From sequence record SRR31156797_886: a DNA stretch of 63,708 nucleotides; one strand, written 5' to 3'. A program made the translations under genes and the position numbers. Under the pieces are notes generated by a model. The model was not told the DNA's origin and did no database searches. It was given only the letters and a program-made list of their open reading frames with translations. Below are positions 1-63,708 of the stretch, in pieces (positions within the stretch are counted from its first letter, which is position 1; every line of letters starts with the position of its first letter).

Positions 1-221
1 TCGGGCATTTTAAGTTTTTGATAGTATACCGGTAATAACCCCCATGTATCTGAATTTGTGGCATCAACAAAACTCAGCGTTCTGATTTCGGATCCGTTAA
101 AGGATGTGGTTTGAACATCATACCAGTGGAGCTGAACCATGGATGATTGTGGCAAAGCCGTCAAGGTAGTTAAAAGGAGTGCAATGAGTATTGTGCCTTT
201 ATGCAGCGTTTTGTATATCAT
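1..221 (-). CDS. 5' part of a secreted protein running off the window edge; N-terminus resembles that of PorU (probable PorU-like paralogue)
   Basis: Not in the ORF track. Read by hand from ATG at 221: MIYKTLHKGTILIALLLTTLTALPQSSMVQLHWYDVQTTSFNGSEIRTLSFVDATNSDTWGLLPVYYQKLKMP..., open to position 1. Signal peptide followed by a W...L.F..A...P.y..K+.+ pattern matching the PorU N-terminus in this window. Confidence 0.6.
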   Translation of the reverse strand, partial: MIYKTLHKGTILIALLLTTLTALPQSSMVQLHWYDVQTTSFNGSEIRTLSFVDATNSDTWGLLPVYYQKLKMP

Positions 222-291
222 TTCTTTCGTAGTTTCGTGATCGGTTCAGTTTTTATCATGTGAAATTAATTGTGGGATGGTGCAAAAACTC

Positions 292-3200
292 TTAGCGTGC
301 AATCACAAGTTTTTTAACCGCTGAAGTGGTTTGTCCCTGTTCGTTACGAAGCTGAACCCGGTATATGTAAATGCCTGCGTCGAGATAATTCCCGTTTGAG
401 GCCGTTCCATCCCATCTAATCGGACTTGCATAAAATCCGCCACTCACATTGTATTGTTGCAAAGTGGTAACAAGCCTGCCACTGAGATCGAATATTTCAA
501 TTTCCACATCCACGGTTTCGCTGGCCTGGTTGTGATTGTATTCAAAGTATGTTTCATACATGAAGGGATTTGGCCTGTTGTAAGCATTGTTGATGACGAT
601 CTGGTCGCGGTCGACAACTACAAATTTCAGGGTGGCCTCAGAAGAATTGTTAAACACATCCCAAATCCTGAAAGTCACCTCATGTTCGCCTGGAGGGAGG
701 TTGCTGAAGGGATACTGAACGGTACCGCTTTGGTAGCCTTTCAGATCAGACTCGTAAAAATCATTAAGCTTGTAAGGACGTTCGGTGTTGCCATTCAGGA
801 TGGCAGTAATATCATGTCCAATGCTGTTACCAACAGTATTAATTCCATTTTCGTCATAAACGCGGGCATACAAAACCGGGTTTTCATGGGTGATGTCTCC
901 GCTTCGGAAGGTGGTGTCGTTCATGTAAAGCAAAATTTCCGGACCTTCGGTATCCACATTTGTTTCATCGTTATAACCGCCGATTACAATATCCATGTTG
1001 TATCCGCTGGCATCAACATCACCATTTTGTGCATAGTAGCTGATTTTACCCTGGCCATAATTGTATGCAATATCTTTGGGAACAATGAACGAAAACGAAA
1101 ATTCGCCATCTGTAACACTTGTGAGCCCATTGTAAATGGTGTTTTTTCGCAACATGAAAGTCCGCGGTGAACTGGATTCATCCTGTCCAAGTGTGGTCAC
1201 TTCCGACTCTTTGTCGAAAACAATAGATTTCAAATGACCATTAAAATCCTTTTTTATATTGCCGGAACCATCGGTAACCATGCCTTCGATGGTTACTTTT
1301 GATAAAGCCCTGATGGTATCAGATTCGGCAATGGTGCCGGTTTGGTTAACGGATGTTGTCATGACCTGGTAATTCGGATAGGCAATCTTCAGGGCCGGAT
1401 CGCCGATCAGCACAAATTTTTTATCGTTGGTTGAGGATGTACTCTCCAGTTTGGCCAGCCTGATGAGGTCTCCCATAGCATAGTGTTCACCATCAATCTT
1501 TTCGAAAGCATATTTGTAAAAGCCCCTGTTCAGGCTTAAATTTGATCCGCCAAAGGTAGCTCTGGCTGTTGTAAAGAGCGAAATCCCGCCACCACCTGTA
1601 TTCAGGAAAACATATTCACCGGCCGAAATCCTTTCCGGATCATCATAGCGGGTAAACTCGCATGTTGCTGTAACAAACACGGACAATTTATCGAAGTTTG
1701 ACCATTCGTTAATGTCAGGAATTTCGAGGATTCGTTCGTGTGCCCAGCCAACTTCACCGCCATGACCTGTGTAATTCATGATGAGTGTACCTTTTTCGAT
1801 GCTTGAATTAATGGCTGCGTTCACCTCTGAATAACGCTGCCCGCCGGGTGTGGTTTCCTGCGTGTAGGCGTCAATGTAAATCTTATCAACATTATAAGCA
1901 GGGTAAGTTGTATCAATAAATGTCGCCAATTGTTCAGCCTGGTTCATGTGTGTATTGCCATCTTCATCGTCGCCAACAAAAGTCACCACATTTCTCCAGT
2001 CGCCCAGCGAATTTGATGACATCGCATAATGCAGTACCTTATCTACTGCATTTGTAGCTTCTTCGGGGGTGGCAACCACAAACCGGCCAATGCCAATATC
2101 AAGAAGGTCAGAATTATCGGTGCCTTCATCCGGATCTAAAAACCCGAAATAATCATCGGTTGCATACGAATTGATATAATGCAGTGAATTTGGCGATTCG
2201 TAGGTTGGGATAAAATTTGTATTGTTTTCCAGGCGATCTTTAAAATCATAGGATGCATCACCAAACAACAACAGGTATCTGGGCATTACATCACCCTGCT
2301 GGCCTCGTTCGTAAAACATGCGCATCAAATCCTTGATCGCCGTAATATCCTGAGCACCCGAAGAAAACTCATTATACACCTGGTCGGGAGTTACAACCAA
2401 AACTGAAAGATTCGATTGTTCCCGATGGAAATCCGCCAGCCTGTTAGCTTCAGAAAGAAAGTCGGGGTGTGAAACAATTACGTACTCTATATTTCGTGCA
2501 GCATGCAGGTTTTGATTGGCAATCTCCTGATCAAATTCAGCCGTTAGGTATTCTGATCCGTCGAAGGCGATAAATTCCCGAAGGATATTCGTTTTTAGCC
2601 TGAAGGTCGATTGGTTTCCTGAATTTGATGCCTGTACTTTTTTCACATCATTTTGTGAGGTGACTTCCCAAATGGTTACCCCTGAACCTGCACCACCAAG
2701 GTTAAACCGGGTGACATTCCCTTCTCCTACGGACGTAAGATTTCGAAATCCCATATGTGGTCCCGAAAAAATAAGGTTACGTGTCACATTCAACCTGAGA
2801 TAATCCAGCCAGCCGGTTGAACTGGAGGTGGATTTATTGTAAGTAATATTCAGGTCTAACTGACCTGTGTTCAAATTCAATCTCTCAGCGAATTCCTTGT
2901 CACGGGCATACCACCCATTTGGGTTATCCGGAGTTCCTGAAATCAGGATTGAACCCACAACATCGTTGTTCAGCGTAACTGCAAAAGTGCTTGAAAGTGT
3001 TGATTTGGCAACAGTACGGAGTTCCATGTAGTGCTCAGCAGTTGCATTAACGTTTGGAAAGCTGAATTCAAAATCATAGGATGATTGAAGGTCGAAAATT
3101 TCACCTAGCCATCTGCGTCCGGAACCAATAATATTCAGATCGTCATTTTCATGAAGGCCATAATCGTGAAAAACATTTGCAGTAAAATTGGACTCCTCAG

Positions 3201-4083
3201 AAGTTGATTCGATATTTTCGATCCTTTTGCCTTGCCCGGGTTGAGTGGTCAGGAAATAATAGGTGTAATCCGAATAGATGTTTTTTACATGTTCGAAGCC
3301 ATCAAAATCCGTAGCGGGATACCACGCTGTGGGCGATTCGCCATAAAAAAGAAAATAATCACCCTGGTTAAATACATTGTCACCGCCATCAACAACCTGA
3401 ATGGCATTTTCGAGGAGGTCGTCGGGCCTGTAATCGGCGTTAGCCTCCGGAAGGATCCCTCCGCCATTGCCATAGAGCCTTATGGAAGAAGAATTAACTC
3501 CGCTAAATGGAATTCCCATTGCAACCACTTCATCATGTGTCAAACGGTATACGCCGGTTTCCTGAACCTTGATGCGATACCAGTTTCCACTGGCAAGCAC
3601 AGAATTATCAGCGTATGTTCTCAATTCAGATCCTGATTTCAGTTTGCCGGTCTTTTCAATTTCAAGATCAAAATTCAGTAGCTTTTCAAATTTTCCGGTA
3701 GTAGGATTAATTCTGAAAGGTAAAAGCGATATTATGGCAAACGATTGATCCCTGGATGTGGCAACCTTTGACGAAATCTGTATGTCGTTGTATATTGCAA
3801 CAGGATTATCCAACAGAAAAGTTTCATGCTCAGATAGCTCTTGGTAAACAGCATTGGAAATATTTGCCCTGATTGCTCCAGCCGGATTATCTAGTTTTAT
3901 TTTTGTTTGGAACCATGGGTTTTGGCCACCTTCCAAATCATAAACTGCCCCGTCAAAATGAAGCACAGGATGATCTCCTCCCGACCTGTCATTCCAGGAA
4001 ATTTTCTGTTTAAAGGTATCAGGAGTTGCAAAGAGTGCGAGTGATACGAGTGAAAAAATGAGTGTCAGAAAGTTGTATTTCAT
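292..4083 (-). CDS. porU: Type IX secretion system sortase PorU (peptidase C25/gingipain-like, with C-terminal T9SS domain)
   Basis: SVLASGNWYRIKV...GVY, RYLLLFGDASYD, DIGIGRF, catalytic NYTGHGG and TATCEF motifs, CTD ending KKLVIAR. Divergent from porP-gldJ. Start set at M20 (4083, MKYNFLTL signal peptide). Confidence 0.93.
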   Translation of the reverse strand: MKYNFLTLIFSLVSLALFATPDTFKQKISWNDRSGGDHPVLHFDGAVYDLEGGQNPWFQTKIKLDNPAGAIRANISNAVYQELSEHETFLLDNPVAIYNDIQISSKVATSRDQSFAIISLLPFRINPTTGKFEKLLNFDLEIEKTGKLKSGSELRTYADNSVLASGNWYRIKVQETGVYRLTHDEVVAMGIPFSGVNSSSIRLYGNGGGILPEANADYRPDDLLENAIQVVDGGDNVFNQGDYFLFYGESPTAWYPATDFDGFEHVKNIYSDYTYYFLTTQPGQGKRIENIESTSEESNFTANVFHDYGLHENDDLNIIGSGRRWLGEIFDLQSSYDFEFSFPNVNATAEHYMELRTVAKSTLSSTFAVTLNNDVVGSILISGTPDNPNGWYARDKEFAERLNLNTGQLDLNITYNKSTSSSTGWLDYLRLNVTRNLIFSGPHMGFRNLTSVGEGNVTRFNLGGAGSGVTIWEVTSQNDVKKVQASNSGNQSTFRLKTNILREFIAFDGSEYLTAEFDQEIANQNLHAARNIEYVIVSHPDFLSEANRLADFHREQSNLSVLVVTPDQVYNEFSSGAQDITAIKDLMRMFYERGQQGDVMPRYLLLFGDASYDFKDRLENNTNFIPTYESPNSLHYINSYATDDYFGFLDPDEGTDNSDLLDIGIGRFVVATPEEATNAVDKVLHYAMSSNSLGDWRNVVTFVGDDEDGNTHMNQAEQLATFIDTTYPAYNVDKIYIDAYTQETTPGGQRYSEVNAAINSSIEKGTLIMNYTGHGGEVGWAHERILEIPDINEWSNFDKLSVFVTATCEFTRYDDPERISAGEYVFLNTGGGGISLFTTARATFGGSNLSLNRGFYKYAFEKIDGEHYAMGDLIRLAKLESTSSTNDKKFVLIGDPALKIAYPNYQVMTTSVNQTGTIAESDTIRALSKVTIEGMVTDGSGNIKKDFNGHLKSIVFDKESEVTTLGQDESSSPRTFMLRKNTIYNGLTSVTDGEFSFSFIVPKDIAYNYGQGKISYYAQNGDVDASGYNMDIVIGGYNDETNVDTEGPEILLYMNDTTFRSGDITHENPVLYARVYDENGINTVGNSIGHDITAILNGNTERPYKLNDFYESDLKGYQSGTVQYPFSNLPPGEHEVTFRIWDVFNNSSEATLKFVVVDRDQIVINNAYNRPNPFMYETYFEYNHNQASETVDVEIEIFDLSGRLVTTLQQYNVSGGFYASPIRWDGTASNGNYLDAGIYIYRVQLRNEQGQTTSAVKKLVIAR

Positions 4084-4390
4084 TGAATAATATGTTAATA
4101 GCTTCAAGTACCAAACATCAAAAAAAAACAGGTTGTTCAAAAGTTTGCTAATTCCTGGATTTTTTCGGCACCGGGTTAATGATTTACTTTAAAATTAAGT
4201 TCATAAAAAACGAAACATCTTCACTGATATTGCCGGATGAAACATATGGTGTATTCAGTGAAAAATAATCTTATTTTGCAGATGCGTCAGGATTGCCGTA
4301 TAGTTGATCAAGACTTTACATACGCTAAAATATCTGCATCAATAAAGAGTTATTAATCAGATAAAAGGTTGCGTACCGGGTTGCTCCATT

Positions 4391-5383
4391 ATGATTGAAA
4401 ATAATCTTAAAATATTTGTTATCCTGCTGGTTTTAAGGTTTTTTATTACCGAAACCAGTGCCCAGGATTACACTTATTCCCAGTTTTATGCCAATCCGAT
4501 CTACCTGAACCCGGCCATGGCCGGATCAGAATATTGCCCGCGATTGATATTAAACTACCGCAACCAGTGGCCCTCTTTACCAGAGTCATTTGTTTCTTAC
4601 AGTGCCTCCTTCGACAGGTATTCCGAATTTCTTTCAGGGGGTTTGGGGCTGCAATTCAATTATAATAAAAGTGGAGAAGCGGCAACCACCGAATTCCAGC
4701 TAAACGGCATGTATGCCTACAATTTTATGGTCAGCGATTTGATTGAAGCCAACCTTGCTGTGCAGGCCGGGCTGGGCAACCGCGGGCTGGACAAAGAAAA
4801 TCTTGTTTTTGGTTTCGATCCCGGAACCGGAGATCCAATAAAACCTGATTTATCGGATTACGCGGACAACATCATGTATGCTGATTTTGGAACAGGATTC
4901 CTCATTGGCTACAACGAAAAATATTTCCTTGGCGGAGCCGTGCACCATTTATCCCAGCCAAACATAAGTCTGAAAACCGGTGAAGTTTATAATTTACCCA
5001 TGAAATTTACAGTTCATGCAGGAGCCAACCTAAACACCGGCAGTAGCGGATACCGCAGAAGTTCAGGGCCACAATTGGGCGTTTCGCCAAATTTAATGTA
5101 CCAGCGGCAAGGTGAATATCAGCAGCTCAACCTCGGAACATATTTTACTTACGATCCATTTGTGGCTGGCTTTTGGTACAGACATGCCTTTGAAAACCCT
5201 GATGCCGTAATCTTATCGCTTGGTTTACAGCAAAATAACCTTCGCCTTGGATATAGTTTTGATTATACCATTTCATCCTTGTCGCTGGCAGGCGGCGGGG
5301 CTCATGAAATCTCAGTTTCGTGGGTTTTTGACTGCGATGAAAAAAGAAGGAGATCGAGAGCAATAAAATGTCCATCATTTTAG
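4391..5383 (+). CDS. PorP/SprF family type IX secretion system membrane protein
   Basis: AQD..YSQFYANPIYLNPAMAG, NYRNQWP, GYSFD, GGAHEIS motifs; signal peptide. Confidence 0.9.
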   Translation: MIENNLKIFVILLVLRFFITETSAQDYTYSQFYANPIYLNPAMAGSEYCPRLILNYRNQWPSLPESFVSYSASFDRYSEFLSGGLGLQFNYNKSGEAATTEFQLNGMYAYNFMVSDLIEANLAVQAGLGNRGLDKENLVFGFDPGTGDPIKPDLSDYADNIMYADFGTGFLIGYNEKYFLGGAVHHLSQPNISLKTGEVYNLPMKFTVHAGANLNTGSSGYRRSSGPQLGVSPNLMYQRQGEYQQLNLGTYFTYDPFVAGFWYRHAFENPDAVILSLGLQQNNLRLGYSFDYTISSLSLAGGGAHEISVSWVFDCDEKRRRSRAIKCPSF

Positions 5384-5408
5384 TTAATGTACCTGTTTTT
5401 CAAAAATC

Positions 5409-6902
5409 ATGATAATGATACTTAATTTCAAGCAGTTATTCAGTTTATTAATTATTGTTGGCTTTGCAGTGGCAATTACTTCATGCAAAGGCATTATTGG
5501 AAGCAAGAACGAGACTTCAGCAACAACCGGGTGGGAATACAATGAGCCCGACTATGGTGGTTTCCAGGTGAGTGACATAAACGAACAGGAAACAGGCCCG
5601 GGACTGGTTTTCATCCAGGGTGGTACTTTTATTATGGGTCAAATGGCCGAAGATCCACTCAACGAAATGACTGCTCCGGCACGCCGTGTTACCGTACGTT
5701 CATTTTACATGGATGAAACTGAGGTTACCAACCTTGACTACCTGGAATACCTTTACTGGTTGCAGCGCATTTTTGGAAATGAATATCCTGAAGTTTATCG
5801 CAATGCCCTTCCGGATACGCTGGTTTGGCGCGACAGGCTGGCATACAACGAGCCACTGACAACACTTTATCTTCGCCATCCGGCCTACCACGATTATCCG
5901 GTTGTTGGCGTAACATGGCTTCAGGCTTCAGATTATTGCATCTGGCGCTCCGACAGGGTAAACGAAATGCTGCTTATCAAGCAGGGTATCCTTTCTCCGG
6001 ATCCGGACCAGACTGCTAAAGAAAATTTTAACACCCAGGCATATCTTGCCGGACAATATACCGGCCTTGTTAATGAACCACTCCAGGATCTTGACCCAAC
6101 AGGAACCGGCGAACGCCGCGTTAAAATGGAAGATGGAATCCTGTTGCCTAACTACCGTCTGCCTACCGAAGCTGAATGGGAATATGCAGCATTGGGGCTT
6201 TACGGCGATTATGAGATGATCACCGAAAGAAGGATTTATCCCTGGTCAGGCCACCTGACACGTAATACCGAAGGCAAAAGCGGATATGGCGAATTCATGG
6301 CCAACTTTAAGCGTGCGCGTGGTGACTATATGGGAATTGCCGGTAGCCTGAATGATGGTGCTGACATTACTGCACCTGTGGGCATTTATCCTCCAAATGA
6401 CTTTGGCCTGTACAATATGGCAGCCAATGTTGCTGAGTGGACTCAGGATGTTTATCGTCCTTTGAGTCATGAAGATGTTGCAGATTTCAGCCCGTACCGG
6501 GGTAATGTATTTATGACTCCTCTGCTGGACGAAGAGGGTAATCTTGCAGAAAAGGACAGCCTTGGCCGTATCCGATATAGAGAAATTACTTCGAAGGAAG
6601 CTGAAGCGCGTTTTAACTATCGCGAAGCCAACAATATCAACTACCTGGATGGTGATAACCGCTCGGTAATTGATCGCGGTAAATGGACACAGGATGTGAA
6701 TAACAGCAGTTCTACTGCCGAAATGTATAACCCCGGAAGCAGTCTGATCAATGATCAGGCCCGCGTTTACAAAGGTGGCTCATGGAAAGATGGACCATTC
6801 TATCTCAGCCCGGGAGTAAGACGTTTTCTCGATCAAAGCAAAGCAACAGACTTTATTGGATTCAGATGTGCCATGGACAGGGTAGGAACACCAATCAGGT
6901 AA
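5409..6902 (+). CDS. gldJ: Gliding motility lipoprotein GldJ (SUMF1/FGE-sulfatase-like domain)
   Basis: Lipobox ITSC; SATTGWEYN..GGF, GPGLVFIQGGTF, ALPDTLVWR, YLRHPAY.DYPVVGV, RLPTEAEWEYAA, IGFRCAM. Context porU<- ->gldJ-murF. Confidence 0.88.
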   Translation: MIMILNFKQLFSLLIIVGFAVAITSCKGIIGSKNETSATTGWEYNEPDYGGFQVSDINEQETGPGLVFIQGGTFIMGQMAEDPLNEMTAPARRVTVRSFYMDETEVTNLDYLEYLYWLQRIFGNEYPEVYRNALPDTLVWRDRLAYNEPLTTLYLRHPAYHDYPVVGVTWLQASDYCIWRSDRVNEMLLIKQGILSPDPDQTAKENFNTQAYLAGQYTGLVNEPLQDLDPTGTGERRVKMEDGILLPNYRLPTEAEWEYAALGLYGDYEMITERRIYPWSGHLTRNTEGKSGYGEFMANFKRARGDYMGIAGSLNDGADITAPVGIYPPNDFGLYNMAANVAEWTQDVYRPLSHEDVADFSPYRGNVFMTPLLDEEGNLAEKDSLGRIRYREITSKEAEARFNYREANNINYLDGDNRSVIDRGKWTQDVNNSSSTAEMYNPGSSLINDQARVYKGGSWKDGPFYLSPGVRRFLDQSKATDFIGFRCAMDRVGTPIR

Positions 6903-6924
6903 TAGTATAAAATATTCATAAGCG

Positions 6925-6992
6925 AAGCTGCATCAGTTTGGTTTGTTAACAAGATGTTGGACAAACCTTTAAAAACTGATGCAGCTTTTTTT
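6925..6992 (+). terminator. Long hairpin with U-tract after gldJ
   Basis: 15-bp stem AAGCTGCATCAGTTT (6925-6939)/AAACTGATGCAGCTT (6973-6987), inner stem GGTTTGT/ACAAACC, then T-run. Confidence 0.7.
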
Positions 6993-7024
6993 ATTTTTAC
7001 TCCCTGAATTTTAGAACACGCAGT

Positions 7025-8323
7025 ATGAATCCGGAAATTTCAAAATTCTACGATCTTTACCTTAAACATCCCGTGATTTCAACCGATTCGCGTAAGATTG
7101 AACCCGGATCTTTATTTTTCGCCCTAAAGGGAGAAAACTTTGACGGGAACAAATATGCCCTTGATGCACTGAAAAAGAGGGCTGCATTTGCGATTGTTGA
7201 TGATCCATCAGTTGCATCCCACGACAGGCTTTTCAGGGTTGAAGACACATTGAAAACCCTCCAGGACCTTGCTGCTTACCACAGATCGAAACTGATGATC
7301 CCGGTAATCGGAATTACAGGAACCAACGGCAAGACCACCACAAAGGAATTGATCAAAGTTGTGCTGAATCAAAAATACCGGATATATGCCACCGCCGGGA
7401 ACCTTAACAATCATATCGGTGTTCCGCTTTCAATCCTCTCCATTGATGATTCACATGAAATGGCAGTCATTGAAATGGGTGCCAATCATACCGGTGAAAT
7501 AGCGGCTTTGTGTGAAATTTCACAACCTGATTTTGGGATCATAACAAATATTGGGAAAGCACACCTTGAAGGTTTTGGTGGTTACCATGGCGTAATCAAG
7601 GCCAAAACTGAACTTTACAATTTTATCAAAAAAAACCATGGTAAGCTCTTTGTAAATGCCGCCGACAGCCTGCTGATGGAAAAGGCCGACGGATTGAATT
7701 GCATTTATTACGGAAATGATTCCTGGACTTCAGTAGCCGGAAAAGTTGTGGGCAAGTTCCCGTTTCTTTCAGTGGAAATACTGATTCATAACGAAAAATT
7801 AGCCATTCAAACAAAACTGGTAGGCAGCTATAACCTGGCCAATATGCTGGCCGCCGCATGCATCGGGGATCACTTTGGCGTTTCGGCCGGAAAGATTGGG
7901 ATTGCACTCAGTGCTTACCAGCCTAAAAATAACCGGTCGCAGTGGCTCGAAACAGTTTCCAACAAAATTGTAATGGATGCCTACAACGCCAATCCCAGTA
8001 GCATGCTTCTGGCCCTTGAAAACTTTGTTGATGCCCCGTTTGAAAATAAAATGCTCGTACTTGGCGATATGCGTGAACTTGGCAGCGAAAGCCAGGAAGA
8101 ACACCGAAATATCCTTCAAAAAATCAGGGAGTTCAGGTTTATGGATGTTGTGCTGGTGGGGCAGGAATTTAAAAAAGCTGTCGGAAAAGACAACTTTTTC
8201 AAAGTTTTTGAAGATATAAACCAGGCGATACAGGGACTTCAAAAAACAAAACCATCCAACAAAACCATCCTGATTAAAGGCTCAAGGGGTATACAACTTG
8301 AAAAACTTCTGGAGGTGCTTTAG
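7025..8323 (+). CDS. murF: UDP-N-acetylmuramoyl-tripeptide--D-alanyl-D-alanine ligase
   Basis: STDSR, GITGTNGKTTTKEL, GNLNNHIGVP, EMGANH, DAYNANP, LGDMRELG, LIKGSRG. Confidence 0.95.
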   Translation: MNPEISKFYDLYLKHPVISTDSRKIEPGSLFFALKGENFDGNKYALDALKKRAAFAIVDDPSVASHDRLFRVEDTLKTLQDLAAYHRSKLMIPVIGITGTNGKTTTKELIKVVLNQKYRIYATAGNLNNHIGVPLSILSIDDSHEMAVIEMGANHTGEIAALCEISQPDFGIITNIGKAHLEGFGGYHGVIKAKTELYNFIKKNHGKLFVNAADSLLMEKADGLNCIYYGNDSWTSVAGKVVGKFPFLSVEILIHNEKLAIQTKLVGSYNLANMLAAACIGDHFGVSAGKIGIALSAYQPKNNRSQWLETVSNKIVMDAYNANPSSMLLALENFVDAPFENKMLVLGDMRELGSESQEEHRNILQKIREFRFMDVVLVGQEFKKAVGKDNFFKVFEDINQAIQGLQKTKPSNKTILIKGSRGIQLEKLLEVL

Positions 8324-9382
8324 GTGAAATACATATCTTCTATCGGGATGATGTCGGGCACTTCGCTGGATGGCGTGGATATCGCCTTTTGCCGGTTTAC
8401 AGGAGATTTCTACAACCTGCAATGGGATATACCAATAGCCGAAACAATCCCATATCCTGATTTGTGGAAATCAAAACTCTCAACAGCACAGGACTTATCT
8501 GCCACTGAAATGACATACCTTGATTTTGAATATGGCCGGTTACTCGGAAAACTGGCAAAATCATTTATCGCCAAAAACAAGCTCAGACCAGATTTTATTG
8601 CATCACACGGACATACCGTTTTTCATCAACCAAACATTGGATATACCCTTCAAGTTGGCCATGGCGGAACAATTGCCGCAGAAACGAGGCTCAAGGTCAT
8701 TAGTGATTTCAGGTCATTGGATGTTGCGCTGGGTGGACAGGGCGCACCGCTTGTCCCAATCGGCGACAGGCTACTTTTTAGTGATTATGCAGCTTGCCTC
8801 AATCTGGGTGGTTTTTCTAATATTTCATACGAAAACAAAGGAAAAAGAATTGCTTTTGACATTTGCCCGGTGAATATCGTCCTCAACCATTATGCACAGA
8901 AATTGGGATATGACTTTGACGAAGGTGGCCAAATTGCCTCCTCAGGACAACTGAATATTAAGCTTTTGGAAAAACTGAATTCCCTGGACCATTACCAACA
9001 GTCGCCACCAAAATCATTGGGTAGGGAATGGTTAGAAAAAAATATTCTACCAATATTTAATGGCTTTAAAATTAAACCAACTGACATCTTAAGAACCTTC
9101 ACCGAACATATTGCATTCCAGATTCATGAATCTACAAAGGGCATGGTTCGGGGTAAAATACTCATCACTGGTGGCGGTACCGAAAATAACTTTCTCATTT
9201 CAAGGGTTAAAGCATATACAAATCATGAAATTGTAATTCCAGATAAAAAGCTGGTCCACTTTAAGGAAGCCCTGATTTTTGCCCTGCTGGGCTATTTAAG
9301 ATTGGAAAAGCGTGTGAATACACTGGCATCGGTTACCGGAGCCAGTCGCGATAGTTCCGGTGGTTGCATTTACGGTTCCTGA
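8324..9382 (+). CDS. anmK: Anhydro-N-acetylmuramic acid kinase
   Basis: GMMSGTSLDGVD, SHGHTVFH, GGQGAPLVP, LNLGGFSNI, KEALIFA; GTG start abutting the murF stop. Confidence 0.93.
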   Translation: MKYISSIGMMSGTSLDGVDIAFCRFTGDFYNLQWDIPIAETIPYPDLWKSKLSTAQDLSATEMTYLDFEYGRLLGKLAKSFIAKNKLRPDFIASHGHTVFHQPNIGYTLQVGHGGTIAAETRLKVISDFRSLDVALGGQGAPLVPIGDRLLFSDYAACLNLGGFSNISYENKGKRIAFDICPVNIVLNHYAQKLGYDFDEGGQIASSGQLNIKLLEKLNSLDHYQQSPPKSLGREWLEKNILPIFNGFKIKPTDILRTFTEHIAFQIHESTKGMVRGKILITGGGTENNFLISRVKAYTNHEIVIPDKKLVHFKEALIFALLGYLRLEKRVNTLASVTGASRDSSGGCIYGS

Positions 9383-10086
9383 TCAATTTCAGTAAATGCC
9401 TTTCGGGCATTATAAACAAAGTCCGAAACCAATCGCTGATCTTTTAAACCAGCCCGATTTTCAACACCTGTATGCACATCCACACCTGCCGGCCGGGTAG
9501 CACGAACGGCATCACCAACATTTCCGGGATTCAGACCGCCTGCAATGATCACAGGTTTTTGACTTTTACGAATGATCTCCCGGCTAATATTCCAGTCGTG
9601 GGTTTTTCCGGTTGCCCCTGAAGCTCCTGTATCCGGATCAAAAGTATCCGTGATGAAGGTATCAACATGACCCACAAATTCTTTCAATTCAGCAAAAGAT
9701 CGATCCGGATATTGCGGGTGGATTACGAGACTTTTCCAGATTTCGATTCCGGGCATGACCATGCGCAGTTTCTTTATTTCGGAGATGGAGACCTTTCCGT
9801 GTAATTGTACTATCCGGCAGCCCAAATTATCCATCATTGCCCTGATCTGACCGGCCTTATTATAATAGGTGATCAAAACCGGGAACACATTCCCGGGTAG
9901 CTTACGAATAATTGATGAAGCCTCCTCCACAGAAGTATCCTCAGCATGATAATCCAATCCCATAGGGAACCCCAGATGGGTGGCTCCCGATTCCGCAATT
10001 ATCTGTGCTTCTTCGATATTTTTTACACCTGCTATCTGTATAAAATGTCTCAAAATTGATAGTGTATCTTCGGGTTTAATATGCAA
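9370..10086 (-). CDS. trpF: Phosphoribosylanthranilate isomerase (TrpF family), stand-alone; start uncertain (TTG 10086 or 10053)
   Basis: VQLHG, GATGKTHDW, IIAGGLNPGNV, GVDVHTGVE...KD motifs. Overlaps the anmK 3' end by 13 bp. Confidence 0.8.
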   Translation of the reverse strand: MHIKPEDTLSILRHFIQIAGVKNIEEAQIIAESGATHLGFPMGLDYHAEDTSVEEASSIIRKLPGNVFPVLITYYNKAGQIRAMMDNLGCRIVQLHGKVSISEIKKLRMVMPGIEIWKSLVIHPQYPDRSFAELKEFVGHVDTFITDTFDPDTGASGATGKTHDWNISREIIRKSQKPVIIAGGLNPGNVGDAVRATRPAGVDVHTGVENRAGLKDQRLVSDFVYNARKAFTEIDQEP

Positions 10087-10117
10087 AAAAAAATCCCGGC
10101 AAAAATACCGGGATTTT
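10085..10117 (-). terminator. Intrinsic terminator downstream of the NhaD gene
   Basis: A9 run, then stem AAAATCCCGG/CCGGGATTTT; the U-tract is on the minus strand. Confidence 0.75.
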
Positions 10118-10139
10118 AGTAACTCCTCTCCACGCTGCG

Positions 10140-11897
10140 TTATTCCTCTTCAAATTGTCTCAAATTCCATTCAATAGAGAATTCACGGTCAACCTCCTTC
10201 TCTTTTTCGAACAACTGGCCTGAACTATTCATATAATAAATCTCATCCAGCAGTTCAATTTTAACCAGATCATTATTGTGAGGTGTAAGTTTAAATTTTC
10301 CTTCCTCAATTTTACCCTGCCAGGATTCTGATTCACCTTTCACAATTTTTTTGGAATAGCCGTACTGTATTTTACCTTCCTGAACCACCCTGACAAAATG
10401 AAGATATACTCCACTTTCATGACCATGTGATCCTGTTTGCTCAACCTGATGAGGTGATTCAGCAAAAAATTCCTTGGTAAAAAGATACGATGTTACATCG
10501 TATTCATCATTCAGATCAATGGTAATTTCGGTAGTTGTATCATTGAAATTCAGGATACCGCTTTCTTCCTGCAGAATATATGCACCTGCACCAGCCAGAT
10601 ATCCAATCAATGCCAAAAGACTGATTTTTTTCAGATACCAAATGAAATCGATCTTTTCCATGCCCATCACAGCCACACCGGCAGCAGAGCCAATGATGAG
10701 GATACTTCCACCCGTTCCGGCACAATAGGCCAGGAATTCCCAGAAATAATGATCAGGCGGATAATTGTACATGCCCATGGCGGCAGCAACAAGCGGCACA
10801 TTATCTACAATGGAGGATAATACACCTATAATAATGTTGATGACATAAAGATTTCCGACGTTTTCACGCAGAAAATCAGCCAGTAAAATCAGATGGCCTG
10901 CAGTTTGCAACGCAGCAACGGCAGTAAGGATTCCAAGGAAAAACAGCACGCTTGGCACATCTACTTTCCTTAAAACACCAACAACTGACAAGTAGGTTTT
11001 GTGTGTTTCGTTTTTGGACTTATGAATGATCTCGGTAACCACCCACAACAAACCAAGACCCCACAGCATGCCTAAATATGGGGGCAGATGCGTAACTGTT
11101 TTAAATACAGGAACAAACAACAATGAAAATACACCGAGGAAGAAAATCAGGTTCCGCTCAAATCCGGTTGTTGGATCGGCGCCATTTTCAAGTTCTCCTG
11201 CTGAATCAACATCGGGAGTACGAACATTCCCTTTCATTGTAAAGGATAAGATTGCCAGTGGAACGATCATGGACACAAAGCTTGGGAAAATATCTTTAAT
11301 GATGATATTTACAGTAGTAACATCACCGGCAATCCAAAGCATGATGGTAGTAACGTCACCAATCGGCGACCAGGCGCCTCCGGAATTTGCGGCAACAATG
11401 ATCATCCCGGCAAAGAACCACCTGTCTGCCTTATCGGCGATGAGTTTCCTCAGCAAGGCGGTCATAACAATGGATGTTGTAAGGTTATCAAGTGCTGCCG
11501 ACATGAAGAACGTAAGTATACTCAACACCCAAAGCAACTTTACCTTTTGGGTAGTTTTGATCTTATCGGTGATGATCCTGAAGCCTTCATGAGAGTCAAC
11601 AAGTTCAACAATCGTCATTGCACCGAGAAGGAAGAAAATAATTTCTGAGATTTCACCCAGATGGTGCCGCAGGGCTGAATGCGAAATCCAGCTTGAAAAT
11701 GTCCCACCAATAACCTGGTTCAGATACTCTTTAAAGTGCGAAGTGTCGATCAGCATACTTTCTCCGCCAAGTATGAGAAATACCCAGAGCAATACGCCAA
11801 GCATAAGTGCTGTGGCTGATTTATTTACTTTGAGTGGATGTTCCAGAGCAATTGCTGTATAACCCAGAACAAATACAACTACCATTAATATGAACAT
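10140..11897 (-). CDS. nhaD: NhaD-family Na+/H+ antiporter with ~140-aa C-terminal extension
   Basis: IALEHPLKVNKSA, FFLLGAMTIVELVD, LDNLT, ANSGGAWSPIGDVTT, SSIVDNVPLVAA, GTGGSILIIGSAAGV. Start at M37 (11897), supported by a -7 box at 11925-11932. Confidence 0.88.
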   Translation of the reverse strand: MFILMVVVFVLGYTAIALEHPLKVNKSATALMLGVLLWVFLILGGESMLIDTSHFKEYLNQVIGGTFSSWISHSALRHHLGEISEIIFFLLGAMTIVELVDSHEGFRIITDKIKTTQKVKLLWVLSILTFFMSAALDNLTTSIVMTALLRKLIADKADRWFFAGMIIVAANSGGAWSPIGDVTTIMLWIAGDVTTVNIIIKDIFPSFVSMIVPLAILSFTMKGNVRTPDVDSAGELENGADPTTGFERNLIFFLGVFSLLFVPVFKTVTHLPPYLGMLWGLGLLWVVTEIIHKSKNETHKTYLSVVGVLRKVDVPSVLFFLGILTAVAALQTAGHLILLADFLRENVGNLYVINIIIGVLSSIVDNVPLVAAAMGMYNYPPDHYFWEFLAYCAGTGGSILIIGSAAGVAVMGMEKIDFIWYLKKISLLALIGYLAGAGAYILQEESGILNFNDTTTEITIDLNDEYDVTSYLFTKEFFAESPHQVEQTGSHGHESGVYLHFVRVVQEGKIQYGYSKKIVKGESESWQGKIEEGKFKLTPHNNDLVKIELLDEIYYMNSSGQLFEKEKEVDREFSIEWNLRQFEEE

Positions 11898-11924
11898 GAG
11901 AGATAACGTTTTTGAATTTGCGTG

Positions 11925-11932
11925 CAAAGCTA
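11925..11932 (-). promoter_or_regulatory. Bacteroidota sigma-A -7 box (TAGCTTTG) for nhaD
   Basis: Matches TAnnTTTG on the minus strand 28 nt upstream of ATG 11897. Confidence 0.55.
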
Positions 11933-12244
11933 TAAAAGTTTCGATCTGGTTGACCTGCACTGTTTTGTGGGAAACTTTCAGAAAGAAATTAACGGGAAAT
12001 ATCAACCTGACCTTTTTAGATGTTAAAATGCATTAACAAATTCAAAATGTCTGCTTATTCACATTGAAATCAAAGATTTAGCAAAATTTGAAGGAATTCA
12101 AATCAAACCGTCAACATTTGAAAAACATGACTTAGATCATGCTTTTAGGTGAGGCATTATGAATAGAAATTTATCTAAATTGAATAAAATGCCTCACAGC
12201 AGAATTGGATGGGATGAAAATTCATAGACACAAACTGTTTTGAA

Positions 12245-13474
12245 TCAGGGAGAGACTACCTGCCCCAAAAACATGAGCGTATTGGTGGTTCTTTCGCGAA
12301 TGGCGAAGATAAATGGCTTGTCAATTCTGAAGGCTGGAGGAGGATCACCAATTGAAGTTAACTCAATGCCAATGGTGGTAACTGCAGCAGCCTCGGTACC
12401 ATCTTCGTTAACATCAACAAAGGTGTTTTGCTTCACAAAACTCACAAAAAGTGAAATATCAGAAATACCTGAGAGATCAGCCAGAATGGGATCAAAGGCA
12501 TCTATCATTCCCAAAAGTTGCAGTTGGTCATTGAGGAATTTCTCGTATTCAAAAGTAAAACGTGGCATCGACACATCAACATCCATCTCGGGCTCACCGG
12601 AGAGCGTTGTCATGATTTCAGCCCATGTTTCACCATCGACCTGCTGGTTAAATTCATCGAGACTATTGGTTGGAACAATCAGGACCATCGAAAAATTCTT
12701 TCTTCCATATGTTAATTCCAAAACATTAAATTCCTCAGATTCATACATTCGAGAAGGGATTTCTCCATGCATAAAGGGTACATTGGCGGAACCACCATCA
12801 TCAAAATTAAATGCCTCATCGTTGATATCTTCAGGGTCGAATTTTTGACTCCATGATCCCTTAAAATAAAGGGCATTCATCAGGAACATCACCGCATCCC
12901 CCGAAATTTCGTTGAGGACCTGTGGGATTTTCCCGTTGGTGTTATCGCTGGCCCAACCGTTGATGGTTTCTAAAGCTTCGGGTGCTGCAAAATTCAACCC
13001 TTCGATGTGTGCATCAAATTCATTTTGCATGGCATCGATGTATGTAGGTTTTACATCAAAACCATTCCTGTAAAAAACCCCATTTGCCAGTCCAAGCTGG
13101 ACCTCCTGATCTGCTTCAAGCAATTGATTGAACAGTGAATTGTATGTATCATTTATTTCTTCCAGGGAAAAATCTGCATAACCCAGCATTTCTTTGATCT
13201 GTTGCCGTGTATCTCCATCGCAACCATTAAGCAACATGGTTAGCGCAGCAGAGGCTGAAAGTGGTGAAATCATCAGGTTTTCTCCTGCATCATCAATTGC
13301 TACAGCCTTATACAGATCAATGCCAAAATGGTTGTTTTTCTGGATGATTTCAGCAGATTTAGCTTTGAGTTCAATGGGTTTGGGGTGTTTTTCGGCGGGG
13401 GTTGGATTGTCTTTTTTGCAACTGCCAACCAGCATTAAAAACAAGATACTGAGCAAGTAGAGGTCTGGTTTCAT
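12245..13474 (-). CDS. Serpin-family lipoprotein (probable inhibitory serpin)
   Basis: Lipobox VGSC; NLMISPLS, NALYFKGSW, hinge EDGTEAAAVT, reactive loop IGIELTS, FRIDKPFIFAIRE...LFLGQV. Confidence 0.92.
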   Translation of the reverse strand: MKPDLYLLSILFLMLVGSCKKDNPTPAEKHPKPIELKAKSAEIIQKNNHFGIDLYKAVAIDDAGENLMISPLSASAALTMLLNGCDGDTRQQIKEMLGYADFSLEEINDTYNSLFNQLLEADQEVQLGLANGVFYRNGFDVKPTYIDAMQNEFDAHIEGLNFAAPEALETINGWASDNTNGKIPQVLNEISGDAVMFLMNALYFKGSWSQKFDPEDINDEAFNFDDGGSANVPFMHGEIPSRMYESEEFNVLELTYGRKNFSMVLIVPTNSLDEFNQQVDGETWAEIMTTLSGEPEMDVDVSMPRFTFEYEKFLNDQLQLLGMIDAFDPILADLSGISDISLFVSFVKQNTFVDVNEDGTEAAAVTTIGIELTSIGDPPPAFRIDKPFIFAIRERTTNTLMFLGQVVSP

Positions 13475-13651
13475 GAAACTGTTAATTTGACAAGGTTTTT
13501 AAAGGCAAAAACTAAGCAATTCCAATGCCAGGTTGATCTAATCAATAAAAATTTCACCTTAAAGTTTTCGGGAAACAATTTTTTTTAGCAAATTTGTTAT
13601 CTGATGTAAAAATCAATTAAATCCTATTTTTTAAAACAAAAGGATACGCGT

Positions 13652-15526
13652 ATGAAAAAAAACATTCCCACAATCGTAATTGCAACTTTTTTGACCTTAA
13701 TTCCAATTTTATCATTCGCTTTTAAACCCCCATTTAAATTTGGCAAAGTAGAAATGGCCGAGTTGAATATGACTTCATGGGAAGGAGATACAACAATTCC
13801 GGCAGTAATCCTGTATGACTATGGTTATTTCAATGGTTCAAATTACACATTTACCCGAACCACAAGAATCAAGATTTTAAAAAAGGAAGGCGTAAAATAT
13901 GGAAGCAGAAAGATACAGACAAACTATAAATCAAATATCCGGGCAAAAGTTTTTAATCTAGAAGACGGAAAAATTGTGAATGAAAAGCTGAAGAGCAAGG
14001 ATATTTACCGTGAAGAACTGAGTGAATATGGACCATACGTATTGAATTTCGCCCTCCAGAATGTAAAGGTTGGATCTGTAATTGACATAGAGTATAGCCA
14101 CAGTTGGCTCCCATCAAGTTGGTATTTTCAGCGGGAAATCCCTGTTCAATGGAGCGAATTGATCCTGGAGCCAACAGTATATATCGATTTCAGGAAGAAG
14201 TTTTTTGGGTTAGAAAATCTAGACGTGATCGAGGATATCAGATGGATTGCAAAGGATGTTCCTGCATTTAAGTCTGAACCCAAAATCAACTCTTTCGAAA
14301 ATTATATTTTGAAAGTGGAGTTTGATATATTAAAAATTCATGCCGGAACTTTTATTGAATCATTTACCACAAACTGGGAAGACTTCAGCGATTTCATATT
14401 AGATCATGATTACCTTGGAGACGAATTAGCTGGTTCAGCATTTCTACGTCAGACGGCTAAAGAGATAGAGAGTACTTATCAGACAGACATTGAGCGATTA
14501 AAAGCAGCATTCGATGCTGTGAAACGTGTGAAATGGGATGGATTACACAGTTACAGGATTTATACGAGGGAATTAAAATTTTCATGGAATGACGAAATTG
14601 GAAATTCAGCTGAAGTCAATATGATCCTGTGCGAATTGTTGGAACGCCTGAATATAGAGTGCAAACCCGTGGTGCTGAGTACTCGTGATAATGGAATGAT
14701 TTCAGTTTCCTATCCATCATTCAACCGGATCAACCATGTAATTGTGTATGCAAAAGCCGAAGAACAATCATTTTTACTGGATGCAACCGAGACCTATGCA
14801 CCCCATAATTTACTGGCAAAGAAATGCCTGAACTACCAGGGTCGTACTGTTGACAGGGATCATTCAGAATGGGTTAACCTTGTCCCCGGCAAAAAATTTA
14901 AGACACTGGCCTATTGTAATCTTTCATTTTCCGGGAAAAATAAAGTTACCGGTCAAATGAGTTATCTGTATGAAGATTATGCCGCACTGGATTTCAGAAA
15001 AAATTATTCTTCATTCAACAGCAAAGAAAGCTTTATTAAGGATTTCTACGCCGATAAACCGGGATTAAAAATTCAGAATTACGAAATCAATCATTTAGAT
15101 GATTTAACCCAGCCTGTAGAATTTATTTGTGAAGCCGAAACCAAAGACAATATTGATAATCTTGGAGAAGAAATTTTCATATATCCATTGCTTTACGAAC
15201 GAACAATGGAAAACCCATTTAAACTTGATGAAAGAAAATACCCGGTTGACCTTGCTTATCAAACCGAGAAAACTGTAATCATAAACCTCACCCTTCCGGA
15301 TAACATGGAATTTGTGGAATTACCGGAACCGGTACTCGTTCAACTCCCGGATAATGGAGGATCTTTTTCGTTTAAATATAAAGTGAACGGTAATAAATTG
15401 AACATTAACTACTCACAGCAAATCAATAAAATAGTTTTTTCGGTTGACGAATACCCATACCTGCAGGAATTCTGGAATCAGATTGTTAACATAGGCGCTC
15501 AACCTGTGATAGTAAAATACCAGTAA
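13652..15526 (+). CDS. DUF3857/transglutaminase-like secreted protein, catalytic Cys absent
   Basis: KFGKV, AVILYD, RIKIL, VKVGSVIDIEY, PAFKSEP, GNSAEVN, LSTRDNG, NHVIV, LLDAT, NPFKLDERKYPVD. Confidence 0.8.
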   Translation: MKKNIPTIVIATFLTLIPILSFAFKPPFKFGKVEMAELNMTSWEGDTTIPAVILYDYGYFNGSNYTFTRTTRIKILKKEGVKYGSRKIQTNYKSNIRAKVFNLEDGKIVNEKLKSKDIYREELSEYGPYVLNFALQNVKVGSVIDIEYSHSWLPSSWYFQREIPVQWSELILEPTVYIDFRKKFFGLENLDVIEDIRWIAKDVPAFKSEPKINSFENYILKVEFDILKIHAGTFIESFTTNWEDFSDFILDHDYLGDELAGSAFLRQTAKEIESTYQTDIERLKAAFDAVKRVKWDGLHSYRIYTRELKFSWNDEIGNSAEVNMILCELLERLNIECKPVVLSTRDNGMISVSYPSFNRINHVIVYAKAEEQSFLLDATETYAPHNLLAKKCLNYQGRTVDRDHSEWVNLVPGKKFKTLAYCNLSFSGKNKVTGQMSYLYEDYAALDFRKNYSSFNSKESFIKDFYADKPGLKIQNYEINHLDDLTQPVEFICEAETKDNIDNLGEEIFIYPLLYERTMENPFKLDERKYPVDLAYQTEKTVIINLTLPDNMEFVELPEPVLVQLPDNGGSFSFKYKVNGNKLNINYSQQINKIVFSVDEYPYLQEFWNQIVNIGAQPVIVKYQ

Positions 15527-15576
15527 CATCTGTTGTGCATAACATCTCAAATTCAACAAACTTAAAAACTAAGTCA

Positions 15577-17487
15577 ATGAGAATCACCAGGTGGTCTATA
15601 CTAATTTTAATTCTACTGCAATTTCCTTCAATCAATCTAATTTCTCAAAATTACCCGTTAAATGAAGTCAGCAATAATTTGATTGATAATTCGAAAATTG
15701 TAATCAGATCATATACAAAAGAAATAGAGGTAAAAAGTAAAAAAGACGTAGTGGAAAAAACCAAACTTGTGTTAACCATCCTCAATGAAAATGGCCTTGA
15801 AGATGCTGATTTGGTGAGATTTTACAACAAGTTTATAACCATAAAAAAGTTAAAAGCTACCCTTTATGATAAAGAGGGCAGAAAGATTAAAACACTTGAT
15901 CGGGATCATTTTCGGGATTTCAGTGCAGTATCAAACAATTCGTTGTTCGAGGATTCAAGGGTAAAATACGTTGATTGCGATTACGCCACGACACCTTTTA
16001 CAATTGAATATAGTTGGGAAACAAATCATTCAGGCATCATTGGTTACAACGACTGGATGCCGGTATGGGATTATAACATCGCACTGGAAAAATCTGAATT
16101 GATCTTAATATCCGAAAATTTATTTGAAATCAGACATCTGGAAACCGGGGCTTTTAATTTTGAAAGCCAAAATACCGACAATAAAATTATTCGCAAGTGG
16201 ACACTTAACGATTTCCCGGCAATTGAAGAAGAAGTTTTTTCTCCCCCCAAAAAAATGATTTTTCCTGTGGTAAGAATCTCACCTGTAGAGTTTGAAATTG
16301 ATGATTATTCGGGTAATTTAAATACATGGGAAGAATTTGGCCTCTGGATAAAAAAATTGAATGACGATCAAAGTGAATTTAGCGATGATGCCAAAAATGA
16401 AATTTTGGCTCAAATCGATGGCATTTCAAACCGCAATGAGATTATTACCCACTTATACACCTACCTTCAAAACAAAACCAGGTATGTAAATATTTCGATT
16501 GGTATTGGAGGTTGGCAACCCCTTTCTCCACAATTGGTTCATGATAAATCCTATGGGGACTGTAAAGCACTAACACATTACATGAAAACAATATTAGATA
16601 TTGCCGGTATCAATTCATACTATACCATCATACGTGCGGGAAGCAATAGCATGCCCATAATTACGAACTTCCCATCAAATCAGTTTAATCATGCTATTTT
16701 ATGTGTCCCCATTGACGGCGATACAACATGGTTGGAATGCACCAATCCATATACACCACCCGGATATGTAAGTACATTTATTGATGACAGAGATGCCCTC
16801 TTGATTAATGAATCGGGTGGCCAACTGGTACATACTAGTTCAGGAAAAGCTGATTCTCATGTTAAGAAAAACATTAACATCGTTGAAATCACACAAGATT
16901 TGAATGGAATTATACAAACAGAACAATCCTATTCCGGTTATTTTTACGATAAAAATCAGATGCTTTTGCATGGAGATGCCGTGGATATTAAAAAGTACAT
17001 ATTTCAAAATATCCGAATATCAGATTTTAAGCTAATTGATTATTCAGTAGAGGAAAAAAGAGAGGTTCCGCCAATAATTTTAAAAAAACTAAACATTAAA
17101 AAAAATGATATCCTCGAAAATGTTGGTTCAAGATACATATTAGATCTTAATGTTTTAAAAGAAGTGGTAAGAAATAATTTTACCAATCCAAACAGATACG
17201 CTGACGTCCTGGTTAGAAGAAATCTAAACGAAATTGACAGTACTATCTTTATAATCCCGGAAAGTTTTGAAATTAGTTATATTCCTGAACCAGTCCTACT
17301 CAAATCAGAATTCGGCACCTTTGTAAGCGAAATTTCTGTTAATAATAATCAGATTCTACTATACCAAAAATTGTTTTTGAAAAAAGGATTGTATCCGGCA
17401 GATCAATTTCAGAACCTTTCTACATTTCTGGAAACTGTTTATGATCAACACAATCAAAAATGCATCCTAAAAGCAAAGTCCAGATAA
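15577..17487 (+). CDS. DUF3857/transglutaminase-like secreted protein with intact Cys-His dyad
   Basis: YLQNKTRYVNISIGIGGWQP, YGDCKAL, FNHAILCVP, WLECT. Start at M15 (15577). Confidence 0.85.
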   Translation: MRITRWSILILILLQFPSINLISQNYPLNEVSNNLIDNSKIVIRSYTKEIEVKSKKDVVEKTKLVLTILNENGLEDADLVRFYNKFITIKKLKATLYDKEGRKIKTLDRDHFRDFSAVSNNSLFEDSRVKYVDCDYATTPFTIEYSWETNHSGIIGYNDWMPVWDYNIALEKSELILISENLFEIRHLETGAFNFESQNTDNKIIRKWTLNDFPAIEEEVFSPPKKMIFPVVRISPVEFEIDDYSGNLNTWEEFGLWIKKLNDDQSEFSDDAKNEILAQIDGISNRNEIITHLYTYLQNKTRYVNISIGIGGWQPLSPQLVHDKSYGDCKALTHYMKTILDIAGINSYYTIIRAGSNSMPIITNFPSNQFNHAILCVPIDGDTTWLECTNPYTPPGYVSTFIDDRDALLINESGGQLVHTSSGKADSHVKKNINIVEITQDLNGIIQTEQSYSGYFYDKNQMLLHGDAVDIKKYIFQNIRISDFKLIDYSVEEKREVPPIILKKLNIKKNDILENVGSRYILDLNVLKEVVRNNFTNPNRYADVLVRRNLNEIDSTIFIIPESFEISYIPEPVLLKSEFGTFVSEISVNNNQILLYQKLFLKKGLYPADQFQNLSTFLETVYDQHNQKCILKAKSR

Positions 17488-17542
17488 TGTCGAAATCATA
17501 TTTTTTCTAGTAGAATTTAATGGTAACAAATTTCAGTGTAGA

Positions 17543-19306
17543 TTACTTCCTGATAATCCTGCAAACCGGATACCTCCCCACCCTATTATCGGCCCACTCG
17601 GTGTTGTTGTAAATGTAGCCCAGTTGTGCACGGTGGTTTTTAGCGAGTTCGGGATCGGATTTTACGGCTTCCTCAAATTGCTTCCTGAACTCAGGATGGT
17701 TCTCAAGGTATTTCTTGGCATTTTCCTCAAAACCGTATGAAGAATAATATTCCCTCCGCTCTAGAATGGGATCGAAAAAATTCCAACGGAAGAAGGAATC
17801 CGGTCCTTCCGGCTCCAGCATTTGCACAATGTAATGATTGGCTGCCTGGTTCACCGGAATCAGGTAGTCGCCGGCATAAAATGTAACAGGCTCAACAATT
17901 GTTTCAATTTTAAAATCCCTGTGATAGCGGTGCCAGTTGTACTGCCGGTTAACGGTGTTCACATCAGATATGTGATATTGCTCAACTTCGATGATGGTAT
18001 CATGGATAATAGGTATCATCTTTACCTGGTTATATTTCATCCTTTCCACCACTTCTTCCCAGGCCGAAGGCAAAACATAATATTTTGGCGCGGTGAGAAT
18101 TTTTTTAGGTAGGTGAAAATCATAAAACGGAACCATCGTATCGTACGGTTTTTCACGATTGTAGCCAAATCGTTCCAGGCCTGTAACCTTACTTACACCT
18201 CTTTCACCATCATAACCATTGAATTCAATCATCCGGAATTTTGTGGTATCCAGTGCCCATTCGGCAATAAATTCTTTCTGTTGGCGGGTTGATTCATTGG
18301 CCAGTTTTCTAAGCCGGTTAATTTCAGATGCGTTGTTATTGGAAAAGCTTACCAAAGCATTCAGGAAATGATACACCGATCGCACCCTGTCTGGGAAAGG
18401 TTTATAGATATGATTCTCAGTCATAAAACCCAGGGTATTAAAAAGGCCTGCATAACCGGTTGAAAAGCGGGGCTGTTGCGGATCTAGGGCAATGCCGTCT
18501 TTGGGAGATTCATTCATGTAGGTCACATAGGGAATTAACGTGTAGGGGGCGGAAGACATGAAATCATAAAGATAAGGCACCATTTGGTCGCGGTAAAAAT
18601 CACTGAGTGGTTGTGGAAATCCTTCGGGCTGGTATTCGATTAATGTAATGACATATTTATGATCGGATCCGTTGGTGGTGTGCGTATCCAGAAATGTATC
18701 CGGATTCCATTCCCGGAATATTTGTGTAAAGGCTTTGGCATTTTTGGTGTCCAGCTTCACAAAATCACGATTGAGATCAAGATTTTTTGCATTACCGCGA
18801 TGGCCGCATTCAACAGGCGTTGTTTGCCCCGTACGGTGAAAAGCACTCCGGTTCAGGCATCCGCCGACGTTATACACCGGAATGATACAAATAACACAGC
18901 TGTCCAGCAACGTAAACATGTTTTCGTGATTTCTTAGCACATCATATGCAAACCAAATGCTGGCATCAATGCCCTCAGGTTCGCCGGGATGAATCCCATT
19001 GTTGATCAGCACCACGCTTCTGCCTGAATTATTCACCGATTCAGGATCGAATTCGCCGTCTTTCGACATCACAAAAAGGTGCAAGGGTTTCCCGGCATCG
19101 GTAACTCCATAGCTCAGCAGTTTAGCTTCCGTGTAGTGATCGGCCAGTTTTTGATAATATTCGATGGCTTCGTAATAAGTGACTGTTTCGTTTTGATCGA
19201 AATTTAGTTCAATCATTGAATCGGTTTCAGCCCGTTTCATATCTTTCTGGCTGCATGCTGAAATCAGTATGAAAAACAGCAATGGTAAAGTAAATCTGTA
19301 GTTCAT
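17543..19306 (-). CDS. M14-family zinc carboxypeptidase lipoprotein
   Basis: Lipobox ISAC; NNGIHPGEPEG, NLDLNRDF, DTHTTNG. Start at M50 (19306), supported by a -7 box at 19327-19334. Confidence 0.88.
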   Translation of the reverse strand: MNYRFTLPLLFFILISACSQKDMKRAETDSMIELNFDQNETVTYYEAIEYYQKLADHYTEAKLLSYGVTDAGKPLHLFVMSKDGEFDPESVNNSGRSVVLINNGIHPGEPEGIDASIWFAYDVLRNHENMFTLLDSCVICIIPVYNVGGCLNRSAFHRTGQTTPVECGHRGNAKNLDLNRDFVKLDTKNAKAFTQIFREWNPDTFLDTHTTNGSDHKYVITLIEYQPEGFPQPLSDFYRDQMVPYLYDFMSSAPYTLIPYVTYMNESPKDGIALDPQQPRFSTGYAGLFNTLGFMTENHIYKPFPDRVRSVYHFLNALVSFSNNNASEINRLRKLANESTRQQKEFIAEWALDTTKFRMIEFNGYDGERGVSKVTGLERFGYNREKPYDTMVPFYDFHLPKKILTAPKYYVLPSAWEEVVERMKYNQVKMIPIIHDTIIEVEQYHISDVNTVNRQYNWHRYHRDFKIETIVEPVTFYAGDYLIPVNQAANHYIVQMLEPEGPDSFFRWNFFDPILERREYYSSYGFEENAKKYLENHPEFRKQFEEAVKSDPELAKNHRAQLGYIYNNTEWADNRVGRYPVCRIIRK

Positions 19307-19326
19307 TTTAAAAGTATTTGAATGAC

Positions 19327-19437
19327 CAAAAGTAAAATTTAATCCGTTGGCATCCGCCCAATGGTGTGTGGAATGATTTGATTTCGAATATTTAAAAAGA
19401 ATCCAAATTTCATGACTGCTTTTTTGATTTACATTTG
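19327..19437. promoter_or_regulatory. Divergent promoter pair for the M14 and C69 peptidases
   Basis: TACTTTTG on the minus strand (19327-19334) and TACATTTG on the plus strand (19430-19437), both matching TAnnTTTG. Confidence 0.6.
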
Positions 19438-19465
19438 TGGACTGACGAACCAAAATTTCAACACA

Positions 19466-21094
19466 ATGAATAAGATTTTTACACTCACTTTTACTTTGAT
19501 CATCACATTATGGATATCACAAATTCAGGCACAGGATCGGCCCGACTGGGAAGGTGGTGTCCCGGAAGGTTGCACAACTATTACCTGCGGAAAACTGGCC
19601 ACTCAGGATGGTTCAGTTGTAACTTCACACACCGACGATAGCCACCGAACACGTTCGTGGATTGATGTGATTGAACCCGCAAACCATAAAAAGGATGCCA
19701 CCGTTCCCATGTACAAGCGTGTTCCCTGCGACACTTTTGCCATGCCTACTTATGCACACAATAAAATTGGTGAAATACCACAGGTTAAAGAAACTTACGG
19801 TTACCTGAATACAGCATATCCCTGCATCAATGATCAACAGCTTGCCATTGGCGAATCAACCTTTGGCGGGCGGCCCCAACTGCAATCCGACAATGGCCTT
19901 ATCGACTGCCAGCGGCTCTGCAAATTGATGTTGGAGCGATGCTCCTCTGCAAGAGAAGCAATTGAAATGGCCGGTGAACTCACACAGGAATACGGCTGGA
20001 ATGATGCCGGTGAATGCCTCACCATTGCAGATAAAACAGAGGTTTGGCACTTCGAGATCGTTGGTCCTGGAAAAGGTAAAAAGGGCTCCATTTGGGTGGC
20101 ACAACGTGTACCTGACGAACATGTGGCTGTAAATGCCAACGCCAGCACCATCAAAGAAATCAACCTGAAAGACAAAGATTTTTTCATGGCTTCTGATAAC
20201 ATTTTTGATATGGCCATTGACAGCGGATGGTGGAAAAAAGATGAGGAACCTTTCCGGTTTTGCTATGCCTATGCACCGAACAGCCGCACTTCAGTTGCTG
20301 CACGCCGTCGTGAGTGGCGCGTCTTCGATCTGCTGGCACCCTCGCTAAACCTGAACCCCACTTCAGAAAACTATCCCTTTTCTATTAAGCCTGACAAAAA
20401 AGTAAGCATGCAGGATATCGTAAATGTGTTTAAGGATTATTACCAGGGCACGCCTTACGATATGCGGCGCAATATCACCACCAAAGATGAAAATGGTGAA
20501 CAGATAATTTCGCCCCTTGCCAATCCTTTTATGCCTTACGACGAACTGGACATCATGGACGTGAGCGGTGGCTGGTACCATACCTCCGACGACGGACATA
20601 TCCGTTTTCTTGGAGAACGTACCATTGCCCGCTGGTACACCATGTATGCCACCATTATTCAGTGCCGCGACTGGCTACCCGACGAAATTGGAGGTGTGGT
20701 ATGGCTGGCCATGGATAATGTTGCTTCTTCGATTTACATACCGGTATATTGCTCGGTGATCGATTTACCGGAATCGTACAAAACGCCGGGACGTCCAAAT
20801 GGTTACACCACAGAGTCGGCATGGTGGGCTTTCAACAGGCTGGGAACCTTAACAGCTCAGCGCTGGGGAGATATGCACCATGATGTGGATTCGGTATGGA
20901 ATCCCTGGCAAAAACAACTTTTTGAGGAGCAGGCTGCAATCGAAAAGCAGGCCCTTGACATGTATGATCCGAAAAAGCCCGGTGAAACCCGTGAATTCCT
21001 GAACGATTACACCAACCAATGGGGTATTGAAGTGGTGGATAAAGCCTGGAAGCTCGGTGATTTTATCTGGACAAAATATGATGAGAAATTCTAA
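19466..21094 (+). CDS. C69-family dipeptidase (Ntn hydrolase), secreted
   Basis: Signal peptide then GCTT..G..ATQDGS (nucleophile Cys), LAIGESTFGGR, GECLTIAD..EVWHFE, WVAQRVPD, SAWWAFN. Start at M19 (19466). Confidence 0.9.
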   Translation: MNKIFTLTFTLIITLWISQIQAQDRPDWEGGVPEGCTTITCGKLATQDGSVVTSHTDDSHRTRSWIDVIEPANHKKDATVPMYKRVPCDTFAMPTYAHNKIGEIPQVKETYGYLNTAYPCINDQQLAIGESTFGGRPQLQSDNGLIDCQRLCKLMLERCSSAREAIEMAGELTQEYGWNDAGECLTIADKTEVWHFEIVGPGKGKKGSIWVAQRVPDEHVAVNANASTIKEINLKDKDFFMASDNIFDMAIDSGWWKKDEEPFRFCYAYAPNSRTSVAARRREWRVFDLLAPSLNLNPTSENYPFSIKPDKKVSMQDIVNVFKDYYQGTPYDMRRNITTKDENGEQIISPLANPFMPYDELDIMDVSGGWYHTSDDGHIRFLGERTIARWYTMYATIIQCRDWLPDEIGGVVWLAMDNVASSIYIPVYCSVIDLPESYKTPGRPNGYTTESAWWAFNRLGTLTAQRWGDMHHDVDSVWNPWQKQLFEEQAAIEKQALDMYDPKKPGETREFLNDYTNQWGIEVVDKAWKLGDFIWTKYDEKF

Positions 21095-21096
21095 CC

Positions 21097-21321
21097 TAAA
21101 AAATTCATGAATTTTTTACTCTGCCGGCAGAAAAGCCGGCAGAGCCGAATTTCTTCCAGAAATTCGAGGGTTAGCCCTCGAAAATATTTTTTCAAATATT
21201 TTCGGCCTTTGGTGATTAATTCACAAATTCTCTGATTTTGTGAATTAATCAGGCTAATTTGTTAGTTAAAGTTATCAAACGTTCAAAGCCTCCGAACAAC
21301 ATTACGGGGGCTTTGATGTTT
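21097..21321. repeat. Chain of about seven adjacent inverted repeats including a perfect four-way junction
   Basis: Palindrome 21097-21118; 10-bp stem 21119-21144; four-way junction 21144-21206; 15-bp stem 21213-21251; stem ~21278-21321 followed by a T-run. Confidence 0.85.
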
Positions 21322-21338
21322 TTGCAAAAAATCTTTTT

Positions 21339-22505
21339 ATGAGAGGTTTCAGGTTAGCCATTTTTCTCACCATATTTTTCCTGCTTTACGGATCACTCAA
21401 TTTTTATATCTATTCAAGTACAGTTAAGGCATTGCGCTATTTTGCCCCGGGCTTTGGTGAACAAATTTTCCTTGGTTTTTTCTGTGTGATGGTTTTTTCA
21501 TATCCCATCGCCAGGATTTTCGGGAAATGGCTTCCATTGAAATGGTCAGATTTTCTCGCGTTTGTTGGCGGATTATGGTTTGCGGCCATGCTTTACCTCA
21601 TCCTGTTACTCCTGCTGATCGATATTATCGGGATTTTAACTTCATTATTTCCGGTAATAAACACGGCAATTGCCAATAATCTGAAAATCATAAATACCAT
21701 ACTTTTCATGGTTACCTCACTGGCCATTTTAACCTTAATTATTTACGGATATTTAAATGCCGTAAAGCCCCAAATTAGAAAGGTCGAACTTTCTATCGAT
21801 AAAACACCACCCGACCTGAAATCACTGCACATTGCCTTCGCTTCCGATATTCACCTCGGGCATGTGATCGGAAAAAAGTCACTGAACAGAATCATAGCTT
21901 CAATAAATAACCTGAAGCCTGATTTGGTGTTGTTCCCTGGTGATATAGTTGATGAAGAACTTAAACCTGTAATCGATAAAAATCTTGGGTCTGCTTTCCA
22001 AACTTTGCACCCCAGGTATGGTGTTTTTGCGGTAACCGGAAATCACGAATTTATTGGTGGAGCTGATCCGGCAGTTGAATATCTTTCAAGTTTTGGCATC
22101 CGCTTTTTGCGTGATGAAATGATGAATATTGAGGACAAATTTTATGTCGCCGGACGAGAAGATATTAGTACTAACGCATTTTCCGGCAACCCAAGAAAAC
22201 CGCTTGAAAAACTACTCGAAGGTATCGAAAGGACATTACCTGTTATATTAATGGATCACCAGCCGATTGCCCTGGCTGAGACTAAAAATGAAGGAGTGGA
22301 TTTACAGGTATCAGGCCATACCCACCATGGACAAATGTGGCCTTTGCAAGCCATCACAAAACGTGTCTTCAAATTGAGTTGGGGGTACAAACAATTGGGT
22401 AAATCGCATTTTTATGTGTCTTCCGGAGCAGGAACCTGGGGACCAAGAATCAGGATTGGCAATCACCCAGAGGTTGTATCGATTAAATTGAATTTTCAGG
22501 GTTAA
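21339..22505 (+). CDS. Membrane-anchored metallophosphoesterase (YkuE/YaeI-like)
   Basis: Four N-terminal TM helices; SDIHLG, GDIVD, GNHE, DHQP, SGHTHHGQ motifs. Confidence 0.9.
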   Translation: MRGFRLAIFLTIFFLLYGSLNFYIYSSTVKALRYFAPGFGEQIFLGFFCVMVFSYPIARIFGKWLPLKWSDFLAFVGGLWFAAMLYLILLLLLIDIIGILTSLFPVINTAIANNLKIINTILFMVTSLAILTLIIYGYLNAVKPQIRKVELSIDKTPPDLKSLHIAFASDIHLGHVIGKKSLNRIIASINNLKPDLVLFPGDIVDEELKPVIDKNLGSAFQTLHPRYGVFAVTGNHEFIGGADPAVEYLSSFGIRFLRDEMMNIEDKFYVAGREDISTNAFSGNPRKPLEKLLEGIERTLPVILMDHQPIALAETKNEGVDLQVSGHTHHGQMWPLQAITKRVFKLSWGYKQLGKSHFYVSSGAGTWGPRIRIGNHPEVVSIKLNFQG

Positions 22506-22619
22506 CCAAAATTTTGCCAATCATCTCACGTTAAGTTAATATTTTCAGTCAACCCAATTACATTTTCTAACTCACACAAATCCAATACTTTCCAGCTATT
22601 TAAAATGAGTTCAATTTCA

Positions 22620-22713
22620 TTTATTAACTAACTGTAATATTGATAGTTAATAAATCCTAAATTTATTTCGCGATTAGGCATTGATACCAAACAAATAAAT
22701 GTATGTACATTTG
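22620..22713 (+). promoter_or_regulatory. korAB promoter with upstream inverted repeat (candidate operator)
   Basis: TTTATTAACTA-N13-TAGTTAATAAA (22620-22654) and -7 box TACATTTG (22706-22713). Confidence 0.5.
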
Positions 22714-22738
22714 TTGCCTAAAAAACAAAGTCAATATA

Positions 22739-24589
22739 ATGACGGTTAACAAAGAAAATATCAAGGAATTAGAAGAGGTCGTCATCCGATTTTCAGGTGA
22801 CTCAGGTGACGGAATGCAACTCACCGGAACGCTCTTCTCTGATACTTCAGCTCTCCTGGGAAACGACTTAGCCACATTTCCGGATTATCCGGCTGAAATC
22901 CGGGCGCCACAAGGTACTGTTGGCGGAGTATCCGGTTTCCAGGTTCACTTCGGCCATTCCGAAGTTAACACACCAGGTGATTACGCCGATGTGCTTGTTG
23001 CCATGAACCCGGCTGCTCTAAAAGCCAATTTGAAATGGATTAAACAAGGCGGTACGATAATCATTGATATTGACAGTTTTACGGAAAAAAATATCGAACG
23101 AGCAGGATGTGTTAAAGATCCATTGATGCAGATCGGTTTTCGTGATTACAATATTATAAAGGCTCCTATTTCAACACTAACACGGGAATCGTTAAAAGGG
23201 CTTAACCTGGACACCAAAAGTATTTTGAGAAGTAAAAATATGTTTGCACTTGGAATGGTTTACTGGCTATTCCATCGTCCACTTGAGTTCACCCAGAAAT
23301 TTTTTGAAGACAAATTCAAGAAAATTCCGGTTGTGATCGAAGCCAACAAAATTGTTCTCAAAGCAGGTTATTACTATGCTGAGACCATCGAAGCACTTCA
23401 CCCTTCGTATAGCGTTGCACCTGCTAGTATCCAAAAAGGTACCTACAGAAACATAAACGGAAACACGGCTACAGCATGGGGACTCATTGCGGCTGCAGAA
23501 AGAGCCAATCTTGAGATTTTCCTCGGCTCCTATCCAATCACCCCTGCCAGTGAAATCCTACAGGAGCTTTCAAAGCGCAAAGATCTTGGTGTCAAAACTT
23601 TCCAGGCCGAGGATGAAATTGCAGGAATCTGCACAGCCATTGGAGCCAGTTTCGCAGGAAAACTTGCTGTAACCACAACATCAGGCCCGGGCCTTTCATT
23701 AAAAACCGAAGCCATTGGTCTGGCCGTTATTGCAGAGCTTCCGCTGGTTATTGTAAATGTGCAACGTGGTGGCCCATCAACTGGTCTTCCAACCAAAACT
23801 GAACAATCAGACCTCATGCAGGCACTATATGGCCGTCATGGTGAAAGTCCTTTGGCAGTGGTTGCTGCAAGTTCCCCTTCAAATTGTTTTGAATTTTCAT
23901 ACGAAGCAGCCCGTCTTGCCGTAGAACATATGACACCTGTGATTCTGCTTACCGATGGTTTCCTTGCCAACGGTTCTGAACCATGGAAAATACCCGACGT
24001 CGACAACATGCCAGATATTACGCCTCCAATTGTTGAGGAAGGTGCTGAGGATTATCAGCCCTATCGCAGGCTAAATGAAGATATGCTACGCGGATGGGCT
24101 GTTCCGGGCACCAAAGGGCTTGAACACAGGCTTGGCGGATTGGAGAAAATGGCCATTACCGGAAATGTATCTTATGTCCCTGAAAATCATCAGGTAATGA
24201 CCTATGAAAGGGAAAAGAAAATTAACCAGATGGTAAACAGCATTCCTGATATTAAAGTACAGGGTGATCTCGACAGCGACCTGTTGCTAATAGGTTGGGG
24301 TGGTACTTATGGACATTTGTACACTGCATTTCGTGATCTGAAGAAAGCTGGAAAGAAACTCGCCTTTGCCCATTTCAATTACATAAAACCGCTCCCTGCA
24401 AACACCTACGAGGTACTTAAATCCTATAAAAAGCTACTGGTTTGTGAATTAAATCTGGGTCAATTTGCAAATTATCTCAGGCTTAATTTCCAGGATCTGG
24501 AGTTTATGCAGTATAACAAAATACAGGGATTGCCCTTTACGGTTGGCGAATTAATAGAAAACATAACCAAAGCGCTCGAGGAGAAATAA
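22739..24589 (+). CDS. korA: 2-oxoacid:ferredoxin oxidoreductase subunit alpha
   Basis: VIRFSGDSGDGMQLTG, YPAEIRAPQG, SYPITPAS, QAEDEIA, TSGPG, QRGGPSTGLPTK. Start at M13 (22739). Confidence 0.93.
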   Translation: MTVNKENIKELEEVVIRFSGDSGDGMQLTGTLFSDTSALLGNDLATFPDYPAEIRAPQGTVGGVSGFQVHFGHSEVNTPGDYADVLVAMNPAALKANLKWIKQGGTIIIDIDSFTEKNIERAGCVKDPLMQIGFRDYNIIKAPISTLTRESLKGLNLDTKSILRSKNMFALGMVYWLFHRPLEFTQKFFEDKFKKIPVVIEANKIVLKAGYYYAETIEALHPSYSVAPASIQKGTYRNINGNTATAWGLIAAAERANLEIFLGSYPITPASEILQELSKRKDLGVKTFQAEDEIAGICTAIGASFAGKLAVTTTSGPGLSLKTEAIGLAVIAELPLVIVNVQRGGPSTGLPTKTEQSDLMQALYGRHGESPLAVVAASSPSNCFEFSYEAARLAVEHMTPVILLTDGFLANGSEPWKIPDVDNMPDITPPIVEEGAEDYQPYRRLNEDMLRGWAVPGTKGLEHRLGGLEKMAITGNVSYVPENHQVMTYEREKKINQMVNSIPDIKVQGDLDSDLLLIGWGGTYGHLYTAFRDLKKAGKKLAFAHFNYIKPLPANTYEVLKSYKKLLVCELNLGQFANYLRLNFQDLEFMQYNKIQGLPFTVGELIENITKALEEK

Positions 24590-24591
24590 AA

Positions 24592-25605
24592 ATGGAAGAA
24601 CAGGTAAAGATATCTCCAAAGGAATTTAAAAGCGACCAGGAAGTCAGGTGGTGTGCAGGTTGCGGTGATCATGCAGTGCTAAGTGCTGTCCACCGTTCAA
24701 TGGCAGAACTCGGATTACCAAAAGAGAAATATGTAGTCATTTCCGGGATTGGTTGTTCTTCAAGGTTTCCTTATTATATGAACACATATGCGATGCATAG
24801 TATTCATGGACGGGCAGCTGCAATTGCCTCTGGTGTTAAGGTTGCTAACCCGGATTTAAATGTCTGGATAGTTTCCGGAGATGGCGATAGTATGGCTATT
24901 GGTGGAAACCATTTTATTCATTTGATCAGGAGGAATATCAACCTCAATTTATTATTGCTTAATAACCAGATTTATGGCCTCACCAAAGGCCAGTACTCTC
25001 CTACTTCACATGAAGGTCAGATTACCAAGACCTCTCCTCATGGAACTATAGAGCCACCATTTCATCCTGGTGAACTGGTTATAGGTGCACAAGGCAAATT
25101 TTTTGCACGCTCAATAGACAATAACCTGAAGCTTACAACTAAAATCCTTACTGAGTCTGCCAAATTTAAAGGTACATCCGTTGTTGAGATCCTTCAAAAT
25201 TGTGTGATTTACAATGATAAGGCTCATGGTTATATTACGGACAAAGCGCACAAAGAAGACAGGCAATTAATTCTGGAGCATGGCAAACCAATGATCTACG
25301 GGAAAGAAAAGGATAAAGGAATCATCCTTGATGGCCTTAGTCTGAAAGTAGTGAAAATGGGTGAAAATGGGATCACTGAAAAGGATATTCTGGTTCATGA
25401 TAAATATACCCAAAATCCATTGTTGCATTTAATGATTGCCAACATGACTTATCCGGATTTCCCGATTGCTCTAGGTATTATCCGCGAAGTTAAAACCATG
25501 ACATACGATGAAAAACTTGAGCAACAAATTGAAAATCAAAAAGGTAATACTAAGATCAAATCAATTAAAGACCTGCTTTACAGCGGAAATACCTGGCAGG
25601 TTTAA
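24592..25605 (+). CDS. korB: 2-oxoacid:ferredoxin oxidoreductase subunit beta
   Basis: WCAGCGD, SGIGCSSR, HGRA, TPP-binding GDGD...NN, YGLTKGQYSPT. Confidence 0.93.
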   Translation: MEEQVKISPKEFKSDQEVRWCAGCGDHAVLSAVHRSMAELGLPKEKYVVISGIGCSSRFPYYMNTYAMHSIHGRAAAIASGVKVANPDLNVWIVSGDGDSMAIGGNHFIHLIRRNINLNLLLLNNQIYGLTKGQYSPTSHEGQITKTSPHGTIEPPFHPGELVIGAQGKFFARSIDNNLKLTTKILTESAKFKGTSVVEILQNCVIYNDKAHGYITDKAHKEDRQLILEHGKPMIYGKEKDKGIILDGLSLKVVKMGENGITEKDILVHDKYTQNPLLHLMIANMTYPDFPIALGIIREVKTMTYDEKLEQQIENQKGNTKIKSIKDLLYSGNTWQV

Positions 25606-25622
25606 AGTTTGATTTCAAGGAT

Positions 25623-25660
25623 AAAAAAAGTCCGGATCTTTTGAAGATCCGGACTTTTTT
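25623..25660. terminator. Bidirectional intrinsic terminator between korB and the convergent OMP gene
   Basis: 17-bp stem AAAAAAGTCCGGATCTT/AAGATCCGGACTTTTTT with a 3-nt loop. Confidence 0.85.
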
Positions 25661-25686
25661 GTCACATTTTAATAGCGTCAATAATA

Positions 25687-26403
25687 TTAAAACCGGTACT
25701 TTAAAGATATTCCCAACTTTGGTCCGTTAAGTGAAATATTTTCTATCACTTCGGTTTCAGCATCCGGTTGATCAGGGTCTGGATTTATAATCTGCTTAAC
25801 AAAACCCTGCTCATATTCACCTTGCTTGTATTCAGCAAAAAGATCTATGGAGAAATTTTTAGATAATGACAACTCCAGGCCAAACAATCCGGAGAATAAT
25901 GCCGATGTACCATTTACCGGTTCCGGATTTTCTTTATCCTCAAAATCGAGGCTGTATTGAATAAACAAATATTCACCACCAACCCCAACATACGGAGTTA
26001 TAATCCACAGTTTTACCGGCTCGGCATAATATATCAGATCGAGAGAAACCGGATTTCCTGTTAAAAGCATATTTGTTTTCCCATAGGATGGAATCACAGA
26101 TTCAGCCCTAGTTTGCCAATAACCAATTCCCAGTTTTGCAGACAGGTTTTTTATCAAGGTAACTTCAACAAAACCATTGGCAAAAATATTTGTCGAAAAA
26201 TCCGCATTCCTAAATAGAGAATTTGTGTCATTTTTCCAATAATCCAACTCAGGATCATAAACTCCAATGCTAAGTCCAAAACTCCTAAGCTTAAAGTTTT
26301 CACTGGTATCATCATTTTCCTGAGCAATCAAAGTCCCTTTTGAAAAAGTAAAAACCAGCAAAACTCCAAAGAGCAGGATTTTTGATAAATTATTAATTGC
26401 CAT
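25687..26403 (-). CDS. Small outer-membrane beta-barrel protein (OmpA/OmpW-like 8-strand type)
   Basis: Signal peptide, alternating amphipathic strands, ITPYVGVGG motif, C-terminal LKYRF. Confidence 0.75.
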   Translation of the reverse strand: MAINNLSKILLFGVLLVFTFSKGTLIAQENDDTSENFKLRSFGLSIGVYDPELDYWKNDTNSLFRNADFSTNIFANGFVEVTLIKNLSAKLGIGYWQTRAESVIPSYGKTNMLLTGNPVSLDLIYYAEPVKLWIITPYVGVGGEYLFIQYSLDFEDKENPEPVNGTSALFSGLFGLELSLSKNFSIDLFAEYKQGEYEQGFVKQIINPDPDQPDAETEVIENISLNGPKLGISLKYRF

Positions 26404-26445
26404 GAAATTTCAGAAATAAATTAAAAGTTGCGTTAGGTTTACAAC

Positions 26446-26480
26446 AAAAAAAAGCATGGAACATTGCTTATTCCATGCTT
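26446..26480 (-). terminator. Intrinsic terminator after the lipoprotein gene
   Basis: A8 run with stem AAGCATGGAA/TTCCATGCTT. Confidence 0.7.
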
Positions 26481-26505
26481 CTTTTGAAAAATTATTTTAT
26501 TAGAA

Positions 26506-27660
26506 TCAACCTCCCCATCCCTGGTGGTGGCAATATGTTTCTTCAACTTTCCACTGGAAAACTTCCATTGGGATCTGTGTTACATTCTCAATAAATTCAC
26601 CGGTGTAATGATAAACTTTATAGTTTGTTAATTTACAACGGGTAAACAATTGTTGTGCATACAGGTAACGAGGTCCAATACACCTTGTATCAATTACTTT
26701 AAAGTCAACAGGGTTTGCGCCAAATTCAATCATATTATCTAGAGTTGAACTTTGAATATCTGTAACGTATACAAATGTTCCACAAGCACCTTCGCTACAT
26801 GTTTCTGATTGGCCGGATAAAATGTAAGCAGACCACCCTGTTTCTCCAACAAGACGATATCCTGTAAACATATACCAAATTGAGAAATGAGGCATTTCAA
26901 AAGTAGCCATAGTACGGTCAGTATTGAGCTGTCCTTCAATGATTTCCCATTCCTGTGTGTTTTCATTGAAGCTACCTAGTAATATCGGAGACTCTCCGTC
27001 GATAACACTCTGGATGGTTACGGGCACTTCAAGAACTGGTTTTGCATCAGCAGGGAATTCCAGGTCAGGTGAAAAGTTAAAACCAGATTGAATAGCTCTT
27101 TCACCCAGTACAACAAACTCACCGAATTTTGCTGGTGCGGGTACATAAGTTGTAGTTACATCAGTGTTCGATGCAACAGCGCCTTCCGGGAATGTAATTG
27201 TAGCTGCTGAATTAAAATCACTCTCAATTGTAATTTGAGTTAATCCTGTGGAAACTGTTTCCGTTTGACCAAGCTGGTTTAAATAAAAGTTTTGCTTGGT
27301 CACAGCGATAATATCTTCAGGAGTTTGTTCAACTTCAATTACGTTGCTTTGAGCCAAATAACCGTTTTTTGAAGCGGTTACTATATATGTACCAACCTGA
27401 TTTCCTTCCAAAGTAAGTTTACCGGATTCGGAAGTAAATTCCTCCATTATACCATCCGGGTAAATCACTGTAACATTCAGGTCGCTCAAAAGGTCTCCCT
27501 GAGTACCATCATAAACGGCAATTTTTAACTCATTCAGGGTTTCAGGGTTGGGCTCAGGCCAATCTGAAGTTCCTACCTTCTTACACTGTGTAAGCGATAA
27601 CAACATTACACCTGCCAGAAGGAGGACAGCGTAAATCGGTTTGTAAAACTTGGTTTTCAT
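26506..27660 (-). CDS. Lipoprotein with N-terminal beta-sandwich (carboxypeptidase-regulatory/DUF3869-like), ZU5-like domain ending HFS, and Cys-rich C-terminus
   Basis: Lipobox LTQC; GTYIVTASKNGY; ITFPEGA...FSPDLEF...NTQEWE...MPHFSIW; ends CHHQGWGG. AAAAGGAG upstream of the ATG. Confidence 0.6.
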   Translation of the reverse strand: MKTKFYKPIYAVLLLAGVMLLSLTQCKKVGTSDWPEPNPETLNELKIAVYDGTQGDLLSDLNVTVIYPDGIMEEFTSESGKLTLEGNQVGTYIVTASKNGYLAQSNVIEVEQTPEDIIAVTKQNFYLNQLGQTETVSTGLTQITIESDFNSAATITFPEGAVASNTDVTTTYVPAPAKFGEFVVLGERAIQSGFNFSPDLEFPADAKPVLEVPVTIQSVIDGESPILLGSFNENTQEWEIIEGQLNTDRTMATFEMPHFSIWYMFTGYRLVGETGWSAYILSGQSETCSEGACGTFVYVTDIQSSTLDNMIEFGANPVDFKVIDTRCIGPRYLYAQQLFTRCKLTNYKVYHYTGEFIENVTQIPMEVFQWKVEETYCHHQGWGG

Positions 27661-27712
27661 TGTTACTCCTTTTTTATTGTTACTTTTTATTATTTACAAA
27701 TCTAAAAAACTT

Positions 27713-28987
27713 TCAATCAGTTAATTTATCAATTTCAATAATTAACCGCTTTTTAACAAAATCAGGATTATAATCCAGTAGCATATCTGTTAAATTATAT
27801 CCTGTTTGATATTGTACCCCATTCTGTGGAAAGCCCTTGGCCCTGTATTCCCAGGCAAATGCTTCGGATGGTCTGATCCTGAAAATCCGGAGCTTTGTAT
27901 ACCTGCGGGGAGGCAATGGTATCGAAAACCTAAACCCTCCATCATAATCATCCTTGGTTGCTAATGCGAAAAAACCTATTTTCACCTGTCCAAACTGACG
28001 AAGAACTTCAAATCGTGCAGCCAGCACATTAAAAAGAAAGTTTCCAACTTCGAGTCTTGCCACAAGATCATATGGTTTGTATCGATATTGAGCGTTAACC
28101 ATTGCAATCAGATATTTTTGCTTATCGTAAAACTCTGTTTGGATCCCTGTGAAAGAATAGTAACCCGTATATCCTACGTCCGCTCCAATTTCGAAAACTC
28201 CTTCTTTGAATAACTTCCTGATTTCAAAATTAGCTCCTGCCCTGTTTTTGTTAAAAAATCCAGCAGTAACATTCATGTAGAAATTGTCTTCGAGGTTCAG
28301 AAACTGGTTAAGTGTAATGTTTCCAGGTCGTATGGTTTCACGCTCAGCAACAAAATAAAAATCATTTTGAATCGGAATGATCAGTTGCGCTTTCAATGTC
28401 AGGCCTCTGGCCAGCGTAGAATTTATCTCGGGTATCAAATTGATATTCGATTCAACCGGGTTATCAAAATTGCCAAACTTTGCCGACCAAGTAGGCATCA
28501 CCGGCAAATCAATCTTAAACCTGGATGAATTTTCAAAATCATTATGATTTGATTCAAACCCGGATACTTCTAAAGTTGCAAACATTTCATTAAAAAAAGA
28601 TTCACCGCTGATGATTGTATCCAGATACTGTTCGTAAGCATCGAAAGGTAAAACCAACCGAAGCATTGGAACCTCATCATTTAATAAAATCAGATCAAGA
28701 ATTTTATCTTTAATTGACCTGTTTTCGTTAACGATATCAATAATTTCTGCCATACCACGCGGATTAAAACGATATCTTCTATCCTCGTAAAAAACCCTCA
28801 GGGTATCGTTAAATGAATCAACCTTAACATTCTCAAAACCTTCTTCGATGATTTTATTTAAAACCACAGAATTTGGTTTTTGCGTAAAGACATCCTTAGA
28901 AAATCCAAAAATGAGGAAAACAATATGACAAAGAACGATTAATAAATTCTTAATATTTAAGCAGTTAAAAAACTCTTTCCTCTCCAA
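27713..28987 (-). CDS. YjbH-like outer-membrane protein
   Basis: EGFENVKV..D.L.V.YEDRRYR N-terminal domain followed by many amphipathic beta strands (GGFRFSIPLPP); TTG start; -7 box at 29042-29049. Confidence 0.55.
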   Translation of the reverse strand: MERKEFFNCLNIKNLLIVLCHIVFLIFGFSKDVFTQKPNSVVLNKIIEEGFENVKVDSFNDTLRVFYEDRRYRFNPRGMAEIIDIVNENRSIKDKILDLILLNDEVPMLRLVLPFDAYEQYLDTIISGESFFNEMFATLEVSGFESNHNDFENSSRFKIDLPVMPTWSAKFGNFDNPVESNINLIPEINSTLARGLTLKAQLIIPIQNDFYFVAERETIRPGNITLNQFLNLEDNFYMNVTAGFFNKNRAGANFEIRKLFKEGVFEIGADVGYTGYYSFTGIQTEFYDKQKYLIAMVNAQYRYKPYDLVARLEVGNFLFNVLAARFEVLRQFGQVKIGFFALATKDDYDGGFRFSIPLPPRRYTKLRIFRIRPSEAFAWEYRAKGFPQNGVQYQTGYNLTDMLLDYNPDFVKKRLIIEIDKLTD

Positions 28988-29213
28988 TCAAGTATTTGTT
29001 TCAGTTGCAGTATACTGCATTTTACAATAGATACTTTTTTGCAAACATACACCAAAAAGAATTATAATCCAAGATTAGTCTGCAATTTGAGGTTAAAAAA
29101 AATTAATTAAAGTTGTTTCTATAACTAAAAAAATATCCATCTAACTTAGCAAGCTGATTTCTAACAATTTTATGATAGAAAAGTTTATTAAAAATTATAA
29201 TAGCAGGATTTAA

Positions 29214-30545
29214 ATGTATGCGCAATTTCTAAAGTTCGTTGACCGGCATCAACTTTTCAAAAATGACCAAAAAATATTACTGGCGGTAAGTGGAGGTATT
29301 GATTCGATGGTAATGGTAAATTTGTTCATCAAAGCCTCCATTGATGTGGCTTTCGCCCATTGCAACTTTGGACTGAGAGGTGAAGAAAGTGATGCCGATG
29401 AAAAGTTTGTAAGGCTTATTGCTGACAAACATAATATTCCTATATATATTGAAAAACCGGATACCAGATATTATGCAGCAAAAAACAAGCTGTCCATACA
29501 AATGGCTGCAAGAGAGCTGAGATATACCTGGTTTGATCATCTTGTGCAAATTAGTGGTTTTCAGTTATATGCTACAGCACACCACTTTGATGATCAAATG
29601 GAGACATTTTTTATCAACCTGCTGCGTGGAACTGGTATAAGTGGACTGGGGGGGATCCCCGTAAAAAATGGAAATTGTATCAGGCCGCTGTTATTTGCCG
29701 ACCGTGAAATGATAAACAACTGGGCACAATCGAATGGGATAGAATACCGTGAAGATAGCTCAAATAAAACCGACAACTACCTGAGAAACAAGATCAGACA
29801 CAGGGTTTTACCTGGCCTTAAGGAAGCAAGGGAAAGCTATAAATCCGGATTTGAACAAACAATGAATGCCATGAACTTAACAGACAAATTCATCGGCAGA
29901 CAAATTGCCAGAATCAAATCAGAAATAATGCACCAGCTTGATGATCACATTTTAATTGACCTTGATAAACTGACCCAACTTGAAGATCAAACTTTTGTAT
30001 TGTTTGAGCTGCTTCAACCATTCAATTTTAATTTCTCAACTGTAAGTAATATCATCTCAGGACTGGGTAAAACATCCGGAAAAAGATTTCTCTCGGAAAC
30101 GCATGAATTGATCATCGATCGAAAATTTCTCATACTCATTGATATTAAGCCCCGGAAAGACCTGTTGATAAAAATACAGAGCGATACTTCAAAAATCAAT
30201 GCCCCTTTAAACCTTCGATTTTCAACTTTTGAATACACAGGGCAGCCATTCCCAAATATACCACACATTGCCTGGCTGGATTATGATAAATTAAAATTTC
30301 CGCTAGAAATAAGAAATTTCAGAAGCGGGGATTATTTTCACCCTTTGGGCATGCAGGGACACAAAAAACTTTCTGACTTTTTTATTGATGAAAAGCTTTC
30401 TATCCTCCAAAAGAGAAGCACATACGTTCTGGTCTCCGGAAATGAGATTGCCTGGGTTATCGGCCAGCGTATTGACAACAGATTTAAAATTACCGGCCAA
30501 ACTTCTACAATCTATGCCGTAGAAGTAATTTTAAAACCTCTCTAA
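29214..30545 (+). CDS. tilS: tRNA(Ile)-lysidine synthetase
   Basis: LAVSGGIDSM, AHCNFGLRG, ARELRY, TAHH..DQ.ET, IRPLL, DSSN...YLRNKIR, C-terminal GDYFHPLGM..KKLSD. Confidence 0.95.
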   Translation: MYAQFLKFVDRHQLFKNDQKILLAVSGGIDSMVMVNLFIKASIDVAFAHCNFGLRGEESDADEKFVRLIADKHNIPIYIEKPDTRYYAAKNKLSIQMAARELRYTWFDHLVQISGFQLYATAHHFDDQMETFFINLLRGTGISGLGGIPVKNGNCIRPLLFADREMINNWAQSNGIEYREDSSNKTDNYLRNKIRHRVLPGLKEARESYKSGFEQTMNAMNLTDKFIGRQIARIKSEIMHQLDDHILIDLDKLTQLEDQTFVLFELLQPFNFNFSTVSNIISGLGKTSGKRFLSETHELIIDRKFLILIDIKPRKDLLIKIQSDTSKINAPLNLRFSTFEYTGQPFPNIPHIAWLDYDKLKFPLEIRNFRSGDYFHPLGMQGHKKLSDFFIDEKLSILQKRSTYVLVSGNEIAWVIGQRIDNRFKITGQTSTIYAVEVILKPL

Positions 30546-30602
30546 ATTACTGGTGTTTAGTTTTTTTTAGCCTTTTAAAATTTTAATCACTGGCCAAATG
30601 AT

Positions 30603-30610
30603 TACTTTTG
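30603..30610 (+). promoter_or_regulatory. -7 box TACTTTTG upstream of dsbD
   Basis: TAnnTTTG match about 110 nt before ATG 30719. Confidence 0.5.
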
Positions 30611-30718
30611 CGCGCCTTAGACAGTCCCTGTCATTTTTTATGGGACAAACAAATAAAATGAACTAACTAAATCATCGTTATTCAGGTTACAAACATTGTT
30701 AAAATTAAATACGTTACA

Positions 30719-32827
30719 ATGGAAACATCTCGCTCTACATTTTTCAAAACCACTTCACTAACGATACTCATAGTCCTGCTTACCTTTTACAGCCTCATAG
30801 CTCAAGTGCTTGAGCCTGTGAAATGGAGCTACGAAAGTAAGATGCTCGAAAACAATGAAGCCGAGCTTATCTTTAAAGCAACAATCGATGACACCTGGCA
30901 TCTTTATTCACAAAACATAAATGATGGCGGACCGGTAAAAACCTCGTTTTTCTTCAACAACCTTAAAAATGTCAAATTTATTGGCATCAGTCCGAACATT
31001 ACTGAGGAAGAAGGTTTTGAACCTGGCAGTAAATTATTCAGGGTGACTTTTTCTGAACCTGAACCCATCGAAGAAGAAGACCCAAATTTCAATATGGTGG
31101 TCAAATATTTTGGCCATGAAGCAGAGTTTAAACAACGGATAAAGCTGCCCTCGGATGATCCGCTGAAATTGGATGGATTTATTGAATTTATGTGCTGCGA
31201 CGATGAAAAGTGCCTCCCGCCGGCAGAGTATGAATTTGAGTTTGCTTTCAACCAAACCGAAGAATCAGCAACCTCTGCAGTTGAGGCAGATGAAAGTTCC
31301 AATACTGAAATCACCAACGACCTCACCGGTGAGAATCAAAAAAACCTGTGGGGATTTTTCCTGGTAAGTTTCCTTTTTGGTCTTGCTGCAATTTTAACAC
31401 CCTGCGTTTTCCCCATGATCCCGATGACGGTTTCATTTTTCATGAAAAGCGGTGAAAACAAAGCCAAAGGCCGGATGGAAGCAACAATTTACGGCATCTC
31501 CATTATTGTAATTTATGTGTTTATTGGATCAGTGCTTGCGGTTGTTGCCGGACCTGATATTGCCAATTGGCTTTCAACTCATTGGTTGCCAAACATTTTA
31601 TTCTTTTTGATTTTTGTGATTTTTGCTGCTTCATTTTTCGGCATGTTCGAGATTGTGATGCCCAACTGGCTGGTAAACAAATCAGCGGCCAATGAAGATC
31701 GCGGTGGGTTTACAGGCCCTATTTTTATGGCCCTTACCCTGGTTTTGGTGTCGTTTAGCTGCACAGGCCCAATCGTTGGTACTATCCTGGTTGAATCTGC
31801 AGGTGGCCAGTTTCTAAAGCCAATTGTCGGAATGCTGGGATTCTCTCTGGCTTTTGCACTTCCATTCACGTTATTTGCTTTCTTTCCGCAATATCTCAAT
31901 AAGTTGCCAAAATCCGGTGGCTGGCTTAACTCAGTCAAAGTAGTTTTGGGATTCCTCGAACTGGCTTTGGGATTAAAATTCCTGAGTGTTGCTGACCAGA
32001 CATATCACTGGGGCCTCCTGGACCGTGAAGTGTATATTGCGCTTTGGATTGTTATATTCTTCCTGATGGGTGTTTACCTGCTGGGAAAACTCAAATTTGC
32101 CCATGATAGCGATGTGAAATTTCTGAGTGTTCCGCGATTGTTTTTGGCCATTGCCACATTTGCCTTCGTGATTTATTTGATCCCGGGTATGTGGGGAGCT
32201 CCGCTGAAGGCACTCTCGGGATATATGCCGCCTATGCACACCCACGATTTTGATATGACAAAAATTATCCGGGAAAATGGCGGCGGCCTGGCTTCAAATG
32301 AACAGGAAATATGTGAAACACCGAAGTACCATGATTTTCTGCATTTGCCGCACGGCCTGGAAGGTTACTTCGACTATGAACAGGCACTGGCTTGTGCCAA
32401 AGAACAAAACAAACCGATTTTTATTGATTTCACCGGCCATGGATGCGTAAACTGCCGTGAGATGGAGGCCAATGTGTGGGTCGACCCAAAAGTGCTGAAA
32501 ATGCTACGGGAAGATTACATTGTTACCGCACTCTATGTTGATGATAAAACCAGACTTCCTGAAGATGATTGGGTGACATCGGAATATGATGGTAAGGTGA
32601 AGAAAACGGTAGGAAAGAAATATGCCGACTTCCAGATATCAAAATTCAATACCAACGCTCAGCCCTACTATGTTCTGCTCGACACGAATGGTGAAATGCT
32701 TGTGAGCCCACGAGCTTACGACCTGGATATTGATGAATTTGTGGATTTCCTGAAACGTGGGCTTGAGGAATTTGAAAAAAGAAGCCAAAAGAAACCGGAA
32801 GAATTTTTTAATCCGGCCATATTATAA
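30719..32827 (+). CDS. dsbD: DsbD-family protein-disulfide reductase (DsbD-N, TM and thioredoxin domains)
   Basis: WHLYS, MCCDDEKCLPP, TPCVFPMIP, SCTGP, LPKSGGWL, DFTGHGCVNCREME. Confidence 0.9.
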   Translation: METSRSTFFKTTSLTILIVLLTFYSLIAQVLEPVKWSYESKMLENNEAELIFKATIDDTWHLYSQNINDGGPVKTSFFFNNLKNVKFIGISPNITEEEGFEPGSKLFRVTFSEPEPIEEEDPNFNMVVKYFGHEAEFKQRIKLPSDDPLKLDGFIEFMCCDDEKCLPPAEYEFEFAFNQTEESATSAVEADESSNTEITNDLTGENQKNLWGFFLVSFLFGLAAILTPCVFPMIPMTVSFFMKSGENKAKGRMEATIYGISIIVIYVFIGSVLAVVAGPDIANWLSTHWLPNILFFLIFVIFAASFFGMFEIVMPNWLVNKSAANEDRGGFTGPIFMALTLVLVSFSCTGPIVGTILVESAGGQFLKPIVGMLGFSLAFALPFTLFAFFPQYLNKLPKSGGWLNSVKVVLGFLELALGLKFLSVADQTYHWGLLDREVYIALWIVIFFLMGVYLLGKLKFAHDSDVKFLSVPRLFLAIATFAFVIYLIPGMWGAPLKALSGYMPPMHTHDFDMTKIIRENGGGLASNEQEICETPKYHDFLHLPHGLEGYFDYEQALACAKEQNKPIFIDFTGHGCVNCREMEANVWVDPKVLKMLREDYIVTALYVDDKTRLPEDDWVTSEYDGKVKKTVGKKYADFQISKFNTNAQPYYVLLDTNGEMLVSPRAYDLDIDEFVDFLKRGLEEFEKRSQKKPEEFFNPAIL

Positions 32828-32850
32828 AACACGGTTATAAACAAAATGAA

Positions 32851-32890
32851 AGCCCGCTGTGCCATAGCGCAACGGGCTCTTTTATTTTAT
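32851..32890 (+). terminator. Terminator between dsbD and the convergent hypothetical gene
   Basis: AGCCCG...CGGGCT stem followed by T-rich sequence. Confidence 0.55.
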
Positions 32891-32912
32891 TTAAGTAGTT
32901 ATTGGGTGCTGA

Positions 32913-33362
32913 TTAGTTGTTTAACAGTGAGTTTCTGCGGTCCAAAAGCTTATCGATCTGTTCCGCTGTAAGGCCAGGCTTTTTAAGTGCCTCATCAATT
33001 TTGCCAATCTCAGTTGACGGCTGAATGACCTCCTCTTTGGAAGAAACCTCATTACTGATATCCTGTTCAACCTCATCCTCGGTAATCAGTTCTTCTTCTT
33101 CAAAATCTTCTCCGAGTTCGGTTTGCAGATGCTTGATGAATTCCCGCATCATTTGCTGAAATGGCAATCCCATTTGGGTAAACATCTCTTTTGGAATGTT
33201 ATTTTTAACCATTTCATAATTGTTGATGATAAAGTCGAGGTTTTGGGCAAAAGCCGGGTCCAGATGCGAATAATCTTCTGCCCTGGATTTATCTTTAATT
33301 TTTTTGAAAAGCCTGATCAGTTTCTCAAGGTCCTTCTCAAAATTGTCGTTCGATTCACTCAT
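32913..33362 (-). CDS. Hypothetical acidic helical protein (149 aa)
   Basis: Clean ORF with ATG; -7 box TATTTTTG at 33382-33389; no recognisable motif. Confidence 0.75.
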   Translation of the reverse strand: MSESNDNFEKDLEKLIRLFKKIKDKSRAEDYSHLDPAFAQNLDFIINNYEMVKNNIPKEMFTQMGLPFQQMMREFIKHLQTELGEDFEEEELITEDEVEQDISNEVSSKEEVIQPSTEIGKIDEALKKPGLTAEQIDKLLDRRNSLLNN

Positions 33363-33470
33363 GTATTGATTAACTTTTGTGCAAAAATAACTATTTAAGA
33401 CAAATTGAATACGTGGCAGTTAACGATCAAAAATGATGCTAATTGTCAAGAAATCATTACATACACAAAC

Positions 33471-33506
33471 AAAAAAGGGGATTACCTATCGGAAGGCACT
33501 CCCCTT
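33471..33506 (-). terminator. Terminator after the M20 dipeptidase gene
   Basis: A6 run with stem AAGGGGA/TCCCCTT. Confidence 0.6.
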
Positions 33507-33529
33507 GCTTGTTTCGCAAAAGTATTTTA

Positions 33530-34900
33530 TTATGCCATTAATTCAGCATAGTACTTGTAGAAGTAAGGAATGGTTTCGATACCCTTGTAAAAATTAAAAA
33601 GCGGATAGTTTTCGTTGGGAGAGTGAATGGCATCCGATTCGAGTCCAAAACCCATCAGGATTGACTTGATTCCCAAGATTTTTTCGAAAGAAGAAATAAT
33701 TGGTATGCTACCACCACTGCGTACCGGAACCGGCTTTTTATTAAATGTATCCGTGTAAGCTTTGTCAGCAGCAATATAGGCTTTCATATCAGTTGGTGAA
33801 ACATAGCCATAGCCGCCATGTAATGATTCAACTTTTACTTTTACACTTTTGGGTGCAATGCTTTCGAAATGTTTTTGGAAAAGCTCAGCAATTTTATGAT
33901 GATCCTGGTCTGGAACGAGCCTCATTGAAATTTTGGCATGGGCCGTTGAAGGAATCACAGTTTTTGCACCTTCGCCGGTATACCCACCCCAAATACCATT
34001 CACATCGAGTGATGGACGGATCCCGGTACGTTCCATGGTAGAGAAGCCTTCTTCACCATGCACTTCATCAATGTTAATCGCTTTTTTATATTCATCAAGT
34101 TCAAATGGTGCTTTGGCCATTTCCTTACGTTCATCGACCGGAACTTCCATAACATCATCATAAAATCCAGGAATGGTAATCCGGTTTTTATTATCCTGCA
34201 ACAAAGCGATCATTTTTGTCAGGATGTTAATCGGGTTGGCAACAGCTCCGCCATAAAGTCCTGAGTGCAGGTCACGATTTGGTCCCGTAACTGTAACTTC
34301 CACGTATGCAAGTCCGCGCAGGCCGGTTGTAATCGACGGAATATCCTGGGCAATCATGCCTGTATCGGAAACAAGAATTACATCGGCCTTAAGCATATCT
34401 TTATGTTTTTCACAAAAAGCACCCAAACTTGGCGAACCTACTTCTTCTTCACCCTCAATCATGAACTTTACATTGCAGGGAAGTGTGTCTGTATTCACCA
34501 TCAGTTCAAAAGCTTTGGCATGCATAAATGCCTGGCCTTTGTCGTCATCGGCGCCACGTGCCCAAATCTTACCATCTTTAACAACAGGTTCAAAAGGTTT
34601 TGTATTCCAGAGCTCAACGGGATCGACAGGCATTACGTCGTAGTGCCCATAAACCAGAACTGTTGGTTTGGCAGGGTCGATCATTTTTTCAGCATAAACA
34701 ACAGGGTTACCTGATGAGGGCATAACTTCGGCCTTATCTGCTCCGGCCGCCAGGATAAATTCTTTCCATTTCTCAGCAGCCTTTATCATATCATCCTTAT
34801 GTTCAGTTTGTGAACTAATTGAAGGGATTCTGATCAACTCAAATAATTCTTCTAAAAATCTGTCCTTGTTCTGTTCGATGTACTCGTTTACGTGTTTCAT
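33530..34900 (-). CDS. M20/M25/M40-family dipeptidase
   Basis: YGHYDVMP, RGADDDKGQ, EGEEEVGS, DLHSGLYGG, GGSIP, IHSPNE. Confidence 0.92.
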   Translation of the reverse strand: MKHVNEYIEQNKDRFLEELFELIRIPSISSQTEHKDDMIKAAEKWKEFILAAGADKAEVMPSSGNPVVYAEKMIDPAKPTVLVYGHYDVMPVDPVELWNTKPFEPVVKDGKIWARGADDDKGQAFMHAKAFELMVNTDTLPCNVKFMIEGEEEVGSPSLGAFCEKHKDMLKADVILVSDTGMIAQDIPSITTGLRGLAYVEVTVTGPNRDLHSGLYGGAVANPINILTKMIALLQDNKNRITIPGFYDDVMEVPVDERKEMAKAPFELDEYKKAINIDEVHGEEGFSTMERTGIRPSLDVNGIWGGYTGEGAKTVIPSTAHAKISMRLVPDQDHHKIAELFQKHFESIAPKSVKVKVESLHGGYGYVSPTDMKAYIAADKAYTDTFNKKPVPVRSGGSIPIISSFEKILGIKSILMGFGLESDAIHSPNENYPLFNFYKGIETIPYFYKYYAELMA

Positions 34901-35020
34901 TATAGATAATGTGTTTTTATTATGTTTTGTAAAAATGTTGCAATCCTTTGAGGGCTATAAATGCATAAATTTGCATGACCCCATTTTGAGGGGCGTAAAA
35001 GTATAAAAATCAATCGAATT

Positions 35021-36031
35021 ATGACAAAAATCAGGGTCGCAATAAATGGTTTTGGAAGAATAGGAAGACTATTCTGCCGACAGATGATGAACAACCAAAA
35101 CATGGAATTGGTTGCCATTAACGACATAACAGATACATACACGTTGTGCCACCTGCTGAAATACGACTCCGTGCACAGGAAATTTCCCGGCTCGGTAAAG
35201 CATGACCAGGATCACCTCTATATTAATGACAACACCATAAAAGTAACAAGCATTTCAAATCCGGAGCATTGCCCCTGGGGTAAAATGGACATTGATGTGG
35301 TTGTGGAATCAACAGGAAATTTTGTAACTAAAGAAGTGGCCACATTACATCTTAAGGCCGGTGCAAAAAAGGTGGTCATTTCTGCCCCTGCAAAGGGAGA
35401 AAGCGATGGCGTGCAATACATTGTACTAGGTGTGAATGACCATTTGATCGATCGAAATGATAAGATCATCAGTAACTCATCCTGCACCACCAACAACGTT
35501 GCGCCACTCATCAAAATCCTCCACGACAACTGGGGTGTTGAAAAAGGATTTATCACAACCGTACACTCATATACCAAAGATCAGCATTTACTGGATTCAC
35601 CGCACAAAGACTTGCGTCGGGGACGGGCGGCTGCTTATTCAATCGTGCCAACCACCACCGGCGCTGCAAAAGCCGCAACCAAAATTTTTCCGCACCTCGA
35701 AAACAACCTGGGTGGTGCCGGCATCAGGGTACCTGTGCCTGACGGATCACTCACCGACCTCACCTGTACACTCAACAAACCTGCCAGCATAAAAGCGATA
35801 AATCAAAAGTTCAGGGAAGCTGCAGAGGGCATGATGAAGGGCATTTTGGAATACACCGAAGATCCGATTGTGAGCATGGATATTATCGGGAATACGCACT
35901 CTGCAGTGTTTGATGCCGGATTAACTGCGGTACTTGGCGAAAAAAACAAACTGGTGAAAGTTGTGGCCTGGTACGACAATGAGATGGGATATTCAACCCG
36001 CCTGGTTGAACTGATTGAAAAGTTTGTTTAA
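35021..36031 (+). CDS. gap: Type I glyceraldehyde-3-phosphate dehydrogenase (paralogue 1)
   Basis: INGFGRIGR, catalytic SCTTN, HSYT, TTTGAAK, RVP, WYDNE; -7 box TAAATTTG at 34966-34973. Confidence 0.93.
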   Translation: MTKIRVAINGFGRIGRLFCRQMMNNQNMELVAINDITDTYTLCHLLKYDSVHRKFPGSVKHDQDHLYINDNTIKVTSISNPEHCPWGKMDIDVVVESTGNFVTKEVATLHLKAGAKKVVISAPAKGESDGVQYIVLGVNDHLIDRNDKIISNSSCTTNNVAPLIKILHDNWGVEKGFITTVHSYTKDQHLLDSPHKDLRRGRAAAYSIVPTTTGAAKAATKIFPHLENNLGGAGIRVPVPDGSLTDLTCTLNKPASIKAINQKFREAAEGMMKGILEYTEDPIVSMDIIGNTHSAVFDAGLTAVLGEKNKLVKVVAWYDNEMGYSTRLVELIEKFV

Positions 36032-36039
36032 GCCATTAG

Positions 36040-36813
36040 CTAATCCTCGAATTTTTTAAGCGAGAACGCTTTCCCGTCAAAAACACCATAGGTAAAATAT
36101 TTTATCCAGTCGCCGAGATGGACGTAAAAACTATCGTTTCCCAATGGATGGATGTTTGAAATATGCCAGTGCCCAAAAATAAAGTAATTGATGGTTGGGT
36201 CCTCCGCCAATTTTTCCCTGCAATAAATCGCAAGCCGCGAATTGTCGATATCTTCAAAAAGCTGATCCTCTTTTTCTTTGGCTTCAGGTTTTTCGTTGGC
36301 ATACCTGCTCCTGCGCGACCAGAACAAACCCATCCGTGTGCCGATGTCAGGATGCAGCCAGTTGAACAGAAAACGGTTAATCTTGCGCTCAAAAATCCAT
36401 TTGATGAATTTATACCCCGTGTCGCCCGGCCCGAGGCCATCGCCATGGCTCAGGAAAAACCGCTTACCCTCAAAGTCGCGGATAACAGGATGACGATGTA
36501 GCTTGATGCCGATCTCTTTTTCGAGGTAATCAAAAGCCCACATATCATGATTTCCCCTAAAAAAATGAATTGGAATGCCTGCATCAACAATTTCAGCCAG
36601 CTTGCCCAGCAAACGCACATAGCCTTTTGGAATAACGGTTTGGTACTCAAACCAAAAATCAAACAGGTCACCCATCAGGAAGATCTCTTCGGCTTCGGAA
36701 CGGATGGAATCGAGCCATCTTATAAAACGCGCCTCCCGTTCCTTGCTCTTTTCCGGATTTGGAATGCCAAAATGAAAATCGGAGGCAAAGTATATTTTTT
36801 TGGAGTTTTTCAA
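36040..36813 (-). CDS. lpxH: UDP-2,3-diacylglucosamine diphosphatase
   Basis: FASDFHFG, GDLFDFW, GNHD, HGDG, FGHWH, LGDW. Start placed at TTG 36813 because a -7 box lies at 36834-36841. Confidence 0.85.
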   Translation of the reverse strand: MKNSKKIYFASDFHFGIPNPEKSKEREARFIRWLDSIRSEAEEIFLMGDLFDFWFEYQTVIPKGYVRLLGKLAEIVDAGIPIHFFRGNHDMWAFDYLEKEIGIKLHRHPVIRDFEGKRFFLSHGDGLGPGDTGYKFIKWIFERKINRFLFNWLHPDIGTRMGLFWSRRSRYANEKPEAKEKEDQLFEDIDNSRLAIYCREKLAEDPTINYFIFGHWHISNIHPLGNDSFYVHLGDWIKYFTYGVFDGKAFSLKKFED

Positions 36814-36870
36814 TTCCTGCTTTTGATTTCGGACAAAAGTAAACAAAGAATTGCTTTTTCTTTGGGAGCT

Positions 36871-38049
36871 TTACAAATGGGATTTATGGTTTAGCGAATC
36901 AACTGAATCCATCAGTTCGCTGAAATCTCTGGTCTTAGCCTTGATACGGCCCTGCTTATCAATAAGAAAGTAATAGGGCACCTTACCCATGACATTGAAT
37001 AATTCAGCTACATGGCTCCCGGGCCCGGCAAGGTCTGAAACATTGACCCACTTCAGGTTTTCGGTATTGATAGCAGCTTCCCAGAATTGCGCTTTGTGAT
37101 CCAGGGATACAGCAAAAATATCCAGTCCCTGATTTTTCAAGTTGGTATATTTTGATTTCAACATTTGGATATCCGCTCTGCTTTCCGGGGACCAGGACGC
37201 CCAAAAGAAAAGGATTACATTTTTCCCGGCGAATTCTGACAAGGATCGTTCAGTTCCATTTTCATCAGGAAGGGTTATTTGCGGAACCGGTTTTCCAACC
37301 TCCAGTCTTTCCTCAGCCTTTTTCTTTTCAGCCATTTGGTCTCGCCATGCTTCCATTCTTCTGGTATGCATTTTCACATGGCTGTTATCCGGATATTTTG
37401 CAAGTAAGCTATTTTCGATTTGTGTATAAAGCCCTGCATCTTCATCGATATTAAAAATCTGCCGGCCTGCAATGTTGCCGTTAATCAGCAGGAGATTAGC
37501 CATATTGCCCGGATTTTGAAGAATCAGTTCTCTGGTGGTTTCACGGTGGTTTACCAAAGCAACTTCCAGTGTAGAATCTATTGACTTTTTAACCTCAGGG
37601 AAGTCCTCCTTGTATTGACTTTCAAACAAAACCTGCCTTAACGAATCAATTACGGATTTGGTTCGTGCTGTTTGCTCATAATTCTTCTTTAATATTTCCG
37701 AACCATCATTCCCTGAAATATCGTAAGTCCTGAAAATTTGTGATGTGTCGGCAGAGATAAACAATGAATCCTGTTTATCCAAAACAATAGAAATTGCCGG
37801 GAAGTCACCAATATGCAGCAGGTAGAAGCTTTTTTCGGCCGGCAATACCCGGAGTTGGAAATTGCCCTGTGTGTCAATTTTTGCAGAATCAACTTTAATG
37901 AGCCTTCCGGTTTTTAGTTCTTCAAGAATAACCTGTTTCATGCTCGCTCCCTGAAGGCTTCCTGATACAATTGCCTGATCCGTTAAAATATCGTCCTGAC
38001 AAGAGAACAGGATAAATGTAAAAATTATTAAAGTCGTTAAATATTTCAT
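36871..38049 (-). CDS. DUF4369/TlpA-like (AhpC/TSA) lipoprotein with CxxC replaced by SPES
   Basis: Lipobox LFSC; LSEFAGKNVILFFWASWSPESR, AVSLD, VSDL, PYYFLIDKQGRI. Start at M27 (38049). Confidence 0.85.
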   Translation of the reverse strand: MKYLTTLIIFTFILFSCQDDILTDQAIVSGSLQGASMKQVILEELKTGRLIKVDSAKIDTQGNFQLRVLPAEKSFYLLHIGDFPAISIVLDKQDSLFISADTSQIFRTYDISGNDGSEILKKNYEQTARTKSVIDSLRQVLFESQYKEDFPEVKKSIDSTLEVALVNHRETTRELILQNPGNMANLLLINGNIAGRQIFNIDEDAGLYTQIENSLLAKYPDNSHVKMHTRRMEAWRDQMAEKKKAEERLEVGKPVPQITLPDENGTERSLSEFAGKNVILFFWASWSPESRADIQMLKSKYTNLKNQGLDIFAVSLDHKAQFWEAAINTENLKWVNVSDLAGPGSHVAELFNVMGKVPYYFLIDKQGRIKAKTRDFSELMDSVDSLNHKSHL

Positions 38050-38235
38050 GGTTTTCAAAAGTTCGGATAACCAACGAACCAATTTACTATATCTTGTAAA
38101 TTTCTTCAACAATAGCCAGATTAGCAATAATAAAATTTAACTGTTCAATATGGATACTGAAATGCAATTGATAAGCGTAAAAAACCACAAGTCTCAACAG
38201 ATTTGATTAATTTCACAATTCAAAATTTATCTTCA

Positions 38236-38760
38236 ATGCAGCCACTTTTCAGGTCAGGATTGTTTTTATTACTGATAATCTCATCATTCCCCATTTTTGG
38301 ACAACAATACCTGGTTGTTCAGAAATTGGGCAAAGTGAAAAACTTTAAATATGAAGTCGGTGACGAAATCATGATTACCACAAGGAAAGGAGAATTAAAT
38401 GTCAACGGAGAGATCACCAAAATTTCTGATACCTCCGTTACCATTAATTCCTATGTTGAAGTCGGTTTTAGCAATGTAGCGACAGTGCTCAGGCCGAGAA
38501 GATATTTTACAAAACTTTCGAAGCTATTTTTTATCAGAGGGGGAATAGCCTACATTACCATTGTTGGGATCAACGGCCTCATCAACAACGACAGCCCGCT
38601 CATCGACGAACAAACCCTGGCCATTTCGGCTACAATGGTCGCCATAGGGTTTGCCATGAAGCCCTTTTATCTCCGCAAACTGGATACGATAGGAAAGTGG
38701 AAATTAAAAGTAATCGACTTTGAAAATATCCCTCTTGAGGAGGGTCAGAATGGCATATGA
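38236..38760 (+). CDS. Hypothetical exported/membrane protein
   Basis: Signal peptide, small beta domain (YEVGDEI...GEITKISDTS), two C-terminal hydrophobic segments. Confidence 0.7.
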   Translation: MQPLFRSGLFLLLIISSFPIFGQQYLVVQKLGKVKNFKYEVGDEIMITTRKGELNVNGEITKISDTSVTINSYVEVGFSNVATVLRPRRYFTKLSKLFFIRGGIAYITIVGINGLINNDSPLIDEQTLAISATMVAIGFAMKPFYLRKLDTIGKWKLKVIDFENIPLEEGQNGI

Positions 38761-38786
38761 TTAATCTGTAATTGCTGATTACCGGG

Positions 38787-39599
38787 CTATAATTTATTTA
38801 TCATGCCCAGCATCAGCTCTGCCATCAGGGGTTCCACATGGCTGGCCGCATCAATAACTGCATCATGGCTGATGTATTCAATCTTGCCTTCGACACCCAG
38901 GTCGGAAATCACCGAAACGGCAAAACATGACAATCCCATATGCCGGGCTACAATGGCCTCAGGTACGGTTGACATTCCAACTGCATCAGCGCCGATTATT
39001 CTGATATATTTATATTCAGCCAGCGTTTCGTAATTTGGACCTGTAACGGCTGCATATACACCTTTCCTTATTTCAAGTTTCTTTTCAGCAGCAACTTCTT
39101 CGGCCAGCCTGATCAATTTGGCGTCATACACTTCACTCATATCCGGAAAACGTGGCCCTAATTTTTCATCATTCTTCCCGATCAGCGGATTCTGCCCGGT
39201 AAGGTTGATGTGATCGTTGATGATCATCATATCCCCGACCCTGAAATTTGGATTGGTTCCGCCACTGGCATTCGATAGAAACAAATGCTTTATCCCCAGC
39301 AATTTAAGCACCCTTACCGGAAAAGTAACTTCCTGCATGGAATAGCCCTCGTAATAGTGAAATCGCCCTTTAAGCGCTGCTACTTTTTTGCCGTTGATAT
39401 GACCAAGAATCAACATTCCGTGGTGACCCTTCACAGTAGAAACCGGAAAGTTTGGGATATCCGAATAGGCAATGCTTTGTTCTACCTCAATATGGTTGAT
39501 GAAATTTCCAAGACCTGTTCCCAGAACGATTCCCAGGTCAGGCTTAAAATTTGCTTTTTTATTTATAAACGCTACTGTCTCCTGTAGTTTCCCGTACAT
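38787..39599 (-). CDS. punA: Purine-nucleoside phosphorylase (trimeric type)
   Basis: IVLGTGLG, STVKGH, GRFHYYEGY, SNASGG, GPRFPDMS, GPNYET, VGMSTVPE. Confidence 0.93.
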   Translation of the reverse strand: MYGKLQETVAFINKKANFKPDLGIVLGTGLGNFINHIEVEQSIAYSDIPNFPVSTVKGHHGMLILGHINGKKVAALKGRFHYYEGYSMQEVTFPVRVLKLLGIKHLFLSNASGGTNPNFRVGDMMIINDHINLTGQNPLIGKNDEKLGPRFPDMSEVYDAKLIRLAEEVAAEKKLEIRKGVYAAVTGPNYETLAEYKYIRIIGADAVGMSTVPEAIVARHMGLSCFAVSVISDLGVEGKIEYISHDAVIDAASHVEPLMAELMLGMINKL

Positions 39600-40635
39600 A
39601 AGTTTTTATTTGATCATTAAAATCTTTTCTGAATTCTTTGTGGATTTTGGCCTGGATCGGGATATAATATATGGGCAGCCCCTGCAATTCGTTCGGAATT
39701 TTAGGAATGGCAATGCGCATGGCATCCTTTTCTGTGGTGATGATGATTTTATTTTGGGTAAAAATGCTTTCGAATTTCTTTCGGATATTTGCGTAATCAC
39801 CTGAGGTATATTTATGATGATCTTTAAACTTAAGTTGGAAAAGGTGATTGCACATCTTTTGCACATGATCTTTAAGTGGATACACATTTGCTATTCCTGC
39901 AAATAAAAGTACTGAACTTAAATCGCCACGGGGAGCATCAAGATCCAAACCCGGCAAAGGCGTTACAGGTCCGTATTTTATGGTTGAAAAATATACCTTT
40001 TGATGGTCTCTGGGTTTGATGAGGCCGTTAATGCGGCGCACAGTTATCGGGGAAAGCACACTTGGTGTTTTGGTAACAACGATGATATCGGCTCTCCTGG
40101 CACCGTGGCGAAATTCACGCAAAGTGCCAACCGGAAATGGATAGTCATCAGGATAGAGCTTATGAAAATCGGTAAGTAAAATGGATAAGCCTGGTTTCAG
40201 TGAACGGTGTTGAAAAGCATCATCCAAAAGAATAACATCCGTTTCAGGAAGCTTTTCATTAATCTTTTTAATCCCGGTAACCCTTCTGCGATCGACCGCA
40301 ACAGTTAGCTTCGGAAATTTTTTACTGATCTGCAGCGGCTCATCACCAATATCCTTAGCTGTGGAATCCTGATCAGCGAACTTGAATCCACTGGTTTCAC
40401 GCTTATATCCACGACTTAAAACTGCTAATTTAAAATCTTTTGAAAGCAATGAAATCAGGTACTCCACATGAGGTGTTTTACCAGTGCCACCCATACTCAG
40501 GTTACCTACGGATATCACCGGGAAATTGAATCGTGTGGACTTACAAATCCCCCAGTCATAGCATTTGTTTCTAACAAAAGCTATGAGCCCATATAGTAAC
40601 GCAAATGGAAATAAAAGGAATAGTAAAACTCTCAC
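39559..40635 (-). CDS. lpxK: Tetraacyldisaccharide 4'-kinase
   Basis: VGNLSMGGTGKTP, LSRGY, GDEP, LDDAFQH, GTLRE, F.DHH.Y, TTEKD. Confidence 0.95.
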   Translation of the reverse strand: MRVLLFLLFPFALLYGLIAFVRNKCYDWGICKSTRFNFPVISVGNLSMGGTGKTPHVEYLISLLSKDFKLAVLSRGYKRETSGFKFADQDSTAKDIGDEPLQISKKFPKLTVAVDRRRVTGIKKINEKLPETDVILLDDAFQHRSLKPGLSILLTDFHKLYPDDYPFPVGTLREFRHGARRADIIVVTKTPSVLSPITVRRINGLIKPRDHQKVYFSTIKYGPVTPLPGLDLDAPRGDLSSVLLFAGIANVYPLKDHVQKMCNHLFQLKFKDHHKYTSGDYANIRKKFESIFTQNKIIITTEKDAMRIAIPKIPNELQGLPIYYIPIQAKIHKEFRKDFNDQIKTYVRETTGDSSVYK

Positions 40636-40717
40636 CAGTGTACCCTGTATTATTTATTTAATATCTAAACGCAAAACTCGTCTAATTTATTCAAAAACAG
40701 TAATAAATCGTATGTTT

Positions 40718-41119
40718 TCAGTCCATTTTTTGCTTCAGGTTTGCCGTTAATATATTCACAAAATTCGTTAACGGCCTCCTTGCCATCATTTCCACCAACG
40801 GATTCATCTCGGTTCTAATTTCGAAGTGCCCGCTAATTACCTGATCTCCATCGGTATTGAAGTGAAACAGCAGCGTAAAATCAACTTTAGATTGATCGGT
40901 TGACTCGAATTTGAATGCTCCATGCGGCTTGGATTCGCTGATTTGCATACCCAGTTTGCCCAGGTTTTTGATCGTGAAAGAACATGATGGCTTTTCTGCA
41001 TTCCAATCCTCAATCTGTTCCGGCATGATATTCCTGAAATTTTGCATATCACTCATGAACTTGTTGAGTTCTGCAACATTTATCTGAAATTCTGTTTTAT
41101 CTGCAGCAATATTTGTCAT
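40718..41119 (-). CDS. Hypothetical SRPBCC-like protein typically found next to pyrE in Bacteroidota
   Basis: NF...MPEQI..W, NP...MM...PL.NF pattern; co-oriented downstream of pyrE. Confidence 0.65.
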   Translation of the reverse strand: MTNIAADKTEFQINVAELNKFMSDMQNFRNIMPEQIEDWNAEKPSCSFTIKNLGKLGMQISESKPHGAFKFESTDQSKVDFTLLFHFNTDGDQVISGHFEIRTEMNPLVEMMARRPLTNFVNILTANLKQKMD

Positions 41120-41131
41120 CCTGATTTCAAC

Positions 41132-41773
41132 TTATTTACCCCAATCTTTAGGATTTTCGCGCCATTTTTTCAGATTTATTAAATCTTCTTCCCTGATATA
41201 CTCATCTGCAACTGCCTGATTTAACAAGTGGTTATAATCCGAAAGGGTATAATAAATGCATTTTGCCTTTTTAAAGCTATCCCCGGCCACATCAAATCCA
41301 TAGCTAAAAATAGCAATGAGCCCTTTAACGTTAGCCCCTGCATCCCGCAATGCTTCTACAGCACTCAGGCTGCTTCCGCCTGTCGAGATCAAATCCTCCA
41401 CAACAATCACACTTTGCCCGGATTCAATCACACCCTCAATGCGGTTTGAAAGCCCATGGTCTTTTTTAGAAGACCTGACATAAGCAAAAGGTAGACCCAG
41501 ATCCTGTGCAACCAGTGCACCATGTGCAATGCCCCCGGTTGCCACGCCGGCCACCACATCTACATTACCAAATTCATCAGTAATGATTTGCACAAATTGT
41601 TGCCTGATATAATTACGTATCGAAGGATACGAAAGGGTAATCCGGCTATCGCAATAAATGGGCGACTTCCACCCGGATGCCCATGTAAACGGCTTCTTAA
41701 GGTCCAGTTTTATAGCCTTAATCTGTAACAGGCTTTCTGCTATTTTGAGCGCTGTTTCCTCTTTTGCAATCAT
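41132..41773 (-). CDS. pyrE: Orotate phosphoribosyltransferase
   Basis: FTWASGWKSPIYCD, VVEDLISTGGS PRPP motif. Confidence 0.95.
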   Translation of the reverse strand: MIAKEETALKIAESLLQIKAIKLDLKKPFTWASGWKSPIYCDSRITLSYPSIRNYIRQQFVQIITDEFGNVDVVAGVATGGIAHGALVAQDLGLPFAYVRSSKKDHGLSNRIEGVIESGQSVIVVEDLISTGGSSLSAVEALRDAGANVKGLIAIFSYGFDVAGDSFKKAKCIYYTLSDYNHLLNQAVADEYIREEDLINLKKWRENPKDWGK

Positions 41774-41807
41774 TTTCTGATGGTTTTAGTTAGGGATTAG
41801 TGCTTGA

Positions 41808-42311
41808 CTAAACTTTGAACTCAAATTTCACATCTGACAAATCCTCGTTGGCTTTAATGATTTTTTGCTTTAGGCTTTCTTTGAAATCCACAACACGCTT
41901 CGCCAGTTCATCGTCGGCATTGGATAATATTTGAGCAGCAAGTATTCCGGCGTTTCGGGCACCATTGATAGCAACTGTTGCAACTGGTATTCCCGGAGGC
42001 ATTTGTACGATAGCAAGCAAAGAATCCAGGCCATCGAGCGAAGCTTTGATCGGAACTCCAATAACAGGTAAGGGTGTCATTGCCGCAATAACTCCGGGTA
42101 AATGTGCGGCCATACCTGCACCTGCAATAATAACCCCAATGCCCCGTTCGCGGGCTGATTTGGCAAATTCTTCAACTTTTTCAGGAGTGCGGTGAGCTGA
42201 AAGTGCATTCATTTCAAAAGGAATTTTCAACTCATCAAGCACTTTTGCAGCACCTTCCATGACAGGCAAATCTGATGTACTGCCCATTATAATACTAACT
42301 CTTGGATTCAT
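41808..42311 (-). CDS. purE: N5-carboxyaminoimidazole ribonucleotide mutase
   Basis: IMGSTSD, SAHRTP, AGAGMAAHLPG, QMPPGIPVATV. Confidence 0.96.
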   Translation of the reverse strand: MNPRVSIIMGSTSDLPVMEGAAKVLDELKIPFEMNALSAHRTPEKVEEFAKSARERGIGVIIAGAGMAAHLPGVIAAMTPLPVIGVPIKASLDGLDSLLAIVQMPPGIPVATVAINGARNAGILAAQILSNADDELAKRVVDFKESLKQKIIKANEDLSDVKFEFKV

Positions 42312-42338
42312 TTGAATATCAGTTTAAAATGTGGAGCG

Positions 42339-42390
42339 CAAAATTAATACTTCTGTGAGATTTTGAGGTTTACATTAAGGGTTATCTTTG
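42339..42390. promoter_or_regulatory. Divergent purE/hpt -7 boxes
   Basis: TAATTTTG on the minus strand (42339-42346) and TATCTTTG on the plus strand (42383-42390). Confidence 0.55.
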
Positions 42391-42560
42391 CAAAATTATT
42401 AATAGTGGTTGCGCATGAAGTCTGATATCATTGTTTCTGCTAACTTTACAATACGCGATTACTAAAGTAAAACTCGCATCTTAAAAAATTACAAATTGTA
42501 TTTGCGAACACGCTGAGTCAATCATCACATTGAAACCACAGACAGTAAATATTTACAGCT

Positions 42561-43097
42561 ATGAAAGAAATAACTCTGCATGATAAAACCTTTGAGGTTT
42601 TCCTGAGCAAGGAAAAAATTAACAAGGTTATCGATAAAATGGCTGCCGACATAGCCAGAGATGTCAGGGATAAAAATCCTCTTTTCCTGGTAGTACTCAA
42701 TGGTGCATTTATGTTTGCCGCCGATCTGCTCAAACGATTTGATTATAATTGTGAAATCTCATTTGTAAAACTTTCATCTTATGTAGGTACACAAACCACT
42801 TCCGTTGTAAGGGAAATTATTGGCCTGGATGAAGTACTTCATGACCGTACCGTTATCATCATCGAGGATATTATTGATACGGGTATTACCATGTCGAACA
42901 CAATCCCAAAGCTCAAAAAGCTTGAAGCCAAAGAGGTAAAACTGGCCACATTGCTTTTTAAACCCGATGCATTCCAGAAAGACTATAAAATTGATTATAT
43001 CGGGATGAAGATACCCAACGATTTTATTGTGGGGTACGGTCTTGATTATGATGGCCTGGGCCGGAATTATCCCGATATTTACCAGCTTAAAGCATAG
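42561..43097 (+). CDS. hpt: Hypoxanthine phosphoribosyltransferase
   Basis: LNGAFMFAADL, SSY, IIEDIIDTG, FIVGYGLDY. Confidence 0.95.
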   Translation: MKEITLHDKTFEVFLSKEKINKVIDKMAADIARDVRDKNPLFLVVLNGAFMFAADLLKRFDYNCEISFVKLSSYVGTQTTSVVREIIGLDEVLHDRTVIIIEDIIDTGITMSNTIPKLKKLEAKEVKLATLLFKPDAFQKDYKIDYIGMKIPNDFIVGYGLDYDGLGRNYPDIYQLKA

Positions 43098-43134
43098 CAT
43101 TTCTGCGAAAAGCAGTTCAATTATTTAAAAAATT

Positions 43135-44139
43135 ATGGGTAACTCCAATTTTGTTGATTATGTAAAGATTAATTGCCGGACGGGCGCCGGGGGTGCCGGA
43201 TCTACGCATTTTCACCGTTCTCGTATGAACCCCAGGGGTGGCCCCGATGGCGGTGATGGTGGAAGAGGTGGTCATATCGTCGTTAGAGGAAACAAACAAA
43301 TGTGGACCTTGCTGCACTTAAAGTACACCAAACATGTTATAGCCGAGCGGGGTGAAAATGGTGCCGGACAGCTCAAAACCGGAGCCAACGGCAAAGATGT
43401 CATCCTGCAGGTACCCTTAGGAACTGTGGCCCGCGATTTCGAAACTGGTGAGGTGGAATTTGAAATTACCGAACACGGCGAAGAGCGGATTTTACTCTCC
43501 GGCGGTCGCGGTGGAAAAGGCAATGATCATTTTAAATCGCCAACCATGCAAGCACCAAAATTTGCCCAGCCCGGAGAAGATGGTCAGGAGAAATGGAAAA
43601 TTCTTGAACTCAAGCTTTTGGCTGATGTTGGACTGGTGGGTTTCCCAAATGCCGGAAAATCAACACTACTTTCGGTATTATCGGCTGCTAAACCACAAAT
43701 TGCCGACTATCCATTTACCACGCTAAGGCCAAATCTGGGGATTGTTGGCTATTACGATCACAAGTCATTCATCATGGCTGATATCCCCGGTATCATCGAA
43801 GGAGCTCATGAGGGAAAAGGACTTGGTTTGCGATTTTTGCGCCACATCGAACGTAACTCGATTTTGCTTTTTATGGTGCCTGCAGATGCCAACGACATCA
43901 ATAAGGAATACCATATCCTGCGCAACGAGCTTAAAAACTACAACCCGGAATTGCTCGACAAATCGCACATCCTGGCCATCACAAAGTCAGATATGCTTGA
44001 TGAGGAATTGACAGATGAGATTAAACCCGAATTGCCAAATGTTCCTTACCTGTTCATTTCATCTGTAGCCAACCAGGGCCTCCAAAAATTAAAGGACATG
44101 ATTTGGAAAGAGCTCAATAAAACCGAAAGCGAATTTTAA
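43135..44139 (+). CDS. obgE: GTPase ObgE/CgtA
   Basis: [53 protein letters not shown]. Confidence 0.96.
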
Positions 44140-44160
44140 TTTAAGCATTATCCCAAAGTT

Positions 44161-44730
44161 TTGATTGAAACACTGCATCAAATCGATACCGAAATCTTCC
44201 TGTTTTTAAACGGGCTTCACAATCATGTATTCGATTTTCTGATGTACTGGATCAGCGACAAGCTGATCTGGATACCGATGTATGTGCTATTTTTGTATCT
44301 GATCATCAGAAAATTTAAGCACAAGTCATGGCTGATCCTGCTGCTGATTGCCGCAACCATTATGGCCAGTGATCAGCTAACGGTTTTCTTGAAAAACTTT
44401 TTTGAGAGGCCCAGGCCCTGCCACGACGAATCCCTAAAACTGCTGGTCCACACCGTGAAAGATGTATGTGGCGGGCCTTATGGATTTGTTTCATCTCACG
44501 CGGGAAACTCATTTGCCCTGGCTACATTTCTAATCCCTTTTTTTAAGCCTTTCTATAAGCGATTTGCTGTATTCATCATCATTTGGGCAGTGCTGGTTTC
44601 GTATTCACGCATCTATCTTGGGGTGCATTTTCCGGGTGATGTTGTGGGCGGCGCTATCATTGGAGGATTGCTTGGATTCCTTTTCTCCCGCATCTATTTC
44701 CTGGTACAGCCCCGCAACCAGAACATTTAA
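44161..44730 (+). CDS. PAP2-family membrane phosphatase
   Basis: K...RPRPCH, SSHA, SRIYLGVHFPGD. Confidence 0.9.
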   Translation: MIETLHQIDTEIFLFLNGLHNHVFDFLMYWISDKLIWIPMYVLFLYLIIRKFKHKSWLILLLIAATIMASDQLTVFLKNFFERPRPCHDESLKLLVHTVKDVCGGPYGFVSSHAGNSFALATFLIPFFKPFYKRFAVFIIIWAVLVSYSRIYLGVHFPGDVVGGAIIGGLLGFLFSRIYFLVQPRNQNI

Positions 44731-44828
44731 CCACAAAGTTCGTTTATGCCATGTTGGCAGCGCAAAAGCCAAACCTGAATATTTAGCAGGTTTTGATTAG
44801 TTTTGTACAAAAATTTTGAAACAGATTC

Positions 44829-46055
44829 ATGGAAATTCAAGCCATAAAACAAAGATTTGGGATCATAGGAAATAACCCTGAACTCAACCGTTCCATTGAT
44901 ATTGCCATGCAGGTGGCTCCTACCGACCTTACGGTATTAATAACCGGTGAAAGTGGAACCGGAAAAGAGGTGTTTCCCAAAATTATACATCAGCTGAGTG
45001 CACGAAAACACGGAACTTACATTGCGGTTAACTGCGGGGCTATTCCCGAAGGCACCATCGATTCGGAGCTGTTTGGCCACGAAAAAGGATCATTCACAGG
45101 AGCCCACGAATCGCGAAAGGGCTATTTTGAAGTTTCCAATGGTGGCACTATTTTCCTGGATGAAGTAGCCGAATTGCCGCTTTCAACACAGGTAAGGCTG
45201 TTACGCGTGCTGGAATCAGGCGAATTCCTCAAAGTTGGTTCATCGAAAGTAATCAAGACTGATGTTCGCGTAATTGCTGCCACCAATGTGAATATTCCCG
45301 AATCCATTGATCAGGGAAAATTCAGGCAGGACCTGTATTACCGGCTGAGTACAGTGCCTATAAACATTCCACCACTTCGCCAGCGTAAAGAAGACATCCA
45401 TTTGTTGTTTAGAAAATTCGCAACCGACTTTGGTGAAAAATATCGCATGCCTTCACTTCAACTAACCTCTGACGCAGTTGATGCGCTAAACAATTACAGG
45501 TGGGATGGAAATGTGCGCCAGCTTAAAAACATCACCGAACAAATATCTATCATCGAAAGAGAGCGGACCATCAATTCAGAAACCCTCCTGAAATATCTTC
45601 CTGAAGCATACATTCCCAAATTACCGGTTCTTTACGAAAAAGAAAAAGCAAACAAGGATCTTACCGAGCGGGAAATTTTATATAAAATCCTTTTTGACAT
45701 GCGCAAGGATTTAACCGAACTCAAAAAGACGGTTCTTGAGATGATCCAGAAAGGTGACCTGAACGACCTGCAGGAAAGTAATCCACAGCTTGTAAGGAAG
45801 CTGTATCACGACATAAGTAATAGTGTTCAGGAGGATGATCCCGACCTTGAAATCCAAACTGATTTTGAACCCTACCAGGAAGCCACAATCCAGGATACCG
45901 AGGAAGAAGAATCACTATCCATTGCTCAAAAAGAGGCAGATCTGATCAAAAAAGCTTTGGAAAAGCACAAAGGAAAAAGAAAAGCCGCAGCCAATGATCT
46001 CGGAATTTCTGAACGCACACTATATCGCAAAATAAAGGAGTACGATATCAGTTAG
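44829..46055 (+). CDS. Sigma-54-interaction (AAA+) Fis-family transcriptional regulator without a sensory domain
   Basis: GESGTGKE, ELFGHEKGSFTGA, FLDEV, FRQDLYYRL, WDGNVRQL, HTH LGISERTLYRK; -7 box TAGTTTTG at 44798-44805. Confidence 0.92.
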   Translation: MEIQAIKQRFGIIGNNPELNRSIDIAMQVAPTDLTVLITGESGTGKEVFPKIIHQLSARKHGTYIAVNCGAIPEGTIDSELFGHEKGSFTGAHESRKGYFEVSNGGTIFLDEVAELPLSTQVRLLRVLESGEFLKVGSSKVIKTDVRVIAATNVNIPESIDQGKFRQDLYYRLSTVPINIPPLRQRKEDIHLLFRKFATDFGEKYRMPSLQLTSDAVDALNNYRWDGNVRQLKNITEQISIIERERTINSETLLKYLPEAYIPKLPVLYEKEKANKDLTEREILYKILFDMRKDLTELKKTVLEMIQKGDLNDLQESNPQLVRKLYHDISNSVQEDDPDLEIQTDFEPYQEATIQDTEEEESLSIAQKEADLIKKALEKHKGKRKAAANDLGISERTLYRKIKEYDIS

Positions 46056-46064
46056 CAATAGCAG

Positions 46065-46577
46065 ATGATTAAAACAGGACTATACATACTCGCCGGGCTA
46101 ATTTCCATTACGATGGCTGCCTGCTCCATGAGTTACAGCTTCACCGGTGCATCGATTCCCCCGGAAGTAAAAACCATCCAAATAGCCCAGTTCCCAAACA
46201 ATGCCCCATTGGTAAACCCAACCCTCAGCCAGGTATTCACCGATGCGCTCAGGGACAAGTACCAATCACAAACAAGCCTGATCATTGTATCCGATGACGG
46301 TGACCTTATTGTGGAAGGTGAAATTACGGATTACAATACACGCCCTGCAGCCATCCAAAGTGATGACATTGCGGCTTTAAACCGGCTCACTATCACTGTG
46401 AAGGTAACGTATACCAACAAGTTTGACGAATCGCAAAGCTTTACCAGCAAGACATTTTCGAGGTATGAAGATTATGATAGCTCCTCGGATTTAATTGCAG
46501 TAGCCGATCAACTGGTACCTGTAATTGTTGAAGCACTCGTTGAGGACATTTTCAACCAAACTGTCGTGAACTGGTAG
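46065..46577 (+). CDS. LptE-family lipoprotein
   Basis: Lipobox MAAC, YSFTGASI, GEITDY, RLTITV.V, C-terminal IFN.TV.NW; usual position after the sigma-54 regulator. Confidence 0.8.
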   Translation: MIKTGLYILAGLISITMAACSMSYSFTGASIPPEVKTIQIAQFPNNAPLVNPTLSQVFTDALRDKYQSQTSLIIVSDDGDLIVEGEITDYNTRPAAIQSDDIAALNRLTITVKVTYTNKFDESQSFTSKTFSRYEDYDSSSDLIAVADQLVPVIVEALVEDIFNQTVVNW

Positions 46578-46654
46578 GCTTTTAAACTGTTAACTTAACG
46601 TTACTATTTATATGGATTCTAACGTCAAAATCCTGATATCTTAAAACTAACCAC

Positions 46655-47170
46655 ATGGCGCTCATAAAATCTGTAAAAGGTATTTCTCCTCAAATTGGCA
46701 AAAATGTCTTTCTGGCCGATAACGCGACTGTTGTTGGCGATGTTATCATGGGTGATGATTGCAGTGTTTGGTTCAATGCCGTTGTTCGCGGAGACGTTCA
46801 TTATATCCGCATTGGCCAGCAGGTAAATATCCAGGATGGGGCAATCATCCATTGTACCTATAAAAAAGCACCGGTAAATATTGGGGATAACGTTTCCATA
46901 GCCCACAATGCAATCGTTCATGGTTGCACAATCCACGATAATGTGCTAATTGGGATGGGAGCCATCATCATGGATCATGCTGTGATCGAAAGCAATTCGA
47001 TCATTGCTGCCGGAGCATTGGTTTCAAAGAACACGGTTGTTAAATCAGGCTCAGTATATGCCGGTGTTCCGGCCAAAAAAATCAAAGACATCGACAAGGA
47101 ATTGATGGAAGGCGAAATACAACGTATTGCCGAAAGTTACACCATGTATGCCGGATGGTATAAAGACTGA
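46655..47170 (+). CDS. Gamma carbonic anhydrase family protein
   Basis: Hexapeptide repeats, VRGDV, NIQDG..IH, IAHNAIVHGC, AGVPAK. Confidence 0.92.
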   Translation: MALIKSVKGISPQIGKNVFLADNATVVGDVIMGDDCSVWFNAVVRGDVHYIRIGQQVNIQDGAIIHCTYKKAPVNIGDNVSIAHNAIVHGCTIHDNVLIGMGAIIMDHAVIESNSIIAAGALVSKNTVVKSGSVYAGVPAKKIKDIDKELMEGEIQRIAESYTMYAGWYKD

Positions 47171-47297
47171 TTTTTTCTGCTTTATACCAGGTTATTAAAT
47201 AATTGTTAATTGATAATCAATCAGCAATAAAAGGATTGCCCCTGTTGTTTTTTGATTGATTTTTGTAGTATCTAATGAATTAAAGAAAGGATTAATA

Positions 47298-48323
47298 ATG
47301 AAGAAAATTCGATTAGGCCTGATGGGGTTTGGCGAGATGAATCGTCACCTGTATCGCCTTTGCCTTGAGGACGACCTCGTTGAGGTAGTTGCGATTAGCG
47401 ACATAGGCCGCCCCGAAATTTTAGTTTATCTGCTCAACGTAGAATCTAAACGTGCAAAAGATGATGTTGATGCAAAACTTGAAGGCCATTACCTGCACTC
47501 AAAAAATGGTAAAGCACGATTTGTAACCGGAACCACCCCGGCAGATGTGCCATGGGATGCATTTGATGTTGATGTAGTAGTTGACGGTACCGGTAAATAT
47601 CGCACAAGGGAAGAGATGTCACAGCACCTCGAAGGAGGAGCCAAGCGTGTGATCTTAACTTCGCTTCCTGAAAATGAACTCGACCGTATCGTCATCAAAG
47701 GTGTGAATCATCACCATATGAAAAAATCGGACCGGTTGATCTCAGCAGGTTCATCAACTACCAATGCAACGGCGATAATGCTAAAAATTTTAGACGAAGC
47801 CTTTGGTGTTGATTATTCAATGCTAACCACTGTCCACTCATATACGGCTGATCAGCCATTGCGTGATACTGCAGGAACAGATTTCAGAAGAAGCCGTTCT
47901 GCAGCTGAAAACATCATCCCTAACGAAACTCCAACACCACGTTGGCTTCCGCAAATCATGCCTGAGTTTAAAGGAAGAATTGAAGGTACTGCACTAAATG
48001 TACCGATCCCTGCCGGATCGTTGCTCGACCTGACAGTAGTACTGAAAAACGGTGATGTATCGGTTAAAGATGTTGACGACGCAGTTGAGAAAGCAGCAAA
48101 GAAAATCCCCGGTATCCTCGAAGTAACGGAAGATCCAATTGTTTCGGTTGACGTTGTTGGAAACCGCCACTCAGTGATTTTCGATAAGCAGGCAACCATG
48201 CGCTCAAAAGGTAAAATGCTGAAGGTACTCATCTGGTACCACAACACCCTTGCAATGGCTTCAAGAATTAAAGACCTCATTGTGGAATATCAAAAACTTA
48301 ACGAGGAAGGAGGTTCGAAATGA
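47298..48323 (+). CDS. GAPDH-fold protein lacking catalytic residues (pseudo-enzyme)
   Basis: Full-length GAPDH fold but GFGEMNR, SAGSSTTN (Cys to Ser), NETPTP, LNVP, WYHNT. Start at M15 (47298). Confidence 0.88.
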   Translation: MKKIRLGLMGFGEMNRHLYRLCLEDDLVEVVAISDIGRPEILVYLLNVESKRAKDDVDAKLEGHYLHSKNGKARFVTGTTPADVPWDAFDVDVVVDGTGKYRTREEMSQHLEGGAKRVILTSLPENELDRIVIKGVNHHHMKKSDRLISAGSSTTNATAIMLKILDEAFGVDYSMLTTVHSYTADQPLRDTAGTDFRRSRSAAENIIPNETPTPRWLPQIMPEFKGRIEGTALNVPIPAGSLLDLTVVLKNGDVSVKDVDDAVEKAAKKIPGILEVTEDPIVSVDVVGNRHSVIFDKQATMRSKGKMLKVLIWYHNTLAMASRIKDLIVEYQKLNEEGGSK

Positions 48324-49324
48324 GAGTAGCAATTAACGGATTCGGACGAATAGGAAGGTCGGTATTCAGAATTTTGAATGCCCGTAAAGATATTGACGTA
48401 GTAGCTATCAACGACCTTTTTGACAACAAAGTACTGGCCTATCTGCTGAAATATGATACCGTAATGAGCGGATTTGGTCAATCTGTTTCTATCAAAGGCG
48501 ACCACCTGGTTACACCGAACGAAAAGGTGAAAATGCTTACTATAAAAGATCCTGCTCAATATCCATGGAAAGAATTAAAAGTGGATGTTGTGGTTGAATC
48601 TACAGGTGTTTTCCGCAGCAGAGAAGCACTCATGCCGCACATTAAAGCCGGTGCCAAAAGGGTTATCCTTACCGTACCCGCCAAAGATGAGATTGATGCA
48701 ACAGTGGTTGTTGGTGTTAATGATGAAGTTCTAAAACCAGAGCATCAGATTATTTCAAATGCAAGTTGTACTACCAACTGCCTTGCGCCAATGGCCAAGG
48801 TGCTTAATGATGCATTTGGCATTGTTGAGGGTTTGATGACCACAACACACGCCTATACAAACGACCAGCGTCTTGCTGACGTACCTCACAAAGACTGGCG
48901 TCGTGGACGTGCAGCAGCTGAAAACATTATTCCAACCACTACCGGTGCTGCCCGCGCGGTTGGTAAGGTTATTCCGGAATTGGATGGAAAACTCGACGGA
49001 ATGGCATCTCGTGTGCCAGTCCCGGATGGTTCAGTGGTTGACCTTTTCATTGAGGTAGCTAAAAATGTTACGGTTGCTGATGTAAATGCAGCGGTAAGGC
49101 TTGCAGCTTCTACACCAAAAATGAAAAACATTTTAAATTACAGTGAAGACAAGCTTGTTTCAAGCGATATCGTTGGTAATTCTTACTCATCCATTTATGA
49201 TGCCGAATATACCAAGGTTGTTGGTGGACGTTATGTGAAAACACTGAATTGGTACGACAATGAATGGGGTTATTCAAACCGTGTTGTCGACCTGATTTCT
49301 ATGATCAGTGAATTTGAGAAATAG
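48320..49324 (+). CDS. gap: Type I glyceraldehyde-3-phosphate dehydrogenase (paralogue 3, catalytically intact)
   Basis: INGFGRIGR, SNASCTTNCLAP, HAYT, TTTGAA, RVP, WYDNEWGYS; ATGA overlap with the upstream gene. Confidence 0.95.
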   Translation: MRVAINGFGRIGRSVFRILNARKDIDVVAINDLFDNKVLAYLLKYDTVMSGFGQSVSIKGDHLVTPNEKVKMLTIKDPAQYPWKELKVDVVVESTGVFRSREALMPHIKAGAKRVILTVPAKDEIDATVVVGVNDEVLKPEHQIISNASCTTNCLAPMAKVLNDAFGIVEGLMTTTHAYTNDQRLADVPHKDWRRGRAAAENIIPTTTGAARAVGKVIPELDGKLDGMASRVPVPDGSVVDLFIEVAKNVTVADVNAAVRLAASTPKMKNILNYSEDKLVSSDIVGNSYSSIYDAEYTKVVGGRYVKTLNWYDNEWGYSNRVVDLISMISEFEK

Positions 49325-49353
49325 GGCGAAATCCAATACATCTTTTTAAAAAT

Positions 49354-49379
49354 AAGGGCGGGATTTCCGCCCTTTTTTT
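49354..49379 (+). terminator. Intrinsic terminator of the gap-like/gap operon
   Basis: AAGGGCGG-GATTT-CCGCCCTT followed by a T-run. Confidence 0.8.
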
Positions 49380-49423
49380 GTGCCCGAAAAACACGAAGGA
49401 AGACCATACCGAAAAATGGGGAT

Positions 49424-49452
49424 AAAAAAAGTCCCGGATTAATACCGGGACT
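49424..49452 (-). terminator. Second minus-strand terminator-like hairpin
   Basis: A7, GTCCCGG-ATTAATA-CCGGGAC. Confidence 0.6.
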
Positions 49453-49592
49453 GCTTGTAATCCTCCTTCATAAACGTTAGCTGAATAACAAAGGAAATAA
49501 AAAATCTTCTGTCTGCCCAGTGATTAAGCATTTTTAACCAAATTTTACCTGCGCATTATCACTGAAAAAAAGAGCAGAATTTATCAGTTCAT

Positions 49593-49628
49593 AAAAAAAA
49601 GCCCCGGCGAAAATTCGCCGGGGCTTTT
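49593..49628 (-). terminator. Intrinsic terminator of the giant T9SS cargo gene
   Basis: A8, GCCCCGGCGAA/TTCGCCGGGGC, T4. Confidence 0.85.
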
Positions 49629-49649
49629 ATGTGGGAATAACAATTAAGT

Positions 49650-52600
49650 TTATCTAATTACAAGTCGCTTAACAGCTGTGCTTCCTTTGCTTTCAAACTT
49701 AACAAAGTAAACACCCGGCTGTAAGTTGCTTACATCAATTTGTGATTCTTGCTCTGACATTTCATGAGTCATCACAACGCTACCTGATGCATTTGTAAAT
49801 GTAACATCAACCTGTGCATTAACAGGATAGAAAATGCTTACAACATCAGTGGCAGGATTCGGGAATATCTTGATCATATCGCTTGTGGCAACACCACCAA
49901 TACCTGTTGATGATTCCTTAAAGCTTGTGATCTTCGACAATCCATTGTTTGCATAGCGTCCATCAAAGTTTGGCATCGACATGTCGTACCTGGCAACGAT
50001 GTCTTCTTCAACACCATTGTAAGCAACCAGATTAATGGCTTCACCCAAAGTAGCACCGTCTTTCCAACCTGTGGCTGATTCGTCGCCGTAAACGGTCAAC
50101 AGATAGTTATCAGCTTTCTCGCGAACATCAGCATAACCAACACACATACCGCTGGCATCGAATGCACCGATAAACTGAGCATTGTCAAGTTCTTCAACAG
50201 CATCATTGGTAATGGAGATGAAGTGTACGCTTGCAGTACGTTCAAGCTCCCATGGGCTAACGTTGGTCACATATTCAACATCATTTGAACCGGCCTTCAA
50301 CTCACAATCAACATACTCAGGATAAGTAATATCAAATGAATTGAAGAAGTTACCGAGATAGCCAAATCCGGGCTTGAGTTCTGTAAGTGTGTACAGTCCG
50401 CCGTCCGGCCAGTAAATACGTGCTGTCTGGAGTTCAAAGATGATCAGAATGTCTTCATCATTGAAGTCACCTGGTAATGGATAGTCAACATTAGTCAGTA
50501 CCGGGAAGATGTTTGGTCCAACATCAAGTGTAATGGTTTGGTTTGCTGTATTTTCACCAGCAAGCAACCATGAACCATCAACATTGCTCTTAATCTTATA
50601 ACCATACTGTGTATTCCAGTCACCAAGATTGTTAACTTCTTCAGATGGCCAGAAGATTGAACCTTCGTCATTCAGCATAATAACCAGGTTATTTGCTGGG
50701 ACGATATAATCTTCAAGTGTGTAAAGGTCAGGATCAGTAGCTTCAATATAGGATGAAATGTATGACCATCCCTGTTTCATTTCAAGTAGCTGACCGTTGA
50801 GCTTGATATCAGTTACTGCATCAATTTCTGATTCGAGGAACTGTGTATCAGTAGCACGTGCTTCAATTGTGTTGAGGCAAGGATCAAGCTGAACTTCAAT
50901 TGACCAGTTCTCTGTACCTGTAGCCAATTGCCAAGCACCGCCGTTTACCCGCACTTCAACGAAGCTAACAAATCCGTCAAAGTCGGAGGCTGTACCTTCA
51001 ACAAGGATTGGGCTATAGTTGAAGAATGTGCCATCAACTGGTGATGTGATTTCAACAACCGGAGGAATACCTTCAATTGTCAACACCATATTATGCATAT
51101 CATTTCCGCATGGATCAACACCAACTGCAGTTAATGTAAGCAATACTTCACCATCGATGATATCCTGCATACCAGGGGTATAAGTAGGCATCAACGCAGT
51201 GTTATCGTCAAATGCACCATCTCCACTGGTTGACCAAAGCAGACCACTGTAATTGGTAGCAGCAGCTTCTGAGAGTGTGTATGTTTCATCTGATTGGATT
51301 GTTGCATCGTTACCGGCAAATGCTGTTGCCAAAGGCTGTACAAACAATGTCATACAATCTTCATCAGCTGTTGAACAAGGATCAACCGGCTCAGCAGTTA
51401 AACAAAGTGTAATTGTATTGCCAAGATCTCCTGCAACTGGCAGGTAGCTTGTATTCACAACTGTTTCATCGGCAAATGAACCTAATCCATCTGCTGTTTC
51501 CCAAAGTGTTGATGTAGTAAATTCTGCGGTTGCATCATCAAGTGAATAAACCTCACCTTCACAAACAGAAGCATCGGCTCCAGCATAAGCAACCGGTGCA
51601 GGCTGGATGTAGAGTGAAAGGTTATCATTTGCTATGGCAAGACATGGTGAATTGGGCTGTGCTACCAGGAAGATAATCACGGTGTTTCCAACATCTGCAG
51701 GATCAACCAGATAAGTTGGGTTCATAGCAGTCGGATCATCAAAATCACCTTGTCCGTTGGATGACCAGAACAATGCTGAGTAATTTTCGGCTGTGGCATC
51801 AGCAAGCGGGAAGTCTTCACCTTCACAAATTGTTGCGTCTTCACCTGCATAAGCAGTTGGTGAAGCAACTATCTCAATCTGGAATGCGTAAGTATCGAGT
51901 GTCGCCTGACTAGTAACACATCCGTTGGCATCAGTTAAACTTACAATAGTAAGGTCGTAAGTACCCGGGAGGAAGTCTGCAGCATTGAATGGGAAGCATT
52001 CGCTGGTTCCGGTCATGATGTCGCCAAACGGACCGCTTGGACCTGTTACAGCCCATTCAACTGTCCAGTCAGGTAATCCTTCAACACCTGTTAAACAAAT
52101 CTCAAACGATTCATTATCACAGAACATGTTCAACGCTTCAGGAGCATCACCATCAAGTGTAACCTCCAAAGTTGGTTCAGGAAGTATCTCAATCTGGAAG
52201 GCATATGAGTCGAGTGTTGTCTGGCTTGTGGTACATCCATCAGCATCGGTCAAACTTACAATGGTCAGATCATAAGTTCCCGGCAGGTAATCAGCTGCAC
52301 TGAACGGGAAGCAATCACTGGTGCCTGTCATCACATCGCCAAATGTTCCACTCGGGCCTGAAACTGCCCATTCAACGGTCCATTCGGGTGTTCCTTCAAC
52401 ACCTGTCAAACAAATCTCAAAGTCATCATCCCAGCAATATTCATTTACTGCTAGCGGTGTTGAACCATCAAGTGTAACTGCAAGTGTTGGTTCCGGGTTA
52501 ATTGTAACTGTGAAGTAGTAATAGTTATTAAGCACAGTTACAGGTATAGCGCAACCATTGGCATCTACAACTGAGGTTACCTGAACATTATAGGTATCCG

Positions 52601-55600
52601 GTCCTGAAGTGTAGTCAGCCAGATTAAAGTCATCACCAAAGTTCACATCATCGAAATCAATATCAGATCCACCGTTAATGGAAATTGAGATATCGAACGG
52701 GGGTGTACCTACTGATGTTTGTCCACCTTGTTCTTCAACAAGTGCAAGCATTATTTCAGAAACATCGTAGCAATACTCAAACTCTCCACCAGGTAACAAT
52801 GGATCATCGTCAATGGTAAAGAATGGATTTGGCTGAGGATAAACAACAAACGTAGCATTGTACATTGATACGTCAAGAGGTGAACATCCGTTAGCATCTG
52901 TTATCGAGGTAATCTGGACATTATAAGTACCGGCAGATAATACATCGCTAAATAGTACATTATTTACCAAATCAATATCTGAGGCACTGCCGGGATCACC
53001 ATTAACTTCCCATTCAATTGTGAATGGTGCGGTTCCGAGAAGAATCTCATTTAATGTAACTTCGATATTCTCGTCGAAGCAATAATACAAGGTTTCTCCT
53101 TCATAGAATGGATCCCCATTTGCAGCAAAAATCAGTGCTGGCGGAGGAGCCACAACAACTGTAGCATTGTATGGTGTGTAATCTGCTGGTTCACATCCAT
53201 TGGCATCAACAATTGATGTAATTTGAACCGGATATGTTCCGGCTGCCAATGGGCCGCTAAACAGATTATCGCCAACATTAACACCGTCAGCATTATCAGG
53301 ATCACCGTCAACGGTCCAGGCGATATCAAATGGGCCTTCTCCGGAAAGTACTTCATCAAGAGAAATGGTGACAGTTTCACCTTCGCAATATTCCAGTGTA
53401 GCGCCTTCATAGAACTGCGTGCCGTTGGCAGCAAAAATCAATGCGGGCTCTGCATGAATGTTAACTGTGAAATAGTAGTAGTTAAGTAATACCTGTTCAG
53501 GAATAGCACATCCTTTGTCATCCACTACTGAAGTTACCTGGATGTTGTATTCACCCGGAGCGGCTGTTGTGTAATCCAACAGATCGATTTCATCACCAAA
53601 ATTAACATCCACAAAATCGAATGGTGTTCCGCCATTGACCGAGAACGAGATATCGAATGGTGCAGTTCCTACGCTGGTTTGTCCGCCTTGTTCTTCAACC
53701 AGAGCAAGCATAACTTCTGTTACATCGTAGCAGTAATTATACTCCCCACCTGGTAACAATGGATCATCATCTATGGTGAAGAATGGGTTAGGCTGAGGAT
53801 TAACAACAATGTTAACTGAGTAAACTGAAATATCAGTCGGTGAACAATCATTGGCATCCTCAAGCAATGTGAGACTAATGGTGTACTCACCGGCTGGGTA
53901 CGTATTGCTGAAGAGCTCACCGTCAAGTTCTACACCATAAGCACTTCCACTTTCAACAAAATCAACTCCTTCGTAAACATCCCATTCAAAATCGAATGGT
54001 GCAGTACCAGAAAGGATTTCATCGAGTGTGATAGTAACAGTTTCATCGAAGCAATATGTCAAAGTAGCATCCTGATAAAACTGGCCATCTTCGTTGGCAA
54101 AAATAACTGCCGGTTCTTCGTTAAAGAAGAGAACCATATCATCAGCATCCTGGCCAGTACATGGTGATTCAGCAAATGCCGTAAGCGTAAGTGTTACGTT
54201 ACCGTCATTAAGGTCATCAAGGCTTGGTGTATAAGTTGCTGTGAGCGAATTCTCATCATCGAATGTACCGTCACCACTTGTTGACCAAATGTAGGAGGTT
54301 GAGTATTCAACACTTCCGTTAAGCTGGTATAGTTCATTTGCACAAGTAGTGGCATCATCACCTGCGTTTGCAATTGGCAGATACTGAACATCAAGTGTCA
54401 TACAGTCGGGCTCAGAATTTGTAACACAAGGATCCTGAGGCAGTGCAACAAGGCAAAGTTCAACAGAACCGTTAGTTACATCATCGGTACCAGGATAATA
54501 CATAGGATTCAGTGCATTTGCATCGCTGAATGAACCATCACCGTCAGTTGACCATAGCTGTCCGTCAGCATTTTCGACTGAAGCACCTGAAATCTGATAA
54601 GTACCATCTTCACAAACAACACCATCGTCACCTGCATCGGCAATTGGCAGAGGCTTAAATGTAAGGATCATACAATCAGGATCTGAATTTATTGTACATG
54701 GATCCTGAGCGAGGGCAACCAGGCAAAGTTCAACAGATCCGTTTGCTATATCATCCGTACCTGGATAATATGTTGGATTAAGAGCGGTATCGTCATCAAA
54801 TGTACCATCACCGCCAGTTGACCATGACTGGCCATCGTTATTTTCTACTGAAGCATTCACTAAAGTATAAGTGTCATTTTCACAAATTTCAGCATCAGCT
54901 CCTGCATCAGCACTTGGTGACAACTGGATAAAGATTACAATCTCATCTTCAATTGACTGACCAACACATGGTGCTATTGGAGATGCTGAAATGGTGAGTG
55001 TTACTGAAAGATTAGCCTGATCACCAATTCCCGGATTGTAAGTTGGGTTAACACTGGTATCATCATCAAATGTACCATCACCACTGGTAGTCCAGAGAAT
55101 TGCCTGGTAATCTTCAGCTGTGGCATCAGAAAGCATAAATGGTTCGAGGCCACAACTTGTATCATCATCACCTGCAAAAACAGTAGGCTGTCTTTGGATT
55201 GTGAGTGTCATGCAATCTGCTTCGGAATTTACAAAGCAAGGTTCAATTGGTTCGGCAACAAGGCACAATTCAACAGAACCATCGGCTGCATCCTGGGTGC
55301 CAGGCGTATATTCAGCATTTACATCAGTAGCCTCGTCAAATGTACCATCACCACCGGTTGTCCACATTTGTCCTGAGGCATTCTCAACACTTGCAGTGGA
55401 AAGCACATAAGTACCGTCTTCGCAAATCTCAGCATCGTCACCTGCGTTGGCAACTGGTGCATGACCAAATGTGATGGCAACGGTGATATCATCAGATATA
55501 CATCCGTTTACATCTTTAATGGTACCTGTGAAATTATAGAGTCCTTGTGGGTAGTTACCAGGAATAGTTAATGGTAACTCTTCGCTTGGAATATTCTGAT

Positions 55601-58600
55601 ATTGGAGTCCGTCAATCAAAACATAATCAGCACCGTCATAAACAAGGTAGAATATAGGTTGATTACCGTTGATAATCTCCCACATGATTCCCTGCCATCC
55701 ACCTGCGCCACTAACCACGCCACGATCGGCCCAGTAAGCGAAGAAATCTGCGGGTACTGTTGCTGTATGATAGAATTCGTTGAAGAATCCTGTTTCAAGG
55801 GTTTGTGTAGCTGTAAGTGCATCTACATCAAGCCAGTAATGAGTACCTTCTTCTCCGTTGAGGCACATACCAAATCCATCAACCAAATCTCCTGAAAGCG
55901 GATCAAATGATGGGGGTAGTTCAGCAAGTGAACCCTGCAAGGTAAGATCTGTAAGTTCAGGAAGTGGGTTGATGGTCAGTGTCATGAAATCATCAACTGC
56001 GGTTGTACAAGGATCGATTGGTTGGGCTGTTAAGGTTAGCTCAACGTCACCTGTTTCACCAACACCTGCATTATAAGTTGCATCCAGTTGGTCTCCATTA
56101 TCAAATGATCCTGTTCCACCTGACCATGCAAGACTTGAATAGTCCATTGCGCTGGCATCTGTAAATGTATAACTTCCATTCTCACATATAGTGGCATCTG
56201 AACCGGCATCGACCGTAGGTATTACCTGAATCGTTAAGGCAATATCATCAGATACAGGGGCTGTACAAGGATCTTCCGGCTGAGCGGTTAGTGTAAGTGT
56301 TACCTCAGGCACATCGGAGGATACCGGATAATAAGTAGCATCTTCCATTGTAGGATCATCAAAAGTACCATCTCCTGAAGTTGTCCACAGAAGTGTGGAA
56401 TAGTCGGCTGCAGTTGCATCAAGTGCGTAGCTTCCATCTTCACAGGCAGTTCCGTCAGCACCAGCATCAACTGTTGGCTCGAGCTGAATAAAGATAACCA
56501 GCTGATCTGTAACAGGGGCAACATCACATGGAGCAATAGGTGAAACCTGAACCTGGAGAGTTACTGAGAGATTTGACTCATCAAATGGTCCGGGATAGTA
56601 GGTTGGGTTAAGTTCAGAATTACTACTGAAGGTACCATCACCACTTGTAGTCCATAATACTGACCCGTCTTGGTAATTTTCAGCTGTTGCATCAACTAGT
56701 GGATATGGATCAATACCACAGGAGGTATCATCATCACCAGCAAATACGGTAGGCAGCTTTTGGATGGTTAGAGTCATGCATTCCTGTAACTCAAGTACAC
56801 AAACATCAATTGGATACACATCAATACACAGTTCTACTGAACCAGCATCGATATCGTCCTGACTTGGTGTGTAAGTTGGTGCTTCTGCAGAAGGATCATC
56901 AAATGTTCCTGTTCCTGAAGTTGACCACTCAATTGAGCTATAATTATCAGCTGTAGAAGAAACCGGAATCGTGTATGTATCATCTTCACAAATTGTTGCA
57001 TCATCAAGGTCTACAACAACCGGATTCAGTTCTATTGTAATCACGATGTCATCTTTAGCAGCAACATCGCAAGGCATAATAGGTGTAGCTGTAATGGTGA
57101 GTGTTACCTCGCCGTTAGTTTTATCAACATCACCAGGGAAGTATTGTGGATTCAAAGTAAATGCGTTGCTCCAGGTACCATCACCTGAAGTTGTCCATAA
57201 TATGGAAGCATTATTTGCAACAGTTGCATCATTCAGGAATATGGCATCTTCACAGAATGTGTCATCTTCACCGGCATATGATTCTGGCTCAACCTGGAAG
57301 TAGAGCACCATTTCATCGGTATCTTCAACATCACATGGGCTACATGGCTGAGCAATTAATGTAAGTGAGACTTGTCCTGCAATTAAATCATTTGTGCCTG
57401 GTGTGTAAACAGCGGTTAATGATGAGGGAACATCAAATGTACCATCACCTGCTGTTTCCCAAAGACTTCCACATGCATTATCTACAGAACCATTCATGGT
57501 GTTGGTTCCTGTTTCGCAAATGGTTTTGTCTGCGCCAGCATCCGCAACCGGAAGCTCCTGAATCATGAAGTAAGCATTGTCGGAAGCTTCAAGCGTACAT
57601 GGGTCGATTGGGTTTGCAGTAAATGTTAAGGTAACTGATCCATTGAGAATATCACCAGCTCCCGGATAATAAGTGGTAGTTGCGGCAGTAGCATCTTCGA
57701 ATGTACCATCGCCATCGGTGGTCCATGCTGTTGAGCTCTCATTTGTAGCAACACCTGTTACTTCATTACCAGTTTCGCAAAGTGTTCCATCACCGCCAGC
57801 ATCAGCAGTAGGTGAACCCTGGATAGTTAGTATCATACAATCTTCCGGTATGGCAGTACAAGGATCTATGGAGGTTGCCTCAATGCAAAGCTGTACAGAA
57901 CCATTTTCAATATCATCAGTTCCAGGATAGTATGTTGGGTTCATGGATGTAACATCATCAAACGAACCGTCGCCATCGCTGGTCCATGTAATGGTTTCGT
58001 AATTTTCCGCTGTTGCATCTTCCAATATAAAACTATCTGAGTCGCAAATTGTAGCATCTGGACCTGCATCAACAACAGCAGCCTCAATAACTACGAGATT
58101 CATATCGTCCTGATCTGAAATTACACATGGATGAATTGGATTGGCAACTAATGTAAGTGTAACAATACCTGCTCCAACATCGCTGGATCCAGGATAATAG
58201 GTTGCCAAAAGTTCCATGGAATCATCAAAAGTACCATCACCGTTTGTTGTCCACTCCAGGTTACTGTTGTTGTAAACAGCAACTGCACCATCAAGGAATG
58301 TATAACCTGTTTCGCAGGCGGTATCATCGTCACCGGCATCTGCAATTGGCAGAGGCTGAACATTCAATACGATGTCATCAGAAGTTGACTGCGTACATGG
58401 ATCGATTGCATAGGCAACTATTGTTAACGTTACCGTTCCGGCGGTTGCATCTCCAGTACCGGGATAATATGTTGGATTCAGTGTCATCGCATCATCAAAT
58501 GTACCATCGCCGTCTGTCGACCACATAACACCAAAATAGTTGTAGGCTTCAGCCTCAAGCAGGAAGAATCCGCTTTCGCAAACGTCAGCATCAGCACCTG

Positions 58601-61600
58601 CATCAACTTCCGGTAATAGCTGGAAGGTAAGTACCATGTCATCAGTTACATTATCTACGCAAGGAGTACATGGGTAACCTGTTAGGGTTAAAGTTACTGA
58701 TCCACTGGCAATATCACCAGCTGAAGGTGTATAAACAGCTGTTAATGAGTTGGCATCATCAAATGAACCTGTGCCATCGGTGGTCCATCCATAAGAAGGA
58801 GTACCACATGCAACATCAACGCTGCCGCTCAGCTGGTAATTGGTGTCTTCGCAAATTGTAGCATCTGCACCTGCATCAACTTCAGGAAGATCCTGGATGA
58901 AAATGGTTACAACATCATCAATGTACGATGTACAGGGTTCAAGCGGTTCGGCGGATAATTTCAATTCAGTATATCCCAATCCAATGGCATTGTTCCCTGG
59001 TGAAAAGGTTGGATTCAATGCTGAAGCATCGTCGAATGTTCCATCACCAGCCAGGTTATCAGTCCATAAGAGGCTTTTGTATTCTGATGCGGTTGCATCA
59101 TCCAAAACAACGGATCCGTTTTCACATACGGTTTTGTCAGTACCTGCATTAACCAGCGGTAACAGCTGAACAGTGATTGTACAATTATCATCATCAAAAG
59201 TTGTACATGGATCGACTCCCGTAACTGTAACTGTTATATTAATTACACCTTGTGCTGCATCAAGTTGGGATAAGGTATATGAAGGATAATCTATGGTGTT
59301 ATCGTCCCAAATATTTGTGCCGTTTCCGGAATACCAGATTACGGATCCTTTTTCGGCATATTCCACGAGTGTGTTATCAAAATGAATGACATCTCCCTCG
59401 CAGGCATCAATATTATCAACAAGAATGTCTACTGTTGGGCTGGCCTGAATGGTTAACGTCATTGTATCTGTATCTTCAACATCACATGGGTCACATGGTA
59501 CTGCTGTCAAGGTAAGTACCACTGATCCGGCAGCAATGTCATCCGTTCCCGGAGTATAAGAAGCAGTAAGTGAACCGGCATCATCAAAATCACCGTCACC
59601 GGCGGTTGACCATTCCTGTCCACATGCATTAGAAACACTTCCATAAAGTTCCCATGAGTCATCATCACAAATTGTAGCGTCGTCACCTGCTTCAGCAGTT
59701 GGAGGCTCCTGGAAAGTAATTACAATCTGGTCGAAATCGCCGGTTGTACAAGGGTCACAGGCGGAAACCTGAACTGAGAGTGTGACTGATCCGGCAATGT
59801 AATCCAGGAGTCCGGGTGTGTATTTAGGATCTTCAATTGTTTCATCATCAAAAGTTCCAAAACCACTTACCGGGGCCCAAAGAATTGTACAACTATTCTC
59901 GATAGTCGCATCCAATTGAACATCGTTACCTACACATGAAGTGATATCGTCACCAGCATCAGCCGTTGGATTAAGCTGGAAGGTCAGTACCATATCATCA
60001 GACTGGCTGGCAGTACATGGTGTACAAGCATATCCTGTAAGTGTAAGTGTAACTGAACCGGCATCTACATCATTTTGTGTTGGATAATAATAGGTAGCAT
60101 CGAATGTACCATCACCACTTGTTGACCATTCGTAGTCAGGTGAGCCACAAGTGTTTTCAAGAGATCCGTCAAGCATAAAGTCTTGATCTTCACAAACAGT
60201 GGCGTCAATACCTGCATCCACTACAGGAAGGTCCTGAATATAGATTGTAACCTGATCTTCCACAACTGTTACACAAGGCTCTAAGGGCTGAGCTTCGAGC
60301 TTCAATGTTGTATACCCAAGATCTATTGCATTTTGCCCTGGTGTAAACTCAGGGTTTAGTAAGGTTGCATCATCAAATGTACCATCTGTTGCCACAATAT
60401 CTGTCCATAGCAGACTTTCTGCTTCAAGCGCTGTTGCATCGCTAAGCATTGCACTGCCATCCTCGCATATAGTTTGATCTGCTCCGGCATCAATCACAGG
60501 CAGTTGCTGAACGCTTATTGTACACTGGTCATCATCTAAAACAGAACAAGGATCCATTGCAGTAGCCTGCACAGTAATGTTAACAAATCCCTGAATAGCA
60601 TCACTCTGTGATAAAGTATAGGTTGGATAGTCGAGTGTATTATCACTCCAATCACCACTTCCGTTTACGGCTACCCAGATTGCAGCATTATGATTGGCAT
60701 AATCAACAAGGTTTGTAAAATCAAATACGGTTTGTTCACAAACCAGCGTATCGTCAAACAGGATATCTACGGATGGATTTAACTGAATGTAAAGTGTTAC
60801 ATCATCAGTATCTTCAACGGTGCAAGGATCACAAGGTTCTGCTGTAAGGGTCAACGAAGCAAAACCATTATCAATATCCGTTGCACTTGGGGTGTATTCT
60901 GCATTCAATAAAGTGTTATCGTCAAATGTACCACCTGTTAATGAAGACCATTCTTGCCCGCAGGCATCTGTAACACCACCATTCAGTGTGGCTGTTTCAT
61001 CTTCACAAATGGTTTGGTCATCACCTGCATCAGCAACCGGAGCCCTTTGAATATAAATTGTAACCCGGTCTGTCTGGCCTGTTGAACATGGTGAACAAGC
61101 AGCAGCCAGTACTTCCAATGTTACGGATCCATTTTGAATTTCATTGAATCCAAATGTATACTCAGGATCTTCAATATTTGGATCATCAAATGAACCACTG
61201 CCATCAATCTTTGTCCAGGTGATGGCACATTCATTTTCAATTGTTGCATCAAGCGAAACAGTTACATCTTCGCAAACTGTTTGGTCAATACCTGCATCAA
61301 CAGTCGGCAATGGAGCAACTTCAATATCAAATTCACAGAAATTAGTACAACTTGTTGAAGGATCAGTATAAGTGTACTTAATCGTATATGTTCCAACGCC
61401 TACACTCGGGTCAAAACTTCCGGCGCTAACGCCTGTTCCCTCGTATGTACCCCCTGTTGGCAATCCACCGGTAAGTGTTACCGGATCTGCATCTTCACAA
61501 ACATCGAATGAACCTGGGCATGTTACTATTGGCAAAGCATTAACTGTAATATCAAAGGTGCATTCTCCGTCGCATCCGGTAACCGGATCAACATATAAAT

Positions 61601-62639
61601 AAGTGATGGTGTGCTGGCCTTCACCAGCTGCAGCTGGATCAAAAGTTCCACCAGAAACGCCATCACCACTGTATGTTCCACCTACTGGAGTTGCTCCTGA
61701 AAGTGAAAATGGATCATCATCAATACAAACCGGAAAATCATCAGGGCATTGTACATCGGGGAGTGGGTTAATGGTCAGGATCATATCATCTGAATCCGGA
61801 TCACAATATTGATTTTCAGCAGTAAGTGTAAGTGTTACTGTTTCATTTATAATATCGTTTGCTCCTGGCGTATAAATTGCATCAAGTGCTGTATCATCAT
61901 CAAATGTACCATCACCGTCGGTAGCCCAGGAAGATGAAGTAGCATTTGTTGTTGAACCACTTAGTTGATAGGTGTCACCTTCACAAATTTCATCATCTGA
62001 ACCGGCATCTGCGTCAATTTCATCGCTGAAAGTTAAAATAAAGCTGTCGTTTTGAATAGCAACACAGGGTGATGAGGGCTGCACAACAAGGTTAATTGTA
62101 ACCTCTCCGTTGCTTAAGTCAAAAGCACCCGGAATGTAGGTAGGATTTAAAACTGTGGAACTGGGCTGAAATACTCCATCAAACCCACCATTCCATGAAA
62201 AAAAGTTGTACGACCCGCCATTAATTTCGGCATCTGCAATGACATAATTATTTCCGCCGCAAATTGTTGCATCTGGTCCGGCATATGGTTCCGGAAGCTG
62301 GGCAAGCGTAAGCGTCATGTCGTCTACAGCATCCGACTCACCGGTCATTGAAGCAGTGAGGGTAAGCACAACTGAATTACCGTCAGCAGCACCCGGATAA
62401 TAAATGGGATTCAAAACAGTGTTTTCACTGAATGTTCCGTTCCCGGATGTTTCCCATAATAAGCTCTCATATCCGGAGGCTGTAGCATCTGAAAGCTCAT
62501 AGGTCTGGTTTTCGCAAATGGTCGCATCCGAACCAGCATCAGCAGTTGGCTGTGCAAAAGCTTCGGCAGCGTTACCCATCATAAGTATTACCAACGAAAA
62601 GATGTAATACTTTTTAAGTAAATCGTACACTTTTTTCAT
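49650..62639 (-). CDS. Giant (4329 aa) acidic, Cys-rich repeat surface protein with T9SS type A C-terminal sorting domain
   Basis: Signal peptide ending AEAFA; about 31 copies of an ~88-aa module (AG.D.TIC...W.T.GDGTFDD...Y.PG..D...G.V.L.L.A.P..PC...D...L.IQ..P), plus about 10 related Ig-like modules and a Big-like domain; CTD IFPNPATD...LQPGVYFVK...KRLVIR. Confidence 0.9.
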   Translation of the reverse strand: MKKVYDLLKKYYIFSLVILMMGNAAEAFAQPTADAGSDATICENQTYELSDATASGYESLLWETSGNGTFSENTVLNPIYYPGAADGNSVVLTLTASMTGESDAVDDMTLTLAQLPEPYAGPDATICGGNNYVIADAEINGGSYNFFSWNGGFDGVFQPSSTVLNPTYIPGAFDLSNGEVTINLVVQPSSPCVAIQNDSFILTFSDEIDADAGSDDEICEGDTYQLSGSTTNATSSSWATDGDGTFDDDTALDAIYTPGANDIINETVTLTLTAENQYCDPDSDDMILTINPLPDVQCPDDFPVCIDDDPFSLSGATPVGGTYSGDGVSGGTFDPAAAGEGQHTITYLYVDPVTGCDGECTFDITVNALPIVTCPGSFDVCEDADPVTLTGGLPTGGTYEGTGVSAGSFDPSVGVGTYTIKYTYTDPSTSCTNFCEFDIEVAPLPTVDAGIDQTVCEDVTVSLDATIENECAITWTKIDGSGSFDDPNIEDPEYTFGFNEIQNGSVTLEVLAAACSPCSTGQTDRVTIYIQRAPVADAGDDQTICEDETATLNGGVTDACGQEWSSLTGGTFDDNTLLNAEYTPSATDIDNGFASLTLTAEPCDPCTVEDTDDVTLYIQLNPSVDILFDDTLVCEQTVFDFTNLVDYANHNAAIWVAVNGSGDWSDNTLDYPTYTLSQSDAIQGFVNITVQATAMDPCSVLDDDQCTISVQQLPVIDAGADQTICEDGSAMLSDATALEAESLLWTDIVATDGTFDDATLLNPEFTPGQNAIDLGYTTLKLEAQPLEPCVTVVEDQVTIYIQDLPVVDAGIDATVCEDQDFMLDGSLENTCGSPDYEWSTSGDGTFDATYYYPTQNDVDAGSVTLTLTGYACTPCTASQSDDMVLTFQLNPTADAGDDITSCVGNDVQLDATIENSCTILWAPVSGFGTFDDETIEDPKYTPGLLDYIAGSVTLSVQVSACDPCTTGDFDQIVITFQEPPTAEAGDDATICDDDSWELYGSVSNACGQEWSTAGDGDFDDAGSLTASYTPGTDDIAAGSVVLTLTAVPCDPCDVEDTDTMTLTIQASPTVDILVDNIDACEGDVIHFDNTLVEYAEKGSVIWYSGNGTNIWDDNTIDYPSYTLSQLDAAQGVINITVTVTGVDPCTTFDDDNCTITVQLLPLVNAGTDKTVCENGSVVLDDATASEYKSLLWTDNLAGDGTFDDASALNPTFSPGNNAIGLGYTELKLSAEPLEPCTSYIDDVVTIFIQDLPEVDAGADATICEDTNYQLSGSVDVACGTPSYGWTTDGTGSFDDANSLTAVYTPSAGDIASGSVTLTLTGYPCTPCVDNVTDDMVLTFQLLPEVDAGADADVCESGFFLLEAEAYNYFGVMWSTDGDGTFDDAMTLNPTYYPGTGDATAGTVTLTIVAYAIDPCTQSTSDDIVLNVQPLPIADAGDDDTACETGYTFLDGAVAVYNNSNLEWTTNGDGTFDDSMELLATYYPGSSDVGAGIVTLTLVANPIHPCVISDQDDMNLVVIEAAVVDAGPDATICDSDSFILEDATAENYETITWTSDGDGSFDDVTSMNPTYYPGTDDIENGSVQLCIEATSIDPCTAIPEDCMILTIQGSPTADAGGDGTLCETGNEVTGVATNESSTAWTTDGDGTFEDATAATTTYYPGAGDILNGSVTLTFTANPIDPCTLEASDNAYFMIQELPVADAGADKTICETGTNTMNGSVDNACGSLWETAGDGTFDVPSSLTAVYTPGTNDLIAGQVSLTLIAQPCSPCDVEDTDEMVLYFQVEPESYAGEDDTFCEDAIFLNDATVANNASILWTTSGDGTWSNAFTLNPQYFPGDVDKTNGEVTLTITATPIMPCDVAAKDDIVITIELNPVVVDLDDATICEDDTYTIPVSSTADNYSSIEWSTSGTGTFDDPSAEAPTYTPSQDDIDAGSVELCIDVYPIDVCVLELQECMTLTIQKLPTVFAGDDDTSCGIDPYPLVDATAENYQDGSVLWTTSGDGTFSSNSELNPTYYPGPFDESNLSVTLQVQVSPIAPCDVAPVTDQLVIFIQLEPTVDAGADGTACEDGSYALDATAADYSTLLWTTSGDGTFDDPTMEDATYYPVSSDVPEVTLTLTAQPEDPCTAPVSDDIALTIQVIPTVDAGSDATICENGSYTFTDASAMDYSSLAWSGGTGSFDNGDQLDATYNAGVGETGDVELTLTAQPIDPCTTAVDDFMTLTINPLPELTDLTLQGSLAELPPSFDPLSGDLVDGFGMCLNGEEGTHYWLDVDALTATQTLETGFFNEFYHTATVPADFFAYWADRGVVSGAGGWQGIMWEIINGNQPIFYLVYDGADYVLIDGLQYQNIPSEELPLTIPGNYPQGLYNFTGTIKDVNGCISDDITVAITFGHAPVANAGDDAEICEDGTYVLSTASVENASGQMWTTGGDGTFDEATDVNAEYTPGTQDAADGSVELCLVAEPIEPCFVNSEADCMTLTIQRQPTVFAGDDDTSCGLEPFMLSDATAEDYQAILWTTSGDGTFDDDTSVNPTYNPGIGDQANLSVTLTISASPIAPCVGQSIEDEIVIFIQLSPSADAGADAEICENDTYTLVNASVENNDGQSWSTGGDGTFDDDTALNPTYYPGTDDIANGSVELCLVALAQDPCTINSDPDCMILTFKPLPIADAGDDGVVCEDGTYQISGASVENADGQLWSTDGDGSFSDANALNPMYYPGTDDVTNGSVELCLVALPQDPCVTNSEPDCMTLDVQYLPIANAGDDATTCANELYQLNGSVEYSTSYIWSTSGDGTFDDENSLTATYTPSLDDLNDGNVTLTLTAFAESPCTGQDADDMVLFFNEEPAVIFANEDGQFYQDATLTYCFDETVTITLDEILSGTAPFDFEWDVYEGVDFVESGSAYGVELDGELFSNTYPAGEYTISLTLLEDANDCSPTDISVYSVNIVVNPQPNPFFTIDDDPLLPGGEYNYCYDVTEVMLALVEEQGGQTSVGTAPFDISFSVNGGTPFDFVDVNFGDEIDLLDYTTAAPGEYNIQVTSVVDDKGCAIPEQVLLNYYYFTVNIHAEPALIFAANGTQFYEGATLEYCEGETVTISLDEVLSGEGPFDIAWTVDGDPDNADGVNVGDNLFSGPLAAGTYPVQITSIVDANGCEPADYTPYNATVVVAPPPALIFAANGDPFYEGETLYYCFDENIEVTLNEILLGTAPFTIEWEVNGDPGSASDIDLVNNVLFSDVLSAGTYNVQITSITDANGCSPLDVSMYNATFVVYPQPNPFFTIDDDPLLPGGEFEYCYDVSEIMLALVEEQGGQTSVGTPPFDISISINGGSDIDFDDVNFGDDFNLADYTSGPDTYNVQVTSVVDANGCAIPVTVLNNYYYFTVTINPEPTLAVTLDGSTPLAVNEYCWDDDFEICLTGVEGTPEWTVEWAVSGPSGTFGDVMTGTSDCFPFSAADYLPGTYDLTIVSLTDADGCTTSQTTLDSYAFQIEILPEPTLEVTLDGDAPEALNMFCDNESFEICLTGVEGLPDWTVEWAVTGPSGPFGDIMTGTSECFPFNAADFLPGTYDLTIVSLTDANGCVTSQATLDTYAFQIEIVASPTAYAGEDATICEGEDFPLADATAENYSALFWSSNGQGDFDDPTAMNPTYLVDPADVGNTVIIFLVAQPNSPCLAIANDNLSLYIQPAPVAYAGADASVCEGEVYSLDDATAEFTTSTLWETADGLGSFADETVVNTSYLPVAGDLGNTITLCLTAEPVDPCSTADEDCMTLFVQPLATAFAGNDATIQSDETYTLSEAAATNYSGLLWSTSGDGAFDDNTALMPTYTPGMQDIIDGEVLLTLTAVGVDPCGNDMHNMVLTIEGIPPVVEITSPVDGTFFNYSPILVEGTASDFDGFVSFVEVRVNGGAWQLATGTENWSIEVQLDPCLNTIEARATDTQFLESEIDAVTDIKLNGQLLEMKQGWSYISSYIEATDPDLYTLEDYIVPANNLVIMLNDEGSIFWPSEEVNNLGDWNTQYGYKIKSNVDGSWLLAGENTANQTITLDVGPNIFPVLTNVDYPLPGDFNDEDILIIFELQTARIYWPDGGLYTLTELKPGFGYLGNFFNSFDITYPEYVDCELKAGSNDVEYVTNVSPWELERTASVHFISITNDAVEELDNAQFIGAFDASGMCVGYADVREKADNYLLTVYGDESATGWKDGATLGEAINLVAYNGVEEDIVARYDMSMPNFDGRYANNGLSKITSFKESSTGIGGVATSDMIKIFPNPATDVVSIFYPVNAQVDVTFTNASGSVVMTHEMSEQESQIDVSNLQPGVYFVKFESKGSTAVKRLVIR

Positions 62640-62798
62640 AAACTGTTATTTTAAATGATTAAATTATAATTAGTTATTTCAATACCGTTAAAGTAATTTT
62701 ATTCAATGAAAATTCAGGAAAAGTATGTGTATTCAAATTTAGAACAAGTAAATAACTCACTTTTAAAAAAGCTTAACATATTACCCTCCTTAGCTAAA

Positions 62799-62806
62799 CA
62801 AACATA
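62799..62806 (-). promoter_or_regulatory. -7 box TATGTTTG for the giant gene
   Basis: TAnnTTTG on the minus strand about 160 nt upstream of ATG 62639. Confidence 0.45.
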
Positions 62807-63183
62807 CGAAGTTAATTTGACTTATTAAAAAGCCGACCTTCTATTTAAACCTAATTAACATTTTTTAACATTTGTTCATATCTCCGCCATTCCCCGATTA
62901 GTCTTGGTTGTGTTGTTCATAACCCAATCAATTTAGAACCATTAAAAAAAGTGAATTAACATTTTTTTAAGATACATTTCATGAAGGTAAATAAATGATT
63001 TTTTTTGCTTTTATATAAATTGGTAAGGTTTTTAGTTGTTCTGGATTTTCCCAAAATAAGAATCGATTGTTAAAAAAAATTCAGGCCTGAACTGATCAAT
63101 TCTCAATAGCAATCTTAACGGTTATACATGCCATAATAAGCATATATAGCCTGAATTTCAGGCTAAAACAAAAAATGATTCGT

Positions 63184-63214
63184 AAAAAAAAGCCCCGGAA
63201 TTTATCCGGGGCTT
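63184..63214 (-). terminator. Intrinsic terminator of the upstream T9SS cargo gene
   Basis: A8, GCCCCGGA/TCCGGGGC; nearly identical to the terminator at 49593-49628. Confidence 0.85.
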
Positions 63215-63245
63215 CATTTGTTTTACAAAATAATCATTCAACAAA

Positions 63246-63708
63246 CTATTGAATAACAAGTTTCTGAATAACCTGGCCCTGACTTTCTGAAGTAACCTTG
63301 ACAAAGTAAACTCCGGGAACAAGGTCAGTTAAACTGATTTGTGTTACATTTTGCTCCACACCAATAGCTTTAACTGTGCCTCCCTGAGCGCTCATCAGCT
63401 CAACCACAACATTTTTAAATGAATGGCCAATTTCAATATTCACTACATCCCTGGCAGGATTCGGGAAGATGGAAACGGATGAACTCAGGCTTGCATCAGC
63501 AATTCCTGTTGAGGACTTGTAGAAGTTGGTGATCAGCGAGAGGCCTTTAACAGCGAAGTTGCCATCGTGGTTTGGCATGGCTGGATCATACTCAGCCGTA
63601 AGGGCTACCTCGGTTCCTGAGTAACTGTCGTAGGCTGTGAAGTTGATCTGCTCACCTGCTGTCGCACCATCCTTTATCTCCGTCCAGGTGTTGTCACCGA
63701 ATACCACC
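63246..63708 (-). CDS. 3' end of another T9SS type A cargo protein, paralogous to the giant protein's C-terminus (truncated by the window)
   Basis: KDGAT.GE.I...AY...A.YD..MPN.DG..A..GLS.IT.F..SSTGI...IFPNPA.DVV...L.PGVYFVK...KLVIQ aligns with the end of 49650-62639. Confidence 0.88.
   Translation of the reverse strand, partial: VVFGDNTWTEIKDGATAGEQINFTAYDSYSGTEVALTAEYDPAMPNHDGNFAVKGLSLITNFYKSSTGIADASLSSSVSIFPNPARDVVNIEIGHSFKNVVVELMSAQGGTVKAIGVEQNVTQISLTDLVPGVYFVKVTSESQGQVIQKLVIQ

Follow-up and report, generated by a model that had tools for sequence, protein, structure and literature searches.

Why would a bacterium keep a GAPDH-fold gene that lacks the catalytic cysteine directly in front of an active GAPDH gene? 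The window analyzed here, a stretch of DNA of 63,708 nucleotides, holds such a pair on its + strand. The upstream gene (47298..48323) is an ATG-initiated ORF of 341 aa encoding a Cys-less protein of the GAPDH fold, referred to as the dead copy or dead subunit. The downstream gene (48320..49324, also starting with ATG) encodes an active type I GAPDH of 334 aa that belongs to a dedicated partner lineage. The two proteins are 41% identical (133/328 aligned residues, E 3e-83). GAPDH is among the best-studied enzymes, and outside chloroplasts it is treated as a homotetramer. We propose that the upstream protein is probably a non-catalytic subunit of a heteromeric GAPDH, with the binding of the two chains taken from modeling.

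The preliminary description of this locus regarded the upstream ORF as a full-length GAPDH fold, and our analysis agrees. Both Pfam domains score above their cut-offs (Gp_dh_N, 60.5 bits; Gp_dh_C, 152.2 bits), the AF2 model shows an intact fold with a pTM of 0.82, and the best Foldseek matches of this model in the PDB are all GAPDHs (TM 0.82–0.85). These matches include an entry with the title 'cyanobacterial GAPDH with full-length CP12'. A sequence-profile search of the PDB found no solved structure from the dead family and had the ordinary GAPDH 2ep7 (279 bits) as its top match, and a search of the ESM Atlas returned generic GAPDH clusters only. At the level of enzyme families, the upstream protein stays below the NCBIfam type I GAPDH equivalog TIGR01534 (EC 1.2.1.12; 272.6 bits against a cut-off of 367.2), which the downstream protein passes with 435.4 bits. 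It also does not reach the cut-off of TIGR01532 for erythrose-4-phosphate dehydrogenase (223.5 bits against 530.55). The dead protein therefore resembles type I GAPDH (GapA) in its two-domain fold, length, S-loop, active-site His, the start of the SxTTN helix and the dimer-forming sheet, but it has neither the Cys nucleophile nor the RVP Arg nor the WYDNE motif, and it falls below the family cut-off.

To describe the active site, we counted residues in 75 complete related dead/active pairs. Where the catalytic Cys is expected, the window carries the codon TCA (Ser153, 47754..47756, + strand; placed by alignment), and the family column contains Ala in 59/75, Ser in 16/75 and Cys in 0/75 dead copies. 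Ser is confined to the subclade of the window, so it is not the residue of the family at this position, and a search for S-S-T-T-N, as suggested in the preliminary description, would miss most members because these carry Ala. For the same reason a Ser-based enzyme is unlikely. The RVP Arg is replaced by Asn (N234) in 75/75, the Asp of WYD by His (H315) in 75/75 with a variable residue after WYH, and the following Asn and Glu positions of WYDNE are replaced as well. In the NAD loop, the Arg of GFGRIGR (Arg10) becomes Glu (E13) in 74 of the 75, and the three commonest residues at the third Gly position are Pro (31), Gly (25) and Asn (14); Arg10 and Gly12 are the loop positions replaced in Bacteroidales dead copies. 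The Pi-site Gly gives way to Pro in 61/75. All substitutions listed earlier (Cys to Ser, GFGRIGR to GFGEMNR, TTTGAA to NETPTP, RVP to NVP, WYDNE to WYHNT) are present in the window. Judged from the alignment, the thiol nucleophile, the RVP arginine and the WYDNE motif, together with the NAD loop in Bacteroidales, are lost in the dead copy.

The broader statement that every checkable catalytic determinant has changed stands for these motifs but goes too far for the phosphate site. T211, aligned with T208 of the partner, is Thr in 68 and Ser in 7 of the 75 dead copies, and HxYT keeps its Thr without exception; some phosphate-site residues are thus retained. The active-site His is also retained (H180 in 75/75). 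On the other side of the pair, C150, H177, T180, T208, G209, R231 and N314 are invariant in 75/75 partners, and the positions lost in the dead copies are invariant and canonical in all 75. Meanwhile, the alignment agrees that the S-loop, GSLLDL and DPIVSVDVVG are kept in the dead copy.

The retained residues could be taken to mean that the upstream protein is still an enzyme, one that uses Cys-independent chemistry on a related metabolite and forms a two-step couple with GAPDH. No variation is seen at Ser152, at Thr154, at His180 (which occupies the catalytic His position) or at the S-loop arginines, and the marine relatives described below keep the NAD loop. The nucleophile column itself argues against such an enzyme: beyond its mixture of Ala and Ser in the close family, in more distant Cys-less clades its occupant is S, A, V, N, G or P, and a site with such a range cannot harbor an essential residue. 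The replacement of the RVP Arg, the WYD Asp and the next Asn and Glu, and in Bacteroidales of Arg10 and Gly12 too, points the same way. We consider this explanation quite improbable, and the patterns of selection and constraint given below bear on it again.

The old cofactor pocket of the dead protein may still bind something, because the altered loop (GFGE.xRH) is itself conserved, with R16 in 75/75 and H17 in 73/75, and because a marine Cys-less clade keeps the canonical GFGRIGR loop in 78/80 members. The NETP.P.W segment is conserved in the dead family as well. These features could fit another enzyme, and they would suit a further role in which the dead protein works on its own as a non-enzymatic regulator or sensor, forming its own oligomer and holding a nucleotide or metabolite in the remodeled cofactor or phosphate pocket. 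Rather than being a stable subunit, such a protein would engage its GAPDH partner only briefly, or would have another target, such as RNA or a different enzyme. Nucleotide binding may persist, as the GFGRIGR loop of the marine clade suggests. We return to this possibility with the evidence on translation and on the interface.

The linkage between the two genes is strict. In the best 80 genome loci related to the window, all of which come from MAGs, the active gene lies directly downstream on the same strand in 76; the other 4 end at a contig edge, so all 76 testable loci are paired, and with the same active lineage. In a sample of 201 genomes of the order, a dead-family gene occurs in 19 (≥375 bits, next best match 265 bits), and the partner lineage occurs in the same 19 (≥543 bits, next best match 445 bits). 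The genes are adjacent in 18/19 of these genomes, and in the 19th both sit at contig ends. A Cys-less clade from marine metagenomes, 44–49% identical to the clade of the window, carries the pair in 74/80 loci, the other 6 being cut by contig ends; in 3/9 clusters found, its partners bear the name Candidatus Marinimicrobia or Neomarinimicrobiota. In two phyla, then, the dead copy and the partner lineage occur in strict linkage and are inherited together. As to whether homologues always sit directly upstream of an active gap, a check proposed in the preliminary description, they do so in 76/76 testable loci and in 74/74 marine ones. A search for fused dead-active proteins among proteins of 598–2000 aa found none at E 1e-30 or better, which is weak evidence.

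In the tree, a single clade (SH-aLRT 98) unites all the partners and a second one (98) all the dead copies, and each is split by phylum. With each gene thus confined to its own clade, the two-gene module appears to be old and inherited as a unit. The trees come from quick IQ-TREE searches with SH-aLRT support only and a midpoint root, so that the age of the lineage rests on clade structure and not on a rooted tree. We also considered the dead copy as a recent duplicate of its neighbor and rejected this, as it belongs to an old Cys-less lineage that is also found outside Bacteroidota.

Loss of catalytic residues is the one feature that would suit a decaying, functionless tandem duplicate of gap. 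The reading frame of the dead copy, however, is intact in all 81 family genes examined, and its median dN/dS is 0.060, compared with 0.038 in the partner (NG86; 57 usable close pairs out of 127 examined). These values, which answer the earlier question about dN/dS, indicate that the dead copy is under strong purifying selection. Relatives occur in 298 species genomes, more than 100 homologs at 61–95% identity are found among the matches listed, and the pairing is kept across two phyla. Intact frames, dN/dS and clade structure refute the decaying duplicate, to which we give virtually no chance. A dN/dS as low as that of an enzyme is, on the other hand, what a protein with Cys-independent chemistry would also show.

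The arrangement of the two genes suggests how they are expressed. The stop codon of the dead gene and the start codon of the partner overlap in ATGA (48320..48323, + strand), as noted earlier, and the same 4-nt overlap is seen in 74/77 pairs. The final codons (Gly-Gly) of the dead gene contain a GGAGG Shine-Dalgarno core for the partner (48309..48313, + strand), and in 77/77 Bacteroidales pairs the partner ATG is preceded at 4–18 nt by GGAGG or AGGAG. At the dead-gene starts of the same 77 Bacteroidales pairs, AGGA appears in 15/77 and a stronger core (AGGAG or GAGG) in 5/77. Bacteroidota rarely use Shine-Dalgarno sites; the conserved strong site before the partner is odd for this phylum and offers a handle on translational coupling there. 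The conserved overlap and Shine-Dalgarno site suggest, from sequence, that translation of the two genes is coupled, which is in line with the coupled expression proposed at the outset.

An intrinsic-terminator-like hairpin with a T-run, placed at 49354–49374 within the feature 49354..49381 (+ strand), follows the pair, and no terminator-like site is found between the two genes on the + strand, which bears out a single terminator for both. Upstream, an inverted repeat ATTAA-N7-TTAAT (47194..47210, + strand; ~90–105 nt 5' of the start codon) is a possible regulator site. By eye, this block, followed by GCAATAAA, can be recognized in most of the 160-nt stretches upstream of the gene in the window and in L001–L015. 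Just 5' of the dead-gene ATG, a AAAGAAAGGA block (47282..47291, + strand) is kept in the window-like subclade. An Rfam scan of 46900–49700 gave no family at gathering score. Two RNA libraries, each from a different study, contain contigs of relatives ~85–95% identical that span the gene junction (X3 record 19, 47492–48696; X3 record 21, 47943–48483; X4 record 28, 48214–48747; X4 record 29, 48285–48467), but contigs can demonstrate neither transcription nor a single transcript, DNA may be present in such libraries, and we do not count these contigs as support. The neighbors of the pair in the window are a hexapeptide-repeat protein, LptE and a sigma-54 activator. Across subclades the neighbors of the module differ (LepA, RelA/SpoT, a T9SS protein, an ECF sigma factor) and give no functional hint.

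We next consider where the dead copy is constrained. Its column entropy averages 0.47 over the 45 residues of the modeled interface and 0.39 over the S-loop, but 1.07 over what remains of the catalytic domain (interface versus remainder, Mann-Whitney p 3e-5). In the partner, the comparison is 0.37 against 0.51 (p 0.64). Selective constraint on the dead copy is thus concentrated on the S-loop and the dimer interface, as far as the modeled contacts define it, and the earlier suggestion that the interface is retained despite the lost chemistry is borne out to the same extent. Constraint on the dead protein is weakest in the catalytic domain away from the interface, which further disfavors an enzyme with Cys-independent chemistry. 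Nine residues are specific to the partners of both phyla, and 4 of them fall within the 30-residue S-loop (Fisher p 0.005); they are not enriched in the modeled interface (2/9, p 0.34).

The two-chain model of dead and active protein places the interface at the catalytic-domain sheet dimer. Its score is 0.68, where the best of 3 controls has 0.00, and it passes the mark, which was reached by 58/80 solved complexes and 2/110 mismatched pairs, though a model of this kind cannot separate a heteromer from two separate homotetramers. Three runs agree in ≥99% of contacts, and the pLDDT of the dead chain is ≥90. The pass may reflect likeness only, because GAPDH homotetramers have already been solved. 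Inter-protein co-variation (APC-corrected mutual information; 143 pairs, 87 effective) places 0 of the top 47 position pairs between interface and interface, and the top co-varying pairs are the positions that separate the two phyla. Interface pairs show an overall shift in mutual information (Mann-Whitney p 1.5e-9), which we do not rely on because the pairs are not independent.

These results also bear on the stand-alone regulator. Linkage and co-inheritance would fit any tight functional tie and not only a stable complex, so they leave room for it. Against it, the stop/start overlap with its Shine-Dalgarno site suggests coupled translation, the strongest constraint lies on oligomerization elements, the partner-specific changes fall in the S-loop, and the hetero-dimer model passes its controls, with the caveat of likeness to solved structures. 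Taken together, we regard a stand-alone regulator as unlikely, while granting it more weight than the other alternatives.

In the heteromeric GAPDH that we favor, the upstream gene would encode a non-catalytic GAPDH-fold subunit, made together with its dedicated active GAPDH by way of the stop/start overlap and the internal Shine-Dalgarno site. The two subunits would assemble into a mixed tetramer, most simply of 2 dead and 2 active chains, and the dead chain, in the manner of a prozyme, would change how active, cooperative or stable its partner is, or how the partner handles its cofactor. The partner is not the sole GAPDH of these bacteria, since 15/19 module-bearing genomes have a second canonical gap. 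Because the module comes on top of this second gene, it suggests that the Bacteroidales module has a specialized role, in flux direction, cofactor use or stress, and not in housekeeping glycolysis.

The closest known arrangement is the A2B2 GAPDH of chloroplasts (GapA/GapB), a tetramer of two paralogous subunits of which one adds regulation. GapB is catalytically active and has a C-terminal regulatory extension with two Cys. The proposed complex is likewise built from two paralogous GAPDHs, its hetero-assembly being modeled as two chains; in contrast to GapA/GapB, its second subunit is dead and without an extension (341 against 334 aa, ending in LNEEGGSK), and one overlapping bacterial gene pair encodes both proteins. 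The C-terminus LNEEGGSK is explained by its encoding the Shine-Dalgarno site of the partner. CP12 is a dedicated GAPDH regulator too, but it is a small disordered protein and not a GAPDH-fold paralog, as the dead copy is.

Beyond GAPDH, the prozyme of trypanosomatid deoxyhypusine synthase is reported to form a heterotetramer in which a dead paralog raises activity 3000-fold (PMC3663545). Here, too, a dead paralog is selectively kept with an active one (dN/dS 0.06; co-occurrence 19/19); the prozyme comes from a different, eukaryotic enzyme family, whereas the active partner here has a complete catalytic set. In the unrelated GMPPA/GMPPB family, the paralog that lacks catalysis is reported to bind a ligand and to control the catalytic one (PMC11228364). 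Full-text searches of literature other than subscription journals, together with PMC12041015, turned up no account of a dead bacterial GAPDH subunit.

The dead/active pairing in many Bacteroidales and in marine SAR406 points to an undescribed two-subunit form of GAPDH. A bolder proposal, which we find conceivable but somewhat doubtful, is that a GAPDH lineage in Bacteroidales, marine SAR406/Marinimicrobia and probably further phyla is an obligate heterotetramer, whose dead subunit serves as a built-in allosteric module through nucleotide sensing in the remodeled cofactor pocket or through hard-wired half-of-the-sites behavior. Both genes are currently annotated as 'type I GAPDH', and the annotation would therefore need correcting. 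If the heteromer is real, it would give a clean bacterial example of a pseudoenzyme partner, and one of the two phyla that carry it is an abundant ocean clade (SAR406/Marinimicrobia). An overlooked two-subunit form of GAPDH would then represent a new regulatory or assembly principle in central carbon metabolism.

In the window, the dead gene (47298-48323, + strand; ATG start, 341 aa) encodes a GAPDH-fold protein without the catalytic Cys, and the partner gene (48320-49324, + strand; ATG start, 334 aa) encodes an active type I GAPDH. The two ORFs share the stop/start overlap ATGA at 48320-48323. Pairwise comparison gives 41% identity across 328 residues, and both proteins contain the two Pfam GAPDH domains. 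The NCBIfam type I GAPDH model, with a cut-off of 367.2 bits, is passed by the partner (435.4 bits) and failed by the dead copy (272.6 bits). Every catalytic-motif substitution that the preliminary description listed for the dead copy was found in the sequence. The single terminator proposed for both genes also agrees with our scan, in which a terminator-like hairpin with a T-run lies 3' of the pair (49354-49374) and no such site was found on the + strand between the two genes.

An AT-rich inverted repeat, ATTAA-N7-TTAAT (47194-47210), followed by GCAATAAA, is located ~70-105 nt before the start of the dead gene. The repeat is conserved in the window-like subclade (the window and the upstream regions of loci L001-L015) and could be where a regulator of the two-gene operon acts. 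On the - strand, three further terminator-like hairpins (49374-49354, 49452-49430 and 49628-49597) occupy the region between the convergent genes (49354-49628). The ORF converging on the pair (49650-62639, - strand; 4329 aa) contains many repeated Cys- and Thr-rich modules and grouped with large ORFs located either downstream or upstream in 10 loci, and a separate downstream cluster (L060) bears a CHU_C type IX secretion domain. No functional hint was found in the genes neighbouring the pair.

At a threshold of E 1e-3, a word-seeded search gave 1701 proteins. Identity to the dead copy is 61-95% for the best 120, well above that between the dead copy and its own neighbour, and the organism, where the source named one, is Bacteroidota or Bacteroidales. 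In the alignment, the altered motifs are themselves conserved among relatives. Scanning one genome per species, we obtained 298 stretches encoding a relative, and the best 80 (58-95% identical to the window dead copy) were analysed as genome loci. Two of these are labelled Clostridia (L002) and Chlorobiota (L065). With identities of 82% and 62%, their genes group within the Bacteroidales family, so a binning or labelling error is possible.

Among the 75 complete related pairs, the nucleophile column of the dead copy is occupied by Ala in 59, Ser in 16 and Cys in none. The family state is thus Ala rather than Ser, and because Ala dominates this column, the Ser of the window copy is unlikely to act as a replacement nucleophile. 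Residues N234 (replacing the Arg of RVP), H315 (replacing the Asp of WYD) and H180 are present in 75/75 dead copies, and E13 in 74/75. In the partners of the same pairs, every catalytic position examined is invariant and canonical. The dN/dS check suggested in the preliminary description could use 57 close pairs of the 127 examined. Its pairwise median, 0.060 in the dead copy against 0.038 in the partner, shows no neutral decay. We therefore reject the idea of a decaying wreck, given this median and a conserved family that keeps its altered motifs.

The preliminary description asked whether such copies always sit directly upstream of an active gap. At 76 of the 80 genome loci, an active-type gap is found immediately 3' of the dead gene in the same orientation; at the remaining 4 the contig ends right behind the dead gene. 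With exact gene ends, the ATGA overlap occurs in 74 of 77 pairs, the window included, the exceptions being two one-base overlaps and one ambiguous junction. All 77 Bacteroidales pairs have a GGAGG or AGGAG core 4-18 nt 5' of the partner ATG (48309-48313 in the window). This Shine-Dalgarno core is encoded by Gly-Gly near the C-terminus of the dead protein, which accounts for the invariance of the C-terminal Gly. In front of the dead gene itself, a similar core (AGGAG or GAGG) is present in 5/77 pairs, and 55/77 have no core. Strong Shine-Dalgarno sites are generally rare in Bacteroidota. The conserved core shows that selection acts on the junction at the nucleotide level. RNA-library contigs from relatives span it, a kind of contig that cannot prove transcription.

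Around one carrier, we sampled 201 genomes of the order. The dead-family gene occurs in 19 of them (≥375 bits, ≥52% identity; next best match 265 bits), and the partner lineage occurs in the same 19 (≥543 bits, ≥74% identity; next best 445 bits, 63%). The genes are adjacent in 18 carriers, and in the 19th each lies at a contig end. In this sample, the partner lineage is a dedicated one, co-occurring with the dead copy without exception. We also found a second canonical gap (E 1e-90 or better) in 15/19 carriers, and the module is therefore additional to the ordinary GAPDH in Bacteroidales. Among five carriers inspected in detail, four have this second gap, 45-50% identical to the partner. The detailed carriers also hold a GAPDH-like gene of ~480 aa of NF006139 type (486 aa in L092 of genome G001; matching open frames of 493-535 aa in G002-G004). 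In G005 (L090; C2:2079399-2079878), the extra GAPDH-like matches are broken into pieces of 213 and 316 aa with an in-frame TAA, and could represent pseudogenes or errors in assembly.

To look beyond Bacteroidota, we searched 1.84 billion cluster representatives with a profile and obtained 12,290 matches. Among the best 150, we aligned 146 proteins of 200-520 aa; Cys is absent in 28, several of which share NVP and the IIPN segment but retain GFGRIGR. When these GFGRIGR-type proteins were aligned and used to scan metagenomes, 80 marine loci were obtained, with 44-49% identity to the window dead copy. A Cys-bearing gap, 64-71% identical to the window partner, follows immediately in 74, at a spacing of -4 (35 loci), -1 (24), 0 (2), +1 (12) or +9 (1); the other 6 are truncated at a contig end. 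Exact look-up found 9 of 10 marine partners, and 3 of these 9 clusters bear NCBI names with Candidatus Marinimicrobia or Neomarinimicrobiota.

In quick maximum-likelihood trees with a midpoint root only, one clade unites the partners of both groups and another the dead copies of both groups (SH-aLRT 98 each), with the second gaps placed outside both. Because dead and partner clades are separate in both groups, we reject the dead copy as a recent duplicate of its neighbour. The two genes have stayed together as a unit, whether by inheritance or by transfer. Further Cys-less GAPDH-like clades with GFGRIGR (P0133-P0135, P0143, P0147, P0171, P0206, P0244) carry V, N, S, A, G or P at the nucleophile position; P0135 is named Planctomycetota, and the P0134 cluster includes a 45-aa partial member named Actinomycetota. 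The best profile matches also include P0122 (2089 aa) with four Cys-bearing GAPDH stretches and P0145 (1455 aa) with two. The metagenome protein P0127 (297 aa) matches the dead copy's C-terminal domain in residues 1 to ~130 and partner residues 76-243 at 75% identity in residues 130-297. This chimera reflects either misassembly or recombination between the two paralogs. A search for fused dead-active proteins found none among proteins of 598-2000 aa at E 1e-30 or better.

AF2 models the dead protein at a mean pLDDT of 78.8 and a pTM of 0.82; in this monomer the S-loop (181-210) has pLDDT <50. The top Foldseek matches of the dead protein are GAPDHs only. A two-chain model with the partner, each chain entered as a 23-row alignment, scored 0.68 (best of three controls 0.00), a mark reached by 58/80 solved complexes and 2/110 mismatched pairs; since GAPDH homotetramers are solved, this pass may come from likeness to them and cannot separate hetero- from homo-assembly. 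Across runs, at least 99% of contacts agree and the dead chain has a pLDDT of at least 90, with the catalytic-domain sheet dimer as the modelled interface. In a mutual-information analysis of co-variation across 143 pairs, 0 of the 47 top-ranked inter-protein residue pairs fell within this interface. Mean entropy in the dead family is 0.47 at the 45 modelled interface residues, versus 1.07 over the remaining catalytic domain (p 3e-5), and 0.39 in the S-loop. Independent of the model score, the constraint on the dead copy maps to oligomerisation elements. In the partner, where the whole domain is constrained, the values are 0.37 versus 0.51 (p 0.64). Comparison with 75 other Cys-type GAPDHs singles out nine residues as specific to the partners of both phyla; the S-loop contains four of them (Fisher p 0.005) and the modelled interface two (p 0.34).

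Less probably, the dead protein could be a ligand-binding regulator or another enzyme, given that the remodelled NAD loop is conserved in Bacteroidales and the NAD loop is intact in the marine clade. The non-catalytic subunit proposed in the preliminary description is partly supported by the conserved, linked family and the constrained oligomerisation elements; Ser did not hold as the family state.

Chloroplast GapA/GapB is one nearest concept to such a pair. Prozyme-type dead paralogs (PMC3663545) are the other. The portions of the full-text literature searched contained no description of a dead GAPDH subunit in bacteria. The present analysis adds the dedicated, perfectly co-occurring partner lineage in a defined sample, the module on top of a second gap in Bacteroidales, Ala as the family state, the strong Shine-Dalgarno site conserved within the end of the dead gene, and the location of the constraint on oligomerisation elements.

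As the best reading, the dead copy is probably a non-catalytic subunit of a predicted heteromeric GAPDH. In GAPDH tetramers, the core is built from the S-loops, which also line the NAD site of the neighbouring subunit; with this geometry, the dead subunit could tune the cofactor pocket of the active one.
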